A stretch of DNA of 64,000 nucleotides from Octopus vulgaris. Taxonomy: Eukaryota. A model generated the notes under the pieces. It worked only from the letters and a program-made list of their open reading frames with translations. It did not search any database and was not told where the DNA came from. Below are positions 1-64,000 of this stretch, one piece after another; positions within the stretch are counted from its first letter, which is position 1; every line of letters begins with the position of its first letter. The position numbers and the translations under genes were made by a program. The stretch covers positions 22,506,001 to 22,570,000 of the forward strand of contig OX597822.1 in the NCBI GenBank assembly GCA_951406725.2, given 5' to 3'.

Positions 1-749
1 GCATTTTGTGATGTTGGGTGTGAAAATACCTTAAGAAAGCCTGAAAACAAGGAAGTCATAAAAGAATCATCCATAACTTGCAGTAAGCAACATTTATTAA
101 AATGAAAGTATTCAGAACATAGAATAACATGTAACAAAAATAATTTGCAAACATATTTACATTCCCATATAACAGTTAAGAACATCACCATTATTGTATT
201 AAGCATGCATGGAAGTGTTTGTTCGACTAGGTGCTGCTGGTTTAATTACTCATGGCTCAAGTTAGAGAAGTGGTGTATATTATACATAAGGTTTAGGTTG
301 TTCAGAGGTACGGCCCCCTAAAAATCCCCTGCATATTATACTTAAGGGCCGACTATACTCAAAGATTTACAGTAATATATTACTTATATGTAGTAGATAC
401 AAGAATCCCTTCCAGAGGCCCTATTATCGATTTTTTCAACAATCTATGTCACTAGTTTTCCAGACATGAGTTCTACTCATGAGTCAATTTTCATCAAAAT
501 CGATAAAACGATGTAGGAGGAGTTAGATAACAATGCCACAAACAAACACACCCACATATTTAGTAAATGTTATAATTAACGTTTAGATTTAAATTTAAAA
601 TTTGAAAAATTTGAACTGCATTTTGGGTATGTCCCAAGTACTATGCCAGCAAAGTACATTCACTGTTTATGGCTACCTGGTATCATCCACAGAAATTGCA
701 CGATTGTCGCTGGATCTACGTTAGGAATTTCACAGTGCATGTTGAGTAT

Positions 750-1230
750 AGTAGAAACAATTGATACAGAAGATAGAATATATTGGAAACTTTATTTATC
801 ACATCGATCATTTTGACACATCCTGCACTGCTTCCTCATGGGGAACTATACAATGAATTCCAGTGCTTCCAGCAATACTAAAGCATCACTTCAGGTGATA
901 TAACTTGATTTCTCATTACATAATTAACGTTTTGCTCTTAACCTTAACTAGAGCATGTTGGTAATAATCATATCTAAAATACATATCTAAAGTGTATTTT
1001 AGATACAACTACTACCAACATGCTCTAGTTAAGCTTAAGAGTAAAACGCCAATTATGTAATGAGAAACCAAATTATGTCATCTGAAGTGATGCTTCTGCA
1101 CTGCAGGAAACAATGAAATTCATTGTATAATTTCACACAAATGAGGGAACAGTGCAGAATGCATTAAAATAATTGTTGTGATAAATAAAGATTCCAGTAT
1201 ATTCTATCTTCCATACCAATTGTTTCTACT
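750..1230. repeat. Long imperfect palindrome (fold-back), ~235-bp arms, 7-nt loop
   Basis: AGTAGAAACAATTG...TATCTAAAATACAT (750-984) is the reverse complement of GTGTATTTTAGATA...CAATTGTTTCTACT (992-1230); roughly 80% identity by eye, mostly transitions. Confidence 0.9.
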
Positions 1231-1232
1231 GT

Positions 1233-1280
<48 letters not shown>

Positions 1281-1629
1281 TTATGTGTGCATGTCTTTGT
1301 GTCTGTGTTTGTAGCCCACCTCCGCTTCACAACCAGCATTGGTGTGTTTACATTCCATTAATTTAGCAGTTTGACGAAAGTACCAGGCTTAAAAAATAAG
1401 TCCTGGGGTTAATTTGTTTGACTAAGACCCTTCAGGGCAGTGCCCCAGTATGGCCACAGTCTAATGACTGAAATAGGTAAAAGATAAAAGATAAAAAAGC
1501 CTGACCATACAACGGGTGATGTAAAATACCTGAGGCATGTGTCCTTTAATACAGCCTTTAGTTGATCAATGTCTTGTGAATGAATTTGGTTGACAGAAAC
1601 TGTGTGGAAGCCTGTTGTGTGTGCATATA

Positions 1630-1660
<31 letters not shown>

Positions 1661-1837
1661 CTACTACTTGACACGCATTGGCTTGTTTACATTCCAGAAA
1701 CTTGGCAGTTCAGCATGAGAACTGATTGAATAAGTACCAGAATTGAGAAAATAAAATACTAGAGGACAATTTGTTTGATTAAATCCTTCTAGGAAATGCC
1801 CCAGAATGATCACAGTTCAGTCACTGAAACAAATAAA
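1231..1837 (+). mobile_element. Two degenerate partial copies of SINE family A
   Basis: (TG)n, then ...ACAACC...GGTGTGTTTAC..., CCCCAGTATGGCCACAGTCTAATGACTGAAA and an AAAAGAT tail, matching the fuller copies at 26955 and 51908. Confidence 0.75.
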
Positions 1838-2163
1838 ACCTCTTAGGAATTCTAAACTTGGGTACAATAATCATCTAAAATGGTTTCCAGTGTTCCTTTC
1901 ATGTTGCTCAATATGTGGAAGTATGGCTTCTACAAAAAGGAACATACTGATGTAGCCGAACCCTAGTATGGTATTAAGTGAACACTTGAGAATTGTCGTA
2001 GTAATTATTGTTTCATCCCAGCTCGATTCTGGCAGAGCAAACTTTTGACCAAAAGCATTTTGGCCAAGGCCAAATTTATTCATCTAAAAGTATGTCAATG
2101 ACTTATGTCATGTCACTCTTAGTATTACTGGTAACATGTAACCTAGTATAACCTGACATACAG

Positions 2164-2406
2164 TTAGACCATCAGCAGCTAAACCGGCAACCCTGCAAAG
2201 CTTACTTGAAGTTTTCATTGGACAACCTGCAGGACCAAAACTGAAGCATGTCAAAAGACAGATAAACTCAGCTGAGTTAAAAGCCATCCAACAACAAAGA
2301 GTAAGAGACCCACAGTCATTGTTTAGATATATCTCCAGAAGAAAGAGAACTGATGTAACACCTGTGACTTCATTTGCATCCAGTGATGTAGACAAGTTGC
2401 TTTTTG
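2164..2406 (+). CDS. Possible isolated coding exon (unverified)
   Basis: Stop-free frame RPSAAKPATLQSLLEVF...HVKR...RRKR...DVDKLLF bounded by CAG| and |GTAAAT; 243 bp, phase 1-1. The acceptor lacks a polypyrimidine tract and no homology was recognised. Confidence 0.2.
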
Positions 2407-2759
2407 GTAAATGCATACATTGTTTAGAGATTGAGATTGTCCCTATGCAAAGCCTTTCCTCACTTTAAAAAGCTTAAGACAGGTGTCACTTGATTTTTAA
2501 CATCATCTCTATTATGTGTTGCATACCATGGCTTGCTGTGGCTGTAAAAGAGAAAAAATCTCTGAACGAGGTATAAACAGTAGCTTCACGACAATGTGAA
2601 GTATATTTGCCACTTAAATGTGGCTAACCACTAAGGGTGGATGCTACTGTAGCTTTTAGTCCAGGAGAACATCTTCTCCAGCAAGCTATTGACACACCTT
2701 CTGTGCTCTATCAGTATTTGCAAAGGGAAGCCATCCTTCCCATCGTCGACTGACACGAT

Positions 2760-2806
2760 ACACACAGACCCGGGTTTCTGGGTATTTACCTGTCGTCAGC
2801 ACACGA
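2760..2806 (-). ncRNA. Minimal type I hammerhead ribozyme motif
   Basis: Minus strand reads cgtgtg-CTGACGA-caggtaaataccca-GAAAC-ccgg-GTC-tgtgtg: full core and a short stem III with a palindromic CCGG loop. Stem I is mostly G-U pairs, consistent with CpG decay. Confidence 0.7.
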
Positions 2807-3075
2807 CAATCACCGGTCTTCGATTAATTCTTTATTACGATTATAAAATCAGTACATAGAGGAACAATACAGGACATACATACAAAAAACAGTTAAGTGG
2901 TTCGTTTAAAAATTTCCACAATATATGGATTATTCATTATACAAAAAACTGTGTTTAAATTGTCCTTTGCATTGACTAATATAACATTACATTAGATTGA
3001 AATCTTACCGATATATTTTAAACCCCGGCAACCTATAAGGCCCCGCAGCTTTCCTTTCCTCTACTCCATCCATAG

Positions 3076-5420
3076 TTAAACTGGGTTTCTGACACCCACC
3101 TTTTTCGCCACTTCCTTCCATCTTTTTTCATACACACCTCGTGGTAAGGTCTTCTTTTCCAGCCCCATTTTGCTCTTCAGATGATATCTGAAGTAAGTGA
3201 GCAATCCGGGGCCTGAGACAAAGGATCCTATTGCGACTCCTTCCATTCTTGTATGCCACATGCATTCTTTTACTACTGCAACCATGCAGTGAAAACATGC
3301 CTCACCTTCCTTCAAGAGTCCAGTTGACGGTATCATCTTAATCATAGACTCAGCCGACAGCTGTACTCGTCCCAGATGCGATAACACGTGTTCTGCATAA
3401 CTTATCAAGTCTGACAACTGCCAACAGTGTACAAAAGCGTGCTGGACTGAAATTCCATGCGTGCCGCGATAACTTCTCATGAACAGGTAAAGCATTCCTA
3501 TAACACTGCCAGGCCAGGGATCTTTGGAAATTATCCAAATACCCCGTCCTGAAAGTCTTTTTAAACAGGTTGGTAAGCTGGTCTTCATCGAACCCCAGAG
3601 CCCCTCCTAGGACGTCGTCGTTCTTTGCCTCTACCAGCCTGCTATAAAATACCGAGGTGGTATTTCCGCAGCCGCAGCCGGCCTTGCCCGCCTTGTGGAT
3701 CAGCGTGAGTGCCTGTCGGCACTCCTTTTGCCATAAAGTCAGATTCCGTCTTTTGATGCAACCGGGTTTAAAATTCACTAAGGAAGCCGGTCTCGGGAAA
3801 AAATTTCCCTGCCAGCGGACTCCACACCTTATCATCCTCCAGGTGGTGCCAGAGATGCTTCAGCCTCAACGCATGCCTGCGCATCATCAACCAAGGCATT
3901 CCTAACCCACCCTTTAATGATTCCTGGCAGCAAACGGAGCGCCTCACAAGTGGCTTTCCTCCCTTCCACAAAAAAGCGGAAAAGGATTCGCTCCAACTTG
4001 CTAAGCCATGAATCGGGGCAAGGGACAGCGGTCAGGCGGTAAGTGATTACAGATGCAATGAACATCTGTACCACCTCCGCCCTTCCTTTCAAGGACAGAA
4101 ACCTTCTGGACCAGGTCCGTACTATGGCCTCCACCTTGTCCGTCACCTCACTCCATTTCCTCTCCGTTTGGGAGTCTGGCCCAAACCAAAATCCTAGCAA
4201 CTTAACAGGACCATCTGTCCAGTGTCCCACGGCACTGGACGATATCGACTTGCTCCTCCAGGTGCCGAGGCATAAGCCAATCGACTTGTCCTTGTTAACT
4301 TTTGCTCCTGCCACCGCTTCGGATCTTCTGATAGCATCTTCTACACAAGATAGCTGAGCCTCATAGGACACGATGAGGGTGACGTCATCCGCATAAGCAG
4401 AAACCGTCCTCCCACCTCCGATCTCATCCGGGTTACTTCCCAGCCTCTCCAACTTTCGCAGCAATGGCTCGAGAGCCAACACGTACAAAAGTGGTGACAA
4501 GGGGCACCCTTGACGAACTGAACATTCAATCGAAAACGGTTCCGTTAGGTAACCGTTTATCTGGACGGTGGACTTGATGCCGCTATACATAGCGGAGATC
4601 CACCCGCGAAATTTAGGGCCCAGTCCAGCCGCTTCGAGGACCGTCGCCAGGTACTTATGGTCTACCCTATCGAACGCTTTACTTTGGTCTAAATGGACCA
4701 TTACCCCACCCTTGCCGGTTAATTTACCCACCCTATCTAAGGTGTAGCGTATAAGGTGAAGATTGTCCTGGATCGACCTGCCTGGAATTGCACATGTCTG
4801 TGCTTTCCCTACAAGTTTCTCCACGACAGTCGTCAACCTTTTTGCCAACACCTTGGCCAAAATCTTTAACTCTACATTAAGTAGAGTTATGGGCCTGTAA
4901 TTACTAATGTTATCCCCCTTGCTCGGGTCTTTCTGGATTAGCGTCACCACTCCCCGGCTTACAGAAGTGGGAATTCTCCCGTTCTGCTGCCAGTTCACGT
5001 AGACGCCTGCCAGTATTCCCCCGAACAAGTCCGGCATACTTTGATAAAACTCGTAGGGCAGACCATCCAACCCCGGCGACTTCTCCCCGGCGCATCCGGC
5101 CAGTACCCCCTCTATCTCCGCGGAAGTGATCGCTCCTTCACAGCACTCCACCTCACGCCCCGAGAGCCGACTAGGAAGTCCTTTAAGGCCCTCTCCAGCG
5201 AAACCACCCCCCCCCCGAACACACGGGCGAAATGCTGGTGAAGAAACTTTTGCATCTCCTCCTGTCCATAGATCTTGTGTCCCTGTTTGTCAGTTAAAGA
5301 CTTGATTGAAGCTTTGTTACCTCTCTGACTCTCCACTCGACGGGCCCATCCGGCAACATTAATACCTTATCGTTTCCCTGTGCGTAGCTTAGCTCTAACT
5401 CTGCAACCTTCGTGTTTGGA
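3076..5420 (-). pseudogene. Tx1-type ORF2 (reverse transcriptase), frameshifted, lacking the APE endonuclease
   Basis: Motifs KSPGLDGLPYEFY, YRPITLLNVELKIL, LDQSKAFDRVDH, VRQGCPLSPLLY, YADD and GGLG; split over ORFs 5112-5336, 3832-5151, 3768-3971, 3350-3835 and 3076-3588. Confidence 0.92.
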
Positions 5421-5421
5421 G

Positions 5422-6195
5422 TTAAGGTGACAGTACAATACCGTCCTTGCCACCATCACTCTTTTCACCACATTTGAAACACCTAGGTCTGCGCCCCTCC
5501 ACTGACACTCTCATTGTAATTCCCTCCTCAATAAATACCCTATCGGGTAAGTTTTCTAGCACATTATTTTCTGCTTGAACGAGGAGTTCAAGCGCTTGTC
5601 CTTTCCAGTTTACCTCCTCTTTCCTTTTGATCTGCAGAATTGAGACTTTCTGCTCTACATCGTGCAGAACCGCCGCTGCTACCCACATTATATCATATCC
5701 TCTTGGTATGTCTTCCACATATATTTTCGCAGTTCTTTTGCCCATATAGGTAGGTAGTAACATGATGTTCTCACTTTTTAAGGTCATCGATGAAATCTCT
5801 CTTGCCACATCAGCTGAGTTGAAATGTGCTTCAACGGTAGCGCTGCAGGCACCTCGACCGACGTAGCGAATTTTGCTCCACACCGGGGACAAGCACTTCT
5901 CTACTATTTCGTTCTTCACGTCCATTATTTTTTTCTCTTTGTTACTGTAAACCTTGTACACGACTGTCTTGGCCTTTATTTCCTGTAATATCGCTTGCGG
6001 CGGTACCAGTTTTATTTCGTTGCCTTCCTTTTTGACCAAGTTCCGGTATTCGAACAACTGTTCTATTTTGAATTCCACTTCCGTTACGGTTCCACCCACT
6101 GCGGCCGAAAAAGACTGTTTTCTAACCTCGATATCCTTCTGTTCGCCTTTTCCCATCACGGGAAAGTCACTCCTCGACACCAAGTCGAACTCCAT
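5422..6195 (-). pseudogene. ORF1 (gag-like), truncated within the zinc knuckle
   Basis: Ends ...VSVEGRRPRCFKCGEK and then jumps to ORF2 linker sequence; aligns by eye with the intact ORF1 at 48903-50093. Confidence 0.85.
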
Positions 6196-7417
6196 TTCTC
6201 AAATTATGAGAACCAATTTTTCAAAAAAAAAAAGTTACCCCGAAGGTAATAACAATGTTTATACACAGAATTTTCAGCCCCGTAGGGCGAAAATTACTGT
6301 CACACAACGGACAACTGTTCAAATTCACGAGCAAACACAAACAAAGACGAACAAAAAACAAACTCACTCAACAAAATAGGCAGCTAACTTCTCAATACGC
6401 AGATGAAAGAGGGGTCCCTAGACGAGTCAAAACACCGGTCTTCGATGCGAAGGGGTCCCAATGCAAATACACATATCCTTTTTCCAGTGATGAAAAGTCA
6501 CTGATCTCGCAAAAGTGTAAACAAGCAATAATAAATCTCTGAACGAGGTATAAACAGTAGCTGCAACACATCGTGAAGTATATTTGCCACTAAATTTGAT
6601 GACAATAACCAAGCAATAGCATTGTTCAAAATCAAGTTGCAGCCATCATCATATCTTAAGACTACATTATTCAATGTTTTTCTTTTCTTTGATTCCTTTT
6701 CTTTGATTCCTTGTATACAATATAACAAACTAAAAAACAAAGAAAAGCAACAATAATTCCTCCTGACTGGTAAAAAGATATAAACTATGAGAGAGACACT
6801 GCTGTGAAATCAGTTGACCTTAGGGGAATGGAAATAGTCAGTATTGAAATTAAAATCCAAACATATTCTAGGATATTTTGTCTGGTTTTCTACTGTCTGC
6901 CACACCCCGTTAAGAATAATAATGATTTGTATATTGACAGAAAATCACATTTAAGGGAGTAATATAATCAATTTATCACCAAGTTTAATATACTTCCTGA
7001 TCCCTAGAAGCCCTTAATCCAGATTAGATTTCCAGTCTCATACTAACTTCTCTCCAGTCAGAGGTTTTGATTAAAGGATCATGAGGGCAGCCTTTCCTCT
7101 TATAATTAAGCCTATCTTCAAGAAAAAATAATATAAATTGACCCCCTCCCCAGTCCTTGACTAATTATTTAACCATCCTTTGAGGGATTTAAGACAAAGC
7201 TGATGACCTTGGTAGGATTTGATCTCAGAATATACATTGTTGTGTAACCAGATACCCAAGACATTTTGCTCTACCATTCCCAGCAACATTAATAGAAACT
7301 GCATCAACAGCAATAGCAATTTAGATCCAAGTTCAGTAATTTGGGAGTAGATTGTAGCTGATTAATCCAACCTTAGCCAGAGGACTGCATCAAGCTCTGT
7401 TAATAATGATGATGATG

Positions 7418-7473
<56 letters not shown>

Positions 7474-7530
7474 TAGAAGAAGAAGAAGAAGAAGAAGAAG
7501 AAGAAGAAGAAGAAGAAGAAGAAGAAGAAG

Positions 7531-9043
7531 ACGATAATAGGCATAAACATGCTAGCCATACCAGTCATAAATTACAGCTTTAACATAATAAACTGGAAGA
7601 TAAGTGAATTGAGAAACCTGGATAGAAAAACCAGAAAACTACTAACAGTGTACCGAAGTCACCACCCCAAAGCAGATGCAAACAAAATATATCTACTCCA
7701 CTCAGAAGGAGGCCATGGTCTGATACAGATAGAAAACTACTATAGAATAACAACAGCTGAACTAGCAAAGTACTTAGAAACAAAGAGGGGAAGACTACTG
7801 CATATAGTAAAGCAATATGAGAAAAAGAAAACACTTTTATCTATACACAAGGAGGCAACAAAATACAAAACAGAAGCAAACTACATTGACCTCAGATGAC
7901 CACATAGCATAAATGGTCAGAGAGACAAAAAAACAACATGAAAACTAAATTACAAAAGATGCTGACGAAGAAATGGAGAGAAAAATCACTTCATGGCCAG
8001 TACCCTACAAGGCTTGACAGAAAGGAAGTGAGCCTAAGTAAAAGCCAACAATGGCTCAAAAGCTCTGGACTAAAAGCTGAAACAGGAGGACTGATTCTCA
8101 CTGCACAAACCAATGCCTGACTACAAGCAATTATAAAAGCAAAATAACGAAGCAGGCCTCAACGTCCAAATGCAGAGTGTGCAACCAATACAATGAAACA
8201 GTTGACCACATCATCTTGGGCTGTCCAGTCTTGGCCAAGTCAGAATATGTATACAGACGTGATAAAGTAAGAAGTTATATCCACTGGACATTATGCCAAC
8301 ATTATAAAATCAAAACTTACAGCAGGTGGTATAAGCATGAGCCAAGCAAGGTACAAGATGACGATCAGGCCACAATCATCTGGGATGAGCCAGTTCAAAC
8401 CAATAAAGAAATAAAAGCTAATCAGCCAGATATAATAGTCAAAGATTGGGGAAAAAACACCTGGTTACTGATTGACATTGCAGTCCCTTCTGATCAATAT
8501 ATTGTCAAAAAAGAAGTGGAGAAATTGTTGAAGTGCAAAGACCTCGAAATTGAAGTATTCAAAATTTTGGGCGTGAAGGTAAAATCAATACCGATAAGAA
8601 CTGGAGCATTAGGCATGATAAAAAATCATATGAACAAAAATATAGATGTTATACCTGGATTCTCAACTCTACACACTGTCCAAAAAATAACCCTGCTAGC
8701 AACAGCCCACATCCCTCACAAGACATCCAATAATACAACCTAAACAAAACAATCCACAAATACAAGACACATTATACGCAGCATTTACCCAGTGAAATAA
8801 ACTCCCAGCAGTAAGCTAGAAAACCAAAATATTACACATGCAACACCACAATACAAGCAGTAAAACAACAAAAGACAGCACCACACCTCAAGGGGAAAAA
8901 AATTAACACAATACAGTACCGGGAGTGTTCGCACACTCCCAACAGCAGAAAAGAACACACAATGCTGCACACACCCCAGCAACACAGAGGTGTAGCAGGT
9001 GATGCAGTAGAAATTTGCCTCAATCTACCAAATCTTGAACAGT

Positions 9044-9045
<2 letters not shown>
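7531..9045 (+). mobile_element. 5'-truncated Dong/R4-clade LINE (restriction-like endonuclease)
   Basis: HHPKAD..GGHGL, LKAETGGLI, CRVCNQYNETVDHIILGC, QPDIIV, LIDIAVP, KDLEIE; flanked by (TAA)n/(GAA)n on the left and (TAA)n on the right. Confidence 0.9.
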
Positions 9046-9105
<60 letters not shown>

Positions 9106-9109
<4 letters not shown>

Positions 9110-9663
9110 GCCCTCATCTAGTACCAGGCAGTGGCTCTCATGGCTTCTGATCTTAACTGATTGAAAGTGTTATCATGTACATTGTTTTGTCTTGGTAAAA
9201 AAGATGGGCTACAGCAAAAATTCTGTTCAGTACCACAGATTTGCTTATCAGTTGTTTGATCTTAACCAGTTGACCATGTCCCTTAGTGGCTGACGATATG
9301 TGCATCACTGATCATGAGCAGAAGTAGTGGGGGAGCATCATAGCCATGTGTTGAGAGGGATTCTTTGGGATTTGAATAATTCACCTCTGGAAACATGGGT
9401 GTTTTGTTCAACATCCTTAAACAACCCTTATTCAGGGACCTTTTGAGCGGGATGGGTTACTCAACCAGAAGAAAATTCTAACTGGGCCCCACCTGCAACG
9501 TCATGTGCTGTTTATCTTGATATGAGATCACCATGTCGCGCACATATGGTTGTGATGCATGTGCCTGGTATACCCTTATCAGACGGGTAGTCATGATGGG
9601 TAAACTGGGCTTCATATATTTCATCCCAGTGTCACCTTCATGGCATGCACTGCTCTCTCACTC
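9106..9663 (+). mobile_element. ~560-bp non-coding interspersed repeat inserted in (AAT)n, copy 1
   Basis: Near-identical inverted copy at 42971-43508; both are flanked by (AAT)n and end CTCTCTCACTC(AAT)n. Confidence 0.85.
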
Positions 9664-9711
<48 letters not shown>

Positions 9712-9713
<2 letters not shown>

Positions 9714-10160
9714 CATTTTCTTTATTGGCCATAAGGGCTGAATGCAAAATGGAAAGGAACAATACAGCACAAGGAGCAAGTGGGGCTTAGCACAATATTT
9801 GCGTATAAAATACAATAAAACAATAACAATTATTCAAGAATAATATTCCTTAAAAGTGAGAAGTACTTGGCAGGTGCAACAAAGGAACCCCACACATCCT
9901 GGTCATCCTAACTGCTGCCAAGGGCACCTCAGGCAGGTATCATAACTTCTCCAGCTAACTACTTTATGTTCAGCATAGGCACATTTGTACAGGCCATCCT
10001 TGTCAATCTTTCAACAAAAATACTGGGGTTCAGCATTTCCCTTTCTACTCACAGTTTCCTTTTCAAGTGGGACTTAAAAAAGTCGATGAAGGGTTGGCCA
10101 AAAAGGAAAATATTTGTCTTCAGTCCTTTCAATCTCATCCCCCACACTACCTCTTTCACT
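9712..10160 (-). mobile_element. 3' fragment of a Tx1-type LINE
   Basis: Minus strand VKEVVWGMRLKG...FIDFFKSHLKRK resembles the ORF2 C-terminus at 3076-3300; ends AATAAAGAAA. Confidence 0.75.
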
Positions 10161-10194
10161 AAAAATAATAAGAAGAAGAATCCTTATTTTTGCC

Positions 10195-10612
10195 TAAAGT
10201 CAGCAATTTGGAGGGTAGGGAAGTCAATTAATTCAATCTCAGGGCTCAGTGGATACTTATCTTATTGATTCCAAAAGGATGAACTGTAAAGTTGATCTAG
10301 GTGGCATTTGAACTCAGAAGATAAAGCCAGAAGAACTGCTGCTAAGCATTTTGTCCAGTGCAATAGCAATTATGCCAGCTCGTTAGATAATAATAATGAT
10401 GATGATGATGATGATGATAATAATAATAATATTAATAACCCTTTCTACTATAGGCACAAGGTGCATAACAGGTACTAATTTCATCAACCCTGAAAGGATG
10501 AATGAAAAACAAAGTTGACCTTGACAGAATTTGAACTTAGAATGTAAGAATGGACAAAATGTTGCTAAGCATTTTTCTCAGTATGCTACCGATTCTGCCA
10601 CCTTGCTGCCTT
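10195..10612 (-). mobile_element. Two degenerate SINE family B copies
   Basis: AAAGGATGAA...AAAGTTGA...TTTGAACT...GCTAAGCATTTT motifs, the reverse complement of 47908-48139. Confidence 0.7.
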
Positions 10613-10619
10613 GAGTAAT

Positions 10620-11925
10620 AATCATCATCCACGCTGGCATGGGTTGGACGGTTTGACTGAGGACTGGTAAGCTAGGAGGTTGCACACGGCTCCAATCTGA
10701 TCTGGCAAGGTTTCAACAGCTGGATGCCCTTCCACTCCAATGAGAGTGTAATGGGTGCTTTTTACATGCCACCAGCACAGGAGCCAATCAGGCAGAACTG
10801 GCATCAGCGACAACTACGATTTCACTTGACTCAACAGGTCTTCTCGGGCATAGCATATTGCCAAACATGAAAGGTACTATTAAATGAGCAAGTTATGCAA
10901 CACTGGCATTGGCCATGGCTACGATCTCAATTGGCTTGCTGGGTCTTCTCAAGCACAGCATATCTCTAAAGGTCTCGGTCACTAGTTATTGCCTCTGTGA
11001 GGCCCAACATTTGAAGGTCGTGCTTCACCACCTCATCCCATGTCTTCCTGGGTCTACCTCTTCAACAGATTCCTTCCATAATTAGGATGTGACACTTCCT
11101 CACACAGCTGTCCTTATCCATATGTAACACATGACCATTTCAGTGCAGTCGTCTCTTTTGCACACTACATACACTACATTTGATGCTTCTTATGTCCAAC
11201 TTTTCACTCAGAGTGCTTACACTCTGTTGTGTATGCACACTGACATTACACATCCAGCAGAGCATACTAACTTCATTTCTTTCAAGCTTACGCATGTCCT
11301 CAGTAGTCACAGCCCATGTTTCACAGCTGTATAGCAAAGCTGTTTGCACACAGGCATCATACAGCCTACCTTTCACTCTGAGTGAGAGGCCCTTTGTTAC
11401 CAGCAGAGGTAGGAGCTCTGTGAACTTTGCCCAGGCTATTTTTATTCTAGCAGCTATGCTCTCAGAGCATCCACCCTGCTACTGACTTGGTCAGCTAGTT
11501 AACGGAAGCTATCAACTACTTCTAGTTTTTCTCCCTGGCATGTGATGGAATCTGTTTTCTGTACATCTTCAGTATTTATTGTACCTGTGCATCTGCTACA
11601 CACAAAAACTATTTTCCCAGTTAACTTTCCTTTGATATTGCAGTGCCTCTTATGTGTCCATAGCTTACACTGGATGCATCTTATGGAGTTTCTACCAATG
11701 CCTTTTCTACAGATCAAGCAGAGCCATCTACCTGAAGGGATTTGTGATTTGTCTGCCTTCCTACTTACTAAGACTTTGGTTTTTGCTAGATTGACTCCAA
11801 TACCCTTTGATTCTAGACCTTGCTTCCACACCTGAAACTTCTCTAGTTCTGATAGTGACTCAGCTATTAGAGCAAGGTCATCAGCATAGAAGAGCTCCCA
11901 GTGGCAGCCTGTCTTGAATTCTTCT
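10620..11925 (-). mobile_element. 5'-truncated RTE-like LINE with (GAT)n tail
   Basis: ELFYADDLALIAES, VNLAKTKVL, Cys-rich insert, KGRLYDACVQTALLYSCETW, GRPRKTW; its 3' UTR recurs many times in the window. Confidence 0.85.
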
Positions 11926-11950
11926 GTTATACTACTACTACTACTACTAC

Positions 11951-11997
<47 letters not shown>

Positions 11998-12001
<4 letters not shown>

Positions 12002-15000
12002 TAAATGAATTAGTATATACAGCAGCCACTGCAGCCACAAAAGAAGCTGGATACTCCCAAAAACCCATCCAAACAGGAGTACCACCACCCAAACAAACCC
12101 TGTGGATAAATAACATCCAAAACAAAATACAAAAAATGAGAAAAGATCAGTCGATTCTTAATGAAATCAGTATACAATCAATGCTACTAAGCAACAAAAA
12201 GAAAACAAAAATACTGTGCAAATACATCACAGAAAAAGATTTGCCTGAGATAAAAGAAAAGCTAAAGCCAGATATCCTTGCCAAAGCATAAAGGATCCGC
12301 CGGTATGAGAAATGCCAACGCTTCTTTGAACAAAACAAACAGTTCAACTCCAACCCCAAAAAGTTCTACCAAGAACTTGGCAAAAATAAAATAAACATCA
12401 CTGCAGCACCAACGGCAGAAGAAGTGAAAGAATTCTGGAAAGAAATATGGTCGGCAAATGAACAACCAAAAAAAAAGGAGTATTAAAACAACAAACTTAG
12501 CATCTGAGCAACTTTGGATCCCCATAACAAAGGAAAAGGTCACCCAGGCACTGCAAAGACTAAGCATCTGGAAGGCACCTGGGCATGACAAGATCCCCAA
12601 CTTCTGGTTGAAATATCTGACAGGAATGCACAAAAAGCTGGCTGAAAACTTTTAACAACATAATTGCAGAGCCAGAGACAATGCCTGAATGGCTCACAAA
12701 GGGGAAAACCATCTTAATTCCTAAATCCAATGAGACAGCAAAACCAGAAAACTACAGACCTATAACCTGTCTGCCTACAATGTACAAAGCATTCACTACA
12801 GTAATATCACAAAGATTGAACAAGCACCTGGACGAAAACAACCTGTTTCTAGAAGAGCAGAAAGGGTGCTGCAAAGGCTCATATGGCTGTAAAGATCAAC
12901 TAATGATCAATAAAGCCATAACTGAAGACAGCCACAGAAAGAAGAAAGGCCTCAGTATGGCCTGGATCGACTACAGAAAGGCGTTTGATAGCACCCCACA
13001 CACATGGATCCTCAAAACACTAGCCATTAACAAAGTAGCACCAACAATTATAAAATACATAGGACACTCTATGAATAAATGGCAGACAGTGCTACAGCTC
13101 CAAACAAAAGAGGGACTCGTGAAAACCAAAGCCATCCCCATTAGAAGAGGAATATTCCAGGGAGACACGCTCTCTCCACTCTTTTTCTGCTTGGCACTGT
13201 CACCTCTATCTGATATGCTAAATAGAACTGGATGCGGATGTGTTACGGCAAAACGATCAGCCACCTTTTATATATGGATGACCTAAAACTATACGCTACA
13301 GATGACAAACAGCTGGAAACACTACTAAAGACAGTTCATGGATTCACCAAAGAAATAGATATGAAATTTGGATTAGAAAAATGCACCAAAGTAACTCTGA
13401 AAAGAGGAAAACTAGTTAAGAGTAGCAACATCACACTAGATAAAGCCAATGAAATAAGAGAATTAGACCAAAGCCAAACTTGCAAATATTTAGGAATCCA
13501 TGAACTAGATAAGACAACACACACAAATAAAAGAGAAAATAAAGAAAGAATACTATAGACAAGTTAGATCAATAGTAAAAACAGAGCTCAATGCTAAAAA
13601 CAAGATAATAGGTATTAACACTTTAGCCGTCCCAGTTATAAGTTACATCTACAATATCCTTAACTGGACACTAAATGAACTAACCAAAATAGATAGGAAA
13701 ACAAGAAAAATAATGACAGGATCTAGGATGCATCACCCAAAATCTGACATAGAAAGGCTATATATACAACGTATAGAAGGTGGTAGAGGCCTTATAAAGC
13801 TGGAAAACTACTATAAAATAACCACCATAGGACTGCAAAAATACCTACGTCAGAAGCAAGGAAAACTGATACAAATAGCAGCAAAACACGAGCAAAACAA
13901 AAAATTGTTCTCAGTATTTAAGGAAGCTGACAAATACAAACAAGAAATCATACCACCTAACAAATACGAAGAAGAAGACGAAGAAGAAGAAGAAGAAGAA
14001 GAAGAAGAAGAAGAAGAAGAAGAAGAAGAAGAAGAAGAAGAAGAAGAAGAAGAAGAAGAAGAAGAAGAAGAAGAAGAAGAAGAAGACACAACAAAAGCTA
14101 TAAAGCAAATGAAATCAAAACTAAAACTAGAACAGCAACGGACCATGATAAAACGATGGCAAGAAAAGTCCCTTCATTGCAAGTACTGGACTAAACTAAA
14201 TGCAAAAGAAATAGACAAAGAAAAATCCCTGCAAAGGTTGAGAAGCTCAGGACTCAAAGCAGAGACAGAGGGATTTTTAATTGCAGCACAAGACCAAAGC
14301 CTCCCCACCAGAAATTACCAAAAACATGTAATGAAGAGAAATATAACAAGTAACTGCAGAATATGTGGAGATGGACAAGAAACAATAAATCATATTATCT
14401 CTGGCTGCCCAGTCCTGGCTAAGAAGGAATATATTCACAGACACGACAGAGTTGGGACCTACTTACACTGGAAGCTATGTCAACATTATGGAATAACAAC
14501 AGAAAAAAGATGGTATAGGCACACACCAGAAAAGGTCACAGAAAATGAGAAAGCAACCATACTCTGGTATATGCCAATACACACAGATAGAGAAATTAAG
14601 GCCAACAGACCAGAGATAGTTGTCAGAGATCATGAAGAAAAAAAAATGCTTTCTAATTGATGTATCAATACCAGCAGATGACAACGTGTCTCTAAAAGAA
14701 ATGGAGAAACTTTCAAAATACAAAGACCTGGAAATAGAGGTAACTAGAAAGTGGAATCTAAAAACAGAAACAATTCCTATCATAGTAGGTGCATTAGGCA
14801 TGGTAAAAAAATATTCAGACAAATACATAACAAAAACACCAAGACTTACAAACACATATAACATAGAGAAAATGGCACTACTAGACACTGCACACATCCT
14901 ACACAGAACACTTTCCATACAATAACCATCAGAGCATCACAACAAATCACAGCACATACCCAAGGCACACAGAGCTGCGCTCGGTAGTGAAATGAAAGCA

Positions 15001-15022
15001 CGCTATAAAAATAAAACTACTG
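11998..15022 (+). mobile_element. Dong/R4-clade LINE (RT plus RLE), frameshifted, 5'-truncated
   Basis: WKAPGHDKI, NYRPITCL, WIDYRKAFDS, RGIFQGDTLSP, HLLYMDDLKLY, KYLGI, CRICGDGQETINHIISGC, RHDRVG, IDVSIP, KYKDL; (TAA)n on both sides. Confidence 0.95.
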
Positions 15023-15032
15023 AATGATGATG

Positions 15033-15088
<56 letters not shown>

Positions 15089-15089
15089 T

Positions 15090-15680
15090 AGTGCTTGTGA
15101 AAGTCTTGTGTAGACATTACAAAGTAGCCCCAAACCTCCACTGGCTACTATGCCATAAGTATGGATATGAAGTTATGGGTGCTTGTTACGAACATACACC
15201 GGAAAAGATAATGGATGAAAGGAGAAGGCAAAAATCCTCTGGGACTTTGGTTTCCAGACAGACAAAGTATTAGAGCACCGAAGGCTGGATATAGTAACCT
15301 TTAGGAGCAACAAACAAGAGTGCCTAATAATCAATGTAGCAGTGTCAGGAGATGAATGCATCATCATGAAAGAAAAAGTTAATATGGAGACCTGAGAATT
15401 GAGATCGCTAAGATGTGGCAGCTAAGAGAGTCGAACATAAAGGTTATCCCTATTGTCATTGGAGCTTTGGGTTCAATACCAGACAATCTGAAAAAAAACA
15501 TCTGAAAACCTTAGAAATACCCTACAATCTAGCAAAATTCAGTGTTACTTGGAACTGCATGCATATTGCGTAAAGTAGTGTCTGTCTGAGGGCCTTGTTG
15601 GGATTTGGCAAACAGCACAAACCCCCGTAGACACAATATCCTCAATCAACAACCGCATGATATTGTATATTGTGTGACAT
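15090..15680 (+). mobile_element. 3' fragment of a second R4-type LINE family
   Basis: RHYKVAPNLHW, WDFGFQTDKVLEHRRLDIV, IPIVIGALGSIP; directly follows the (TAA)n tail of the previous element. Confidence 0.8.
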
Positions 15681-15693
15681 CTATAATAATAAT

Positions 15694-15899
15694 GGTTTCA
15701 AGTTTTGCTACAAGGACAGCAATTTTGGGGGAGGGGAGAAGTCGATTACATCGACTCCATTGTTACACTAGAACTTAATTTATTGGCCCATAAAGGATGA
15801 AAGGCAAAGTTGACCTCGTCAGAATTTGGACTCAGAATGTAGCAGCAGACAAATTACCATCAAGCATTTTGACCAGCATGCTAACGAGTCTGTCAGCTC

Positions 15900-15935
<36 letters not shown>

Positions 15936-16374
15936 CCTTTCTACTATAGGTACAAGGCCTGAAATTTGGGGGAAGGGGACTAGTCAATTATATTGACTCC
16001 AGTGTTTCACTGGTACTTAATTTATCAACCCTGAAAGGATGAAAGGTAAAGTCAACCTCGGCAGAATTTGAACTCAGTACAGGTGAAATGCTTAACAGCA
16101 TTTTGCCCAGTGTGCTGACGATTTTGCCAGCTCACCAACTTAGATAATAATAATAATAATCCTTTCTACTGGAAGCAAAAGGCCTCAAATTTGGGGGAAG
16201 GGGTTAAGATGATTACATCGCCCTCAGTACACAACTGGTACTTCATTTATTGACCCCAAAAAGATGAAAGGCAAAGACGACCTCAGCAGAATTTGAATTC
16301 AAAACATAGTGACAGGACGAAATACTGTTAAGCAGTCAACCAACATGCTAACAATTCTACCAGCTTGCCACCTT
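15694..16374 (-). mobile_element. Three consecutive SINE family B copies separated by (AAT)n
   Basis: Three repeats of ...GATGAAAGG(C/T)AAAG...CCTCG...AGAATTTG...AGCATTT...CCAGCT. Confidence 0.85.
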
Positions 16375-17214
16375 AGATAACAATAATAATGATAATAATA
16401 ATAATAATGATACATGGATGAATGGACAAAGTTTACCTCAGGCTCATGACTTGGCTTGAATGCTCCAGAGTGGTCTTCACAAAATGCAAGCAACAGCCAG
16501 GTAGAGGTAGTAAACTGTATTTCAAAAGTGACCATTTTATGATCGTATAGTTAATGAAATACACTAGCAATAGAGATTTCAATAAATTTGGCGTATAATG
16601 AAGAATGCAAATTTGGTTTGTGAAATATCTTATACATTATTAAGTTGTGTGCGGAATATTATTAAGGTTGGGAGTGTAGTGGGGGGAACCAGAGGGTTAC
16701 TGTATCAGTTCACGACTACATAGATACTTAAAACAGTTAATGGTGCATGTCACTGAGCCATACTCACTCACAAGTAATCCCTGACCATACTTGTACATAT
16801 TTTATCAAACTTGGATGGATGAAAAAAGTGAACCCAGACAAGATTTGAACTCAGAATGTAAATAACTAAAAGCTGCAAAGCAGTTCATCTGTTGGTTCAC
16901 TGATCCTGGTTAACACTTCTATGTGTTTATTTGACCTGCCAGAAAAGAGTAGCCAAATCTTCTTCAAATCACACCTCAGGTGGAATCTTAGAAAATAACA
17001 CAATGGATCGTATGGTTCTGGGTACCCTTGTATGTAGGAGAATGACAGTTATGGTTGGACTGCTTGGTTATAGGGTTACACAATTGTACTAATCAGGAGC
17101 TAAACAACTACGACCAATAACACAAGGTCCAATTAAAAAGTATAGGAACTGGTTTAACGTCCATTCTCCATGCTAGCATGGTTTGGACGATTTGACTGAG
17201 GGCTGCCACTGATG

Positions 17215-17582
17215 GAAGCATTCCTAGAAACCCACTTTTGGAATAGCAAGTAGTTGCCTCATTGCATTCTCTTGAAATTTTGCTGGGGTCTTCCACTGTG
17301 AAGACTGAGCCTTGGTTTTGGGGGTCATAGCCACAGACCCACGATTCGTCACCTGTTGTGACCATTTTCAAAAAGTTTTCATCTTCCTTGACACAACCGA
17401 AGACATTTTGTACAGCTGAGGCTCAATCTTCTTTTTGAGACAACCACACTCTACACACTCTACTTTTAAGCACTGCTAGAAACAACAGAAGAGAGCGAGA
17501 ACATTATAACTTCGTGTGCATGAATGACAGAGTGCCATGTTACCATAGCAACAGACCCAATACTTTTTGATCAGACTTCATA
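17215..17582 (-). mobile_element. Mariner transposon remnant
   Basis: Minus strand TTGDESWVCGYDP (first catalytic D motif of mariner transposases) and a TIR-like TATGAAGTCTGATCAAAAAGTATT at ~17560-17582. Confidence 0.75.
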
Positions 17583-17870
17583 TATCAGGAATAGATCTGT
17601 TAACATTTTTGTGAAAATTTGGAAGAAAAATGTTGCTTTACACTAATTAAAAATGAGTGTGTGTTTAATTATGTCTTTTAATTAAGTTTGAGAGAGTGAG
17701 AGTGAGAGTGATAAGGAAGGGTGAGCCAAGAGGTTGTGTGTGTGTGTGTGTGTGTGTGTTTACAACAGCTATTTTGTCTCTCCACACTCCTAAGGCTAAA
17801 TGCTGAGCTCTAACTAATATTAATTAATGTTATTTTATAGTGTTGTTTTTGTGATTTGTTACAGGGTACC

Positions 17871-17914
<44 letters not shown>

Positions 17915-18440
17915 TAGTGAGTGTCTGAATGAATGAGTCTGTGTGTGAAGAGAAAGAGATTTGAATTAGAATTATTGAAAACAATAAAATAAAAATATAT
18001 AAAGAAATGGAGAATCAGAAATAAGCACAGATGCAGCAAACTAGCAAGGGAGCTTCTACAAGGTTGCTCAATATGCTAGAAATGGCAGCCAAGCTTCCCT
18101 CAGATCACAAGCAACCAATTTATAAAAAGTAGCATACATTGGAAAATATAATCTGATATATAAAAAAAAGACCACATGATGGTTGTAGCTGGAATTATCC
18201 TCATTTAACATCCATTCTCCATTCTAGCATGAGTTAGATGGTTTGACGACAATTGGTAAAGGCCAGGGGCTGCACCAGGCTCCTTTATCTGTTTGGCATG
18301 GTTTTACAGTTGGATGCCCTTCCTTATGCCTATCACACCACAGATTATACTGAGTGCTTTTTATGTGACACTACCACTGGTATCAGTTCTGCTGTGCTGG
18401 ATAGGTAATGTTTTTTGTTAAAGGTTTGTCTAATTAGTGA

Positions 18441-18742
18441 AGGCACATGGCTCAGTGGTCAGAGTGTTGGACTCTCAATCAGTGAGACCAAAGCTTTGTA
18501 TGTAGGTTTGGTAGATAGAAACTGAAAGAAGCCAGCTATGTGTGTGTGTGTGTCCCACCACTGCTTGACAACCGATGCTGGTTTGTTTACATCCCAGTAA
18601 GTTAGTGGTTCAGTAAAAAGAAACAGAATAAGTACCATGCATAAGGAAAAGAAAAGAACTGGGGTCAATTCATTTGACTAAAAGTTCTTCAAGGCACTGC
18701 CCCAGCATGGCCTGCAGTCTAATGACTGAAAAAAGATAAAAG
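18441..18742 (+). mobile_element. SINE family A-related copy
   Basis: tRNA-like head GGCACATGGCTCAGTGGTCAGAG, core GGTAGATAGAAACTGAAAGAAGCC, tail ATGACTGAAA...AAAAGAT. Confidence 0.75.
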
Positions 18743-18767
18743 ATATATATATATGTATTTAAAGAGT

Positions 18768-19030
18768 AAAGACTCTTTTCAGTCATGGATGACCATGGGA
18801 TTGCACCTAGAAAGTTACCCTCTGAGACACAAGTCTGGACAAAGTTGTTCATGGAAGACCAGCAGTTGCCTATGCATACCAGCTTCCCTCTCTCCATGCC
18901 ACTTACATTATCCAAGGGAAAGGCAAAAGCCAATACAGCTTGGCTCAAGAAAACAACATACAGCCTGGTCTAGGAATCGAACTCGCTACCTCATGATTGT
19001 GAACTTGATGCTCTAACCACTGAGTCATGT
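18768..19030 (-). mobile_element. tRNA-derived SINE (distinct family)
   Basis: Minus-strand head TGACTCAGTGGTTAGAG...GAGTTCGATTCC (A and B boxes) followed by a non-tRNA body. Confidence 0.7.
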
Positions 19031-19603
19031 ACCTATATGCATCTATATCAACATTTAACATCTGTGTTCTATGCTGGTATGATGGGGTGTGCAGTTTGAC
19101 AGGATCTACTAGGCTCAAGGTTTGCATCATGCTCCAGGTTTTGCACGACATGGTTTCTGCAGCTGAATGCCCTTCCTAATGCCAAACACTTTATGGTGTG
19201 TACTAGGTGCTTCTTTTCATGCAACCAGCATTAGTGGGGTCAGCATACAGCTTGCAAGACTATGGACCCTTGTGGAGAGAGGGAACTTTATGGTAAGAGA
19301 ATGAGGAGTAGAGAGAGGAAAGGTATGAGAGAAAGGTCCAGAGCAGAATGAGCTTTTTGCTGTAAAGGAGCAACGTGACTACTTAAAATATAGGAGAGAG
19401 GTTGGTGGGGTGGAGGTGGAAAATGATACAAGTGGTGATGAGATGTCAGGGTGAATTGTCAAAGCATGAGTTGGAATGGGAGTGAGTGAGAGGAAAAGGG
19501 TTGGCTATTCGTGTATCTGTTCCCTATCCATCCCTGCAATCTTCTCACCAGCATGTCATCTTTCTTTCATCTCTTCATTGTACTAATCGATTTTTGGAAT
19601 TAA

Positions 19604-19824
19604 CCCTTTCGTTACTGTATTTATTTTGAGATACTCTGTGTTTCTCTCAATTACTTTAAATATAACAAAGAATTTAGTAAAATAACTTAGTTATCATTAA
19701 GCTAGTGTTAGGTACATAAATTTTGGCTAAGGTTTGGTAGAAGATTTTAATTCAAAATTTATGAAAACAAGACATTTGTACTCCAGAGCCAGAGCCGGTT
19801 TCAGCCAGGTTGGCAATGAAAGGG
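19604..19824. mobile_element. piggyBac-type MITE
   Basis: TTAA|CCCTTTCGTTAC...GCAATGAAAGGG|TTAA: TTAA TSD with CCC/GGG termini. Confidence 0.85.
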
Positions 19825-22800
19825 TTAAAATTAAATTTGAGAATAAATTATCAATTATAAATTGCACAGTCAGGTGTCTATGTTTGCTCAGCCTGTGTAC
19901 ATTTCAATGATATAATTTCAAGACAATAAATATACCAGGTGTTTTGCATTTATGCACATAAATCTATGCTTGTTTTCATAAAAGGCACTTTAAAATTGTG
20001 TTAAATAAAAAATGAGATTTTGTTGTAATATGAAGTTGTTTTTAAATGCTCATGAAGTTATGTGGTTATATATATAATGAATATATATGTAGTTATGTGA
20101 ATAATGTATGTATGTATTATGTGAATAATGTATGTAATGTATGTATGAATCTTAAGGATATAGAGTATACAGTTTTGAATGTGTGTTTACATGCAACATT
20201 TGAAGAAATATAGAAATTGTTTTTGAGGGAATTGGGAAAATAGTTCATGTGAAAGCAACAATAAATCCCAAGCATTAAGTGGGATTTAAAACTATAAAGC
20301 ATTATATAAACACATGCTTTTTCATCCAAGGTGTGTGAAGAGGAGGGCAAACCTTCTGCTTGAAAGATGGGCATTGAGTTGTAAAAACTTTTTCCAAAAC
20401 ACAAGACAGACAACTTTTCTGTTGATTTCTTTGTGTGTATCTGATGATAAGAAATGTAACAGAGATGAATGAATCTTCCAGCCTGTGCCACAACAGAAAA
20501 ATAAATATCAAACAGTTATTCAGTGTTAAAAATCTTCACCATCATACCATCATTATCCAAAATCTGAATGTAGTTTCAAACCAACTGCTTACTCTTTGAA
20601 TGATATGGAAACTATAAGCATTGTTTTAGTCACATGTTTGTGGCACACATTTCTATAGATTAACTAACAAATGGTGGCAATAATATTCTGTTCCATGGCC
20701 AAGTACAGTAAGAGTACTTAATCAACTGTGGTTCGTTTTCATCAAAAATATTCTCAGAAGTTTCTGCCAGTTGATGAGAACACATTGAATTAGACTCCAA
20801 GAGAGCAGCATTTATGGAAAATATAAATGGCAAATATCCCTTGATTAACCTGTCTGTGTTTTCTCATTGTGTATCATTAATTTTAGTAAAGTAGAAATCA
20901 ATCATCTTAAATGTTGATAATTACAAAAAATGTCATTTACGTGATATTAATTATATTAATGAGACAAGGTTTTTCAATGAATGCTCATGAGCAATCACTC
21001 CTGCTTCTGGAGTAATAATACTTCACAATAAAAATCATAAAATCATCATCATCATCATCATCACCACCATCATCATCATCATCATCATTATCATCATTAC
21101 CACCACCATCATCATCATCATAATCATCATCATCATCCTCAGCCTCATTATCATCATTTAACATCTGCTTTCCATGCTGGCATGGGGTGGATGTTTGATA
21201 GGTGATGGCAAGCCAGAGAACTACATCAAGCTCTGTCTGCTTTGGCATGGTTGGATGCCACACCTAATGACAACCACTTTATAGTGGTTGTATGTGTTGA
21301 GAGAGAGTGGAGGATAATTTACAATTTATATAAACAACATCGTCTCATCAAACCCAGTAAAATGAAAATCTTTGCTGGCAAATGAACTTCATAACATCAA
21401 CAATGGAGCAGGTGATATGAAAACTCCCTTTTGATCTAATTACTGTAAATTAAAGGATGACAAAAGACAAATAGGAAACAAAAGCAATGGAAAAGTTGAG
21501 GTCGTTCACTTCCAGAAAGTTGATGTGCTGAAACAATTGCATACATTTCTCTTGGAGTATCATAGAATTAAACATTCTGTCAACAACAACCAAAGCAGAT
21601 GCCTCTTTCACTTATAAAGTGAATGTGGCTAACAGATCATCTTCCAGGTGGAATGGGTGAAATGGTTCATCTATTTTCTTGTCATGGACCCAATTTGACT
21701 ATTGTTGCCAATGAGGCCTCTTCATTCTAAACAGACAAGAATTGAAATATCTCAACTGTTGATTACAAAACTTTTTTTTTTAAATGAGAAGCCAACAAAA
21801 TTATTTTTCACAAAATGCATTATATAAAAAATATAAAAAATGCATGTTATAAAATATATATAGAGAGAAATGCATGTTATAAAATAAAAATATATATAAA
21901 AATAATTTGCTGATGATGATTTAACCTTTGATCTTAGCTGAAACCATTCTTTCACATTCCTGTGTATTATCCATGATGACATGTCTCCATATTTCTCAAA
22001 TTTTTATTATTTTTTTTGTCATTTTTTGTTATGGTGTCCTCTCTTCCAGTTCAATATCAACCAGACAGGACATTGTATATTTAACTACAAACCATTATGC
22101 AAATTCCATGTGTTTTAACAATAAGAAATTGAAAGCTGGCTGAATGAGAGAAAAGTTGTTTTCAATTCATCATGCGTTTATTGTTTAAAGCTTGCATCAG
22201 ACGTGACGGTCCAATGATGAACAACAGACTAACAACACCAGAAAGTACTGTTCATGCAGTGGTTTGATTATACAGGCTCTATAGTTATGTGTGTGTGTGT
22301 ATGTGCATAAAGAGAGAGAGCCAGACAGGATATATATATATATATATATAACGAAAGACAGGAGACAGAGAAAGTGTGTAAATGAATAGCTGTCATAGCA
22401 TAGCCCCTATACTAATACTTGTAGAAACTAGATTATTCATGTCCCTGACTTTATATTTGGTAGGCCAGGCCATCCATATCAACTGAAAATGAATAGCACC
22501 TGATGTGAACACATGACTGCATTCTGTTCTCTGTTCTCTCTTGTCAGTCACTGTCTGTTTCTTCTGGTTTTTGTTTCTGAAGATTTTGTCCTTTTTTTTT
22601 TTTTTTACATGTTCCAAAACAAATTTGATTGGCAGACCAGTGGTGACATCATCACTAGAAAAACAAGCAAATGTTTACATTAAATTCTATTGGGTAGATT
22701 TTTACTGATGTCACCACTCAATTTTTCCAAAATTTTAATTGTTATGTTTTAAGAATTTCCTGATCTGAGGTTCAAATCAATGTGTAGATATGGTACATGT

Positions 22801-22929
22801 TCCTAATGTATTCCTCTATCAAATTAATCGCATGGCTTTTTTTATAGGTACAACACTAGTGGCATTATAAGTACTACAACCGTACTTGTATCCAGTGTCA
22901 TCTCAAACATGAGATAACACTAGATTGAA

Positions 22930-23200
22930 ATGCTTGGGCAGATGGTGAATTGCAGATTTGTGCAATTCATATTATTTTTGAAGAGTTGGTATTAAAACAA
23001 TTGGTGATAAATAAGGGGTATCACAAGATGGATTCTTCAAGGCAAGGCAACCAGTAGGACAGCTAGGGGTAGACCAAGAAGGAAATAATTGGATAATGTC
23101 AATTGTCTCAGTTAATCTTACTTGAAAATCTGGCCAGACAGCTTCCTCTGATAGGATCATATGGAGGAGGTGTCTGAGAACCTCCCAGGATTAGTGGCAG
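22930..23200 (+). mobile_element. Old RTE-like LINE 3' remnant
   Basis: TRWILQGK...ARGRPRRK*LDNV C-terminal motif. Confidence 0.5.
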
Positions 23201-25408
23201 GGAAAATGGATGGACGGATGGATGATAAATAATAGAATTTCCTTCAATAATATTTCTATGGATGTGACTGTTACTAAATTGTGTGAAATAATGCAAGGTG
23301 ATATAAAGTCTTAATCCCAAATCAGAAAGTGGAACACCTAGCCAAAACTTAGAAGATATTCAAAGTTATTACCATCGTCATTTAATGTCTGTTTTCCATG
23401 CTGGTTCAGCCTGCTTTGACATGGTTTCTACATCTGGATGCCCTTTCTAATGCCAATCACTCTACAGAGTGTATTGGGTGCTTTTTACGTGGCACCAGCA
23501 GTAGTGAGGTCACCAAGTAACTTGTAACACAAGACCCCTCAAATGAATGGGGGAGTAATATTGAAGAACAGAAAAGGGTGGCTTCCTCAGGTGGATTGAG
23601 AGAGAAGCAAGAGAGAAGATGGTGAAGGTGTGAGGTGATGGGAGTGTACATTCAAGTTAAAGAAATAATATAATGTTAAGTTTTATTCCTCACAAGAAAA
23701 TTCTTAATACATCTAAATATTGCACATCCAAATAAATCACAATCAAGAGAATGAGCTTTAGTAGGGTCAATATTGTGTCAAGGGACCAGCTGAAGAGCCA
23801 ATGGTACAATCACTTTAGTGGCCAACACCTTGTCAAACCCATGGACACACAGTTTGAACTCAATGACCTTAACTCAGCATTGGTTAGTCCCAAGTCAGCA
23901 ATGATCAAACAGATCAATGAGTAAAAGCCTTCCACTCATGACTCACCCTTCTCAATTCCCCAGAGTATATCAAGGACAATATAATTCAATGGATCCTTCC
24001 ATATTTTTTCTTTTTATAGTTTGATTAGAGAGAAATTTGACAACTATTTCTAGCAAAGCAAGCAATTCAACAGAAGTTCTCTTACTGGCTTACTTTCACA
24101 ATTATATGCAACTACAGAGAATTAATCTATAACAGACTTGCATGCAAACAACTTGCATCAGAATGGTCCATGGGGAACATATTTAAATTTCAATGGCTCA
24201 ATCATCTTAATTGTAATAAAGGTGCCACAGGGAGTCACAGCTTATTTCCACACAGTATAAACTCAATATAATTGCAATGCACAGAGCTAAAATTCTCTCT
24301 GTACCAACCTGGACAACTATCAAGCTAAACAAACCAACAAAGTACCTCAATGGGACCACTCAGCCTGCTAAAAAGAACTGCCAAGCACATTGTTTAAATT
24401 AAGAAGTGATACTGAGGTTGTTCTAAACATCCTTAAAACAGACTGGATGTTCATTGATGGAATGCCTTTGATCAGAGATTCTCTGGATCACAGTAGCCCT
24501 AGGGTTAAACAGCGACTATCCAGTAAAAGTGAGCTAATGAAAGAACCTCTACATGGCTGCTTGACAGGCTAAACATAGCAACTAAGTTTCCCTCAAATCA
24601 CCACAATGTATTGTATAAAAAGTCACATTGGCTATTGTGGTCATAATTTCTCAACAAACATGTAAGAGATAGGATGGCCACAAATGGAGTGTCTAACTAT
24701 AGACCTGTGTGATTGCAGCTAACTTGAGCTTAAGCTTAAAGAACAACAACAACACCCTTCATCAAGAGAAAAGACTGGATTAAACACATTAAAAGCCAGG
24801 ATAAATTGCTAGAAATAACAACATCTGCTAACTTACAGAGAATAAAAAGAAAGATGAATAAAAAGTAACAAATTGTTCCAGAATTTTTGAGGAACACAGA
24901 AAGTAAAAGAATTTTGTTACAATTTCCAAGCAAGTAGTGGCAATATGAAATAATATATTTACAGCTTTCAGCTGGTATAAATATATTATTTACTACATTC
25001 AAATTCCCGGACATCTCAATATAGATATAAATTCTGCCATCTCAAAATATAGTAATTCATATTTATAAGAGATTACCTCCTTCAGTGTTGTAGTAGTTTT
25101 TCACTTTTGTAGTAAAACAACAATAACGTGTTCATATTCATGAAAGAGAGAAAAACAAATTTGAAGAGAAAATCAGTTTAGAAATGTATTGAAATACATA
25201 GGAAGAGAAAATAAAAAAGAAAGAGGAAGGGAAATTTCTAAACGGTTTTGTACATATGCAGAAGCAGAATAAAGTTTGTTGGTTGGAAAACAAAATATTA
25301 GATTTATGGATAAAATATGGAATACAATGTATTTTGTAGTCAATAACTCGTCCAAATTGATCTGTATAAAGAAATTTCCTGAAGAGTTGAAGAAAGTGTC
25401 TTTAGTTT

Positions 25409-25446
<38 letters not shown>

Positions 25447-25447
<1 letters not shown>

Positions 25448-25700
25448 CATCATCCTCATCATCATCATCGTTTAACGTCCGTTCTCCATGCTAGCATGGG
25501 TTGGACGGTTCGACCAGGATCTGGGAAGCCAGAAGGCTGCACCAGGCTCCAGTCTGATCTGGCAGTGTTTCTACAACTGGATGCCCTTCCTAATGCCAAC
25601 CACTCCATGAGTGTAGTGGGTACTTTTTATGTGCCACCAGCACAGGTGCCAGGTGAGGCTGGCAATGGCCATGATAGGATTGGTGCTTTTTACACATGGA
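25447..25700 (-). mobile_element. RTE-like 3' tail repeat (also ~37520-37716, 38085-38560, 40150-40305, 41860-42220, 46265-46438, 50940-51300)
   Basis: (CAT)n-CGTTTAACGTCCG...CCATGCTAGCATGGGTTGGACG...CTGGATGCCCTTCCTAA, shared with the tail of 10620-11925. Confidence 0.85.
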
Positions 25701-26429
25701 AGCCAGTCAAAACACATATACACATAATGTCATTATACATATATACATAAATAAATATATGCATGCATGCATACATCCATGTATGTATGTATGTATGCAT
25801 GTATGTAGGTATGTATGTATGTGTGTTTGTATGTATGTATGTATGTATGTATGTATGTATGTATGTATGTATGTATGTATGTATGTATGTATGTGAGATA
25901 GCAGAATTGCTGCAAATGCAATTAAGGATGCATTAGGGAGATAAAGGTTAGGGAAAAGAGCTGGTTCTTCAGGAATAATTGCAATGATGATTAAGATATC
26001 TAGCAAAGTAAGGTACCGGCGAGTCATTCACATATTCAGTAACACCTAATGGCTTGCTGAGAGGTATCAATGGTCAACTGTTACAAGGACAAAGGATATG
26101 CTCAACATAGAAAGGTACTTTCAGAGATTTTAGTTTGGTGAAAGTTACAGAAAGAGTTAGGGCATAATTGATTACCAGAGAAGTACTATAAATAGCATCT
26201 TCCCAGTAAGGAAAATATTAGGGAGGATCTTTGATGGTGGGTTACTAAGGAAACTAGATGTAAATGAATGACTTATGAAATAACAGCAAGCCATATACAA
26301 ATTTGCAGTCAGCAATGTATGAGTCTACCTTCAATTTATCAAAAAATTAAGCAAACAGGTAAGAATCCATCAAGGCTCTCTTCTCAGCTCCTACTTGTTT
26401 ATTACTATCAGAAGGATTCCAGATTTGCT

Positions 26430-27420
26430 GTTCATGGGAACCTGTTATATGCTAACTTAGTTTCTATAGAGAAATCTGTCAAAAATTTAAATAAACAAAG
26501 ATTTCTGACCAGGAAGCAAAACTAAAATCCAGAGACATCAATGCAAATTTAACCAAGATTAAAGTTTTAGTAAATAGGAAAGAAGATACTTCAAACATCA
26601 AGGATATTCAGAAAGAGAATAAATAGAAATTCCATACAATACTCTGGTTAAATTATGGATATAAAAGTGGTGCAGTGAAATCACAGACAAGTTAAAAGAG
26701 AGGACAGATTTCATATGTGGCTGATGTACAGGTGTGGTTAGTAGCAAGAACAGATGTGCAATAAATTCTTTTAAATACTCTGATTACTCACTAGAAGTAA
26801 TTGATAATATTAGAGGTAAGAGGATCAGAAGCTTAGTAACCGGAGTAAGATTGATTTGGAGAAAGCTTAGGGAGCTATTTTCTCTGCCAGAAATAAAGAG
26901 TTTCTGACTCAGAGTGAAGGGCACATTGTACAATGTTTGCATGTGATGTACAATGGCGTAGAAGTGGCTGTGTGGTAAGTAGTTTGCTTACGAACCACAT
27001 GGTTCCAGGTTAAGTCCCACTGCATGGCACCTTGGGCAAGTGTCTTCTACTATAGCCTCGGGCCAACCAAAACCTTGTGAGTGGATTTGGTAGATGGAAA
27101 CTGAAAAAAGCCCATTGTAAATATTTATATATATATGTATGCGTGTATGTATATGTTTGTGTGTCTGTGTTTGTCCCCCCCCCCCCCAACATCACTTGAC
27201 AACCGATGCTGGTGTGTTTATGTCCCTGTAACTTACCGGTTTGGCAAAAGAACCGATAGAACTAGGCTTACAAAGAATAAGTCGACTAAAGGCGGTGTTC
27301 TAGCATGGCCACAGTCAAATGACTGAAACAAGTAAAAGAATGCTCCATGATAGAAAAATGCAGGCCTTCAATACAGAGGAATTGTGAAGACTAGAAAGAA
27401 AGAATGTGAGCAACCAAATG
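26430..27420 (+). mobile_element. Highly degenerate RTE-like ORF remnant interrupted by a SINE
   Basis: NLTKIKVLV, NRNSIQ, WRKLRELF and LRVKGTLYNVC pieces are collinear with 11130-11830. Confidence 0.6.
26955..27340 (+). mobile_element. tRNA-derived SINE family A (also 28313-28760, 34819-35428, 51908-52325 on +; 36187-36594, 40571-40974 on -)
   Basis: Head GTGGCTGTGTGGTAAG...GGTT(C)AGTCCC, core CACCTTGGGCAAGTGTCTTCT...GGAAACTGAAAGAAGCC, internal TA/TG tract, GTAAAAGA tail. Confidence 0.9.
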
Positions 27421-30301
27421 TTTCAGGTTGATCCTGTACTAAGAATACTTCTGAGATTCCATATGATTAACTAAATATTTCCAAGTGACTCATACTGATA
27501 TTATAATATTATAATGGATTTTGCTTCTATCAATGTCTAAGTGTTTAATGTTGATCCAATATGTGAACTACTTCTAAGATTTAATACACTTTAAATTAAA
27601 TAAATTACTGTAAATTGAATGGAGGCTTAACTCATTTTCATCAAATGCTAATTAATAGGTTTGTCATACTATATCTCAATTTGTATTCATTAAACTCATC
27701 ATACTATAAGTGAGCTTAATCATTGTTTTTCTCGTAAACAAGATTAGTTGGTCAAATCTGTTTACTGCTGCTGATACTACTACTACTACTACTATGGACA
27801 TTCTGATATTAATGCTAACAAATCCTTTTAAATCAAATTGGAATTTTTACACAGGTAACAAACAGCTAATGTACACCTTCAATAACTTTATGTTGTTAAT
27901 AAAACTATAATACTAATATGTTTACATTCACAGTGTTATTAAATTGGTACTTTATCAAATAAATAAGCTTTAAGTAATGCATGATCTGATATGTTCAATG
28001 CTTCAGCAAAAAGAAAATAAATTACATTATATTAGGATTGTTTATCAAGAGAGAAGATTTATTTTTTCAGCTCTTATTCTTCTAAAGTGACAAGCTGGCA
28101 GAATCGTTTGAGTCTCAGAAAAACAAAATGTGGAATTTGTTCCAGCTCTTTACAGTCACATTTCAAATCTCAAGGCCAACTTTTTGTCTCCCTAAGATCA
28201 TTTAAATAAGGTATCTGTTAAGTGCTGGGGTTGATGGTATCAACTGTTTCTGTCTTCTTAAAATCAGTTATTTTGGCTCAAATTCTACCCTAATTAGAAA
28301 CCATAATACTCTTGGCACAGGTGTGGTTGCATGGTAAGAAGTTTGCTTCTGATCCACTCAGTGCCAGGTTCAGTCTTACCATGTGGCACCTTGTGTCTTC
28401 TGCTTTAGCTCTGGGCCAACCAAAGCCTTGTGAGTAGATTTGGAACATGAAAACTGAAAGAATCCTGTCATGCATGCATGCATGCATGCATGCATGTATG
28501 TATGTATGTATGTATGTATGTATGTATGTATGTATGTATGTATGTATGTATGTATGTATGTATGTATGTATGTATGTATGTATGTATGTATGTATGTATG
28601 TATGTATGTTGGTTTGTTTACAATCCCCTAACTTAGCAGTTCAGTAAAAGAGGCCATCAGAATAATTACCAGGCTTAAAAAGAAATAAAGCAAGTACAGA
28701 GGTTGATTTTTTTCAACTAAACCCTTCAAGACAGTGCCAATGACTGAAACAAAAAAAAGACAGAATTAACAAAAAAGACAATGAATTAACATAATGTTCC
28801 AACATGGGAAATTCGTACCCACACATTGTCTACATGAACAACTTTTTTTGTTTCATTTACATTCAAGACATGACTTGGAGTTTAATCTCATCCAAAGATT
28901 TTTCATATTTCTTTATAGGTTCTAGTTTGGAGCAATAATCAATGTTTTTCTATCCATTTTTCTTTCATTCCTTGTATTTTAATATGTTATGTCTTCTTGC
29001 AGTAAATACATGGTTAACAAACAAAATGTATACTAGTGTGCCCAATATTGCTGCTTGGGCTTTAAGGTGGTCAGCTGGCAGAGTCATTAGCACACTGGGC
29101 AAAATGTTCAGTGACATTTTGTCTATCTTAAAATCTGCTGAGTTCAAATTCCACCAAGGCCAACTTTGCCTTTCATTTTTGGAGGGGTGGGGGGTCAGAG
29201 AAATAAGTGCCAGTGAAGCACTGGGGTTTGATGGAATCAACTCACCCACTCCATCAAAATTGCTGGCTTTGTGTCAAAGTTTGAAACCAATATTTCAGCT
29301 TGTACTGGAAAGGTTACAACTGCCATTTTTATATTAAAATCTGCATTTTCTTGCATACAAACAGAATTTTTCAGATTAAAAATTTACATCCAAAAAAGTA
29401 GATCAACTTATATACCAAGACAGCTTTGAAGGACTAAAAATTTCATGTGAAAGGCAACAGGATTTGGAAAGATAGTGACAATGTTTGAATGTTTACACTA
29501 TATACTACATTGAAATGTATGCAGAAAATATTCTGACGTTGGTTGCTTGAAGTTTGTTTCAGTAGTTAGCATGGGGAGGTTTGTAATTTTGGAGTTTTTG
29601 TAATAAATTTTAATTCGTGATGTAATGTATGGTGCATTGTTTTATAATTATTTTTTTTTCAATGATGTATCCAACCAGTATGACTAGAGTGCATGGTGTG
29701 TGTTGCAAAGAGATGTGAATCAAATATGATGGACTTATCTGAAGAACCATAAAAGTGGCCCAAAGAACAGCTGAAGAGAATTAATATCAAACTTTCAAAA
29801 GTAGAAGGCATAGTTACCAACCATTCGTTATGATGTTCTCACTGTGGTTGTGAGAGGACTGAGGATACGAAGAACTGTACTCACTAAAATTGAGAGAGTT
29901 GACATAAAAGAGATGTACATAGATTTATTCCTTACCACTCCAAGAAAACATTCACATGTTCTCTCTCCAGCTGATGCTGTTCATCAATGATTGAAATGTT
30001 CTGTCAGAAAGGATCCACGATTGAAGATGTTCATCATCAAATTCTATGGGCAACTAAGAGCAACTATATGTGTGTGTGTGTGTACATGCACACAAACACA
30101 CACAGTTGTACAAATATACATTTACCATATATATAAGCATACAAATATACATGTATGTATGTATGTATATAAAATTTCCAGGATTCAAGAGAATCAAGTA
30201 CTGAAATAGTAAAGCACCAAAGTCAGCTCCGTGAGAGTTCTATCATGTGCAAATAGTATTTAAGGATAAATTACATACTTACTAAAGTAAACACGGATTT
30301 T

Positions 30302-30722
30302 GGTTCTTTTCGGTTTGAACGGCTGTTTTTAGCATAATTTCTAGGTAACTAAAAAATTTTAAACTTCGTATACTGGTAGAATGTGTTTATAAACATCTTT
30401 TTCTCTTGGATTTATTGAGAAAATTCTATAGTTTGTAAGATATTTGTTGTTTTTTTTTCAATTTCTGCAATTTCAACCAATCACTGACGTCCATTGAGGT
30501 AAAAAAACATTCTGTGCCGTATGAATATGTCCCTTGTTTAAGAAACAGATTGGGTTTATTTACATTTGTGAAGAAAAAAAGATACCCTTCCCCCACTAAC
30601 CCTAACTATCCCTAACCCTAAAACAGATTGAAATGCAATAGATCGATACTAGGGTCATAATTATGGGTGACAATTTCATATGACACCGCTAGAAAAGACT
30701 GCCGTTCAAACTGAAAAGATCC
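30302..30722. mobile_element. MITE with ~25-bp TIRs and 8-bp TSD (Merlin- or hAT-like)
   Basis: CGGATTTT|GGTTCTTTTCGGTTTGAACGGC...GCCGTTCAAACTGAAAAGATCC|CGGATTTT. Confidence 0.85.
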
Positions 30723-32454
30723 CGGATTTTTAATTCAGTTGTGCATACATTCACATATGGTCAACTGCATACACAATGAGTCATCAAGGTCACTCATAGA
30801 TACACTCACTGCACCTATTGCGTCACACTTAATAGACTTTAGATTCAAACAAATTGCAGGTTCTGAGTTAGGTGAAGGATAAACAGATATAGCAGATAGA
30901 TTGAGGTTCATAATAGTTGTTTCAGACATGCTTTTTATTGATGAACAGCAGTGTTACGTCATGCAAAAAAAAAAAAAATTTTCATCAGGTGAATAGAGGT
31001 AAGAATGAAACATTTTGAACATCTCAAGAACAAGTAGAGTGTGCCATTTCACTCTACTCACCCAAGTTGGTGCTGTTTGACTCTACTGACCAAAATTCTG
31101 ATCAAGAAGGACTTGTCTCTGCTCATAACTATATGGGCTCCTAAAACAAACAAAAGCATGGTACATGCTGCCAAATCATATTCAGTGATGGCTTGAAATA
31201 GCTGAATACTGGGTTTTGAATTCTCATGTGCCACTTATTTAAAAATATCATGAAACAATTCTCCAGTAAATATCTTATCTTATGGAGGACAGAATAGAAT
31301 TTGTTATTTTCTTTACGACAATATGTGCAGACGCCATTGCCAGTGAAACTTTTCAAATAAGTGCAGTAACTAATTCAAAAGAGACCGAAATTATCTTTAA
31401 TCATATACTTAAAAGATATGGTTAATTACGTATTACAAAGATATGGTTAATTGCATATTATAAAGATATGGTTGAAGATTTTGCTATGTATATCAATTTA
31501 CTATTACTAAAATAATGCCACAGAGTGAACTTTAAAATAGACATGAAAATTAATTTAGCAAAGTTGCTAACCCCATAAAAGTGGCAATTATACTATGCAG
31601 AGGTTAATATTTATATCGAAATATATCTAAATAACATCTTTCTAAATCATAGGAATGGTAGGAAGCTTTATATCTAAAGATCTTCTGAAATTGCAGAAGA
31701 TAGAGAAAGATGGAGAACAAATGAAGTAATAATGTGTCTTTCATTCTTCATTTCTTTCTATATTTCAGTTTTTACTAATTCCTTGATCTTTCTTTTAGTG
31801 GTTAATAAAATTTAATTCAATTTTAAAATTATTTTTCTTCTATCTTAATCTGTATTTTATACTTTTTGTTTCATTTTTTTTTTCCTTTTCAAAATAATTA
31901 TTCTTAACTATGCAGAAATTAAGAACATTGTTGTTTCCTTTGTCTAATTTCTTTGGGTTTTTACATATAAGCTTCTATACCTTACATCAATAGATAACTA
32001 GATAAATCCATCTCCTTAGAGGGAATTTGTGTCTACTAATTGCATGAACAATCTTTTCAACTAACAGTATTAAATATCTGATATTCTAAATTCCACTACA
32101 TTTGTGTTTAGTATGTAGAGCAATTCCTTGAGGTATTTTCCTATTGCCAGACTGTCAATATTCATAATCAGTGAACAAGTGCTGTCTCTTTATATGCATA
32201 TATTAATAAGTCTTTCTATAGGCACACATTCTGAAATTTGTTGGGAGTAAGCCAGTCAATTACGTAGACCCCAGAATGCAATCAGTACTTATTTTATCAA
32301 TTCCGCAAGTATGAAAAGCAAAGTCAACCTCAGCAGAATTTGAACACAGAATATAAAAAGCGCCCCAAAAAAAATGCTGTTAAGCATTTTGTCTTGCATT
32401 GTAATGATTCTGCTTACCCACCAGCTTCATACACACACACACACACACATGTTA

Positions 32455-32980
32455 ATACGGAAAAATGAGAACGAGTGTTCAACACTGCATTTGTAGATAA
32501 ATATTCTTTACTTGGAGGTTAACAAAGTTACCAATTTGCTTCATGTATAGAGAAATCTCTCAGCAATTATCAAGCCTCCCACATAGGAATGTTGATGCTC
32601 AACTCCATCTTGAAAGAGAATACTTGATGCTACATGAGGATTTGTACAGGCCTTGGGAATGAATAAATAAATATACAGATCATAGGAGGTAATTTATAGT
32701 TTTTTCAGGGATGCAGCCCCTGCACTTGTTGCCCCATTACCTGTATTTGCTGGCCTTAGCTATAATGTTCCAGTAAATATGGGGGTTATTCTCTTCTCTC
32801 TAAGTGTCCATATCATATTGGATAAAGATATTGTATGCCTTTTGATTATATTTCTGAATGAAGCAAAATGCTTCATATATCTTTCTTTTAAGGTGTTTTC
32901 CATCAATCTAATGTAAGTTTTTGTTATTCCATTCAATCTGTAATGTTGGCCTTGCATGCTATTTCCTTTTCCAGGCACCT
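32455..32980 (-). pseudogene. Penelope-like element GIY-YIG endonuclease remnant
   Basis: TYIRLMENTLKERYMKHFASFRN..KRHTISLSNMIWTLREK and downstream KEYLSTNAVLNTRS, typical of the PLE endonuclease C-terminus. Confidence 0.75.
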
Positions 32981-34783
32981 ATTGCTCGAGGATTCTGTAA
33001 TTGTAGATCTCCAGACAAGGATCATTAACAACGATAGAAGAACTAGAAGTAATGCAAGCATTTTGTATTTATATACAGATAAAATGTCTGAATTTTCATA
33101 AAGAGATGAGATGGAATATTGCTTATCCTCTTAAACCTATGTATATATGTTTTGGCAGGTGCTATTTTGTTTGTCTCTACCTCTGAAAGAAGCAAAAGCA
33201 GGAGCCTTTAGTTTTGTGTTTATAGCTGTAAAAATAACGATGTTTAAGCCATTTAGTGAACCATGGTCTAAATGAAACCAACCCAACTAACATATACTCT
33301 GGTTCAACAGGGATTTTTTTTGTTGTTGCTTTTATTGTCTGTTACTAGAGGGTCAATTTTTGTCTCTGCTTAAGAAGAGAGTGATTACATTCATTTATAG
33401 TTGACCAAGATATAGACATCATGACAAGATAGTAGGTCATTTGCTCTAAACCAAAATTTTATTTTAATGCATTTTTTATAAGAAAACTTTGGGTCCACTC
33501 TGTGTGTGTGTGTGTGTGTGTATTTTGTTTGTTTGTAAATGTATAAGTTGTAATTAATGAAGTCAAATGAAATAGTGGCATTTGAAATAATTTAATATGT
33601 ATACTTCAGGTGTGCACAATATATAACAGGAAATGCATCCATTACAAAGACTTTCAGCACTAAAAACATTTTGAAATATAAGCCAGTCAATGAAAATAGT
33701 TGAATATATGAGGTCACAGTAGTAGAATTTGACTACCGAGAGAGAGAAGGATATATCACCTTAAGTTTTGCCATCCAAGTAGAATATGATTTGTTGAAGA
33801 GGTCTTTTAAGCCCAAAGCATGTCTTACTTTCAATGGTTACATCCATTGGTATTCATGCATTGTCTATTATTGTTTGATGCCCATTTTCCATGCTAGCAT
33901 AACTTACTGAAGCAATAGGCATCAATTCTGTTTGAGGCAGTATGTTTATGACCAGACGCTCTTCCTGTTGCCAACTCTTACCTGTTCTTCAATCAGGAAT
34001 TGTTTTTTTTTTTTCATTTCACAAGCTTTTCCAAATGCAGAATGACTGGTTGTAATATCACTATGATAGGTAGGAATGATATATATATATATATACACAT
34101 ACATTATATATGTGTGTGTGTACATGCATATATAAATAGTAACAAATGAAATATCTACATTTATGCACATTTGCACACACACAATATGTGTGTGTGTGTG
34201 TGTGTGTGTGTATTGCACACACACACAATATATGTATATGTGTGTGCGTATATTTTCCATTTTATGAGCTGCCAACATATTTTTCAACTATATTTTATAA
34301 ATAACTTTTCTTCATTATATTTAGTTCCCAAGTACATTTCAAGATTTTATTGTTTTTAATTTCTATAGTTCTGAGGTTGGCAATGGCAGTTTTGATTAAA
34401 TTTCTGTTTTATTTACTTAATTAAAAAAAATTTTATGCTTGGTGGTTTATTTATGTCATGAATTATGTTTGAGATTTGGTGCTTGTATATGTTTTGTAAC
34501 TAACTATAAGCAGGTATAGGAATAATGAACATATTGCACATATGTTTGGCCTCTATTAATTCTTGTCTATTAATTCCCAGGCAACATTATATTTTCATGT
34601 TGTTGATAACACCAAATTGAATGGATTACATAGGTATTGAAATCTCAATGATACCTGTTAGGCAGCTGATGAGGGGATTATATGCTTGTTATGCTTGTTT
34701 ATTTGTGTGTTGTTCAGCATGAATCTTATGTGACTTACTTTCTCATGGTTGTCCTTCATTAAGATTCTAGTCCTAGTAATATA

Positions 34784-34820
<37 letters not shown>

Positions 34821-35425
34821 GTGTGGGTATGTGGTAAGAAGCTTGCTTCCCAACCACATGTTTCAGGGTTCAGTTTCACTTTGTAATACCTTGGCTAAGT
34901 GTCTTCCACTATAGTACTGAGATGACCAAATCTTGTGAGTGGATGTGGTAGATGGAAACTAAAAGAAACCTGTCATATATATGTATATATATAAATAAAC
35001 CTGTCATATATATATATATATATATATGTATATATGTGTGTGTGCAGGTGCAATCCCAGGATTTTCTTCAAGGTAGGGCACTGGGTCAGAAAAGAATACA
35101 ATTCCAGGAGAAAACGGTGTAATAACATTATTTAGAACAGTACCCCTCAGGCCCTCTCCTTGTGTCTGCCCATGGTGTGTATGTGTGTATGTGCATGTGT
35201 TTGCACATGCATGCGTGTGTGTGTGTGTGTGTTTGTTCCCCCACCTCCTCACCACTTGACGACCTGTGCTGGTGTGTTTACATCCCCATAATTTAACAGT
35301 TCAGCAAAAGAGACCGATAGAGTAAGTAGTAAGCTTTAAAAGATAAGTACTGCAGTCAATACATTCCACATAAAATTCTTCAAGGCACTGCTCCAGTATG
35401 GCTTCAGTCTAATGACTGAAACAAG

Positions 35426-35490
<65 letters not shown>

Positions 35491-35491
35491 T

Positions 35492-35802
35492 ATCACCGTG
35501 ATCACCATGACCGACCAGGCTATCAGATGTTGCTACACATCGCTGGTCACAATGCGCTTTGCATTGTTTTAGCCTTCAAATGACGCCATCCCGCTGGCTA
35601 AGCAAGCAGGCCAACAGAAGAAAAAGTGAGAGAAAGTTGTGGTGAAAGAGTATAGCAGGGATCGCCACCACCCACTGCCGGAGCCTCATGGAGCTTTGGG
35701 TGTTTTCGCTCAATAAACACTCACAAAGCCTGGTCTGGGAATCGAAACCGCGATCCTCCGACCACGAGTCCGCTGCCCTAACCACAGGGCCATTGCGCCT
35801 CC
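35492..35802 (-). mobile_element. tRNA-derived SINE (family C) within (TA)n
   Basis: Minus-strand head GGAGGCGCAATGGCCCTGTGGTTAGGG...GGTTTCGATTCCC plus a ~230-bp body. Confidence 0.8.
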
Positions 35803-36143
35803 ATATATATATATATATATATATCCATTTTCTATACTGGCATGAGTTAGATGCTTCAACAGGAAGCAATGTGCCAGAGGACTGCACCAATTTCCAGTGT
35901 CTGCTTTATCATGGTCACTACAGCTGGATGCCTTTTCTAATGCCAATCACTTTACAGAGTGTACTGAGTTTATTTTTATTTTTTCATGGCATCAGTACCA
36001 GTGAGAGCAAAGACAAGTCCTTTCAAATGAGTGGGGATATAATAGTGAGAGAGGTGAAAATATGATAGGTAGGAATGATATATATATACACACATACATT
36101 ATATATGTGTGTGTGTATATGCATATATACATATGCACACACA

Positions 36144-36188
<45 letters not shown>

Positions 36189-36961
36189 TTTCACTTGTTT
36201 CAGTCATTTAACTGTGGCCATACTGGAGCACCACCTTTTTGTTGAGCAAATCGACCAGAGGACTTATTCTTTGTAAGCCTAGTACTTATTCTATTGGTGT
36301 CTTTTGCCAAAACGCTAACTTACAGGGACGTAAACACACCACCATCGGTTGTCAAGCGATGTTGGGGGGACAAACACAGACACACAAACATACACACACA
36401 CACACAAACATACACATACATATATATATATACGACGGGCTTCCTTCGGTTTCCATCTGCCAAATCCACTCACAAGGCTTTGGTCAGCCCAAGGCTATAG
36501 TACAAGACACTTGCCCAAGGTGCCATGCAGTGGGAATGAACCCAGAACCATGTGGTTCGTAAGCAAGCTACTTTCTATACAATCACTCCTGTGCCTAATG
36601 ATATTATTATTATTATTGTTATAATTCAGGTCACTGCTTGGAATCGAACTTGGAATCTTGGGGTTTGTAGCCTGCACTCTTAACTACTATGCCATATGCC
36701 TACGGGCATATGGCGTAGTGGTTAATATATATATAATGGTTAATATATATATAGTGGTTAATATATATATAATATAGTGGTTAATATATATGTAGTGGTG
36801 TGTGTATATATATATATATGTTATTCATATAGAAATACAATAAGAGGCTTCCAAATAGGAAAGCGTTGTGCTAGAAAGAGCAGTAGAAATCTCAGTTCCC
36901 AAAAGGAAAAGGATAAATTCTCGAAAGGAATGAAAATTAAAAACATTTACCATCTCAACTA

Positions 36962-37035
36962 TTTCCCAGACCATGGTCTCTAACTATTTTCAGCAAAAAA
37001 ATATTCACTGAAGGCCAGTTTTCATCAGTGGGATA
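36962..37035 (-). ncRNA. Type I hammerhead motif with a core mutation (GAAA to GAGA)
   Basis: tatccca-CTGATGA-stem II (aact..ttcagtgaa/tttgctgaa..agtt)-GAGAC-catg-GTC-tggga. Confidence 0.65.
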
Positions 37036-37186
37036 GCCTTTAGATTTCAAACATACAGACCGCCAGATCCACATGTAGAACTAACAGTTTGTATATCCTA
37101 ACTTTTCAAACCACTGCACAGATGCAGATTATACCCGTTAGTTCTACATGTGGATCTGGCAGTCTGTATGTTTGAAATCTAAAGGC

Positions 37187-37260
37187 TATCCCACTGATGA
37201 AAACTGGCCTTCAGTGAATATTTTTTTGATGGAAATAGTTAGAAACCATGGTCTGGGATA
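37187..37260 (+). ncRNA. Type I hammerhead ribozyme, intact core
   Basis: TATCCCA-CTGATGA-aaact...agtta-GAAAC-CATG-GTC-TGGGATA: 7-bp stem I, palindromic CATG loop III, predicted cleavage after C37253. Confidence 0.82.
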
Positions 37261-37476
37261 TAGTTGACATGGTAAACGTTTTTAATTTTCATTCCTTTCG
37301 AGAATTTATCCTTTTTCTTGTGGTTCTGAGATTTCTACTGCTCTTTCTTGCACAACGCTTTCCTATTTGGAAGCCTCTTATTGTATTTCTATATGAATAA
37401 TATATAGTCTAATGACTAATTCGTTTTTTGTGCTAGGCCACTGGTAATAATAATTTATTATTGCCCTATGTATTAT

Positions 37477-37520
<44 letters not shown>

Positions 37521-38714
37521 TGTGCAGGTGGCACGTAAAAAACACCCACTACACTCGCGGAGTGGTTGGCGTTAGGAAGGGCATCCAGCCGTAGAAACAC
37601 TGCCAGATCTGACTGGGCCTGACGAAGCCTTCCAGCTTCACAGACCCCAGTTGACCCGTCCAACCCATGCTAGCATGGAAAGCAGACGCTAAATGATGAT
37701 GATGATGATGATGATGATATATATGTATATATAGTGGTTGATATATATATATGTATATATAGTGGTTGATATATATATATATATATATATAATATAGACA
37801 TGCACATACACATATACACACACTCACATGTATATAAATTGTTATTTTTATCTCTACTTTGAAAAGCTTCAGGTTTTAACTTAACTTTACATATTAAATG
37901 TTCTCTATCAAATCATGAGATCAAGTAACAAGTACCATTCATAATTCCAAGTGAAGCTGATTTTTGTAAGGTGCTATACATTCGGTATAATATTTAGCTC
38001 ATTGATGTGTATTGTGAACTTGTTAGCAATGGTGCCAAGAGATCCAATTACTATTGGTGGAACTTTAATTTGTGTGCATCACTTCATCATCATCATCATC
38101 ATCATCATCGTTTAATGTCCGCTTTCCATGCTAGCATGGGTTGGACGATTTTGACTGAGGGCTGGCGAACCAGATGGCTGCACTAAGCCCCAATCTTGAT
38201 CTGGCAGAGTTTCTACAGCTGGATGCCCTTTCTAACACCAACCACTCTGAGAGTGTAGTGGGTGCTTTTTACGTGTCACTGGCACAGGGGCCGGTCACAC
38301 AGTACTGGCAATGACCTCGCTCCAATCTTTTTACACATGCAACCAGCACAAGTGCCAGTAAGGCGATGTTGGTAACAATCACGCTCAAATGGTGCCCTTT
38401 TACGTGCCACCGGCACGGAAGCCTGTTGGTTGCTCTGGCAATGATCACACTTGGATAGTGCTCTTGGCACCCTACTAGCACGGGCACAAGTGCCAGTAAG
38501 GTGACGCTGGTAATGATCACACTCGAATGGTGCTCTTTTATGTGCCACTGGCACGGAAGCCAATTCTTGAAATTTTCAAGCAAATCTTCAACTGCTAAAT
38601 TTTCTCATGCCCCTTGATATATTGTAAATACCTGCAATGGCTACTTCTACAATGCACACCTACTTCTATAATTGTCTACTATGACATTGCTTAGTCAATG
38701 GTACTCATTGACTG

Positions 38715-39115
38715 GAAGAAACGTTTGCACGCCGGGCAAAATGCTGAGCGGTATTTCGTCTGCCGCTGCGTTCTGAGTTCAAATTCTGCCGAGGTCAACT
38801 TTGCCTTTCATCCTTTCAGGGTCGATTAAATAAGTACCAGTTATGAACTGGGGTCGATATAATCGACTTAATCCATTTGTCTGTCCTTGTCTGCCCCCTC
38901 TGTGTTTAGCTCCGTGTGGGTAGTAAAGAAATAGGTATTTCGTCTGCCGTTACGTTCTGAGTTCAAATTCCGCCATGGTCGACTTTGCCTTTCATCCTTT
39001 CGGGGTCGATTGAATAAGTACCAGTTATGCACTGGGGTCAATATAATCGACTTAATCCCTTTGTCCTTGTTTGTCCCCTCTGTGTTTAGCCCCTTGTGGG
39101 TAATAAAGAAATAGG
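38715..39115 (+). mobile_element. SINE family B with tandemly duplicated body
   Basis: GGTATTTCGTCTGCCG...AAAGAAATA occurs twice head-to-tail; GGTACTCATT flanks both sides. Confidence 0.85.
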
Positions 39116-40352
39116 TACTCATTTACTGTTTGTTAGTATTTTAAAATCTCTTGATATATTTTTATGTTCATTTCTAACACTATTAGATATATGTCCATGT
39201 CATTTCTGATCTACCTCAAAGCTGTACTGTTTTACCAAGCAGTGAATGCTCATGCCACATAAAAAGCATTCATGTTGGTGCCACATTAAAAGCACTGGTG
39301 CCACACAAAAATCACCCAGTACACTTTCATACCAGAGCAGACGATATAGCCTGGTGAAGCCCTTGGCCTTAGCAATTCTGGTTAAACCGTTGTATATATG
39401 TTTTTCGCAGAGTTTTTATTAATGGTTTTAAGCTGCAAGTAGTAGGCTTTCAGTTTCTCATTCCAAGACTATTTATCAATCAATCTCACAACTGTTCAGT
39501 TTCTTTTGGGTTCTTTTTCTTTATATCTCTTAAACTAATTTGATCTTTCCTTACTAATAAACACTTTAAAAGTATGATTAAAAAAGTAAAAAAGAAAAAG
39601 GAGGGGGAAAGGCAATGGGCCACATATCTCAGAACAATGGTGTTGCCATGGAGAATGGCCAGCAACACTCACTGCAGTAGTGATTCCACCTTGTGAGGCT
39701 CATTTCTCCAACAGGTTGTTACTATTCCTATTTTGTGGAGGAAATTAGTAGTATTGGATCTTAGAACAGCAGCAGCCAGCACAAACTGATAGCAGCCAGG
39801 CTTCCATACTTATTGATTTTTCTCTCCTCCACATTAAGGGCAGCGACACTGGCCATGGAGGATTATACTTTCAGGTTGACTTTGTCCATTATGACTTTTC
39901 TGGCACATGTATTTGTTCTTGCTCTCTTCAACCAGGTTTTTGCTTTCTACAATATACTGAAAGAGTAGTTCTTAATTACTTTCCAGATACTGATTTAAGA
40001 TTCCATTGTCCCAGAGTTTGACCAATCTGGTTTGCACAATTGAGACATTTGCTCCCCAGCCATGGTGTTTGGGGTTCAGTCCCACTGCACAGCATCTTGG
40101 AAACATGCCTTCTACTGTAGCCTCAGGTCAACCAAAACCTCCTCCTCCTTATCATCATCATCATCATTTAACGTCCGCTTTCCATGCTAGCATGGGTTGG
40201 ACGATTTGACTGCGGTCTGATGAACCAGACTCCAATCTGATCTGGCAGAGTTTCTACAGCTGGATGCCCTTCCTAATGCCAACCACTCCAAGAGTGTAGT
40301 GGATGTTTATGAGTGGAATTTTGATAGAGAGAAACTGAAAGAAGCTAGAGTT

Positions 40353-40407
<55 letters not shown>

Positions 40408-41099
40408 AAGAGACAGAGAGTGAGAGAGAGAGAGAATGTTTGTAGTTGTGTCTGTCTTAACAATGTGTGATAGTCATAAAGAGTGTCACTGTCATACTAG
40501 CAGTGTTATATTCAATAAGCTGCAAAAGCTTGTCTGGCCATAATAAAATATTACTTTACTCTTTTTTTTTTTTTTACTCTTTTTACTTGTTTCAGTTATT
40601 TGACTGCGGCCATGCTGGAGCACCGCCTTTAGTCGAGCAAATCGACCCTGGGACTTATTCTTTGTAAGCTCAGTACTTATTCTATCGGTCTCTTTTGCCG
40701 AACTGCTAAGTGACGGGGACGTAAACACACCAGCATCGGTTGTCAAGCAATGCTAGGGGAACAAACACAGACACACAAACATATTCACACACACTTATAT
40801 ATATATACATATATACGACAGGCTTCTTTCAGTTTCCGTCTACCAAATCCACTCACAAGGCATTGGTCGGCCCGGGGCTATAGCAGAAGACACTTGCCCA
40901 AGATGCCACGCAGTGGGACTGAACCCGGAACCATGTGGTTGGTTAGCAAGCTACTTACCAAACAGCCACTCCTGTTAAGAATCAGGTGAGGGTTGGCAAT
41001 ATGAAAGATATATGGCCATAGAAATCTCACTCAAAAACTCCATGTGATCAATGTGAGCTTAGAGAAGTAAATGTTAAAACAATGATGATGGTTGTTGGC

Positions 41100-41830
41100 A
41101 ACACACTCTTCAAAGCCACTTACTCCTCAGTTTCTATCCTTCTGTTATGTAAAACATTTGCTCATGCAAGCAATATTTTTAACTCTCATAAACTACTCAG
41201 TATTTCTTTCAAAGTCATTAACTCGCTCTTTAGTTGTAGCATAGCACTGCTATGGTCTAATTGATGATGGCTGTGATGAGATTTCTGAAATGTAGGGTAA
41301 CACAGACAGAACCAAACTATTGATGAATGTGATTGAGTTTCTGGGATGTAGTTTGGTCTTCAATAGAAGATTAGTCATGTTAAATATGTGTCTGTCACGA
41401 ATGTCTTTATATCTTTCTGTCTAAAATATTACCTAATTCTTGGATTCCCAGATATTTATAGTAGCCATTTCTAAGGCCATCAATCCTCTCTCCAGATGGT
41501 TAGATATCATTATATATCATATTACTCCTATTTCAAATTAACTACCACACATTTTAAAATGCCAAACTCCATTCCATAATCACATCAACAGTAGCATACA
41601 ATTTTTATAAGAGTAACAATTTGATTTTTTTTCAGCAAGCAGCTTTAAAGAATCCAGGAATAAAAACTAGTTTCCTTTCCAAATTTGTATGCAATCCCTA
41701 TTTCTTCTAATTTTATTGACAGCAGTATCAATGATAAAGCAAAAAGGAGGAAAAGAAATCTTTTGAAACCTTTGTCATAGACAGGTCCCAGAATTTTCTT
41801 TTCCAGCATTTCAGTTTATCTGCTACTGAG
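41100..41830 (-). pseudogene. Old Dong/R4 RT remnant
   Basis: Minus-strand pieces IKLYA, GMEFGILKC and YYKYLGIQE in RT order. Confidence 0.6.
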
Positions 41831-42518
41831 GTACATTAGCCTCCATAATATACCAATAATATCATCATCATCGTTTAACGTCCGTTTTCCATGTTGGTAT
41901 GGGTTGGATGGTTTGACTGGGGACTGGCAAGCCAAGAGACTGCACCAAGCTCCAATCTGATCTGGCAGTGTTTCTACAGCTGGATGCCCTTCCTAACACC
42001 AACCACTCTAGTGGTTGCTTTTTATGTGTCACTGGCAGAGGAGCCAGTCTGCTGGCACTGGCATAGGCCACATTTGGATGGTGCTTTTTACATGCTACCG
42101 GCACAGGAGCCAGTTGGGGCAGGGTGGCTGGCATTGACCATGTTCAGATGGTGCTTTTTACATGTCACTGGCACAGGGAGCCAGTCAGGTGGAACTGGCA
42201 ATGACCCACGCATGCATAGTGCTTAGCATTTCAATAGCCATAAGTGGAGTACCGTATAAACTCTTTTAAAATCCACCCATGCCATGCTTGAGTGGGTACA
42301 TTGCTTCTTGCAATTAAGACAACCCTGTCAATTGTTAAGTGATCTTGGTATTTTTGCTTGTAAGTAAGGCAAGTTCTTCAGCCAGGATGCTAGGTTCCCA
42401 TCAAAACCAGTGACTTCTACTTAGGTATCTTTGTTCCACAATATCCTTTTGTTACTTTTATCTTTACTTGGCTTAGGGTTAATGTTACCAACTTCATCTG
42501 AACTTTACCACCTAGCAT

Positions 42519-42634
<116 letters not shown>

Positions 42635-42636
42635 GC

Positions 42637-42667
<31 letters not shown>

Positions 42668-42890
42668 AAGGTGGTGAGCTGGCAGAATTGTGTGCATACC
42701 AAGAAAAATGCTTAGCAGCATTTCATTCATCTTTATGCTCTGAATTCAAATTCTACCAAAGTCGACTTTGCCCTTCATCCTTTCGGAGTCAATAAAATAA
42801 GAACCAGCTGAGCACTGGTGTTGATGTAATCGATTTATCCCTCTCCTGAAATTGCTGACTTTAGGCCAAAATTTAAGATCATCATCATCA

Positions 42891-42921
<31 letters not shown>

Positions 42922-42970
42922 TATTATTATTATTACTATTATTATTATTATTATAATTATTATTATTATT

Positions 42971-43508
42971 GAGTGAGAGAGCAATGCATGCCATCAAATT
43001 GACACTGGAGTAAAATATACGAAGCCCAGTTTACCCATCATAACTACCCGTCTGATAAGGGTACACTAGGCATATGCATCACAACCATATGTGTGTGACA
43101 TGGTGATCCCATATCAAGATAAACCACACATGACCTTGCAGGTGGGGCCCAGTTAGAATTTTCTTCTGGTCGAGTAACCCGAATAAGGGCTGTTTAAGGA
43201 TGTTGAACAAAACACCCATGTTTCCAAAGGTAAATTATTCAAACCCCAAAGAATCCCTCTCAATACATGGCTATGATGCTCCCCCACTACTTCTGCTCGT
43301 GATCAGAGATGCACATATTGTCAGCCACTAAGGGACATACTCAACTGGTTATGGTTAAACAACTGACAAGCAAATCTGTGGTATTGAATAGAATATTTGC
43401 TGTAGCCCATCTTTTATACCAAGACAAAACAATGTACATGATAACACTTCCAATCAGTTAAGATCAGAAGCCATGAGAGCCACTGCCTGGTACGGTATCA
43501 GGGCATTT
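42971..43508 (-). mobile_element. ~540-bp non-coding repeat in (AAT)n, copy 2
   Basis: Reverse-complement match to 9106-9663 with a small internal deletion. Confidence 0.85.
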
Positions 43509-43527
43509 ATTATCATTATTATTATTA

Positions 43528-43630
<103 letters not shown>

Positions 43631-44049
43631 TATTATTATTATGTGCAGCTTTTTGAATCATAATTGAGTTTCACACTTGATTGTTCAAATGACAAACAGC
43701 TTTTAACGAAATATATATAGACTATGTATTGAGTGCATTTTCCTCATTTGTAAACACTTAAACCAATCTACATACACACACACACAAATACAATATTGAA
43801 AATATGACTATTTAATACAAACTTTAAAGAACATTAAGTTAATGAGGTGGTTAATTTTACACATACACTATAGTGAAACCGATAACATTTCTATGGTATC
43901 AACATAATCGCAGAATGGACAGAATGGAAAATAGTTTATTACACCCAAAGTAATAGAAATATTGCCAATTCATTGAGTCTTTAATCATAATTAAGCACAA
44001 CTACAACTATGCAATATTTAGACAATTATCACATTCCAGTTAACATCAA

Positions 44050-45715
<1,666 letters not shown>

Positions 45716-46167
45716 TATAAACGTAACTTTAATTCTTTAGTACATTATGAGAATCACTGTTAGCCATGTTGATAAGGTATCAGTCAGCCTGCTAATTGAA
45801 GAATCTCCTGCTTCTGTCCTGTCGCAGACATTAAACTGTGTCCGGTGCCAACAAAAGCATCAAACTAATTGCCAATCTGTCACTCACCAACACACTACAA
45901 ACTCTGCTCAACACATCTGCTGTCTCCCCCCTCTCTCTCACTGTTCTATCACTATTAGCTAGTTGTATACCACATCAATGCAAGTAAAACTGATCCTTCT
46001 ATATTACTTTTGTATTCCCTACAGTTGTTCTCCCCACCCCACCTCATCCTTACATTCCCAATACAAGTCATCTTAACCTATTCTTCCTTCCTAGAATGAT
46101 ATTTCTCTGGAATTCTCTTGAATACTATCATTGTTACCATTATCGTTATTATTATTATTATGATTAC

Positions 46168-46203
<36 letters not shown>

Positions 46204-46466
46204 TGTCATTATGATTATTATTATTATTATTATTATTATTATCATTATTATTATTATTATTATCGTCATGCCGGTGGCACGTAAAAGCACCCACTACACT
46301 CTCGGAGTGGTTGGTGTTAGGAAGGGCATCCAGCTGTAGAAACTTTGCCAGATCAGATTGGAGTCTGGTTCGCCAGACCTCAGTCAAATCATCCAACCCA
46401 TGCTAGCATGGAAAGCAGACGTTAAACGATGATGATGACTCATTCCTAACCATCAACCACCTACAC

Positions 46467-46692
46467 CAGTAGTTCTCAACCGTTTTTTTTGTCTTTGAAC
46501 TCCTTTGTGTCTCATTTTACTTGGGTGGACCCTCATAGTCATTCACTGTTTTAAGGAATCCTATTATACTTGTATAATTAAATATTTTTAGGAATTTTAA
46601 AAAGAAAAACTTGTTAAAGTATTTTATGTACTATAGAAATATAAATAATTTTATTACACATAATCTTATATGGACCCTTGTTTGAACCACTG
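46467..46692. mobile_element. hAT-type MITE
   Basis: CAGTAGTTCTCAACC...GTTTGAACCACTG; degenerate 8-bp TSD ACCTACAC/AGCTATAC. Confidence 0.7.
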
Positions 46693-47039
46693 AGCTATAC
46701 CATATTGCTGTCCTTCCACCAATACTCTTACACTTAGCTGCGTTGGTATATTGACATCCGTTTAGCACTATACTTTATGACAATCCTAACTTCTACTCTA
46801 CTAGTATTCATATGGCCCAACAATTATGCTGTACTAACAGCCCTAAGATATTACTTCACTTTAGTTTTAGTGCATATTTGGCTGTTGGTTATGATGTTTG
46901 CTTCAAATCATCTAGGTTCAATTCTACTGCAAAGCTCATCAAAAAAGCAATTTTTATGGAAAAACAAAAATTCTTAAATCTACAGAAGTCTATGTCAGAT
47001 TAAAGGACTACTATACATTATATGTTAAAATTCCTAGAT

Positions 47040-47365
47040 CATTGGATTCAAAACTATGCTTAATTGTTCAAGCAATCTACTGGACAATCTATTGAAACCA
47101 TTATGCAAATTGGTTCCTGGCTTCACCAGAGGAGACCTGGACATTTTTAATTGCATTCCCCACAGGGTAAATATAGAGATGATATTTAGTTTTATTGTGA
47201 CCAGCATCTATATAATTTCCCAAATGAATTAGTACTGAAGGCAATAGACAAATGTCCACATAACATTGGAGAGATTCTCAAAAACAGTTAATAGAAGAAA
47301 AACAATTAGTGTTTGAAAATAGCTTTTTTAATAATGGATATTTATTTCAAGTATAAAGTGGCCAT
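47040..47365 (+). pseudogene. Penelope-like reverse transcriptase remnant
   Basis: SNLLDNLLKPLCKLVPGFTRGDLDIFNCIP...FSFIVTSIY...ELVLKAI...LVFENSFF, a degenerate version of the PLE SFDVxSLYTNIP region. Confidence 0.65.
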
Positions 47366-47506
47366 TCAGCAGACCCATTTGAGCATCAGATATATTGCTC
47401 TGCAGTAATCAATCTAGATCCCTGTGCTCTGAGTTCAAATCATGTTGAGGTCAACTTTGTTATTCTTTCAAGGTCAATAATATACCAATCCTGTACTGAA
47501 GTCTAA

Positions 47507-47542
<36 letters not shown>

Positions 47543-47907
47543 TTCTCTCTCTCTCTTTCTCTCTCTCTCTCTTTCTCTCTCTCTCTTTCTCTCTCTCTCG
47601 TTCTCTCTCCTAGAAGAAATCAACTACAGTCAGATCTAGAGAAACACACTCTGCTAGGCCTAGAAATGCCCAAGAAATGATCTAAGTCACAATGACATTC
47701 TCACAATTGTCAGGGAGTTAAAGGCCAATGGCATTGCATAACTTTCAAATAAAAGAAACAGCAATAGGCCCATATTCTACAACAATATCTGCAGTGCAGT
47801 TTCAATACAAGTAACAATTTACATATTCTATACAATTCATCTAACCATAAAATAATACATTTCATAATCTTATACACCATATCCACCATAATGTAATTAT
47901 AATTTGA

Positions 47908-48139
47908 AGGCGGAGAACTCGCAGAAACGTTAGCATGCCAGGCGAAATGCTTAGCGGTATTTCGTCTGCCGTTACGTTCTGAGTTCAAATTCCACCGAGG
48001 TCGACTTTGCCTTTCATCCTTTCGAGGTCGATAAATTAAGTACCAGTTAAACACTGGGGTCAATGTAATCAACTTAATCCCTTTGTCTGTCCTTGTTTGT
48101 CCCCTCTATGTTTAGACCCTTGTGGGCAATAGAGAAATA
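47908..48139 (+). mobile_element. tRNA-derived SINE family B (also 29063-29290, 42668-42872, 61846-62078 on +; 32212-32428 on -)
   Basis: AGGCGG...GCAGAAACGTTAG...GAGTTCAAATTCC...GTCGACTTTGCCTTTCATCCTTTCG; 17-bp TSD ATAATGTAATTATAATT at 47888 and 48140. Confidence 0.9.
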
Positions 48140-48331
48140 ATAATGTAATTATAATTAATAATTAATCCAATAAATCCTGTAAACAATTATATTTCTGAAA
48201 ACCAACATTAACAACAAACTAAAACCTTAATCTAAATCCATTTAGATATAAGACACTTAGCATGAATAAAAAAAGACAAAAGGAAACAAACAAGGCGCAG
48301 GAGTGGCTGTGTGGTAAGTAGCTTGCTAACC

Positions 48332-50384
48332 TCTGAACTGTTCGGACATGTTATTTTGCTGCTCCAGATGCCATGTTGTTTCAACATGAATTGTTGAACT
48401 TTCGACTCGACTGCAGGTAGGCATTTTGTGTTTTTGCGAGCAAAGTGAAGTTTTATTACTTGCATTAATGTTTTTTAGCATTAAATATTTTTTTAGCAGA
48501 TAATAAGGCTCCACTTTGCTCCGGATATAATTTTTCTGCCTGTTGTCGAGTGTAAAGAAAATTGTGTTTTTGAGGCGGCGTAGTCCGTCTGCAAAAATTA
48601 TTTTTGAAATTGTCGTTGTGTTATCCACGGGATTTACCAAGGATTATTTTACCAAGGTGTTTTACCAACAGTGTATTTGGCCTGGAATACAATTTTTGGC
48701 CGAAAAAGTGAACAAAAAAAAGAAAAATTAATTCCTTTGTCTGAATTTGAACTCTCTTTCTCCGTCTATCATTCATTTGTTAAAAAAAAGAACTTTTTTT
48801 GAACTGCCATTTTAATTTTATTTCTTCCCTTCTGTTGCTTTTTTCATTCTCCTTTCTGTGTCTAATTTATTTTGTAACATTTTGAACTGTTTTTCTTACG
48901 TTATGGCAAGGAATTTCACTGTGTGGGAATTGACACCTCCCAAAAAGTACTTAAAGGAGCTCGAGGACAGAACCGTGGTGTTGAGGACATATTCGAGGTC
49001 GCTCGATACCATAATGGTTTTCCCGAAAGCCACCATTATGAACGAGCTGGCAGACTATATGCCAGCCGTTAAACATATTCAACGGGGAGCCAAATACGCA
49101 ACGATTTGGTTGCTGTTTGACTCCCCTAAAGCAGCTTGCGATTTCGCGAGTAAGCCCATTGAGGGCGAAGAGATTCTGTTTCTCCCAAGCTATAAGGGGG
49201 AAAAATTGATACGATTATGGGTCTGCGGCCTGCCGCCCGGCTTTGAGCCCGAGTGGGTGGAAGATTCCATCCGCCGGGGTCTGAGTGGTGGTAGCGCCAA
49301 GATCCTGAACGTGAGAATGCAGCCTGCGGCTGACTGGGAAGGGGCAAAGGCTACTTTGACTCTGTGGACCCAGTCGGCCAAGAGTCTGGTTTTGCCGGAC
49401 TTCTTGAAGATGGCTGGGTCCAAGTATCCGGTGATGCTTGAGGGACGCCCCCCCCCCCCCAAGTGTCACCTGTGTTCGGAGACCGGCCACATTAAGAAAA
49501 ACTGCCCCAGGAACCAGAGTAGGATCCTGGAGAAGTTAATATCAGAGCCTATCCCTGCCCCACCAATGGAGGGAGAGAAACAAAGTGAGGAGGGGGAAAA
49601 ATCCTCCTCCAAAAGAAAAAGAAAAGTGGGGAGCAATGGCGACCCACCAAAGGAACCGGAGGCTGCGGAAGAAAAAGAGGACCCGGTGCGTATAGCACTG
49701 GAACCTCAACCTCCCAAGGCCCAGCGTAAAAAGAAAAAGAAAAAGAGGAACGGGACGCCACCAGCGGACTGTAACACCCAGACGGCGTCTCCCATGTGTC
49801 CTCCAGCGGTTGTGATGCCGGAGAAATTTTATGTAGTCCTCTTCCATAAAGGAGGCACTGTAGAAAACGAAATAGGTAAGATGAGGAAGAGAAACCAATG
49901 GGAGGGACTTCGGCCTGCATGGAGTATCCCGTGGCCTTCGCAGCTGGCTGCGGAGGTCCTACTCGAAAATGATATGTGCAGGATCGAGAATTCTTTCCCG
50001 GAGGATCTCTTGCAAGTCATACCTGTATGCGGAAGCCTGACGATGGACGATTGCGTCATTAAAGCAAGAGAGTTCATCAGTCGGGTAACGTAAAATTGTA
50101 ATTGTGTTACATTGTGACAGAGGTTTATTGCCTCTGAAGAGACTTTTAAAAGTGTAAATTGTAAATTGAAATTTTTGTGAAAATTTTTTGAATTTTTGTA
50201 ATTTTTGAAATTTTGTAAATTATTGAAAAAAAAAGAAGAACATTGTTTTAGAGAAGCAAAAGTCGGCGGGCGCTTTCTGACTTCTCCCATCACCATCTTC
50301 ATCAACCACCACCATCATCCATTAATGTCCTTGTCCAGCCCGTAGCTACTCTGTGTGCTGCCCTAGTGGCAAATTATTAAAATA
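48332..50384 (+). mobile_element. ORF1-only non-autonomous retroelement (HAL1-like 'half-LINE')
   Basis: 16-bp TSD AAGTAGCTTGCTAACC at 48316-48331 and 50385-50400; ~570-bp 5' UTR, single ORF, ~290-bp 3' UTR ending ATTAAAATA; no RT or endonuclease. Confidence 0.85.
48903..50093 (+). CDS. Gag-like ORF1 protein with CCHC zinc knuckle (396 aa from first ATG)
   Basis: Uninterrupted ORF; CHLCSETGHIKKNC knuckle; basic tracts KRKRK and RKKKKKKR; collinear motifs shared with the Tx1 ORF1 at 5422-6195. Confidence 0.85.
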   Translation: MARNFTVWELTPPKKYLKELEDRTVVLRTYSRSLDTIMVFPKATIMNELADYMPAVKHIQRGAKYATIWLLFDSPKAACDFASKPIEGEEILFLPSYKGEKLIRLWVCGLPPGFEPEWVEDSIRRGLSGGSAKILNVRMQPAADWEGAKATLTLWTQSAKSLVLPDFLKMAGSKYPVMLEGRPPPPKCHLCSETGHIKKNCPRNQSRILEKLISEPIPAPPMEGEKQSEEGEKSSSKRKRKVGSNGDPPKEPEAAEEKEDPVRIALEPQPPKAQRKKKKKKRNGTPPADCNTQTASPMCPPAVVMPEKFYVVLFHKGGTVENEIGKMRKRNQWEGLRPAWSIPWPSQLAAEVLLENDMCRIENSFPEDLLQVIPVCGSLTMDDCVIKAREFISRVT

Positions 50385-50533
50385 AAGTAGCTTGCTAACC
50401 AACCACATGGTTCTGGGTTCAGTCCCACTGCGTGGCATCTTGGGCAAGTGTCTTCTGCTATAGCCCCGGGCCAACCAATGCCTTGTGAGTGGATTTGGTA
50501 GACGGAAACTGAAAGAAGCCTGTTGTATATATG

Positions 50534-50566
<33 letters not shown>

Positions 50567-52616
50567 TTGTGTTTGTCCCCCTAGCATTGCTTGACAACCA
50601 ATGCTGGTGTGTTTACATCCCCGTCACTTAGCGGTTCAGCAAAAGAGACCGATAGAATAAGTACTGGGCTTACAAAGAATAAGTCCCGGGGTCGATTTGC
50701 TCGACTAAAGGCGGTGCTCCAGCATGGCCGCAGTCAAATAACTGAAACAAGTAAAAGAGAAAAGAGTAAAAGAGTAAACTAGACAGTATTGTATAGCATG
50801 TAATCAAAACCCATAATGTAAAGCAGCCTACACACCACAACCATCTATTTACAACATGGTCATCCTTCAAAAATATAACATCACACAGCATGTACTCTAT
50901 ACAGTTAATACCTAATAATATAAACCCACACTAAAAACACCATTCGAGCATGATCGTCACCTGCATCACCTTACTAGCACTTGTGCTGGTGGCATGTGAA
51001 AAAACATTTGAGCGAGGTTGTTGCCAGTGCCGCTAGACTGGCTGCTGTGCAGGTGGCACATAAAAAAGCACCATTTGAGCGTGACCATTGCCAGTACCTC
51101 CTGACTGGCCTTCATGCCGGTGGCACGTAAAAGCACCCACTACACTCTCAGGGCAGTTGGCGTTACGAAGGGCATCCAGCTGTAGAAACTCTGCCAGACC
51201 AAGATTGAAGCCTGGTGCAGCCATCTGGTTTGCCAGACCTCAGTCAAATCGTCCAACCCATACTAGCATGGAAAGCGGACGTTAAACAATGATGATGATG
51301 ACTAACAATATTTTGTGTAATCACCAAATACAATAAGCCCAATTGTGATGAAATTTGGTTAATGGAAACTGAAAGAAAACCATCATATGCATGTGAATGT
51401 GCATATGTGCTTCTTTATATTTTCTCTCAGCTGAAATCACTCACTAAGAAATCATTGCTTTTTTTGTGTTTTTGAAACTACGTGAGAGATTCTTTAATTG
51501 TGAAACAAGTAAGGGCACACAACAAGAAGAGCATAAAACCTTAAAACGATGCTTTGATAACATGTCTACAGAAAAACAGACATAAAACACAATCACATTA
51601 CACATATTCTACATAATCTACACAACCGACAGATAAAAGACTAAAATAACAGTAGAAATAGTATAACAAATGCCAAAACAATGCAAAACTGATGTAACAT
51701 ACAGACATTACTGTAACAACAAGGTGTCTCTAGTTGAGCAATGCACTAGCATGAAACATCGTTACGTCATTATCAGCATAAGGTCTACTTTCCATTCTTG
51801 CATGGGTCAGACAAAATTCATTGAGGCTGATTGTTCTATTGACAGACTACTCTTTCTGTTACCAGCACTCATCTGTTTCCAAGTATGGTAATATTCTTCC
51901 ATAGTCATAGGAGTGGCTGTGTGGTAAGTAGCTTGCTTACCAATCACATGGTTCCGGGTTCAGTCCCACTGCGTGGCACCTTGGGCAAGTGTCTTCTACT
52001 ATAGCCTCGGACTTACCAAAGCCTTGTGAGTGGATTTGGTAGACGGAAACTGAAAGAAGCCCATCGTATATATGTATGTATATATGTGTGTGTGTGTGTG
52101 TGTGTGTATGTTTGTGCGTCTGTGTTTGTTCCCCCCCAACATCGCTTGACAACTGATGCTGGTGTGTTGACATCCCTGCAACTTAGTGGTTCGGCAAAAG
52201 ACACCGATAGAATAAGTACTAGGCTTACAAAGAATAAGTCCTGGGGTCGATTTGCTCGAACTAAAGGCGGTGCTCCAGCATGGCCACAGTCAGGTGCCTG
52301 GAACAAGTAAAAGAGTAAAAGAGAGAGTCTTTTAAACAAACCTCACAATGACCAAAAATGGAAGACAGCAAATGAATGAGTGTCTGACAGTGAGGCTCAC
52401 TTGCATTTAACATGTGATAAGGAGACAGAAACACACAAATGCACATAAGAAGCTTCTTTCAGTTTCCATCAATCAAATTCACTTAAAGATATTTGGTTGA
52501 CCTGGGGTTTATAATTGAAGATATTTGTCCAAAGTGCTGTACAGTGAGATTGAACCCCAAACCACATGCTTGCAAAGTAAACTTCTAAAACATACAACCA
52601 TGCCCAGATCCATTAA

Positions 52617-52731
52617 CCCTTTCGTTACCAACCCAGCTGAAATAACTAAGTTATTTACTTAATTCTTTGTTATGTTTAAAGTAATTGAAAGAAACACAGA
52701 GCATTTCAAAATAAATACAGTAATGAAAGGG
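52617..52731. mobile_element. piggyBac-type MITE, shorter inverted relative of 19604-19824
   Basis: TTAA|CCCTTTCGTTAC...GTAATGAAAGGG|TTAA. Confidence 0.85.
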
Positions 52732-53128
52732 TTAATAACAATTTCTGACACATGCTCACAGTCATAAACCTTGTGAGAGTTATGATCGATCAACCTCAAT
52801 AACTGCTTCTTGTTTTAAGGACAAAGATCAAACAATGATTTTTTTTTGATTAAGCACTAAGTTAGCCTCCACCTTGTATTTTAGTGGTACTTGATTTTTA
52901 TTGACCTTTGATAACAGAGGATTTGAGACTAGAATGTAGAGAGATTAAATACTTCAAAGCATTATAGTATGCCATGATGCTGTCTCTGCAGTGGCCTGAA
53001 TATCACAATAGAGAGAAGAGTAACAAAATATACAATATCAACTATGATAATATAATATACACCTTGTCAATAACTATTTTTTTTCCCACTGCTTTCGTGA
53101 ATTCCCATGACTATCACCATTCAATACC

Positions 53129-53361
53129 TATTTCTTTACTACACACAAGGAGCTAAACACAGAGAGGACAAACAAGGACAGACAAATGGATTAAGTCAAT
53201 TATATCGACCCCAGTGCATAACTGGTACTTAATTTATCGACCCCGAAAGGATGAAAGGCAAAGTAGACCTCGGCAGAATTTGAAGACAGAACGTAATGGC
53301 AAACAAAATACCTCTAAGCATTTTGCCTGGCGTGCTAACGATTCTGCCATCTCGTTGCCTT
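53129..53361 (-). mobile_element. SINE family B flanked by a 112-bp direct duplication
   Basis: 53017-53128 is repeated at 53362-53473 with about 4 differences. Confidence 0.9.
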
Positions 53362-55450
53362 AGAGTAACAAAATATACTATATCAACTATGATAATATAA
53401 TATACACCTTATCAATAACTATTTTTTTCCCCACTGCTTTTGTGAATTCCCATGACTATCACCATTCAATACCATTAATATGAATGTGAATTTGGAGCAT
53501 CATATGTGAATGTGAACTCATCATAGCGAATCTTTCATTAACTGATTACACAACTATGGACTCCACCCTTATGGATGTGTTGCAGTTACTCTCTTGATAG
53601 AGCTAGGTGATCTTGTCCCCTGATCTTCCAGGATTCCTCCACTCAGCATCAATGTAAGAAACACCATTAACTCAGTTGAGCTCTTCTGCTGCCTCTTCAA
53701 AATCTGTCATGCTGTAGTCCCATGATTTTGCTGTCTCCCTGGTAGAGTGGTTGAACAGGTATTATGCAGTAGCAAAGGGCATCCCATAACTATGCAAGGA
53801 ACAGTTGATACTATATGAGGTATTTTCAAAATATCCGCATATCCTATGCAATAACTATAATAACTGTATATAATTGTGGGTAGCATTAAAAAAAAAAGCA
53901 AAATCGGTTTAAACGCAACAACATTACTTACATAACACCTGTTTCCCGTCTTGCATGAGTTGAACAGCTAAACAGGATCTGATGAGTGAGAAGACTTTAT
54001 CATGCTTCAATGTCTTTTTTGGAATGGTTTCTAAGCTGGGTACCCTTCCTAACATCAACCACTTTACATACAAAGTGTATTGGCTGCTTTTTGAATAGCG
54101 CCAGCAGAAATTAAATCACCCTGCAACTTGCAAGACTAAGGACCAAAAGTGATTCCTAAGACTGAAGAAGAATGGAAGAGAGTGAGAGAGAGAGTAATGA
54201 TAGAAGGGTGAGCACGATATGAAAAACAGATTTGTAATTGTGAGAAGGTGGTAGTAGAAAATAACAATGTAGAAAGGAAGGGAGAATAAAAGGGATGAGT
54301 GTCTGGGGCTAGTGAGAAAGGGTGGGGACAGAGTGGAAAGATAAGGCAGGTTATGTAGTGGGAGTCCAGAGCTATTTACATTATGAGAGGAATTTTGGAC
54401 AGAAGGTATAAGGGCAAGCGGACATTACAGGGTGAAGCATGAGTTGGGGTGGGCAAAGAATTTAAAGAGAGTCAATGGAAGAAAGAGAGGTGTAGTGGGA
54501 GTAAACCAAAGAGGGAGATACCATTTCTGTGGTGACCTAGTAACATGGAAAGTAACAAAATATACAACAACAGCAACATTAACTATAATAACAGTATACA
54601 CCTTAGCAATAGCTATAACAACAATGAGCAGCAAGAAAAAAAACTAATAAAAGCAATTAACAGCAACAACTACACCAATATTTATATAACTGCAGTTGCA
54701 ATATAATTATGACAATAAAAAAACCCTCGGCAATAATTACAATCTTAATAATATAACAAATACAACAGCAACTACAATAATAGTAACTACTACTACTATT
54801 GGTACTATTATTGCTAATACTACTACAAAACTAGCAGGAAACCAAATCAATGAGAAATGTCTGCAGCGATGTAAAATATCAAAGCAACCAGGAATGTATA
54901 TATGATGGCGTGTTTGTTACCAAATCACCAGTGTTAGAGTTTTAATGGCCAAAGTAGATGTGGGAAGTGAAAATCATTGGAAAGAAAAGGACTAGATAGA
55001 GAGCAGAACAGCATCAGTTCTTATGTAGTGAACATCAAACTGACCGCTTGACCATTATATGATATTTCAAAACTAGACGTTTCAAACAGAACAATATAGA
55101 GTTTTAAAATGAATAAATAAATATGAGATTTGCCTTTGTTGTAAATTTTTGTTGCTTCATTCATCAACAAATACTGGCATTGAGTGATAGGTCTGTTTTC
55201 TCTACCTCTACCACAACCTTCGTTGCTGTAAAACTTTGTGTAGTTGAGAATGTATGTGATGCATTATGAGGGCTATGAAGTCTGGGGTGGAGATGGGGGT
55301 CAGGATGAGCATAACTACTTAGGTTTGGTAATTTGCATTTCTTGATAAAACTTTATATATTTCACATTTGAGTATAATAAAACAATGATGCTGGTGTCAG
55401 TGGGTGTAGCCTTAGTTACAGCATTGAAGATGGCATTAGAGGTGGTGGTG

Positions 55451-58400
55451 ATGGCATTGGAGGTGGTGTTAGTGGTGGTGGCACTGACAATGGTATTGGA
55501 GGCAGTGTTAGTGGTGGTGACACTGACAATGGCATTGGAGGTAGTGTTAGTGGTGGTGGTACTAACAATGGCATTGGAGGTGGTGTTAGTGGTGGTGGCA
55601 CTAACAATGGCATTGGAGGTAGTGTTAGTGGTGGTGGCACTGACAATGGCATTGGAGGTAGTGTTAGTGGTGGTGGCATTGACAATGGTATTGGAGGTAG
55701 TGTTAGTGGTGGTGGCACTGACAATGGCATTGGAGGTAGTGTTAGTGGTGGTGGCACTGACAATGGTATTGGAGGCAGTGTTAGTAGTGGTGGCACTGAC
55801 AATGGCATTGGAGGTAGTGTTAGTGGTGGTGGCACTGACAATGGTATTGGAGGTAGTGTTAGTGGTGGTGGTACTGACAATGGTATTGGAGGTAGTGTTA
55901 GTAGTGGTGGCACTGACAATGGCATTGGAGGTAGTGTTAGTGGTGGTGGCACTGACAATGGTATTGGAGGTAGTGTTAGTGGTGGTGGTACTAACAATGG
56001 CATTGGAGGTGGTGTTAGTGGTGGTGGCACTGACAATGGCATTGGAGGTAGTGTTAGTGGTGGTGGCACTGACAATGGTATTGGAGGTAGTGTTAGTGGT
56101 GGTGGTACTAACAATGGTATTGGAGGTAGTGTTAGTGGTGGTGGTACTGACAATGGTATTGGAGGTAGTGTTAGTGGTGGTGGCACTGACAATGGCATTG
56201 GAGGTAGTGTTAGTGGTGGTGGCACTGACAATAGTATTGGAGGTAGTGTTAGTGGTGGTGGTACTGACAATGGTATTGGAGGTAGTGTTAGTGGTGGTGG
56301 CACTGACAATGGCATTGGAGGTAGTGTTAGTGGTGGTGGCACTGACAATGGTATTGGAGGTAGTGTTAGTAGTGGTGGCACTGACAATGGCATTGGAGGT
56401 AGTGTTAGTGGTGGTGGCACTGACAATGGTATTGGAGGTAGTGTTAGTGGTGGTGGCACTGACAATGGCATTGGAGGTAGTGTTAGTGGTGGTGGTACTG
56501 ACAATGGTATTGGAGGTAGTGTTAGTAGTGGTGGCACTGACAATGGTATTGGAGGTAGTGTTAGTGGTGGTGGTACTAACAATGGCATTGGAGGTGGTGT
56601 TAGTGGTGGTGGCACTGACAATGGCATTGGAGGTAGTGTTAGTGGTGGTGGCACTGACAATGGCATTGGAGGTAGTGTTAGTGGTGGTGGCACTGACAAT
56701 GGCATTGGAGGTAGTGTTAGTGGTGGTGGAACTGACAATGGCATTGGAGGTAGTGTTAGTGGTGGTGGCACTGACAATGGCATTGGAGGTAGTGTTAGTG
56801 GTGGTGGCACTGACAATGGCATTGGAGGTAGTGTTAGTGGTGGTGGCACTAACAATGGTATTGGAGGTAGTGTTAGTGGTGGTAGTACTAACAATGGCAT
56901 TGGAGGTAGTGTTAGTGGTGGTGGCACTAACAATGGTATTGGAGGTAGTGTTAGTGGTGGTGGCACTGACAATGGCATTGGAGGTAGTGTTAGTGGTGGT
57001 GGCACTGACAATGGCATTGGAGGTAGTGTTAGTGGTGGTGGCACTAACAATGGTATTGGAGGTAGTGTTAGTGGTGGTGGCACTGACAATGGCATTGGAG
57101 GTAGTGTTAGTGGTGGTGGTACTAACAATGGCATTGGAGGTAGTGTTAGTGGTGGTGGTACTAACAATGGCATTGGAGGTAGTGTTAGTGGTGGTGGTAC
57201 TAACAATGGCATTGGAGGTAGTGTTAGTGGTGGTGGCACTGACAATGGCATTGGAGGTAGTGTTAGTGGTGGTGGAACTGACAATGGTATTGGAGGTAGT
57301 GTTAGTGGTGGTGGTACTAACAATGGCATTGGAGGTGGTGTTAGTGGTGGTGGCACTGACAATGGTATTGGAGGTAGTGTTAGTGGTGGTGGCACTGACA
57401 ATGGCATTGGAGGTAGTGTTAGTGGTGGTGGCACTGACAATGGCATTGGAGGTAGTGTTAGTGGTGGTGGCACTAACAATGGTATTGGAGGTAGTGTTAG
57501 TGGTGGTGGCACTGACAATGGCATTGAAGGTAGTGTTAGTGGTGGTGGTACTAACAATGGCATTGGAGGTGGTGTTAGTGGTGGTGGCACTGACAATGGT
57601 ATTGGAGGTAGTGTTAGTGGTGGTGGCACTGACAATGGTATTGGAGGTAGTGTTAGTGGTGGTGGTACTGACAATGGTATTGGAGGTAGTGTTAGTGGTG
57701 GTGGCACTGACAATGGTATTGGAGGTAGTGTTAGTGGTGGTGGCACTGACAATGGTATTGGAGGTAGTGTTAGTGGTGGTGGCACTGACAATGGCATTGG
57801 AGGTAGTGTTAGTGGTGGTGGCACTGACAATGGTATTGGAGGTAGTGTTAGTGGTGGTGGTACTAACAATGGCATTGGAGGTGGTGTTAGTGGTGGTGGC
57901 ACTGACAATGGTATTGGAGGTAATGTTAGTAGTGGTGGCACTGACAATGGCATTGGAGGTAGTGTTAGTGGTGGTGGTACTAACAATGGCATTGGAGGTG
58001 GTGTTAGTGGTGGTGGCACTGACAATGGTATTGGAGGTAGTGTTAGTGGTGGTGGCACTGACAATGGTATTGGAGGTAGTGTTAGTGGTGGTGGTACTGA
58101 CAATGGTATTGGAGGTAGTGTTAGTGGTGGTGGCACTGACAATGGTATTGGAGGTAGTGTTAGTGGTGGTGGCACTGACAATGGTATTGGAGGTAGTGTT
58201 AGTGGTGGTGGCACTGACAATGGCATTGGAGGTAGTGTTAGTGGTGGTGGCACTAACAATGGTATTGGAGGTAGTGTTAGTGGTGGTAGTACTAACAATG
58301 GCATTGGAGGTGGTGTTAGTGGTGGTGGCACTGACAATGGTATTGGAGGTAATGTTAGTAGTGGTGGCACTGACAATGGCATTGGAGGTAGTGTTAGTGG

Positions 58401-58699
58401 TGGTGGCACTGACAATGGCATTGGAGGTAGTGTTAGTGGTGGTGGCACTGACAATGGTATTGGAGGTAGTGTTAGTGGTGGTGGCACTGACAATGGTATT
58501 GGAGGTAGTGTTAGTGGTGGTGGCACTGACAATGGTATTGGAGGTAGTGTTAGTGGTGGTGGCACTGACAATGGCATTGGAGGTAGTGTTAGTGGTGGTG
58601 GCACTGACAATGGCATTGGAGGTAGTGTTAGTGGTGGTGGCACTGACAATGGCATTGGAGGTAGTGTTAGTGGTGGTGGCACTGACAATGGCATTGGAG
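55451..58699. repeat. 39-bp minisatellite, ~83 copies
   Basis: Unit ATGG(C/T)ATTGGAGGTAGTGTTAGTGGTGGTGG(C/T)ACT(G/A)ACA; register preserved (58688-55451 = 83 x 39). Confidence 0.97.
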
Positions 58700-61600
58700 A
58701 TAGCATTGGCAGTGATGATGTAGCAGTGTTGTCATTGTTTAGCCCAAAATCAGCCCCACCCAACAGAACTATAATTAAAGGCATTCCAGCTGTGGCCATC
58801 CCGTTTCTATTTTTTCTGTTGTCTTTTCATTTCTTGTGCCATGCCTACAACTATCAGCAATCATAGACCTCCATGCCAAAGTCTGAAGATTCATTATTTT
58901 TCTGGCAAAAGATGCAGTAGTGGGGGCGGGGTTCTGTTTACCTTCCGCTGGTCTATTTACAGCTTACTTTACTAATCCCTTGCTTTCTCAAGATTATCCT
59001 TAAGGTACAAGAGCTATTTAACCCTTACACTGAGGAACTAGTTCATGTGACATAATTATGAGTCTATGTGGTATTTGTCTACGGACCAGCCTTCCTGCAA
59101 GTCCTATATGCCTTAGCTGCAGAACTATCTACTATTTCACCTATAAATGAGGAACATGACAAGTACTGTTGCCCTGAACCAGAGCAGAGGTGGGAGTAGT
59201 GGCAATGAAGAGGTAACACCAAACTGCTCTGAACTCCTGTACTCCAACCTCAAAAACTGCAACCACCAAATGCAGTTTTATGTCTTGTCTTGTTATAGTT
59301 TCTCTAATTTTACATTATTCAAGGTTATTCTTTTGAGCGGATTACAGAGCATAATTTGATTGACATTTGGCCGTTATTTGAGCCGTTATATGGAGATCAT
59401 CTTAATAAGTCAACAACTGTAATGTTGATGATAGCAGTTATATTGCCAATGATAATGTTGTTGGTTTGTCTTGTTTCTAACAATTTGTGATTGTTACACT
59501 TAATCTAGGGCTGATCTGAAACTATTATCAAAAGTGTTCTGGTAAGAATAGTTAGCCTAGGATGTGAAGGAGTAGTGAGAAAGGGTGATGAACAATAGTT
59601 GAATTTTATGGCAATGTTAATAAGGTATTTTGAGATTTTCATTCTTAGTTTTGATAATGGCAATCTTTCAGCAAAATATGTAAGATATATCTTTTCTTTA
59701 TCTATTAGCATCACCTTACATGTTTTGCCTAACTATTCACTTGAATTGGCTAGAAGCTCTTTTTTTAACATATTATTTACACATTGCAATGCTTCAAGAA
59801 AATTATAATATTCTAATCTATTCTGTGTATCTCTGCATCTTTCAAATTGATTTTAGAAGTAATTTAAGTTTTAACATCTGACATGGAAGCAGCATGAAGC
59901 AGGTGATAACAATGATATGGAAATATATTTATTTATATTTCAATTTATTAACCTACTTGATATCACAAATGGATGTTAAGATTTTTGCAGGGGTTTTTGT
60001 AGTTTTTCTTTTTTTTTCAGTTTTAAATAAGTCTCTATTAATGAGATGTCTCAAAGCAAATTCAGCTATGAATAACATATTAAGTTTAAAAAAGATTACA
60101 TAGAAAATAGTGAGAAAGCTGCCTGCAGGACTCCAACTACTCATCTTCTGCGACTCAGATGTGATCCCAATTACACAAGAGCAGCTTCCTGTCTTTCTTA
60201 CATCAAATTAAATATTTTGATCTTACAAGTGAGAATGTTAGATTATAATTAGAACACAAATGAAGAAGCATCAAGATGAATATAAATGAGGTTTTATTAA
60301 TGATATTTCTCAAAGCAAATTCAGTTAAAAATAATAGCTGATAATCATTAAGTTGAAAAGAAAACCCTTGAATAGAAAGATGAGATTCAAACCATGCAGC
60401 TTCTATAACCTAGTTTTTGTTTTAATTTTATTTTTAGTCATTGAGATTCATGGTACTTATAGACTTCATGTTTCTGCTGATAAATTACCTATATTATCAT
60501 ATAAAACCTATCACATACAGTGGCAATGGAGATTTATTTCTGGAACTGCTGATACCAGCAGAATTTTGGTAAAGAGAAATGGCAAAACATGTTCTTTTAA
60601 ACTATTGGTAATTTACAAAAGTATACGTGCATAGTTTTGCAAACTGAACGATAAAGCTGATATGTTGGGAAGAAGGTAAATATTTTTTATGTCACCCAAC
60701 ATACATATTCAGAGTGAGTGAGATAAGAATGTACAGATACACAGACAAACAGACCAACAGGTAGGTAGATAGATTGAGTGAAAAACAAAGTTCTTTATGA
60801 TAAACATGTGTTGTAATAAACAATGATTAAACAATCAATATCGCCAAGACTTAGGAAAATGCTTGGTAGATAAGTTTGCAATGAATGAAAGAGAGAAAAG
60901 GTTGCGTCCAGTTTTAAATTTCTTTGGAAGCATGTTTCTCAAAATCTCAAATAAATAAATGAAATAACTGCATGTGCATGTATTTAGAAGGTGCACTTTA
61001 GTACTACATGTGGCCACCCACTCCAGAGCTAGTGGTATGACAAAATGTAACAAATACAAAATGTAAAGTGGGCTGATGACAGGAACGGTATCCATGTAGC
61101 AAAAACTACACAAGGTCACTGTTATTTCTCTGTGCCTTTGTTTTACTAACACAAATGATCCAAGGTCATAAATGTACTCTAATCATTTTCAATATGTTTA
61201 AGTCTTTTGTCTGTTAGAATCAAGATTGAACTCATACTGTGCCGATGGCACATACTGACAAGACTATAGCTGTCCTCTTGTCTTCAGACAATCAGACTAA
61301 CTTTTCCATAATGACATGTCAATTCCAGAGAATTCTTAATTTTTGAGAATTTTACCTCCTGTTCATTCAGAGTTGATCCTAATTGCCAACAGGCACTTAC
61401 CAAAACAAGAATATCTGACTACAGAATTATTTATTTTAGTACATTTTGTTCTAATATATATATATATATATATATAAAATCATCTGCTTATGTCCATCTC
61501 TGTTATGCTAGCATGGATTGGATGATTTGACAGGATCTTATGAACCCAAGGACAGCATTGTGCTCCTGTGCTGGCTTTAGTATGTCTTTTTCTGACTGGT

Positions 61601-62505
61601 TGTCTTTTTTAATGTTAAACAATTTACAGAGTGTACTGGGTGTTGTTTTTTTTCTTGATATCAGAACTAGCGATGTCATCATGCAGCTTTGCAAGACTAA
61701 GATCTCTTTTGGTTAAGTAGTGCTACAGTGGAAATAAAGGTATCTTTATATATTTGAGGAAACAAAAGTTTAGGGTATGAAAGAAGGGGTTAAAACAGAA
61801 GCGGTTTATTGCTGCTTACATTAAAGAGTAGGTAAGAGTAACCAAGGTAGTGAGCTGGCAGAATCGTTAACAGGCCGGGCGAACTGCGTAGCCGTATTTC
61901 GTCTGCCACTATGTTCTGAGTTCAAATTCCGCCGAGGTCGACTTTGCCTTTCATCCTTTTGAGGTCGATAAATTAAGTACCAGCTATGCTCTGGGGTTGA
62001 TGTAATCGACTTAATCAGTTTGTCTGTCCTTGTTTGTCCCCTCTATGTTTAGCCCCTTGTGGGTAGTAAAGAAATAGGCAGGAGTAACCAGAGTAAAGTG
62101 GGAAAAGAAATAAATATTGAGAAATGTTAGGATACAAAGTGAATAGAAGTGAGTGGGGAGAGGAGAAGAGTATGAGTCAGAGAAGTTGCAACAGTGTAGT
62201 GAGTGAGAGGGGGGAGGGAGGAATGGTTAAGGATGGAGAATGGGTAAAAGAGGGAATATGATGAATGAAAAACAAGGGCTGAGAGGTGTCAGTGATAAAT
62301 AGGCATTGGAGTGAAGCAGAGAAGAATAGATGATGGTTGACAACAGAGGTTATGAAGAGAAGCAGAAAAGTAGTAATAACACAGTAGACAGAGTAAATTT
62401 GAGAAAGAGGGTGGTGACATGTGTGAGGTAGGCTGCAAGAGTTAGGGAAGATGCAGATATAGAGTGTGAAGATAGATAGATAAATAGAGAGAGAGAGAGA
62501 GAGAG

Positions 62506-63025
62506 AATTTCTTTATTAACCATAAGGTTGAGAAAAAGAGGAGATGATACGAGGACAAACAAAACAAACATTGGGGTCAGGGTTTCAAATGAGACGAAAC
62601 GTATGAATAAACAAACAATTAAAATATATACAATTAAATGAGAATGAGTGATTTACAAAAATTGAAGCGGAGGACGCGGTTGACCCCCACGAACCACATA
62701 CTCACACTGAAGACTTTGCTTTCTCCTTTTTATATTCTTGATTAAACAGGTTCTTTTGCTCGCAACATATATGCTATATACTTCCATCTTTTACGAAACA
62801 CACTTTGCGACAGGCATTTCTTCTCCAGCCTTATTTTCCGTTTCATGTGGAAAACGAAAAAGTCGATTAGCTCGAGACTGGAGATGAACATGCCTGTTGC
62901 AATTCCTTTCACTCTCGTCTTCCATACTACCTCTTTCGCCATAGCAACTACCGAGAGAAAACAGACTCGCTCCTCCCTATTGAAGGAGGTCGGCGGAACG
63001 ATCTTAATTACAGATTCACTCAAGA
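62506..63025 (-). mobile_element. 5'-truncated Tx1-type LINE 3' end in a (GA)n tract
   Basis: ESVIKIVPP...CFLSVVAMAKEVVWKTR...FHMKRKIRLEKK...KRWK aligns with ORF 3076-3588; AATAAAGAAATT end; GA-rich flanks. Confidence 0.85.
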
Positions 63026-64000
63026 CAGTGTAGAGAGGGAGAGATAGAGAGTGATAGAGAGTGAGATATTCGTACACATTGCTAAGTATAAAAATTTGAA
63101 CACTTTGTCAGTGCTGTATTCTAGAATCACAAGGTGTTTGAGGTCATACAAAACCTTTATTCGAGTACCTCTCCTTAGGCTGATCAAACTTAGGTCTATG
63201 TTCAAGTGGCAATCTACCAAGCCCAGTAGTTTATCTCTTGAGTCAGAACCCCCTAGATGCTAACTCAGCAGCCTCTCCATTGTTGACCCCTTGACATTGG
63301 TTGACGCAAATATGCGATCACACTTTTGTTTACCTACCCACGGTTAACGTAAATATACAATGTAGAGCTGCCCTACGTCTATCACAGACTTTTTAGCGGC
63401 TGACGTATGTTTATGTTCGCTGTCATGTACTTTATCTCTTTAGGTGTGTGCGCTTGCACACACCCAATCTCTACACTTAGTTACCATGTGTGTACCAAAC
63501 CCTGTATGTAATTAACAAAGTTCTCTAATCAGTAGTCATTATGTCTCAGACTTCATCCTAAGTATTAGTAAAGAAATATATTTTAGGTTACGTTCAAGTC
63601 ATGAGACTAGCAGTAGACCAATGACATGCGGATACTTTACATGCATAATACCGTGTTTTGAGTTCTACCACACAGAAGCTATTTTTTTAACTTGAGCAGA
63701 ATAACTCATGCATATCATATTATGATAAACAGCTTCACATAGTTCGTTTTCATAAACCAGTTGATGTAAATGTACGACGCTATGTTATTGTAACGGTGAA
63801 TGTGAATAGACGCAAGCTCGTTGGCACTTGTGTGTTTGTGTGGCCTCATTAGATAAAAAAAAACCGGAGCAGTATCTCGCATGCTTCTGGTAATACCAGC
63901 GTCAGGAGGTTAATGACGGCTCTTGTATTCATTCCTCTAATTCCCACGGCTTCTAAGACCTTACTGTGAGAACAACTTGCAAGTCCTCAATTGCCCACCT

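What the first reader, a model, noticed from the sequence alone, without database searches (positions are those of the whole stretch)
2556..6591. Hidden 355-bp hammerhead-bearing, terminally redundant element (candidate non-LTR retrozyme)
Seen: excising the LINE joins 2556-2824 to 6447-6591, giving one 355-bp unit plus a ~59-bp repeat of its start, with a type I hammerhead core (CUGACGA...GAAAC-ccgg-GUC) internally on the minus strand and no ORF. Established: metazoan non-LTR retrozymes are short tandem units of a few hundred bp with a type I hammerhead, yield circular RNAs and are thought to use Penelope-like RT. Inference: a 1.17-mer with an internal ribozyme is what reverse transcription running more than once round a circular RNA would leave. 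Penelope RT and GIY-YIG remnants occur in this window. I cannot tell whether the family is already described.
Basis: partly seen in the sequence, partly recalled or inferred. Interest (0 to 1): 0.78.

Follow-up and report, generated by a model that had tools for sequence, protein, structure and literature searches.

The report
Hammerhead retrozyme targeted by Tx1 LINEs
This is one decayed copy of an abundant 357-base non-coding repeat that carries a predicted self-cutting hammerhead RNA and is likely copied by Penelope-type enzymes; the larger jumping gene inside it belongs to a family that inserts at one exact spot in these repeats, and a sister family has likely just begun to switch to U2 small nuclear RNA genes.

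Summary
Observation confirmed: removing the LINE (14-bp target duplication) restores a 355-bp non-coding unit plus a 60-70-bp terminal repeat, with a type I hammerhead on the minus strand. It belongs to a dispersed family (3,467 search candidates) whose hammerhead covaries across subfamilies; the window copy is CpG-decayed. Copies are not circularly permuted: 30 of 30 end at one of two fixed 3' points about 40 nt apart, with scattered 5' ends, inverted partners and (TA)n targets. That is the Penelope integration signature, but no copy examined is joined to a Penelope ORF. A circular template is likely, not shown.

It is a Tx1-type family: all 37 exact 3' ends in the genome lie at one site just upstream of a hammerhead of this superfamily (32 directly, 3 behind a stacked Tx1, 2 in a related family). 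Four young copies of a sister family sit at +1 of U2 snRNA genes and carry a 14-nt relic of the retrozyme target, a likely target switch in progress. Two earlier scan notes report Tx1 targeting of Penelope hammerhead tails in other genomes (unchecked here).

The parts
2553..2824 (-). 3' part of the hammerhead unit (family A), from the target duplication to the fixed 'tailed' 3' end
   Evidence: 89-93% to 29 other copies over 1-255; fixed end
2553..2622 (-). 3' copy of the terminal repeat; holds both fixed 3' end points (untailed end near 2596-2602, tailed end near 2553-2556)
   Evidence: 88.6% to 6530-6598; end classes u312-323 and u351-u18; motif position
2754..2813 (-). Type I hammerhead with stem I arms (2800-2813 and 2754-2766); core 2767-2799; predicted cleavage between 2767 and 2766; stem I decayed to 1 WC + 5 G-U
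   Evidence: pattern match; positions; covariation across 31 copies; pairing count
2811..2824 (-). Target-site duplication, downstream copy (14 bp)
   Evidence: same register at other loci
2825..6432 (-). Tx1-type LINE, family 1; 3.6-kb internally deleted copy of a ~5.3-kb element (lacks family positions ~978-2626: 3' half of ORF1 and the endonuclease; breakpoint near 5460). No poly(A); AATAAA at 2831-2836
   Evidence: deletion; Pfam zf-CCHC, Exo_endo_phos, RVT_1, zf-RVT on a full copy; Tx1 as best named cellular-independent match
6402..6418 (-). Stretch in the LINE 5' UTR that resembles the target sequence just upstream of the insertion site
   Evidence: sequence shows it directly; origin not tested
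6433..6446 (-). Target-site duplication, upstream copy (14 bp)
6447..6532 (-). 5' part of the unit, with a 7-bp hairpin at 6485-6503 that has a counterpart in family B
6530..6598 (-). 5'-truncated second unit (the 0.17 of the 1.17-mer)
   Evidence: its closest match among 15 loci is the 3' repeat of the same locus (row L226)

Best explanation
The element is a decayed copy of a non-coding 357-bp hammerhead repeat that is likely a Penelope-mobilised non-LTR retrozyme, and the LINE inside it belongs to a Tx1-type family that inserts at one fixed site of this repeat superfamily. Shown: unit, family, covarying hammerhead, two fixed 3' ends, scattered 5' ends, inverted partners, (TA)n targets, site-specific LINE insertions with 14-17-bp duplications, four sister-family copies at +1 of U2 genes. 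Inferred (about 0.85): a Penelope RT/GIY-YIG protein nicks (TA)n DNA and primes at one of two A/T-rich points of the retrozyme RNA, giving tailed, untailed and inverted copies. Inferred (about 0.6): the template is a ligated circle made by dimer-dependent hammerhead cleavage, so RT can pass the cleavage site and go round more than once. Inferred (about 0.9): the Tx1 apurinic-like endonuclease reads the DNA sequence at the site (TTC-ATCG...GGTG), using the multicopy repeat as a safe harbour. Inferred (about 0.75): a young sister subfamily reached U2 genes because the U2 start resembles one retrozyme target variant, and it carried 14 nt of its old target along at its 5' end.
For: Family and core: 3,467 candidates; 60 exact intact-core copies of the window's subfamily, control 0; on 31 hammerheads 92% of cells paired, 47 two-sided changes, 0/500 shuffles, C3-G8 16 / U3-A8 12 / U-G 3, loop III palindrome kept in all 29 rows with letters at the outer pair; one copy hits Rfam Hammerhead_HH9 at E 7.5e-6, below gathering; units fold with z -4.0 to -6.6 as circles (5 of 5). 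Penelope signature: 30 of 30 3' ends in two classes (19 tailed, 11 untailed), all 7 loci with an inverted partner pair one tailed with one untailed end, as described for PLEs (10.1101/2021.04.23.441226); 24 of 55 ends abut (TA)n, as do the genome's intact 781-aa Penelope elements. Continuous template: 23 of 30 copies cross the cleavage site, none starts within 8 nt of it; terminal repeats are closer within than between loci (0.91 vs 0.81; own locus best in 10 of 15). Tx1 targeting: 37 of 37 exact tails; 29 of 30 5' ends flanked by the element, the other by a stacked Tx1; LINE tails 97.8% alike but their targets 80.9%, Mantel p 0.12; six target variants each duplicated on both sides. U2: Rfam U2 1-192, exactly 4 junctions, 98.6-99.4% alike, nested among retrozyme-inserted copies.
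Against: No autonomous Penelope partner with a matching end was found among 30 GIY-YIG loci and 20 longer stretches, of about 6,100 candidates, so the mobilising enzyme is not identified. No RNA evidence: no holder is on record as RNA and the depth profile of guessed-RNA runs follows that of the large runs. Family A has no long tandem arrays (max 1.83 units; 60 exact cores all dispersed), unlike most published retrozymes, and its weak stem III predicts little monomer cleavage; none of 5 folded units adopts the active fold. The window's subfamily has a C-A mismatch at the base of stem II (16 of 31 rows unpaired there). In one published test 8 of 9 predicted retrozyme dimers did not cleave (10.64898/2026.07.22.740005). 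6 of 26 junction-selected copies have other apparent 3' ends. The Tx1 node has only 81/87 support. Searches score the 40 best candidates, so samples lean to young copies.
Confidence: 0.8

Rival explanations
1. The unit is a plain solo pLTR: the terminal repeat of a coding Penelope element, left by 5' truncation.
For: Same hallmarks as PLE ends (fixed 3' ends, tail, inversions, TA targets); Xenopus retrozymes match PLE pLTRs (10.64898/2026.07.22.740005); only a small part of the genome's PLEs was sampled.
Against: Upstream of a unit lies another unit in register, never an ORF: 5 of 118 element loci (4 places) have PLE coding pieces within 1.5 kb, all downstream, inverted or over 1.2 kb away behind unrelated DNA. 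No similarity to 33 PLE 3' regions. The genome's PLE hammerheads are minimal types with other sequences.
Confidence: 0.1
2. The partial tandems come from linear RNA: read-through of tandem master loci or RT template jumps, with no circle.
For: PLE partial tandems form without a known circle; the family-B trimer mixes two variants; no RNA circle was seen.
Against: The unit junction is seamless in the copies that cross it; 3' ends run 0-22 nt on into the next unit, so the template continues on both sides; each subfamily regenerates its own redundancy; circles are shown for mussel and coral retrozymes of like size (PMC7229834).
Confidence: 0.35
3. The LINE targets this site in order to use the host hammerhead: read-through RNA is cut 58 nt past the LINE end, and the target-derived 3' end pairs with the nicked DNA.
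For: Same strand and fixed distance in all direct insertions, no poly(A) at any of 37 junctions, ribozyme left whole downstream; co-transcribed target is reported to strengthen specificity (PMC4494074).
Against: AATAAA lies 6 nt before the LINE end; orientation follows from an asymmetric cut site; many targets have damaged cores; U2-inserted and stacked copies have no hammerhead next to them; monomer cleavage is predicted weak.
Confidence: 0.2
4. The LINE-element link is hitch-hiking: one chimeric locus was amplified as a unit.
For: Three truncated copies (L091+, L194, L213) lack an upstream duplication and look like Penelope-type copies of a LINE-retrozyme chimera.
Against: Targets are 60-99% alike while LINE tails average 97.8%, with no correlation; duplications follow the local variant on both sides; two LINE families and two element families are involved.
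Confidence: 0.03

Closest known systems
Metazoan non-LTR retrozymes (Cervera and de la Pena 2020, PMC7229834; mussel repeats of ~350-390 bp)
   Same: Non-coding, <50% GC, 357-bp unit, canonical type I hammerhead, highly self-paired predicted fold, co-existence with autonomous PLEs.
   Different: Family A is dispersed as 0.4-1.8-unit copies, not arrays; expression, cleavage and circles not shown; insertion ends are mapped here and carry the PLE tail/inversion signature.
Penelope-like element pLTRs (PMC4209133; 10.1101/2021.04.23.441226; 10.64898/2026.07.22.740005)
   Same: Fixed 3' end, ~40-nt tail on one end only, inverted 5'-truncated partner, microsatellite targets, U3-A8 core variant, palindromic loop III.
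   Different: No ORF; canonical rather than minimal hammerhead; no matching autonomous family found in the sample.
Target-specific Tx1-clade LINEs: Tx1L in Tx1D, Tx1-Mar in Mariner-N4, Kibi, Koshi (as described in PMC4494074)
   Same: ORF1 zinc knuckle, ORF2 APE-RT-zinc finger, a multicopy repeat as target, fixed site, ~14-17-bp duplication, stacked insertions.
   Different: The target is a ribozyme-bearing retrozyme; such a target is not among those listed in the passages read.
Keno and Utopia, U2-targeting non-LTR elements (PMC4640811)
   Same: Insertion into U2 snRNA genes; Keno is also a Tx1-clade APE element.
   Different: Keno/Utopia leave U2 from nucleotide 39 downstream; here the whole gene (1-192) lies downstream and the duplication spans about -3 to +14; only 4 copies, nested in a retrozyme-targeting family.

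Membership tests
non-LTR retrozyme | Type I hammerhead in a 150-450-bp non-coding unit of <50% GC | tested here: met
non-LTR retrozyme | Occurs as tandem repeats (two complete hammerheads in a row) | tested here: inconclusive
   Partial tandems common; two hammerheads in tandem at L084 and in family B up to ~3 units; window copy and most family-A copies have one; 60 exact cores dispersed
non-LTR retrozyme | No LTR/PBS/PPT and no attached coding ORF | tested here: met
   no ORF; no contiguous sense PLE ORF at 118 loci; PBS/PPT not looked for separately
non-LTR retrozyme | Self-cleavage of the RNA | not testable with these tools
   covariation only; window copy decayed
non-LTR retrozyme | Abundant linear and circular monomer RNA | tested here: inconclusive
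   only contigs of runs not on record as RNA; profile equals that of the large runs
Penelope-like element (autonomous) | ORF with RT and GIY-YIG between pLTRs | tested here: not met
Penelope-like element (integration signature) | Fixed 3' end, 30-40-nt tail on one end, inverted 5'-truncated partner, partial tandem | tested here: met
   against the description
Tx1 clade LINE | ORF1 with CCHC knuckle; ORF2 with APE endonuclease, RT and C-terminal zinc finger | tested here: met
   on L101; shared with the L1 clade, so not diagnostic alone
Tx1 clade LINE | RT groups with Xenopus Tx1 rather than L1 | tested here: inconclusive
   289 bits to Tx1 ORF2 vs 179 to human L1; node with Tx1 81/87, human L1 not in the tree
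Target-specific LINE (>20% of flanks in one repeat, PMC4494074) | Same repeat and same site at the flanks | tested here: met
   32 of 37 directly in family A, 37 of 37 at the homologous site
Keno | Insertion before U2 nucleotide 39 | tested here: not met
   downstream U2 starts at nucleotide 1

The most novel reading that the evidence does not exclude
A three-tier parasite chain with a target switch caught in the act: Penelope enzymes copy a hammerhead RNA circle; at least two Tx1 families live only in that circle's genomic copies and are co-transcribed with them, taking target RNA at their 5' end and letting the host ribozyme cut their 3' end; one young subfamily has moved to the +1 position of U2 genes, under the U2 promoter, still carrying 14 nt of its old target. 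With the two unchecked scan notes from other genomes, hammerhead-bearing Penelope-type ends would be a widespread, unreported niche for Tx1 elements.
Probability: 0.2. Interest if true: 0.82.

Novelty: new variant of a known kind. Interest (0 to 1): 0.62.

Why it matters
Which enzyme spreads animal retrozymes is open: PMC7229834 names PLEs as candidates and the 2026 preprint adds co-occurrence and pLTR similarity. Here the insertion ends themselves carry the Penelope signature in a family with no ORF, and intact Penelope elements exist in the same genome, so a trans-mobilisation test is defined. The Tx1 families add a target not found in the papers searched, with single-nucleotide precision across 60-99% diverged targets, a natural specificity profile for an APE endonuclease. 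The four U2 copies give a polarised, very recent target change with an almost unchanged endonuclease, a direct case for how target-specific LINEs reach snRNA genes. The retrozyme alone would be an ordinary new member.

Tried and rejected
RNA evidence: no RNA holder listed. Depth in five guessed-RNA runs falls about 30-fold near the hammerhead, which first looked like a cleavage product, but three large runs of unknown kind show the same fall, so it reflects sequence divergence among subfamilies; rejected. Rfam: nothing on the window; 1 of 6 loci hits a hammerhead model below gathering. Autonomous partner: none among 30 GIY-YIG loci and 20 stretches; PLE pieces beside elements at L074, L126/L180, L027/L181, L033/L179, L183, L065, L020 read as neighbours in shared (TA)n or unrelated DNA. 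Random permutation: rejected. Copies starting at the cleavage site: 0 of 30. Donor-derived upstream duplication: 16 mismatches in 392 positions over 28 comparable loci of 36 fits plain decay; only 3 loci (L107, L222, L207) show the commonest variant upstream and the local one downstream, a hint only. DNA context of the 38-42% ORF2 homologues from other animals could not be fetched, so conservation of the target outside this genome is untested. Look-ups of earlier findings by place, by sequence (two) and by a second word set returned nothing. Paper searches for Tx1 with retrozyme (0 papers), with hammerhead (1, unrelated by listing), with Penelope and target terms showed no report of this target; Repbase and Dfam could not be searched.
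Full report
Observation. The window lies in G000, a 2.8-Gb genome; the closest named ORF2 homologue is from Argonauta hians, 57%, so the host is likely an octopod (inference). A 14-bp direct repeat flanks a minus-strand LINE at 2811-2824 and 6433-6446. Removing LINE and one copy gives 355 bp, 44% GC, no ORF over 19 codons, followed by a repeat of the start (2553-2622 vs 6530-6598, 88.6%). The only hammerhead-pattern match in the window is at 2767-2799, minus strand. Below, 'sense' is this minus strand and unit positions u1-u357 are those of a natural copy (L007), cleavage after u144.

The family. The left piece draws 3,467 candidates; the 40 best are 90-93% identical and cross the LINE junction without a break. 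An exact pattern for the intact core of this subfamily finds 60 dispersed copies, control 0. Other subfamilies are 68-86% like the reference unit. A related family B (365-375 bp, 63% over 271 nt, E 9e-14; 2,474 candidates) has the same layout and reaches about 3 units at one locus.

The ribozyme. On 31 hammerheads taken from LINE junctions (two family-B rows misaligned in their 3' half and left in), my named type I structure has 92% of cells paired, 47 two-sided changes against 16.5 in shuffles (0/500) and at most 14 with slid partners (relatedness inflates such counts). C3-G8 (16) alternates with U3-A8 (12), a variant known from Schistosoma PLEs (PMC4209133, part 1 of 4 read). Stem II covaries, and loop III changes sequence while staying palindromic, the mark of hammerheads that work as dimers (same paper). 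Against: 16 of 31 rows, the window's subfamily among them, are unpaired at the base of stem II; Rfam scores only 1 of 6 loci, below gathering, and not the window copy. Five units fold as circles with z -4.0 to -6.6 on the sense strand, -2.0 to -4.5 on the other, none in the active fold. The window copy has lost stem I pairs by C-to-T changes (1 WC + 5 G-U vs mode 4+2), so it is likely dead.

How it moves. With a mid-unit query that fixes neither end, 30 of 30 rows (27 loci) end 3' at u351-u18 (19) or u312-323 (11); 5' ends scatter; all 7 loci with an inverted partner have one long and one short end. In 55 copies from the other two queries, 22 have an inverted piece, 24 abut (TA)n, the longest is 1.83 units, and 6 of the 26 junction-selected copies have other apparent ends. 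A 30-40-bp tail on one end, an inverted 5'-truncated partner and partial tandems are the described structure of PLE insertions (10.1101/2021.04.23.441226, passages). Intact 781-aa RT/GIY-YIG elements exist in the genome and also end at (TA)n. None of 30 GIY-YIG loci or 20 longer stretches shares sequence with the unit as its own end, and none of 118 element loci has a contiguous sense PLE ORF. So the unit behaves as a non-autonomous PLE passenger, not a permuted repeat and not a plain pLTR. The template is continuous: 23 of 30 copies cross the cleavage site and none starts at it (nearest u136, u154), 3' ends run up to 22 nt into the next unit, and terminal repeats are more alike within a locus (0.91) than between loci (0.81; own locus best in 10 of 15 usable of 33, two of the 15 with non-homologous segments; p 0.012). 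A ligated circle explains this most simply (about 0.6); tandem read-through or template jumps remain. Circles are shown for coral and mussel retrozymes (PMC7229834, abstract and sections 13, 14, 17). Public runs gave nothing usable.

The LINE is site-specific. Full copies are about 5.3 kb with a zinc-knuckle ORF1 and APE-RT-zinc-finger ORF2; the window copy lacks 1.65 kb including the endonuclease. ORF2 scores 289 bits to Xenopus Tx1 and 179 to human L1 and joins Tx1 in a tree with modest support. Of the 30 best 5' ends, 29 are flanked by the element and one by a stacked LINE. An exact pattern finds 37 tails genome-wide: 32 are followed directly by family A in the same register, core 25 nt on and predicted cleavage 58 nt on; 3 by a duplication and another Tx1 5' end; 2 by family B at the homologous place. 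No junction has poly(A). The duplication follows the local target: six variants are each found on both sides; 16 of 28 comparable pairs are identical, 16 mismatches in 392 positions. LINE tails are 97.8% alike, their targets 80.9% (60-99%), without correlation (Mantel rho 0.11, p 0.12), so these are independent insertions. Even 50,000 target copies would be about 0.5% of the genome (my estimate). Tx1 families are known to target transposons, U2, U5, 5S, satellites and microsatellites (PMC4494074, passages); a retrozyme is not among the targets in what I read.

A sister family and U2. Family 2 (ORF2 about 79% to family 1) has, in its 30 best 5' ends, 16 in family A, 2 in family B, 8 stacked behind another Tx1 tail (6 read by eye), and 4 in U2 genes. 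Rfam confirms full U2 1-192 directly downstream at three of these places; the fourth is stacked in front of one of them. An exact-plus-one-mismatch pattern finds just these 4 junctions, three in an array on C3 and one on C23 with a different upstream sequence, so at least two independent genes plus one stacked insertion. They are 98.6-99.4% alike, 96-98% to a retrozyme-inserted copy, and sit at the tip of the family-2 tree among retrozyme-inserted copies (5' 1.7 kb, 34 rows). All four begin with ATCGCTACGTGGTG, one letter from the retrozyme duplication at L273, L274, L282 and L287, which branch just below them. The U2 start (TTT-ATCGCTTCTCGGCC) resembles that variant (TTC-ATCGCTACCTGGTG). I read this as a recent move from retrozyme to U2 by sequence likeness, with an endonuclease that differs at few positions. 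The site differs from that of Keno and Utopia, nucleotide 39 (PMC4640811, passages and section 6). The carried 14 nt suggest that LINE RNA can start in its target; whether the hammerhead cuts the LINE's 3' end is open and, given AATAAA 6 nt before the end and the copies without a downstream ribozyme, unlikely (about 0.2).

Novelty. An octopus repeat annotation lists L1-Tx1 and Penelope families but does not contain 'hammerhead' or 'ribozyme' (PMC13282606, part 1 of 3 and passages; supplements not read, and they may name these families). Nine paper searches (listings only unless cited) showed no Tx1 family in a retrozyme or at U2 +1; Repbase and Dfam were out of reach. Two earlier notes of this scan describe Tx1 elements targeting Penelope hammerhead tails in other genomes; I found the targeting before seeing them and did not check them. 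Hammerhead numbering and the TPRT model are from established knowledge, recalled. Verdict: new variant of a known kind, interest 0.62.

Noticed in passing
L321-L324 (G000:C3:20812065-20833440; C23:43310090-43315860): Four near-identical family-2 Tx1 copies at +1 of U2 snRNA genes, each with a 14-nt retrozyme-like 5' extension; the U2 promoter now lies in front of the LINE.
   Followed up: yes
L191, L192, L291-L320: Related hammerhead family B (365-375 bp), mostly with a CCGAUGA core, two fixed 3' ends about 55 nt apart, up to about 3 units; also hit by both Tx1 families.
   Followed up: partly
L091:1090-1540, L194:5800-7230, L213:6850-7310: 5'-truncated LINE pieces joined to a retrozyme 3' part with no upstream duplication, one beside (TA)n and one with an inverted retrozyme arm; may be Penelope-type copies of a LINE-retrozyme read-through RNA.
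   Followed up: partly
L329/L207 (G000:C15:60817000-60827330), also L107, L222: Upstream copy of the duplication is the commonest variant while the downstream copy is the local one; may be target sequence brought by the donor RNA.
   Followed up: partly
window 6402-6418: The family-1 LINE 5' UTR holds a near copy of the target sequence upstream of the insertion site, perhaps an older captured target piece.
   Followed up: no
L171-L178, L141-L170: A young Penelope family with many intact 781-aa ORFs, a U3-A8 minimal hammerhead 70-150 nt before a (TA)n end, and a 479-aa ORF upstream in L175.
   Followed up: partly
window 46916-47211: Penelope RT remnant (E about 1e-7).
   Followed up: partly
window 48816-50090: 425-aa open frame with a weak zinc-knuckle match (E 0.001), likely another LINE ORF1.
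   Followed up: no
window 12621-14657 and 7477-8743: RT-bearing non-LTR remnants of another clade, with a C-terminal zinc-finger and restriction-like nuclease-looking motifs (recalled resemblance).
   Followed up: no
window 55295-58860: 39-bp minisatellite of about 85 copies, open in several frames.
   Followed up: no
L007:1300-1460: An unrelated repeat with very high depth in the guessed-RNA runs, 10-20 times that of the retrozyme.
   Followed up: no
L302: A second hammerhead-like motif of another sequence type near a family-B copy.
   Followed up: no

Follow-up and report, generated by a model that had tools for sequence, protein, structure and literature searches.

An ORF1-only non-LTR family at a fixed site in an abundant octopus SINE head, likely moved in trans by same-site LINEs

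The unit and the SINE that it interrupts

The element described here occupies positions 48332-50384 of the forward (+) strand of a 64,000-nucleotide stretch of Octopus vulgaris DNA (hereafter the window), and all features of the unit are given on that strand. It is 2053 bp long, is enclosed by two identical copies (16/16) of a 16-nt target sequence, AAGTAGCTTGCTAACC, at 48316-48331 and 50385-50400, and comprises a 571-nt 5' UTR (48332-48902), a single ATG-to-stop ORF of 396 aa plus stop (48903-50093), and a 291-nt 3' UTR without coding similarity to ORF2 (50094-50384). Both the sequence and the ORF call agree with an earlier sequence-only reading, which had described a 2053-bp unit with a long 5' UTR, one 396-aa ORF, and a short 3' UTR with ATTAAA; this hexamer lies at 50376-50381, and an AATAAA (50381-50386) is created across the 3' junction of the element. 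The 3' UTR also carries a tail motif, GTAGCTACT (50342-50350), complementary to AGTAGCT of the target, and ends in a conserved terminal block, CTGCCCTAGTGGCAAAT...AAATA (50358-50384), that is common to autonomous LINE tails and SINE tails. In the 5' UTR we found one 200-nt monomer unit at about 48367-48568; this stretch (query 36-237) is repeated upstream in other copies (L016-L018, L021-L024, and L026), and TRF on L023 reported a period of 200 with 3.0 copies. The monomers may serve as the promoter.

The flanks of the element are the two halves of one SINE head. Its 5' part (48294-48331, +), which also precedes the element at other loci, contains TGGCTGTGTGG (48304-48314, +), and the remainder of the SINE (50401-50760, +), delimited by comparison with an uninterrupted copy at 51910-52290, contains GGTTCAGTCCC (50416-50426, +), followed by a (TA/TG)n stretch and then the body. 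We take these motifs to be A-box-like and B-box-like, respectively, judging by eye against the consensus sequences. The proposal that the head is derived from a tRNA was not borne out, as neither Rfam (at gathering thresholds or E <= 10) nor ARAGORN detected a tRNA. Three further copies in the window carry the joined site uninterrupted, where chance would give 0, and genome-wide the SINE accounts for 28,847 exact uninterrupted 31-mers and 31,606 exact 26-mers. The target is, by these exact k-mer counts, a short and very abundant dispersed repeat, and because 28,847 perfect empty sites remain, any disabling of the SINE promoter by insertion would be marginal for the SINE.

At 97.5% identity, the window copy stands close to its nearest relatives. 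Its ORF, described earlier as intact, does have an open frame, but it is slightly damaged: a 13-C run (49448-49460) is expanded in this copy, adding two prolines, and losses of 1 nt at 49913 and 2 nt at 49930 relative to other copies leave about six codons of the conserved C-terminal domain out of frame. CpG retention held up, with an observed/expected ratio of 0.72 in the ORF against 0.34 across the whole window. We consider that this copy is probably not a source copy.

The ORF1 protein and selection on it

By BLASTP, hhalign, Pfam, and tblastx, the element is a homologue of LINE ORF1 without ORF2 or reverse transcriptase (RT). The likeness noted earlier to the ORF1 at 5422-6198 (-) proved clear, with 28% identity over 187 aa in BLASTP (E 2e-22). 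Between aa 13-207 of the element and aa 57-249 of a LINE ORF1, hhalign gave a probability of 98.7. No RT remnant had been seen in the unit, and neither Pfam nor tblastx returned an RT match. The sole Pfam match to the element ORF was a sub-threshold zf-CCHC, and window positions 49501-50384, compared with two autonomous LINEs, gave nothing below E 0.1 in tblastx and nothing significant in blastn.

The protein build is predicted to be RRM-RRM-CCHC, followed by an additional C-terminal domain. Two RRM-like domains (about aa 12-100 and 101-181; 48936-49445, +), homologous to autonomous LINE ORF1, precede a CCHC zinc knuckle (aa 187-202; 49461-49508, +) that starts directly after the 13-C run, matches Pfam zf-CCHC at 19.4 bits (E 0.0011), below the cutoff of 20.8, and is kept in 13 of the 15 aligned family proteins; a basic linker is also present in the 396-aa protein. 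Full-length AF2 modelling from 15 sequences was poor, with a mean pLDDT of 40.9 and values of about 66-79 confined to the C-terminal domain. Refolding the N-terminal part with 31 sequences gave a pLDDT of 83.6, and Foldseek with this model recovered tandem-RRM proteins at E about 1e-4 (86 matches at E <= 0.001). VIA matched it to the La RRM (Z 9.0, rmsd 2.8, 82 aligned) and the Pub1 RRM (Z 8.0, rmsd 2.3, 72 aligned).

The C-terminal domain, an alpha/beta domain in the AF2 model (aa 305-396; 49815-50090, +), encloses the compensated frameshift at 49913-49930. It had no Pfam match and no usable ESM Atlas match, residues 300-396 were covered by 0 of 38 matches in a library of 1.84 billion representatives, and the best hit of a fold search (Z 4.9) was a generic ferredoxin-like alpha/beta fold. 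Within its own genome, this domain has 150 matches at 43-100% identity, and the open frames that run across it reach at most about 500 aa among these scored matches. The domain is specific to this element group, with no outside relatives in our searches. A protein homologue search with the ORF returned a single match, LOC115225585, an annotated gene of Octopus sinensis.

The ORF is under purifying selection, with dN/dS of about 0.3 overall, 0.27-0.40 between subfamilies, and 0.10-0.23 in the RRM part; the C-terminal domain gave 0.72-1.03 in two pairs. These values are drawn only from the 10 of 30 copies with frames of at least 380 aa and are therefore biased downwards.

A site-specific family and its probable partner LINEs

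We found dozens of copies of about 2.0 kb in the genome, 79-100% identical and with the same ORF-to-3' UTR junction. The census yielded 80 matches out of 2490 first-look candidates, from which 30 loci were kept. Twenty-six of these, all near full length, reach the same 3' end, with AAGTAGC next in 25 of the 26; the frame of at least 380 aa survives in 10 loci and is broken in 20. None of the copies continues into ORF2, and the ORF1-only build recurs in deeper families, down to 43% protein identity. The window unit is thus a member of a multi-copy ORF1-only non-LTR family and not a one-off deletion. It had been thought to belong to a young non-autonomous family; an ORF1-only family it is, but one of an old lineage that has diversified, so that 'young' alone does not describe it. 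Arrays built of near-identical units also occur, one with 7 units at 98.8-99.9% identity. At five further loci (L123-L127) we observed the tail and an AAGAAGC site as in the family, with no ORF1 or RT similarity within 2.3 kb.

The suggestion that the SINE head is targeted was borne out by flank alignment, in which AAG(T/A)AGC of the head follows 49 of 50 family tails. A tail 17-mer occurs in 335 exact genomic copies and 0 times in the control, and under a strict genome-wide pattern, 204 of the 335 are followed by AAG(T/A)AGC within 8-13 nt. When we sampled 21 of the tails that did not fit, 8 belonged to this family, 7 of them at a mutated or longer-spaced target. Across 105 pairs, identity of the SINE flanks (mean 0.90) does not track identity of the elements (0.74-0.98; r = 0.14), which argues for independent insertions and disfavours segmental duplication of one locus as the origin of the copies. 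Beyond the SINE, the sequence differs at every locus, and different families are found stacked at one site.

The exact 16-bp target-site duplication of the sequence-only reading stands as a 16/16 match, but it is apparently no plain duplication, as the left copy seems to be partly carried by the element. Of 21 left copies, 5 contain an extra T (AAGTAGCTTTGCTAACC), as do 3 of the 11 exact genomic junctions. The extra-T 17-mer is nearly missing from SINE heads (7/31,613; 7 versus 31,606), which makes it likely that the element RNA brings the left copy with it.

An autonomous LINE with a related 3' end exists, bearing a collinear tail and inserted at the same site. One partner ORF2, open at 1140 aa, encodes an APE-type endonuclease (Exo_endo_phos, 1.4e-11), an RT (RVT_1, 9.1e-29), and a C-terminal zinc finger (zf-RVT, 1.1e-8), and several partner frames are open at 1133-1150 aa. 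Among 30 ORF2-bearing loci, 28 have a readable tail, in every case followed by (A)AGTAGCTT (28/28). Over the last ~70 nt, the element aligns collinearly with the tails of two LINEs and of a SINE, 23 of 79 columns being invariant. Homologues of the partner include one from Argonauta hians (60%) and a Takifugu RT (Q76B34, 28%), which we take to be of a Tx1-type element. By its domain set and fixed site, the partner would be classed as a Tx1-like target-specific LINE. At the variant AAGAAGC site, we found 0 of the 28 LINE tails and two downstream stretches without RT. The ORF1 proteins of element and same-site LINEs are only 25-29% identical, so that pairing with a particular partner is indicated by the tail and the site. 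Movement in trans by same-site autonomous LINEs is nonetheless the likely route.

The proposed life cycle and the readings weighed against it

Taken together, we regard it as very probable that this is an ORF1-only family at a fixed 16-nt site of the SINE head, moved in trans by same-site LINEs. The element would be transcribed from its own 5' UTR with the 200-nt monomers; its RNA would probably begin within the left target copy or ahead of it and, through the AATAAA that spans the 3' junction, end within the target copy downstream. The element's own ORF1 protein would coat this RNA. Recognition of the common 3' terminal block would fall to the partner ORF2 protein, which would nick the bottom strand immediately 5' of AAGTAGC and prime reverse transcription from that nick. 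Closure of the 5' junction through the 16-nt homology would then rebuild the site, allowing more elements to stack behind. In sequencing runs X1, X2, X3, and X5, which we guessed to be RNA, contigs cover the element at low depth and are indistinguishable from DNA; among the listed runs containing the element, none is recorded as RNA.

How the site is chosen admits a tentative further reading, to which we give roughly one chance in four: that target choice is read partly by the element RNA, so that the endonuclease would not be its sole determinant. Pairing of the 3' UTR motif, either to the target DNA or to the downstream target copy included in the same transcript, would guide or proof-read insertion. 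Motif and target do vary together, an AGCTAC-type motif accompanying an AAGTAGC target in 45 of 46 cases and an AGCTTC-type motif an AAGAAGC target in 23 of 23 (68/69 in total, with L118 as the one exception), and autonomous LINE tails carry TTAAGCTACT(T/A)CAC in 28/28, likewise complementary to the site. On the ORF1 tree the target label needs two changes, but well-supported branches force only one and L122 is a long branch, so the pattern could stem from one event or from the swapping of entire tails. Minimum-energy folds show the motif-target pairing in 3 of 4 constructs, yet the fold energies of tail plus read-through are no better than those of shuffles (z -0.14 to -1.0), and the sense of the pairing is ambiguous because the motif core is partly palindromic. 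Target-specific APE-type LINEs, moreover, are generally explained by their endonuclease. If the RNA does read the target, an enzyme-less lineage would be keeping its own address label and altering it in step with the site; target choice would travel with the RNA tail, and a few base changes could re-aim it.

The other readings concern the family itself and fare far worse than trans movement to a fixed site. One would do away with targeting altogether, a composite of SINE head, insert, and SINE body being amplified as a unit by SINE retroposition or duplication. All copies do share their flanks, and the 7-unit array could have grown by unequal crossing-over; we nevertheless hold this to be highly improbable, given the lack of correlation between flank and element identities, the different sequence beyond the SINE at each locus, the presence of other families and of autonomous LINEs at the same site, alone or stacked, and the insertion of one subfamily into a variant SINE head at the homologous position. 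Equally hard to sustain is a domesticated gag-like gene family, its ORF kept for host use and not for element movement. The selection on the ORF and the annotation of LOC115225585 as a gene would fit such a role, but that annotation is automatic, and the frame belongs to hundreds of decaying copies that are scattered over the genome, specific to one kind of site, and alike in their ends; it is broken at 20 of 30 loci, and no single locus is conserved. That a full-length LINE merely lost its ORF2 here, by deletion or premature polyadenylation, is refuted by the copy census and can be set aside with near certainty. LINEs with internal deletions are common, and the one at 2555-6590 (-) in the window is itself without the endonuclease part. 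Dozens of copies, however, have a common ORF-to-3' UTR junction and common ends, the build persists in families at 43-62% protein identity, the ORF1 shows only the 25-29% identity given above to that of same-site LINEs, and no ORF2 trace was found.

Significance and comparison with known systems

That an ORF1-only lineage is old, diversified, and selected argues that even a parasite's parasite gains from keeping an ORF1 protein that acts on the RNA encoding it. Its target is a safe harbour, because it is a retroelement with tens of thousands of perfect copies. The many natural replicate insertions lend themselves to the study of how target-primed reverse transcription finds and rebuilds its site, and also of 3' tail recognition and of whether an RNA motif has a part in reading the target. 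In the literature searched, we did not find the combination of a LINE reduced to an RNA-binding protein gene with strict site-specific insertion; its separate elements have parallels.

HAL1 is described in PMC5753468 as a non-autonomous LINE derivative with ORF1p only that occurs in families and is believed to depend on ORF2p supplied in trans; the same paper, citing Smit 1999 and Bao & Jurka 2010, has it arising several times. The octopus element is likewise ORF1-only and forms families, and probably also uses ORF2p in trans. HAL1, however, is derived from L1 and has no fixed site, whereas the octopus element sits at one nucleotide position of a SINE, has a predicted RRM-RRM-CCHC ORF1 with an extra C-terminal domain, and has a Tx1-like partner. 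We would therefore call it an analogue of HAL1 and not a member: its predicted build is RRM-RRM-CCHC, and, at 25-29% identity, neither the nearest ORF1s nor the same-site LINEs are recent parents of it.

Target-specific Tx1-clade LINEs, as treated in Kojima 2015 (PMC4494074), each insert into a particular sequence, in many cases another repeat, and non-autonomous elements with a common target preference are taken there as LINE passengers; examples are Tx1L in Tx1D, Keno in U2 genes, Kibi and Koshi in microsatellites, and the crocodilian Tx1-Mar with SINEU in Mariner-N4_AMi. The octopus LINEs and their likely passenger similarly use one defined sequence inside another repeat. Tx1 passengers are non-coding SINEs, whereas the octopus passenger keeps a selected protein gene, and its target is a SINE head at which the site would be rebuilt and elements stack.

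HeT-A and TART are elements of Drosophila telomeres (PMC2173066 and PMC3357415). HeT-A is not known to encode an RT. Like the octopus element as we interpret it, HeT-A is a Gag-only non-LTR element that relies on the RT of another element and forms head-to-tail arrays at sites of a defined kind, but it extends chromosome ends and serves the host, whereas the octopus element occupies dispersed internal sites and shows no host role. For R1/R2-type elements, target sequence transcribed along with the element at its RNA ends is held to make insertion more precise, according to PMC4494074. The extra-T left copy and the junction AATAAA suggest that the octopus element RNA, too, may have target sequence at both ends; R1/R2-type elements, by contrast, are autonomous and target rRNA genes.

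The window copy and its target site

The element lies between two exact copies of one 16-mer, AAGTAGCTTGCTAACC (window 48316-48331 and 50385-50400, both read from the sequence), which enclose 2053 bp. Its sole ATG-to-stop frame, at 48903-50093, follows a 571-nt leader, precedes a 291-nt trailer and encodes 396 aa, confirming the single uninterrupted ORF described in the sequence-only reading. CpG is retained (0.72 vs. 0.34 for the window), and the closest relatives found in the genome are 97.5-97.6% identical in DNA. Relative to the family, expansion of a C run has added two prolines, and in the C-terminal domain about six residues have been replaced through losses of 1 nt and 2 nt that lie 17 nt apart; the copy is open, yet is probably not a source copy. 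A 726-nt contig of sequencing run X2, guessed to be RNA, joins 48994 to 49161 and skips 166 nt of the ORF (48995-49160), which could reflect splicing or a copy with an internal deletion.

Outside both 16-mers lies the head of a short repeat, which we take to resemble a common octopus SINE. The joined form of head, 16-mer and body occurs in three further copies in the window, where none would be expected by chance, and its exact version was counted 28,847 times in the 2.8-Gb assembly searched, whose contig 9 holds the window. AAGTAGC follows the element in 25 of the 26 loci that reach its 3' end. Over all loci compared, 51 tail matches were collected, one from another kind of repeat and 50 from family tails; AAG(T/A)AGC lies within ~11 nt of 49 of these 50 (exception, L021), so that the flanks are not random, as the targeting proposed from sequence alone had implied. 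Across 105 locus pairs, SINE-flank identity (mean 0.90) was unrelated to element identity (r = 0.14), and the common flanks were therefore not inherited along with the insert. Different families are also stacked head to tail at one site.

The genome holds 335 copies of the tail 17-mer CTGCCCTWGTGGCAAAT (reversed control, 0), and 204 of them match a strict junction pattern. In a sample of 21 non-fitting tails from 20 loci, eight belonged to the element family (seven where the target was mutated or more widely spaced, and one, L089, with another flank), seven were tails of a different SINE, four were other tails with trinucleotide repeats behind them, and two came from another family. Other SINE-like repeats end in the tail 17-mer at loci L079, L082, L084, L087, L094, L095 and L098, and at L083, L085, L086 and L090; they are often flanked by trinucleotide microsatellites such as (ATT)n, (ATC)n, (GTT)n or (AGT)n, perhaps because the tail has a second use directed at microsatellites or because repeats grow out of it.

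The ORF1-only family and its protein

Searching the genome with the element DNA gave 80 listed matches from 2490 first-look candidates, with a lowest identity of 79% among the copies listed. The 3' end was reached in 26 of 30 loci kept, at identities from 100% down to 84%, and none of these 26 continues into ORF2, in keeping with the earlier view that the family retains only ORF1; the element is a family member and not an accident. With the final 99 residues as a protein query, 150 matches were scored from 833 candidates at 43-100% identity, and none of the 150 C-terminal matches had an open frame beyond ~500 aa. Because distant copies retain frames of 392-397 aa and the identical layout, and a separate family at 43% protein identity (below) has the ORF1-only build too, this build is old and diversified. 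Close protein matches came only from Octopus sinensis (element ORF) and Argonauta hians (ORF2 of a partner LINE).

Seven 2.0-kb ORF1-only units, 98.8-99.9% identical, stand head to tail at one site on contig 1 (G000:C1:223692500-223709500; L119, L120), followed by an autonomous LINE; they form a separate family whose 415-aa protein is 43% identical over residues 8-393. Six 2.0-kb ORF1-only units are arranged likewise at one site on contig 5 (G000:C5:78746214-78756166). Both arrays may have arisen by serial insertion or by unequal crossing-over.

The N-terminal 215 residues gave a confident model (pLDDT 83.6, 31 sequences), in which two RRM-like domains are predicted. Foldseek matched this model to tandem-RRM proteins at E about 1e-4 (86 matches at E <= 0.001), and VIA-align superposed residues 12-100 on the La RRM (Z 9.0, rmsd 2.8, 82 aligned) and residues 103-181 on a Pub1 RRM (Z 8.0, rmsd 2.3, 72 aligned). 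The RRMs are followed by a CCHC knuckle, a basic low-complexity linker and an alpha/beta domain of ~90 residues (modelled at pLDDT 66-79), for which no structure in a fold search matched clearly (Z at most 4.9), and a representative library and the ESM Atlas held no sequence relatives outside the element group.

Nei-Gojobori dN/dS was computed for those copies, 10 of 30, whose frame is at least 380 aa, a choice of open copies that biases the values somewhat downwards; between subfamilies it was 0.27-0.40. By region, seven pairs gave 0.10-0.23 for the RRM part, 0.24-0.52 for the linker and 0.36-1.03 for the C-terminal domain. In two copies, L027 and L029, the C-terminal third and the 3' part are far more diverged than the N-terminal part; such a difference in dS within one copy (in L027, about 1.0 C-terminally vs. 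about 0.3 N-terminally) suggests mosaics formed by template switching or recombination between families.

The left 16-mer and the tail motif

The exact 16-bp target duplication noted earlier holds insofar as the 16-mer is exact on both sides, but the left copy appears to be more than a simple duplication. Of 21 left copies, five carry one T more, and this 17-nt version is found on the right side only where another element comes next. In exact genome counts, it precedes the element 5' end three times (normal form, 8) and the SINE body seven times (normal form, 31,606). Since the extra-T form is nearly absent before the SINE body, the left 16-mer is likely carried by the element RNA. AATAAA is created across the 3' junction, and with it the RNA would end within the target copy downstream. 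The 5' UTR contains a 200-nt unit, with up to three repeats in other copies.

The 3' UTR carries a motif that is complementary to the target and varies at the positions at which the target does: AGCTAC-type motifs accompany AAGTAGC in 45 of 46 copies (38 exact; exception, L118), and AGCTTC-type motifs accompany AAGAAGC, in a variant SINE head, in 23 of 23 (19 exact). On the N-terminal protein tree the target label requires two changes, because L122 joins an AAGTAGC family at 98/71 support; only one change is forced by well-supported branches, and the branch of L122 is long. Pairing between the motif and a co-transcribed target was predicted in three of four folds, with energies no better than those of shuffles for the four constructs. 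That the motif might guide target choice is a minority reading. Five loci, L123-L127, have the same tail and an AAGAAGC target, show nothing similar to ORF1 or RT over the 2.3 kb upstream, and may be non-coding passengers.

Candidate helper LINEs and known systems

Three element copies have full-length LINEs downstream that use the same 16-mer as their insertion site; one of these LINEs has an open ORF2 of 1140 aa that contains endonuclease, RT and zinc-finger domains. The final 200 residues of this ORF2 retrieved 24,806 first-look candidates in the genome, and the 150 matches listed include several with open frames of 1133-1150 aa. (A)AGTAGCTT follows 28 of 28 readable LINE tails (30 ORF2 loci kept). 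The last ~70 nt are collinear among the ORF1-only element, both LINE types and the window SINE tail (23 of 79 columns invariant), and one LINE type has two mismatches to the ORF1-only tail in the final 20 nt. These autonomous LINEs are likely helpers of the element, a relation we infer from site and tail and not from recent common descent, because the ORF1 proteins of the element and the same-site LINEs are only 25-29% identical and comparison of the 5' UTR and remaining 3' UTR found no similarity.

A SINE-like 3' tail at window 48070-48139 aligns collinearly with those of the autonomous LINEs and no AAGTAGC site follows it, so the LINE-type tail also serves elements landing elsewhere. The window also holds a LINE copy at 2555-6590 (minus strand), whose ORF1 (6198-5422) and RT (5289-3832) leave too small a space for an endonuclease; its flanking direct repeat of ~55-60 nt (about 6590-6530 and 2617-2557) far exceeds the usual length of a target duplication.

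A full-text literature search returned no description of an ORF1-only site-specific element or of a SINE head as target in cephalopods. Active L1-Tx1 families are listed in a recent survey of Octopus vulgaris repeats, and a term search of its main text found no mention of ORF1 or of site-specific or non-autonomous elements (PMC13282606). Among known systems, the textbook case of a LINE derivative with ORF1 alone is HAL1 (PMC5753468), and Tx1-type target-specific LINEs are known together with passengers of the same target (PMC4494074).
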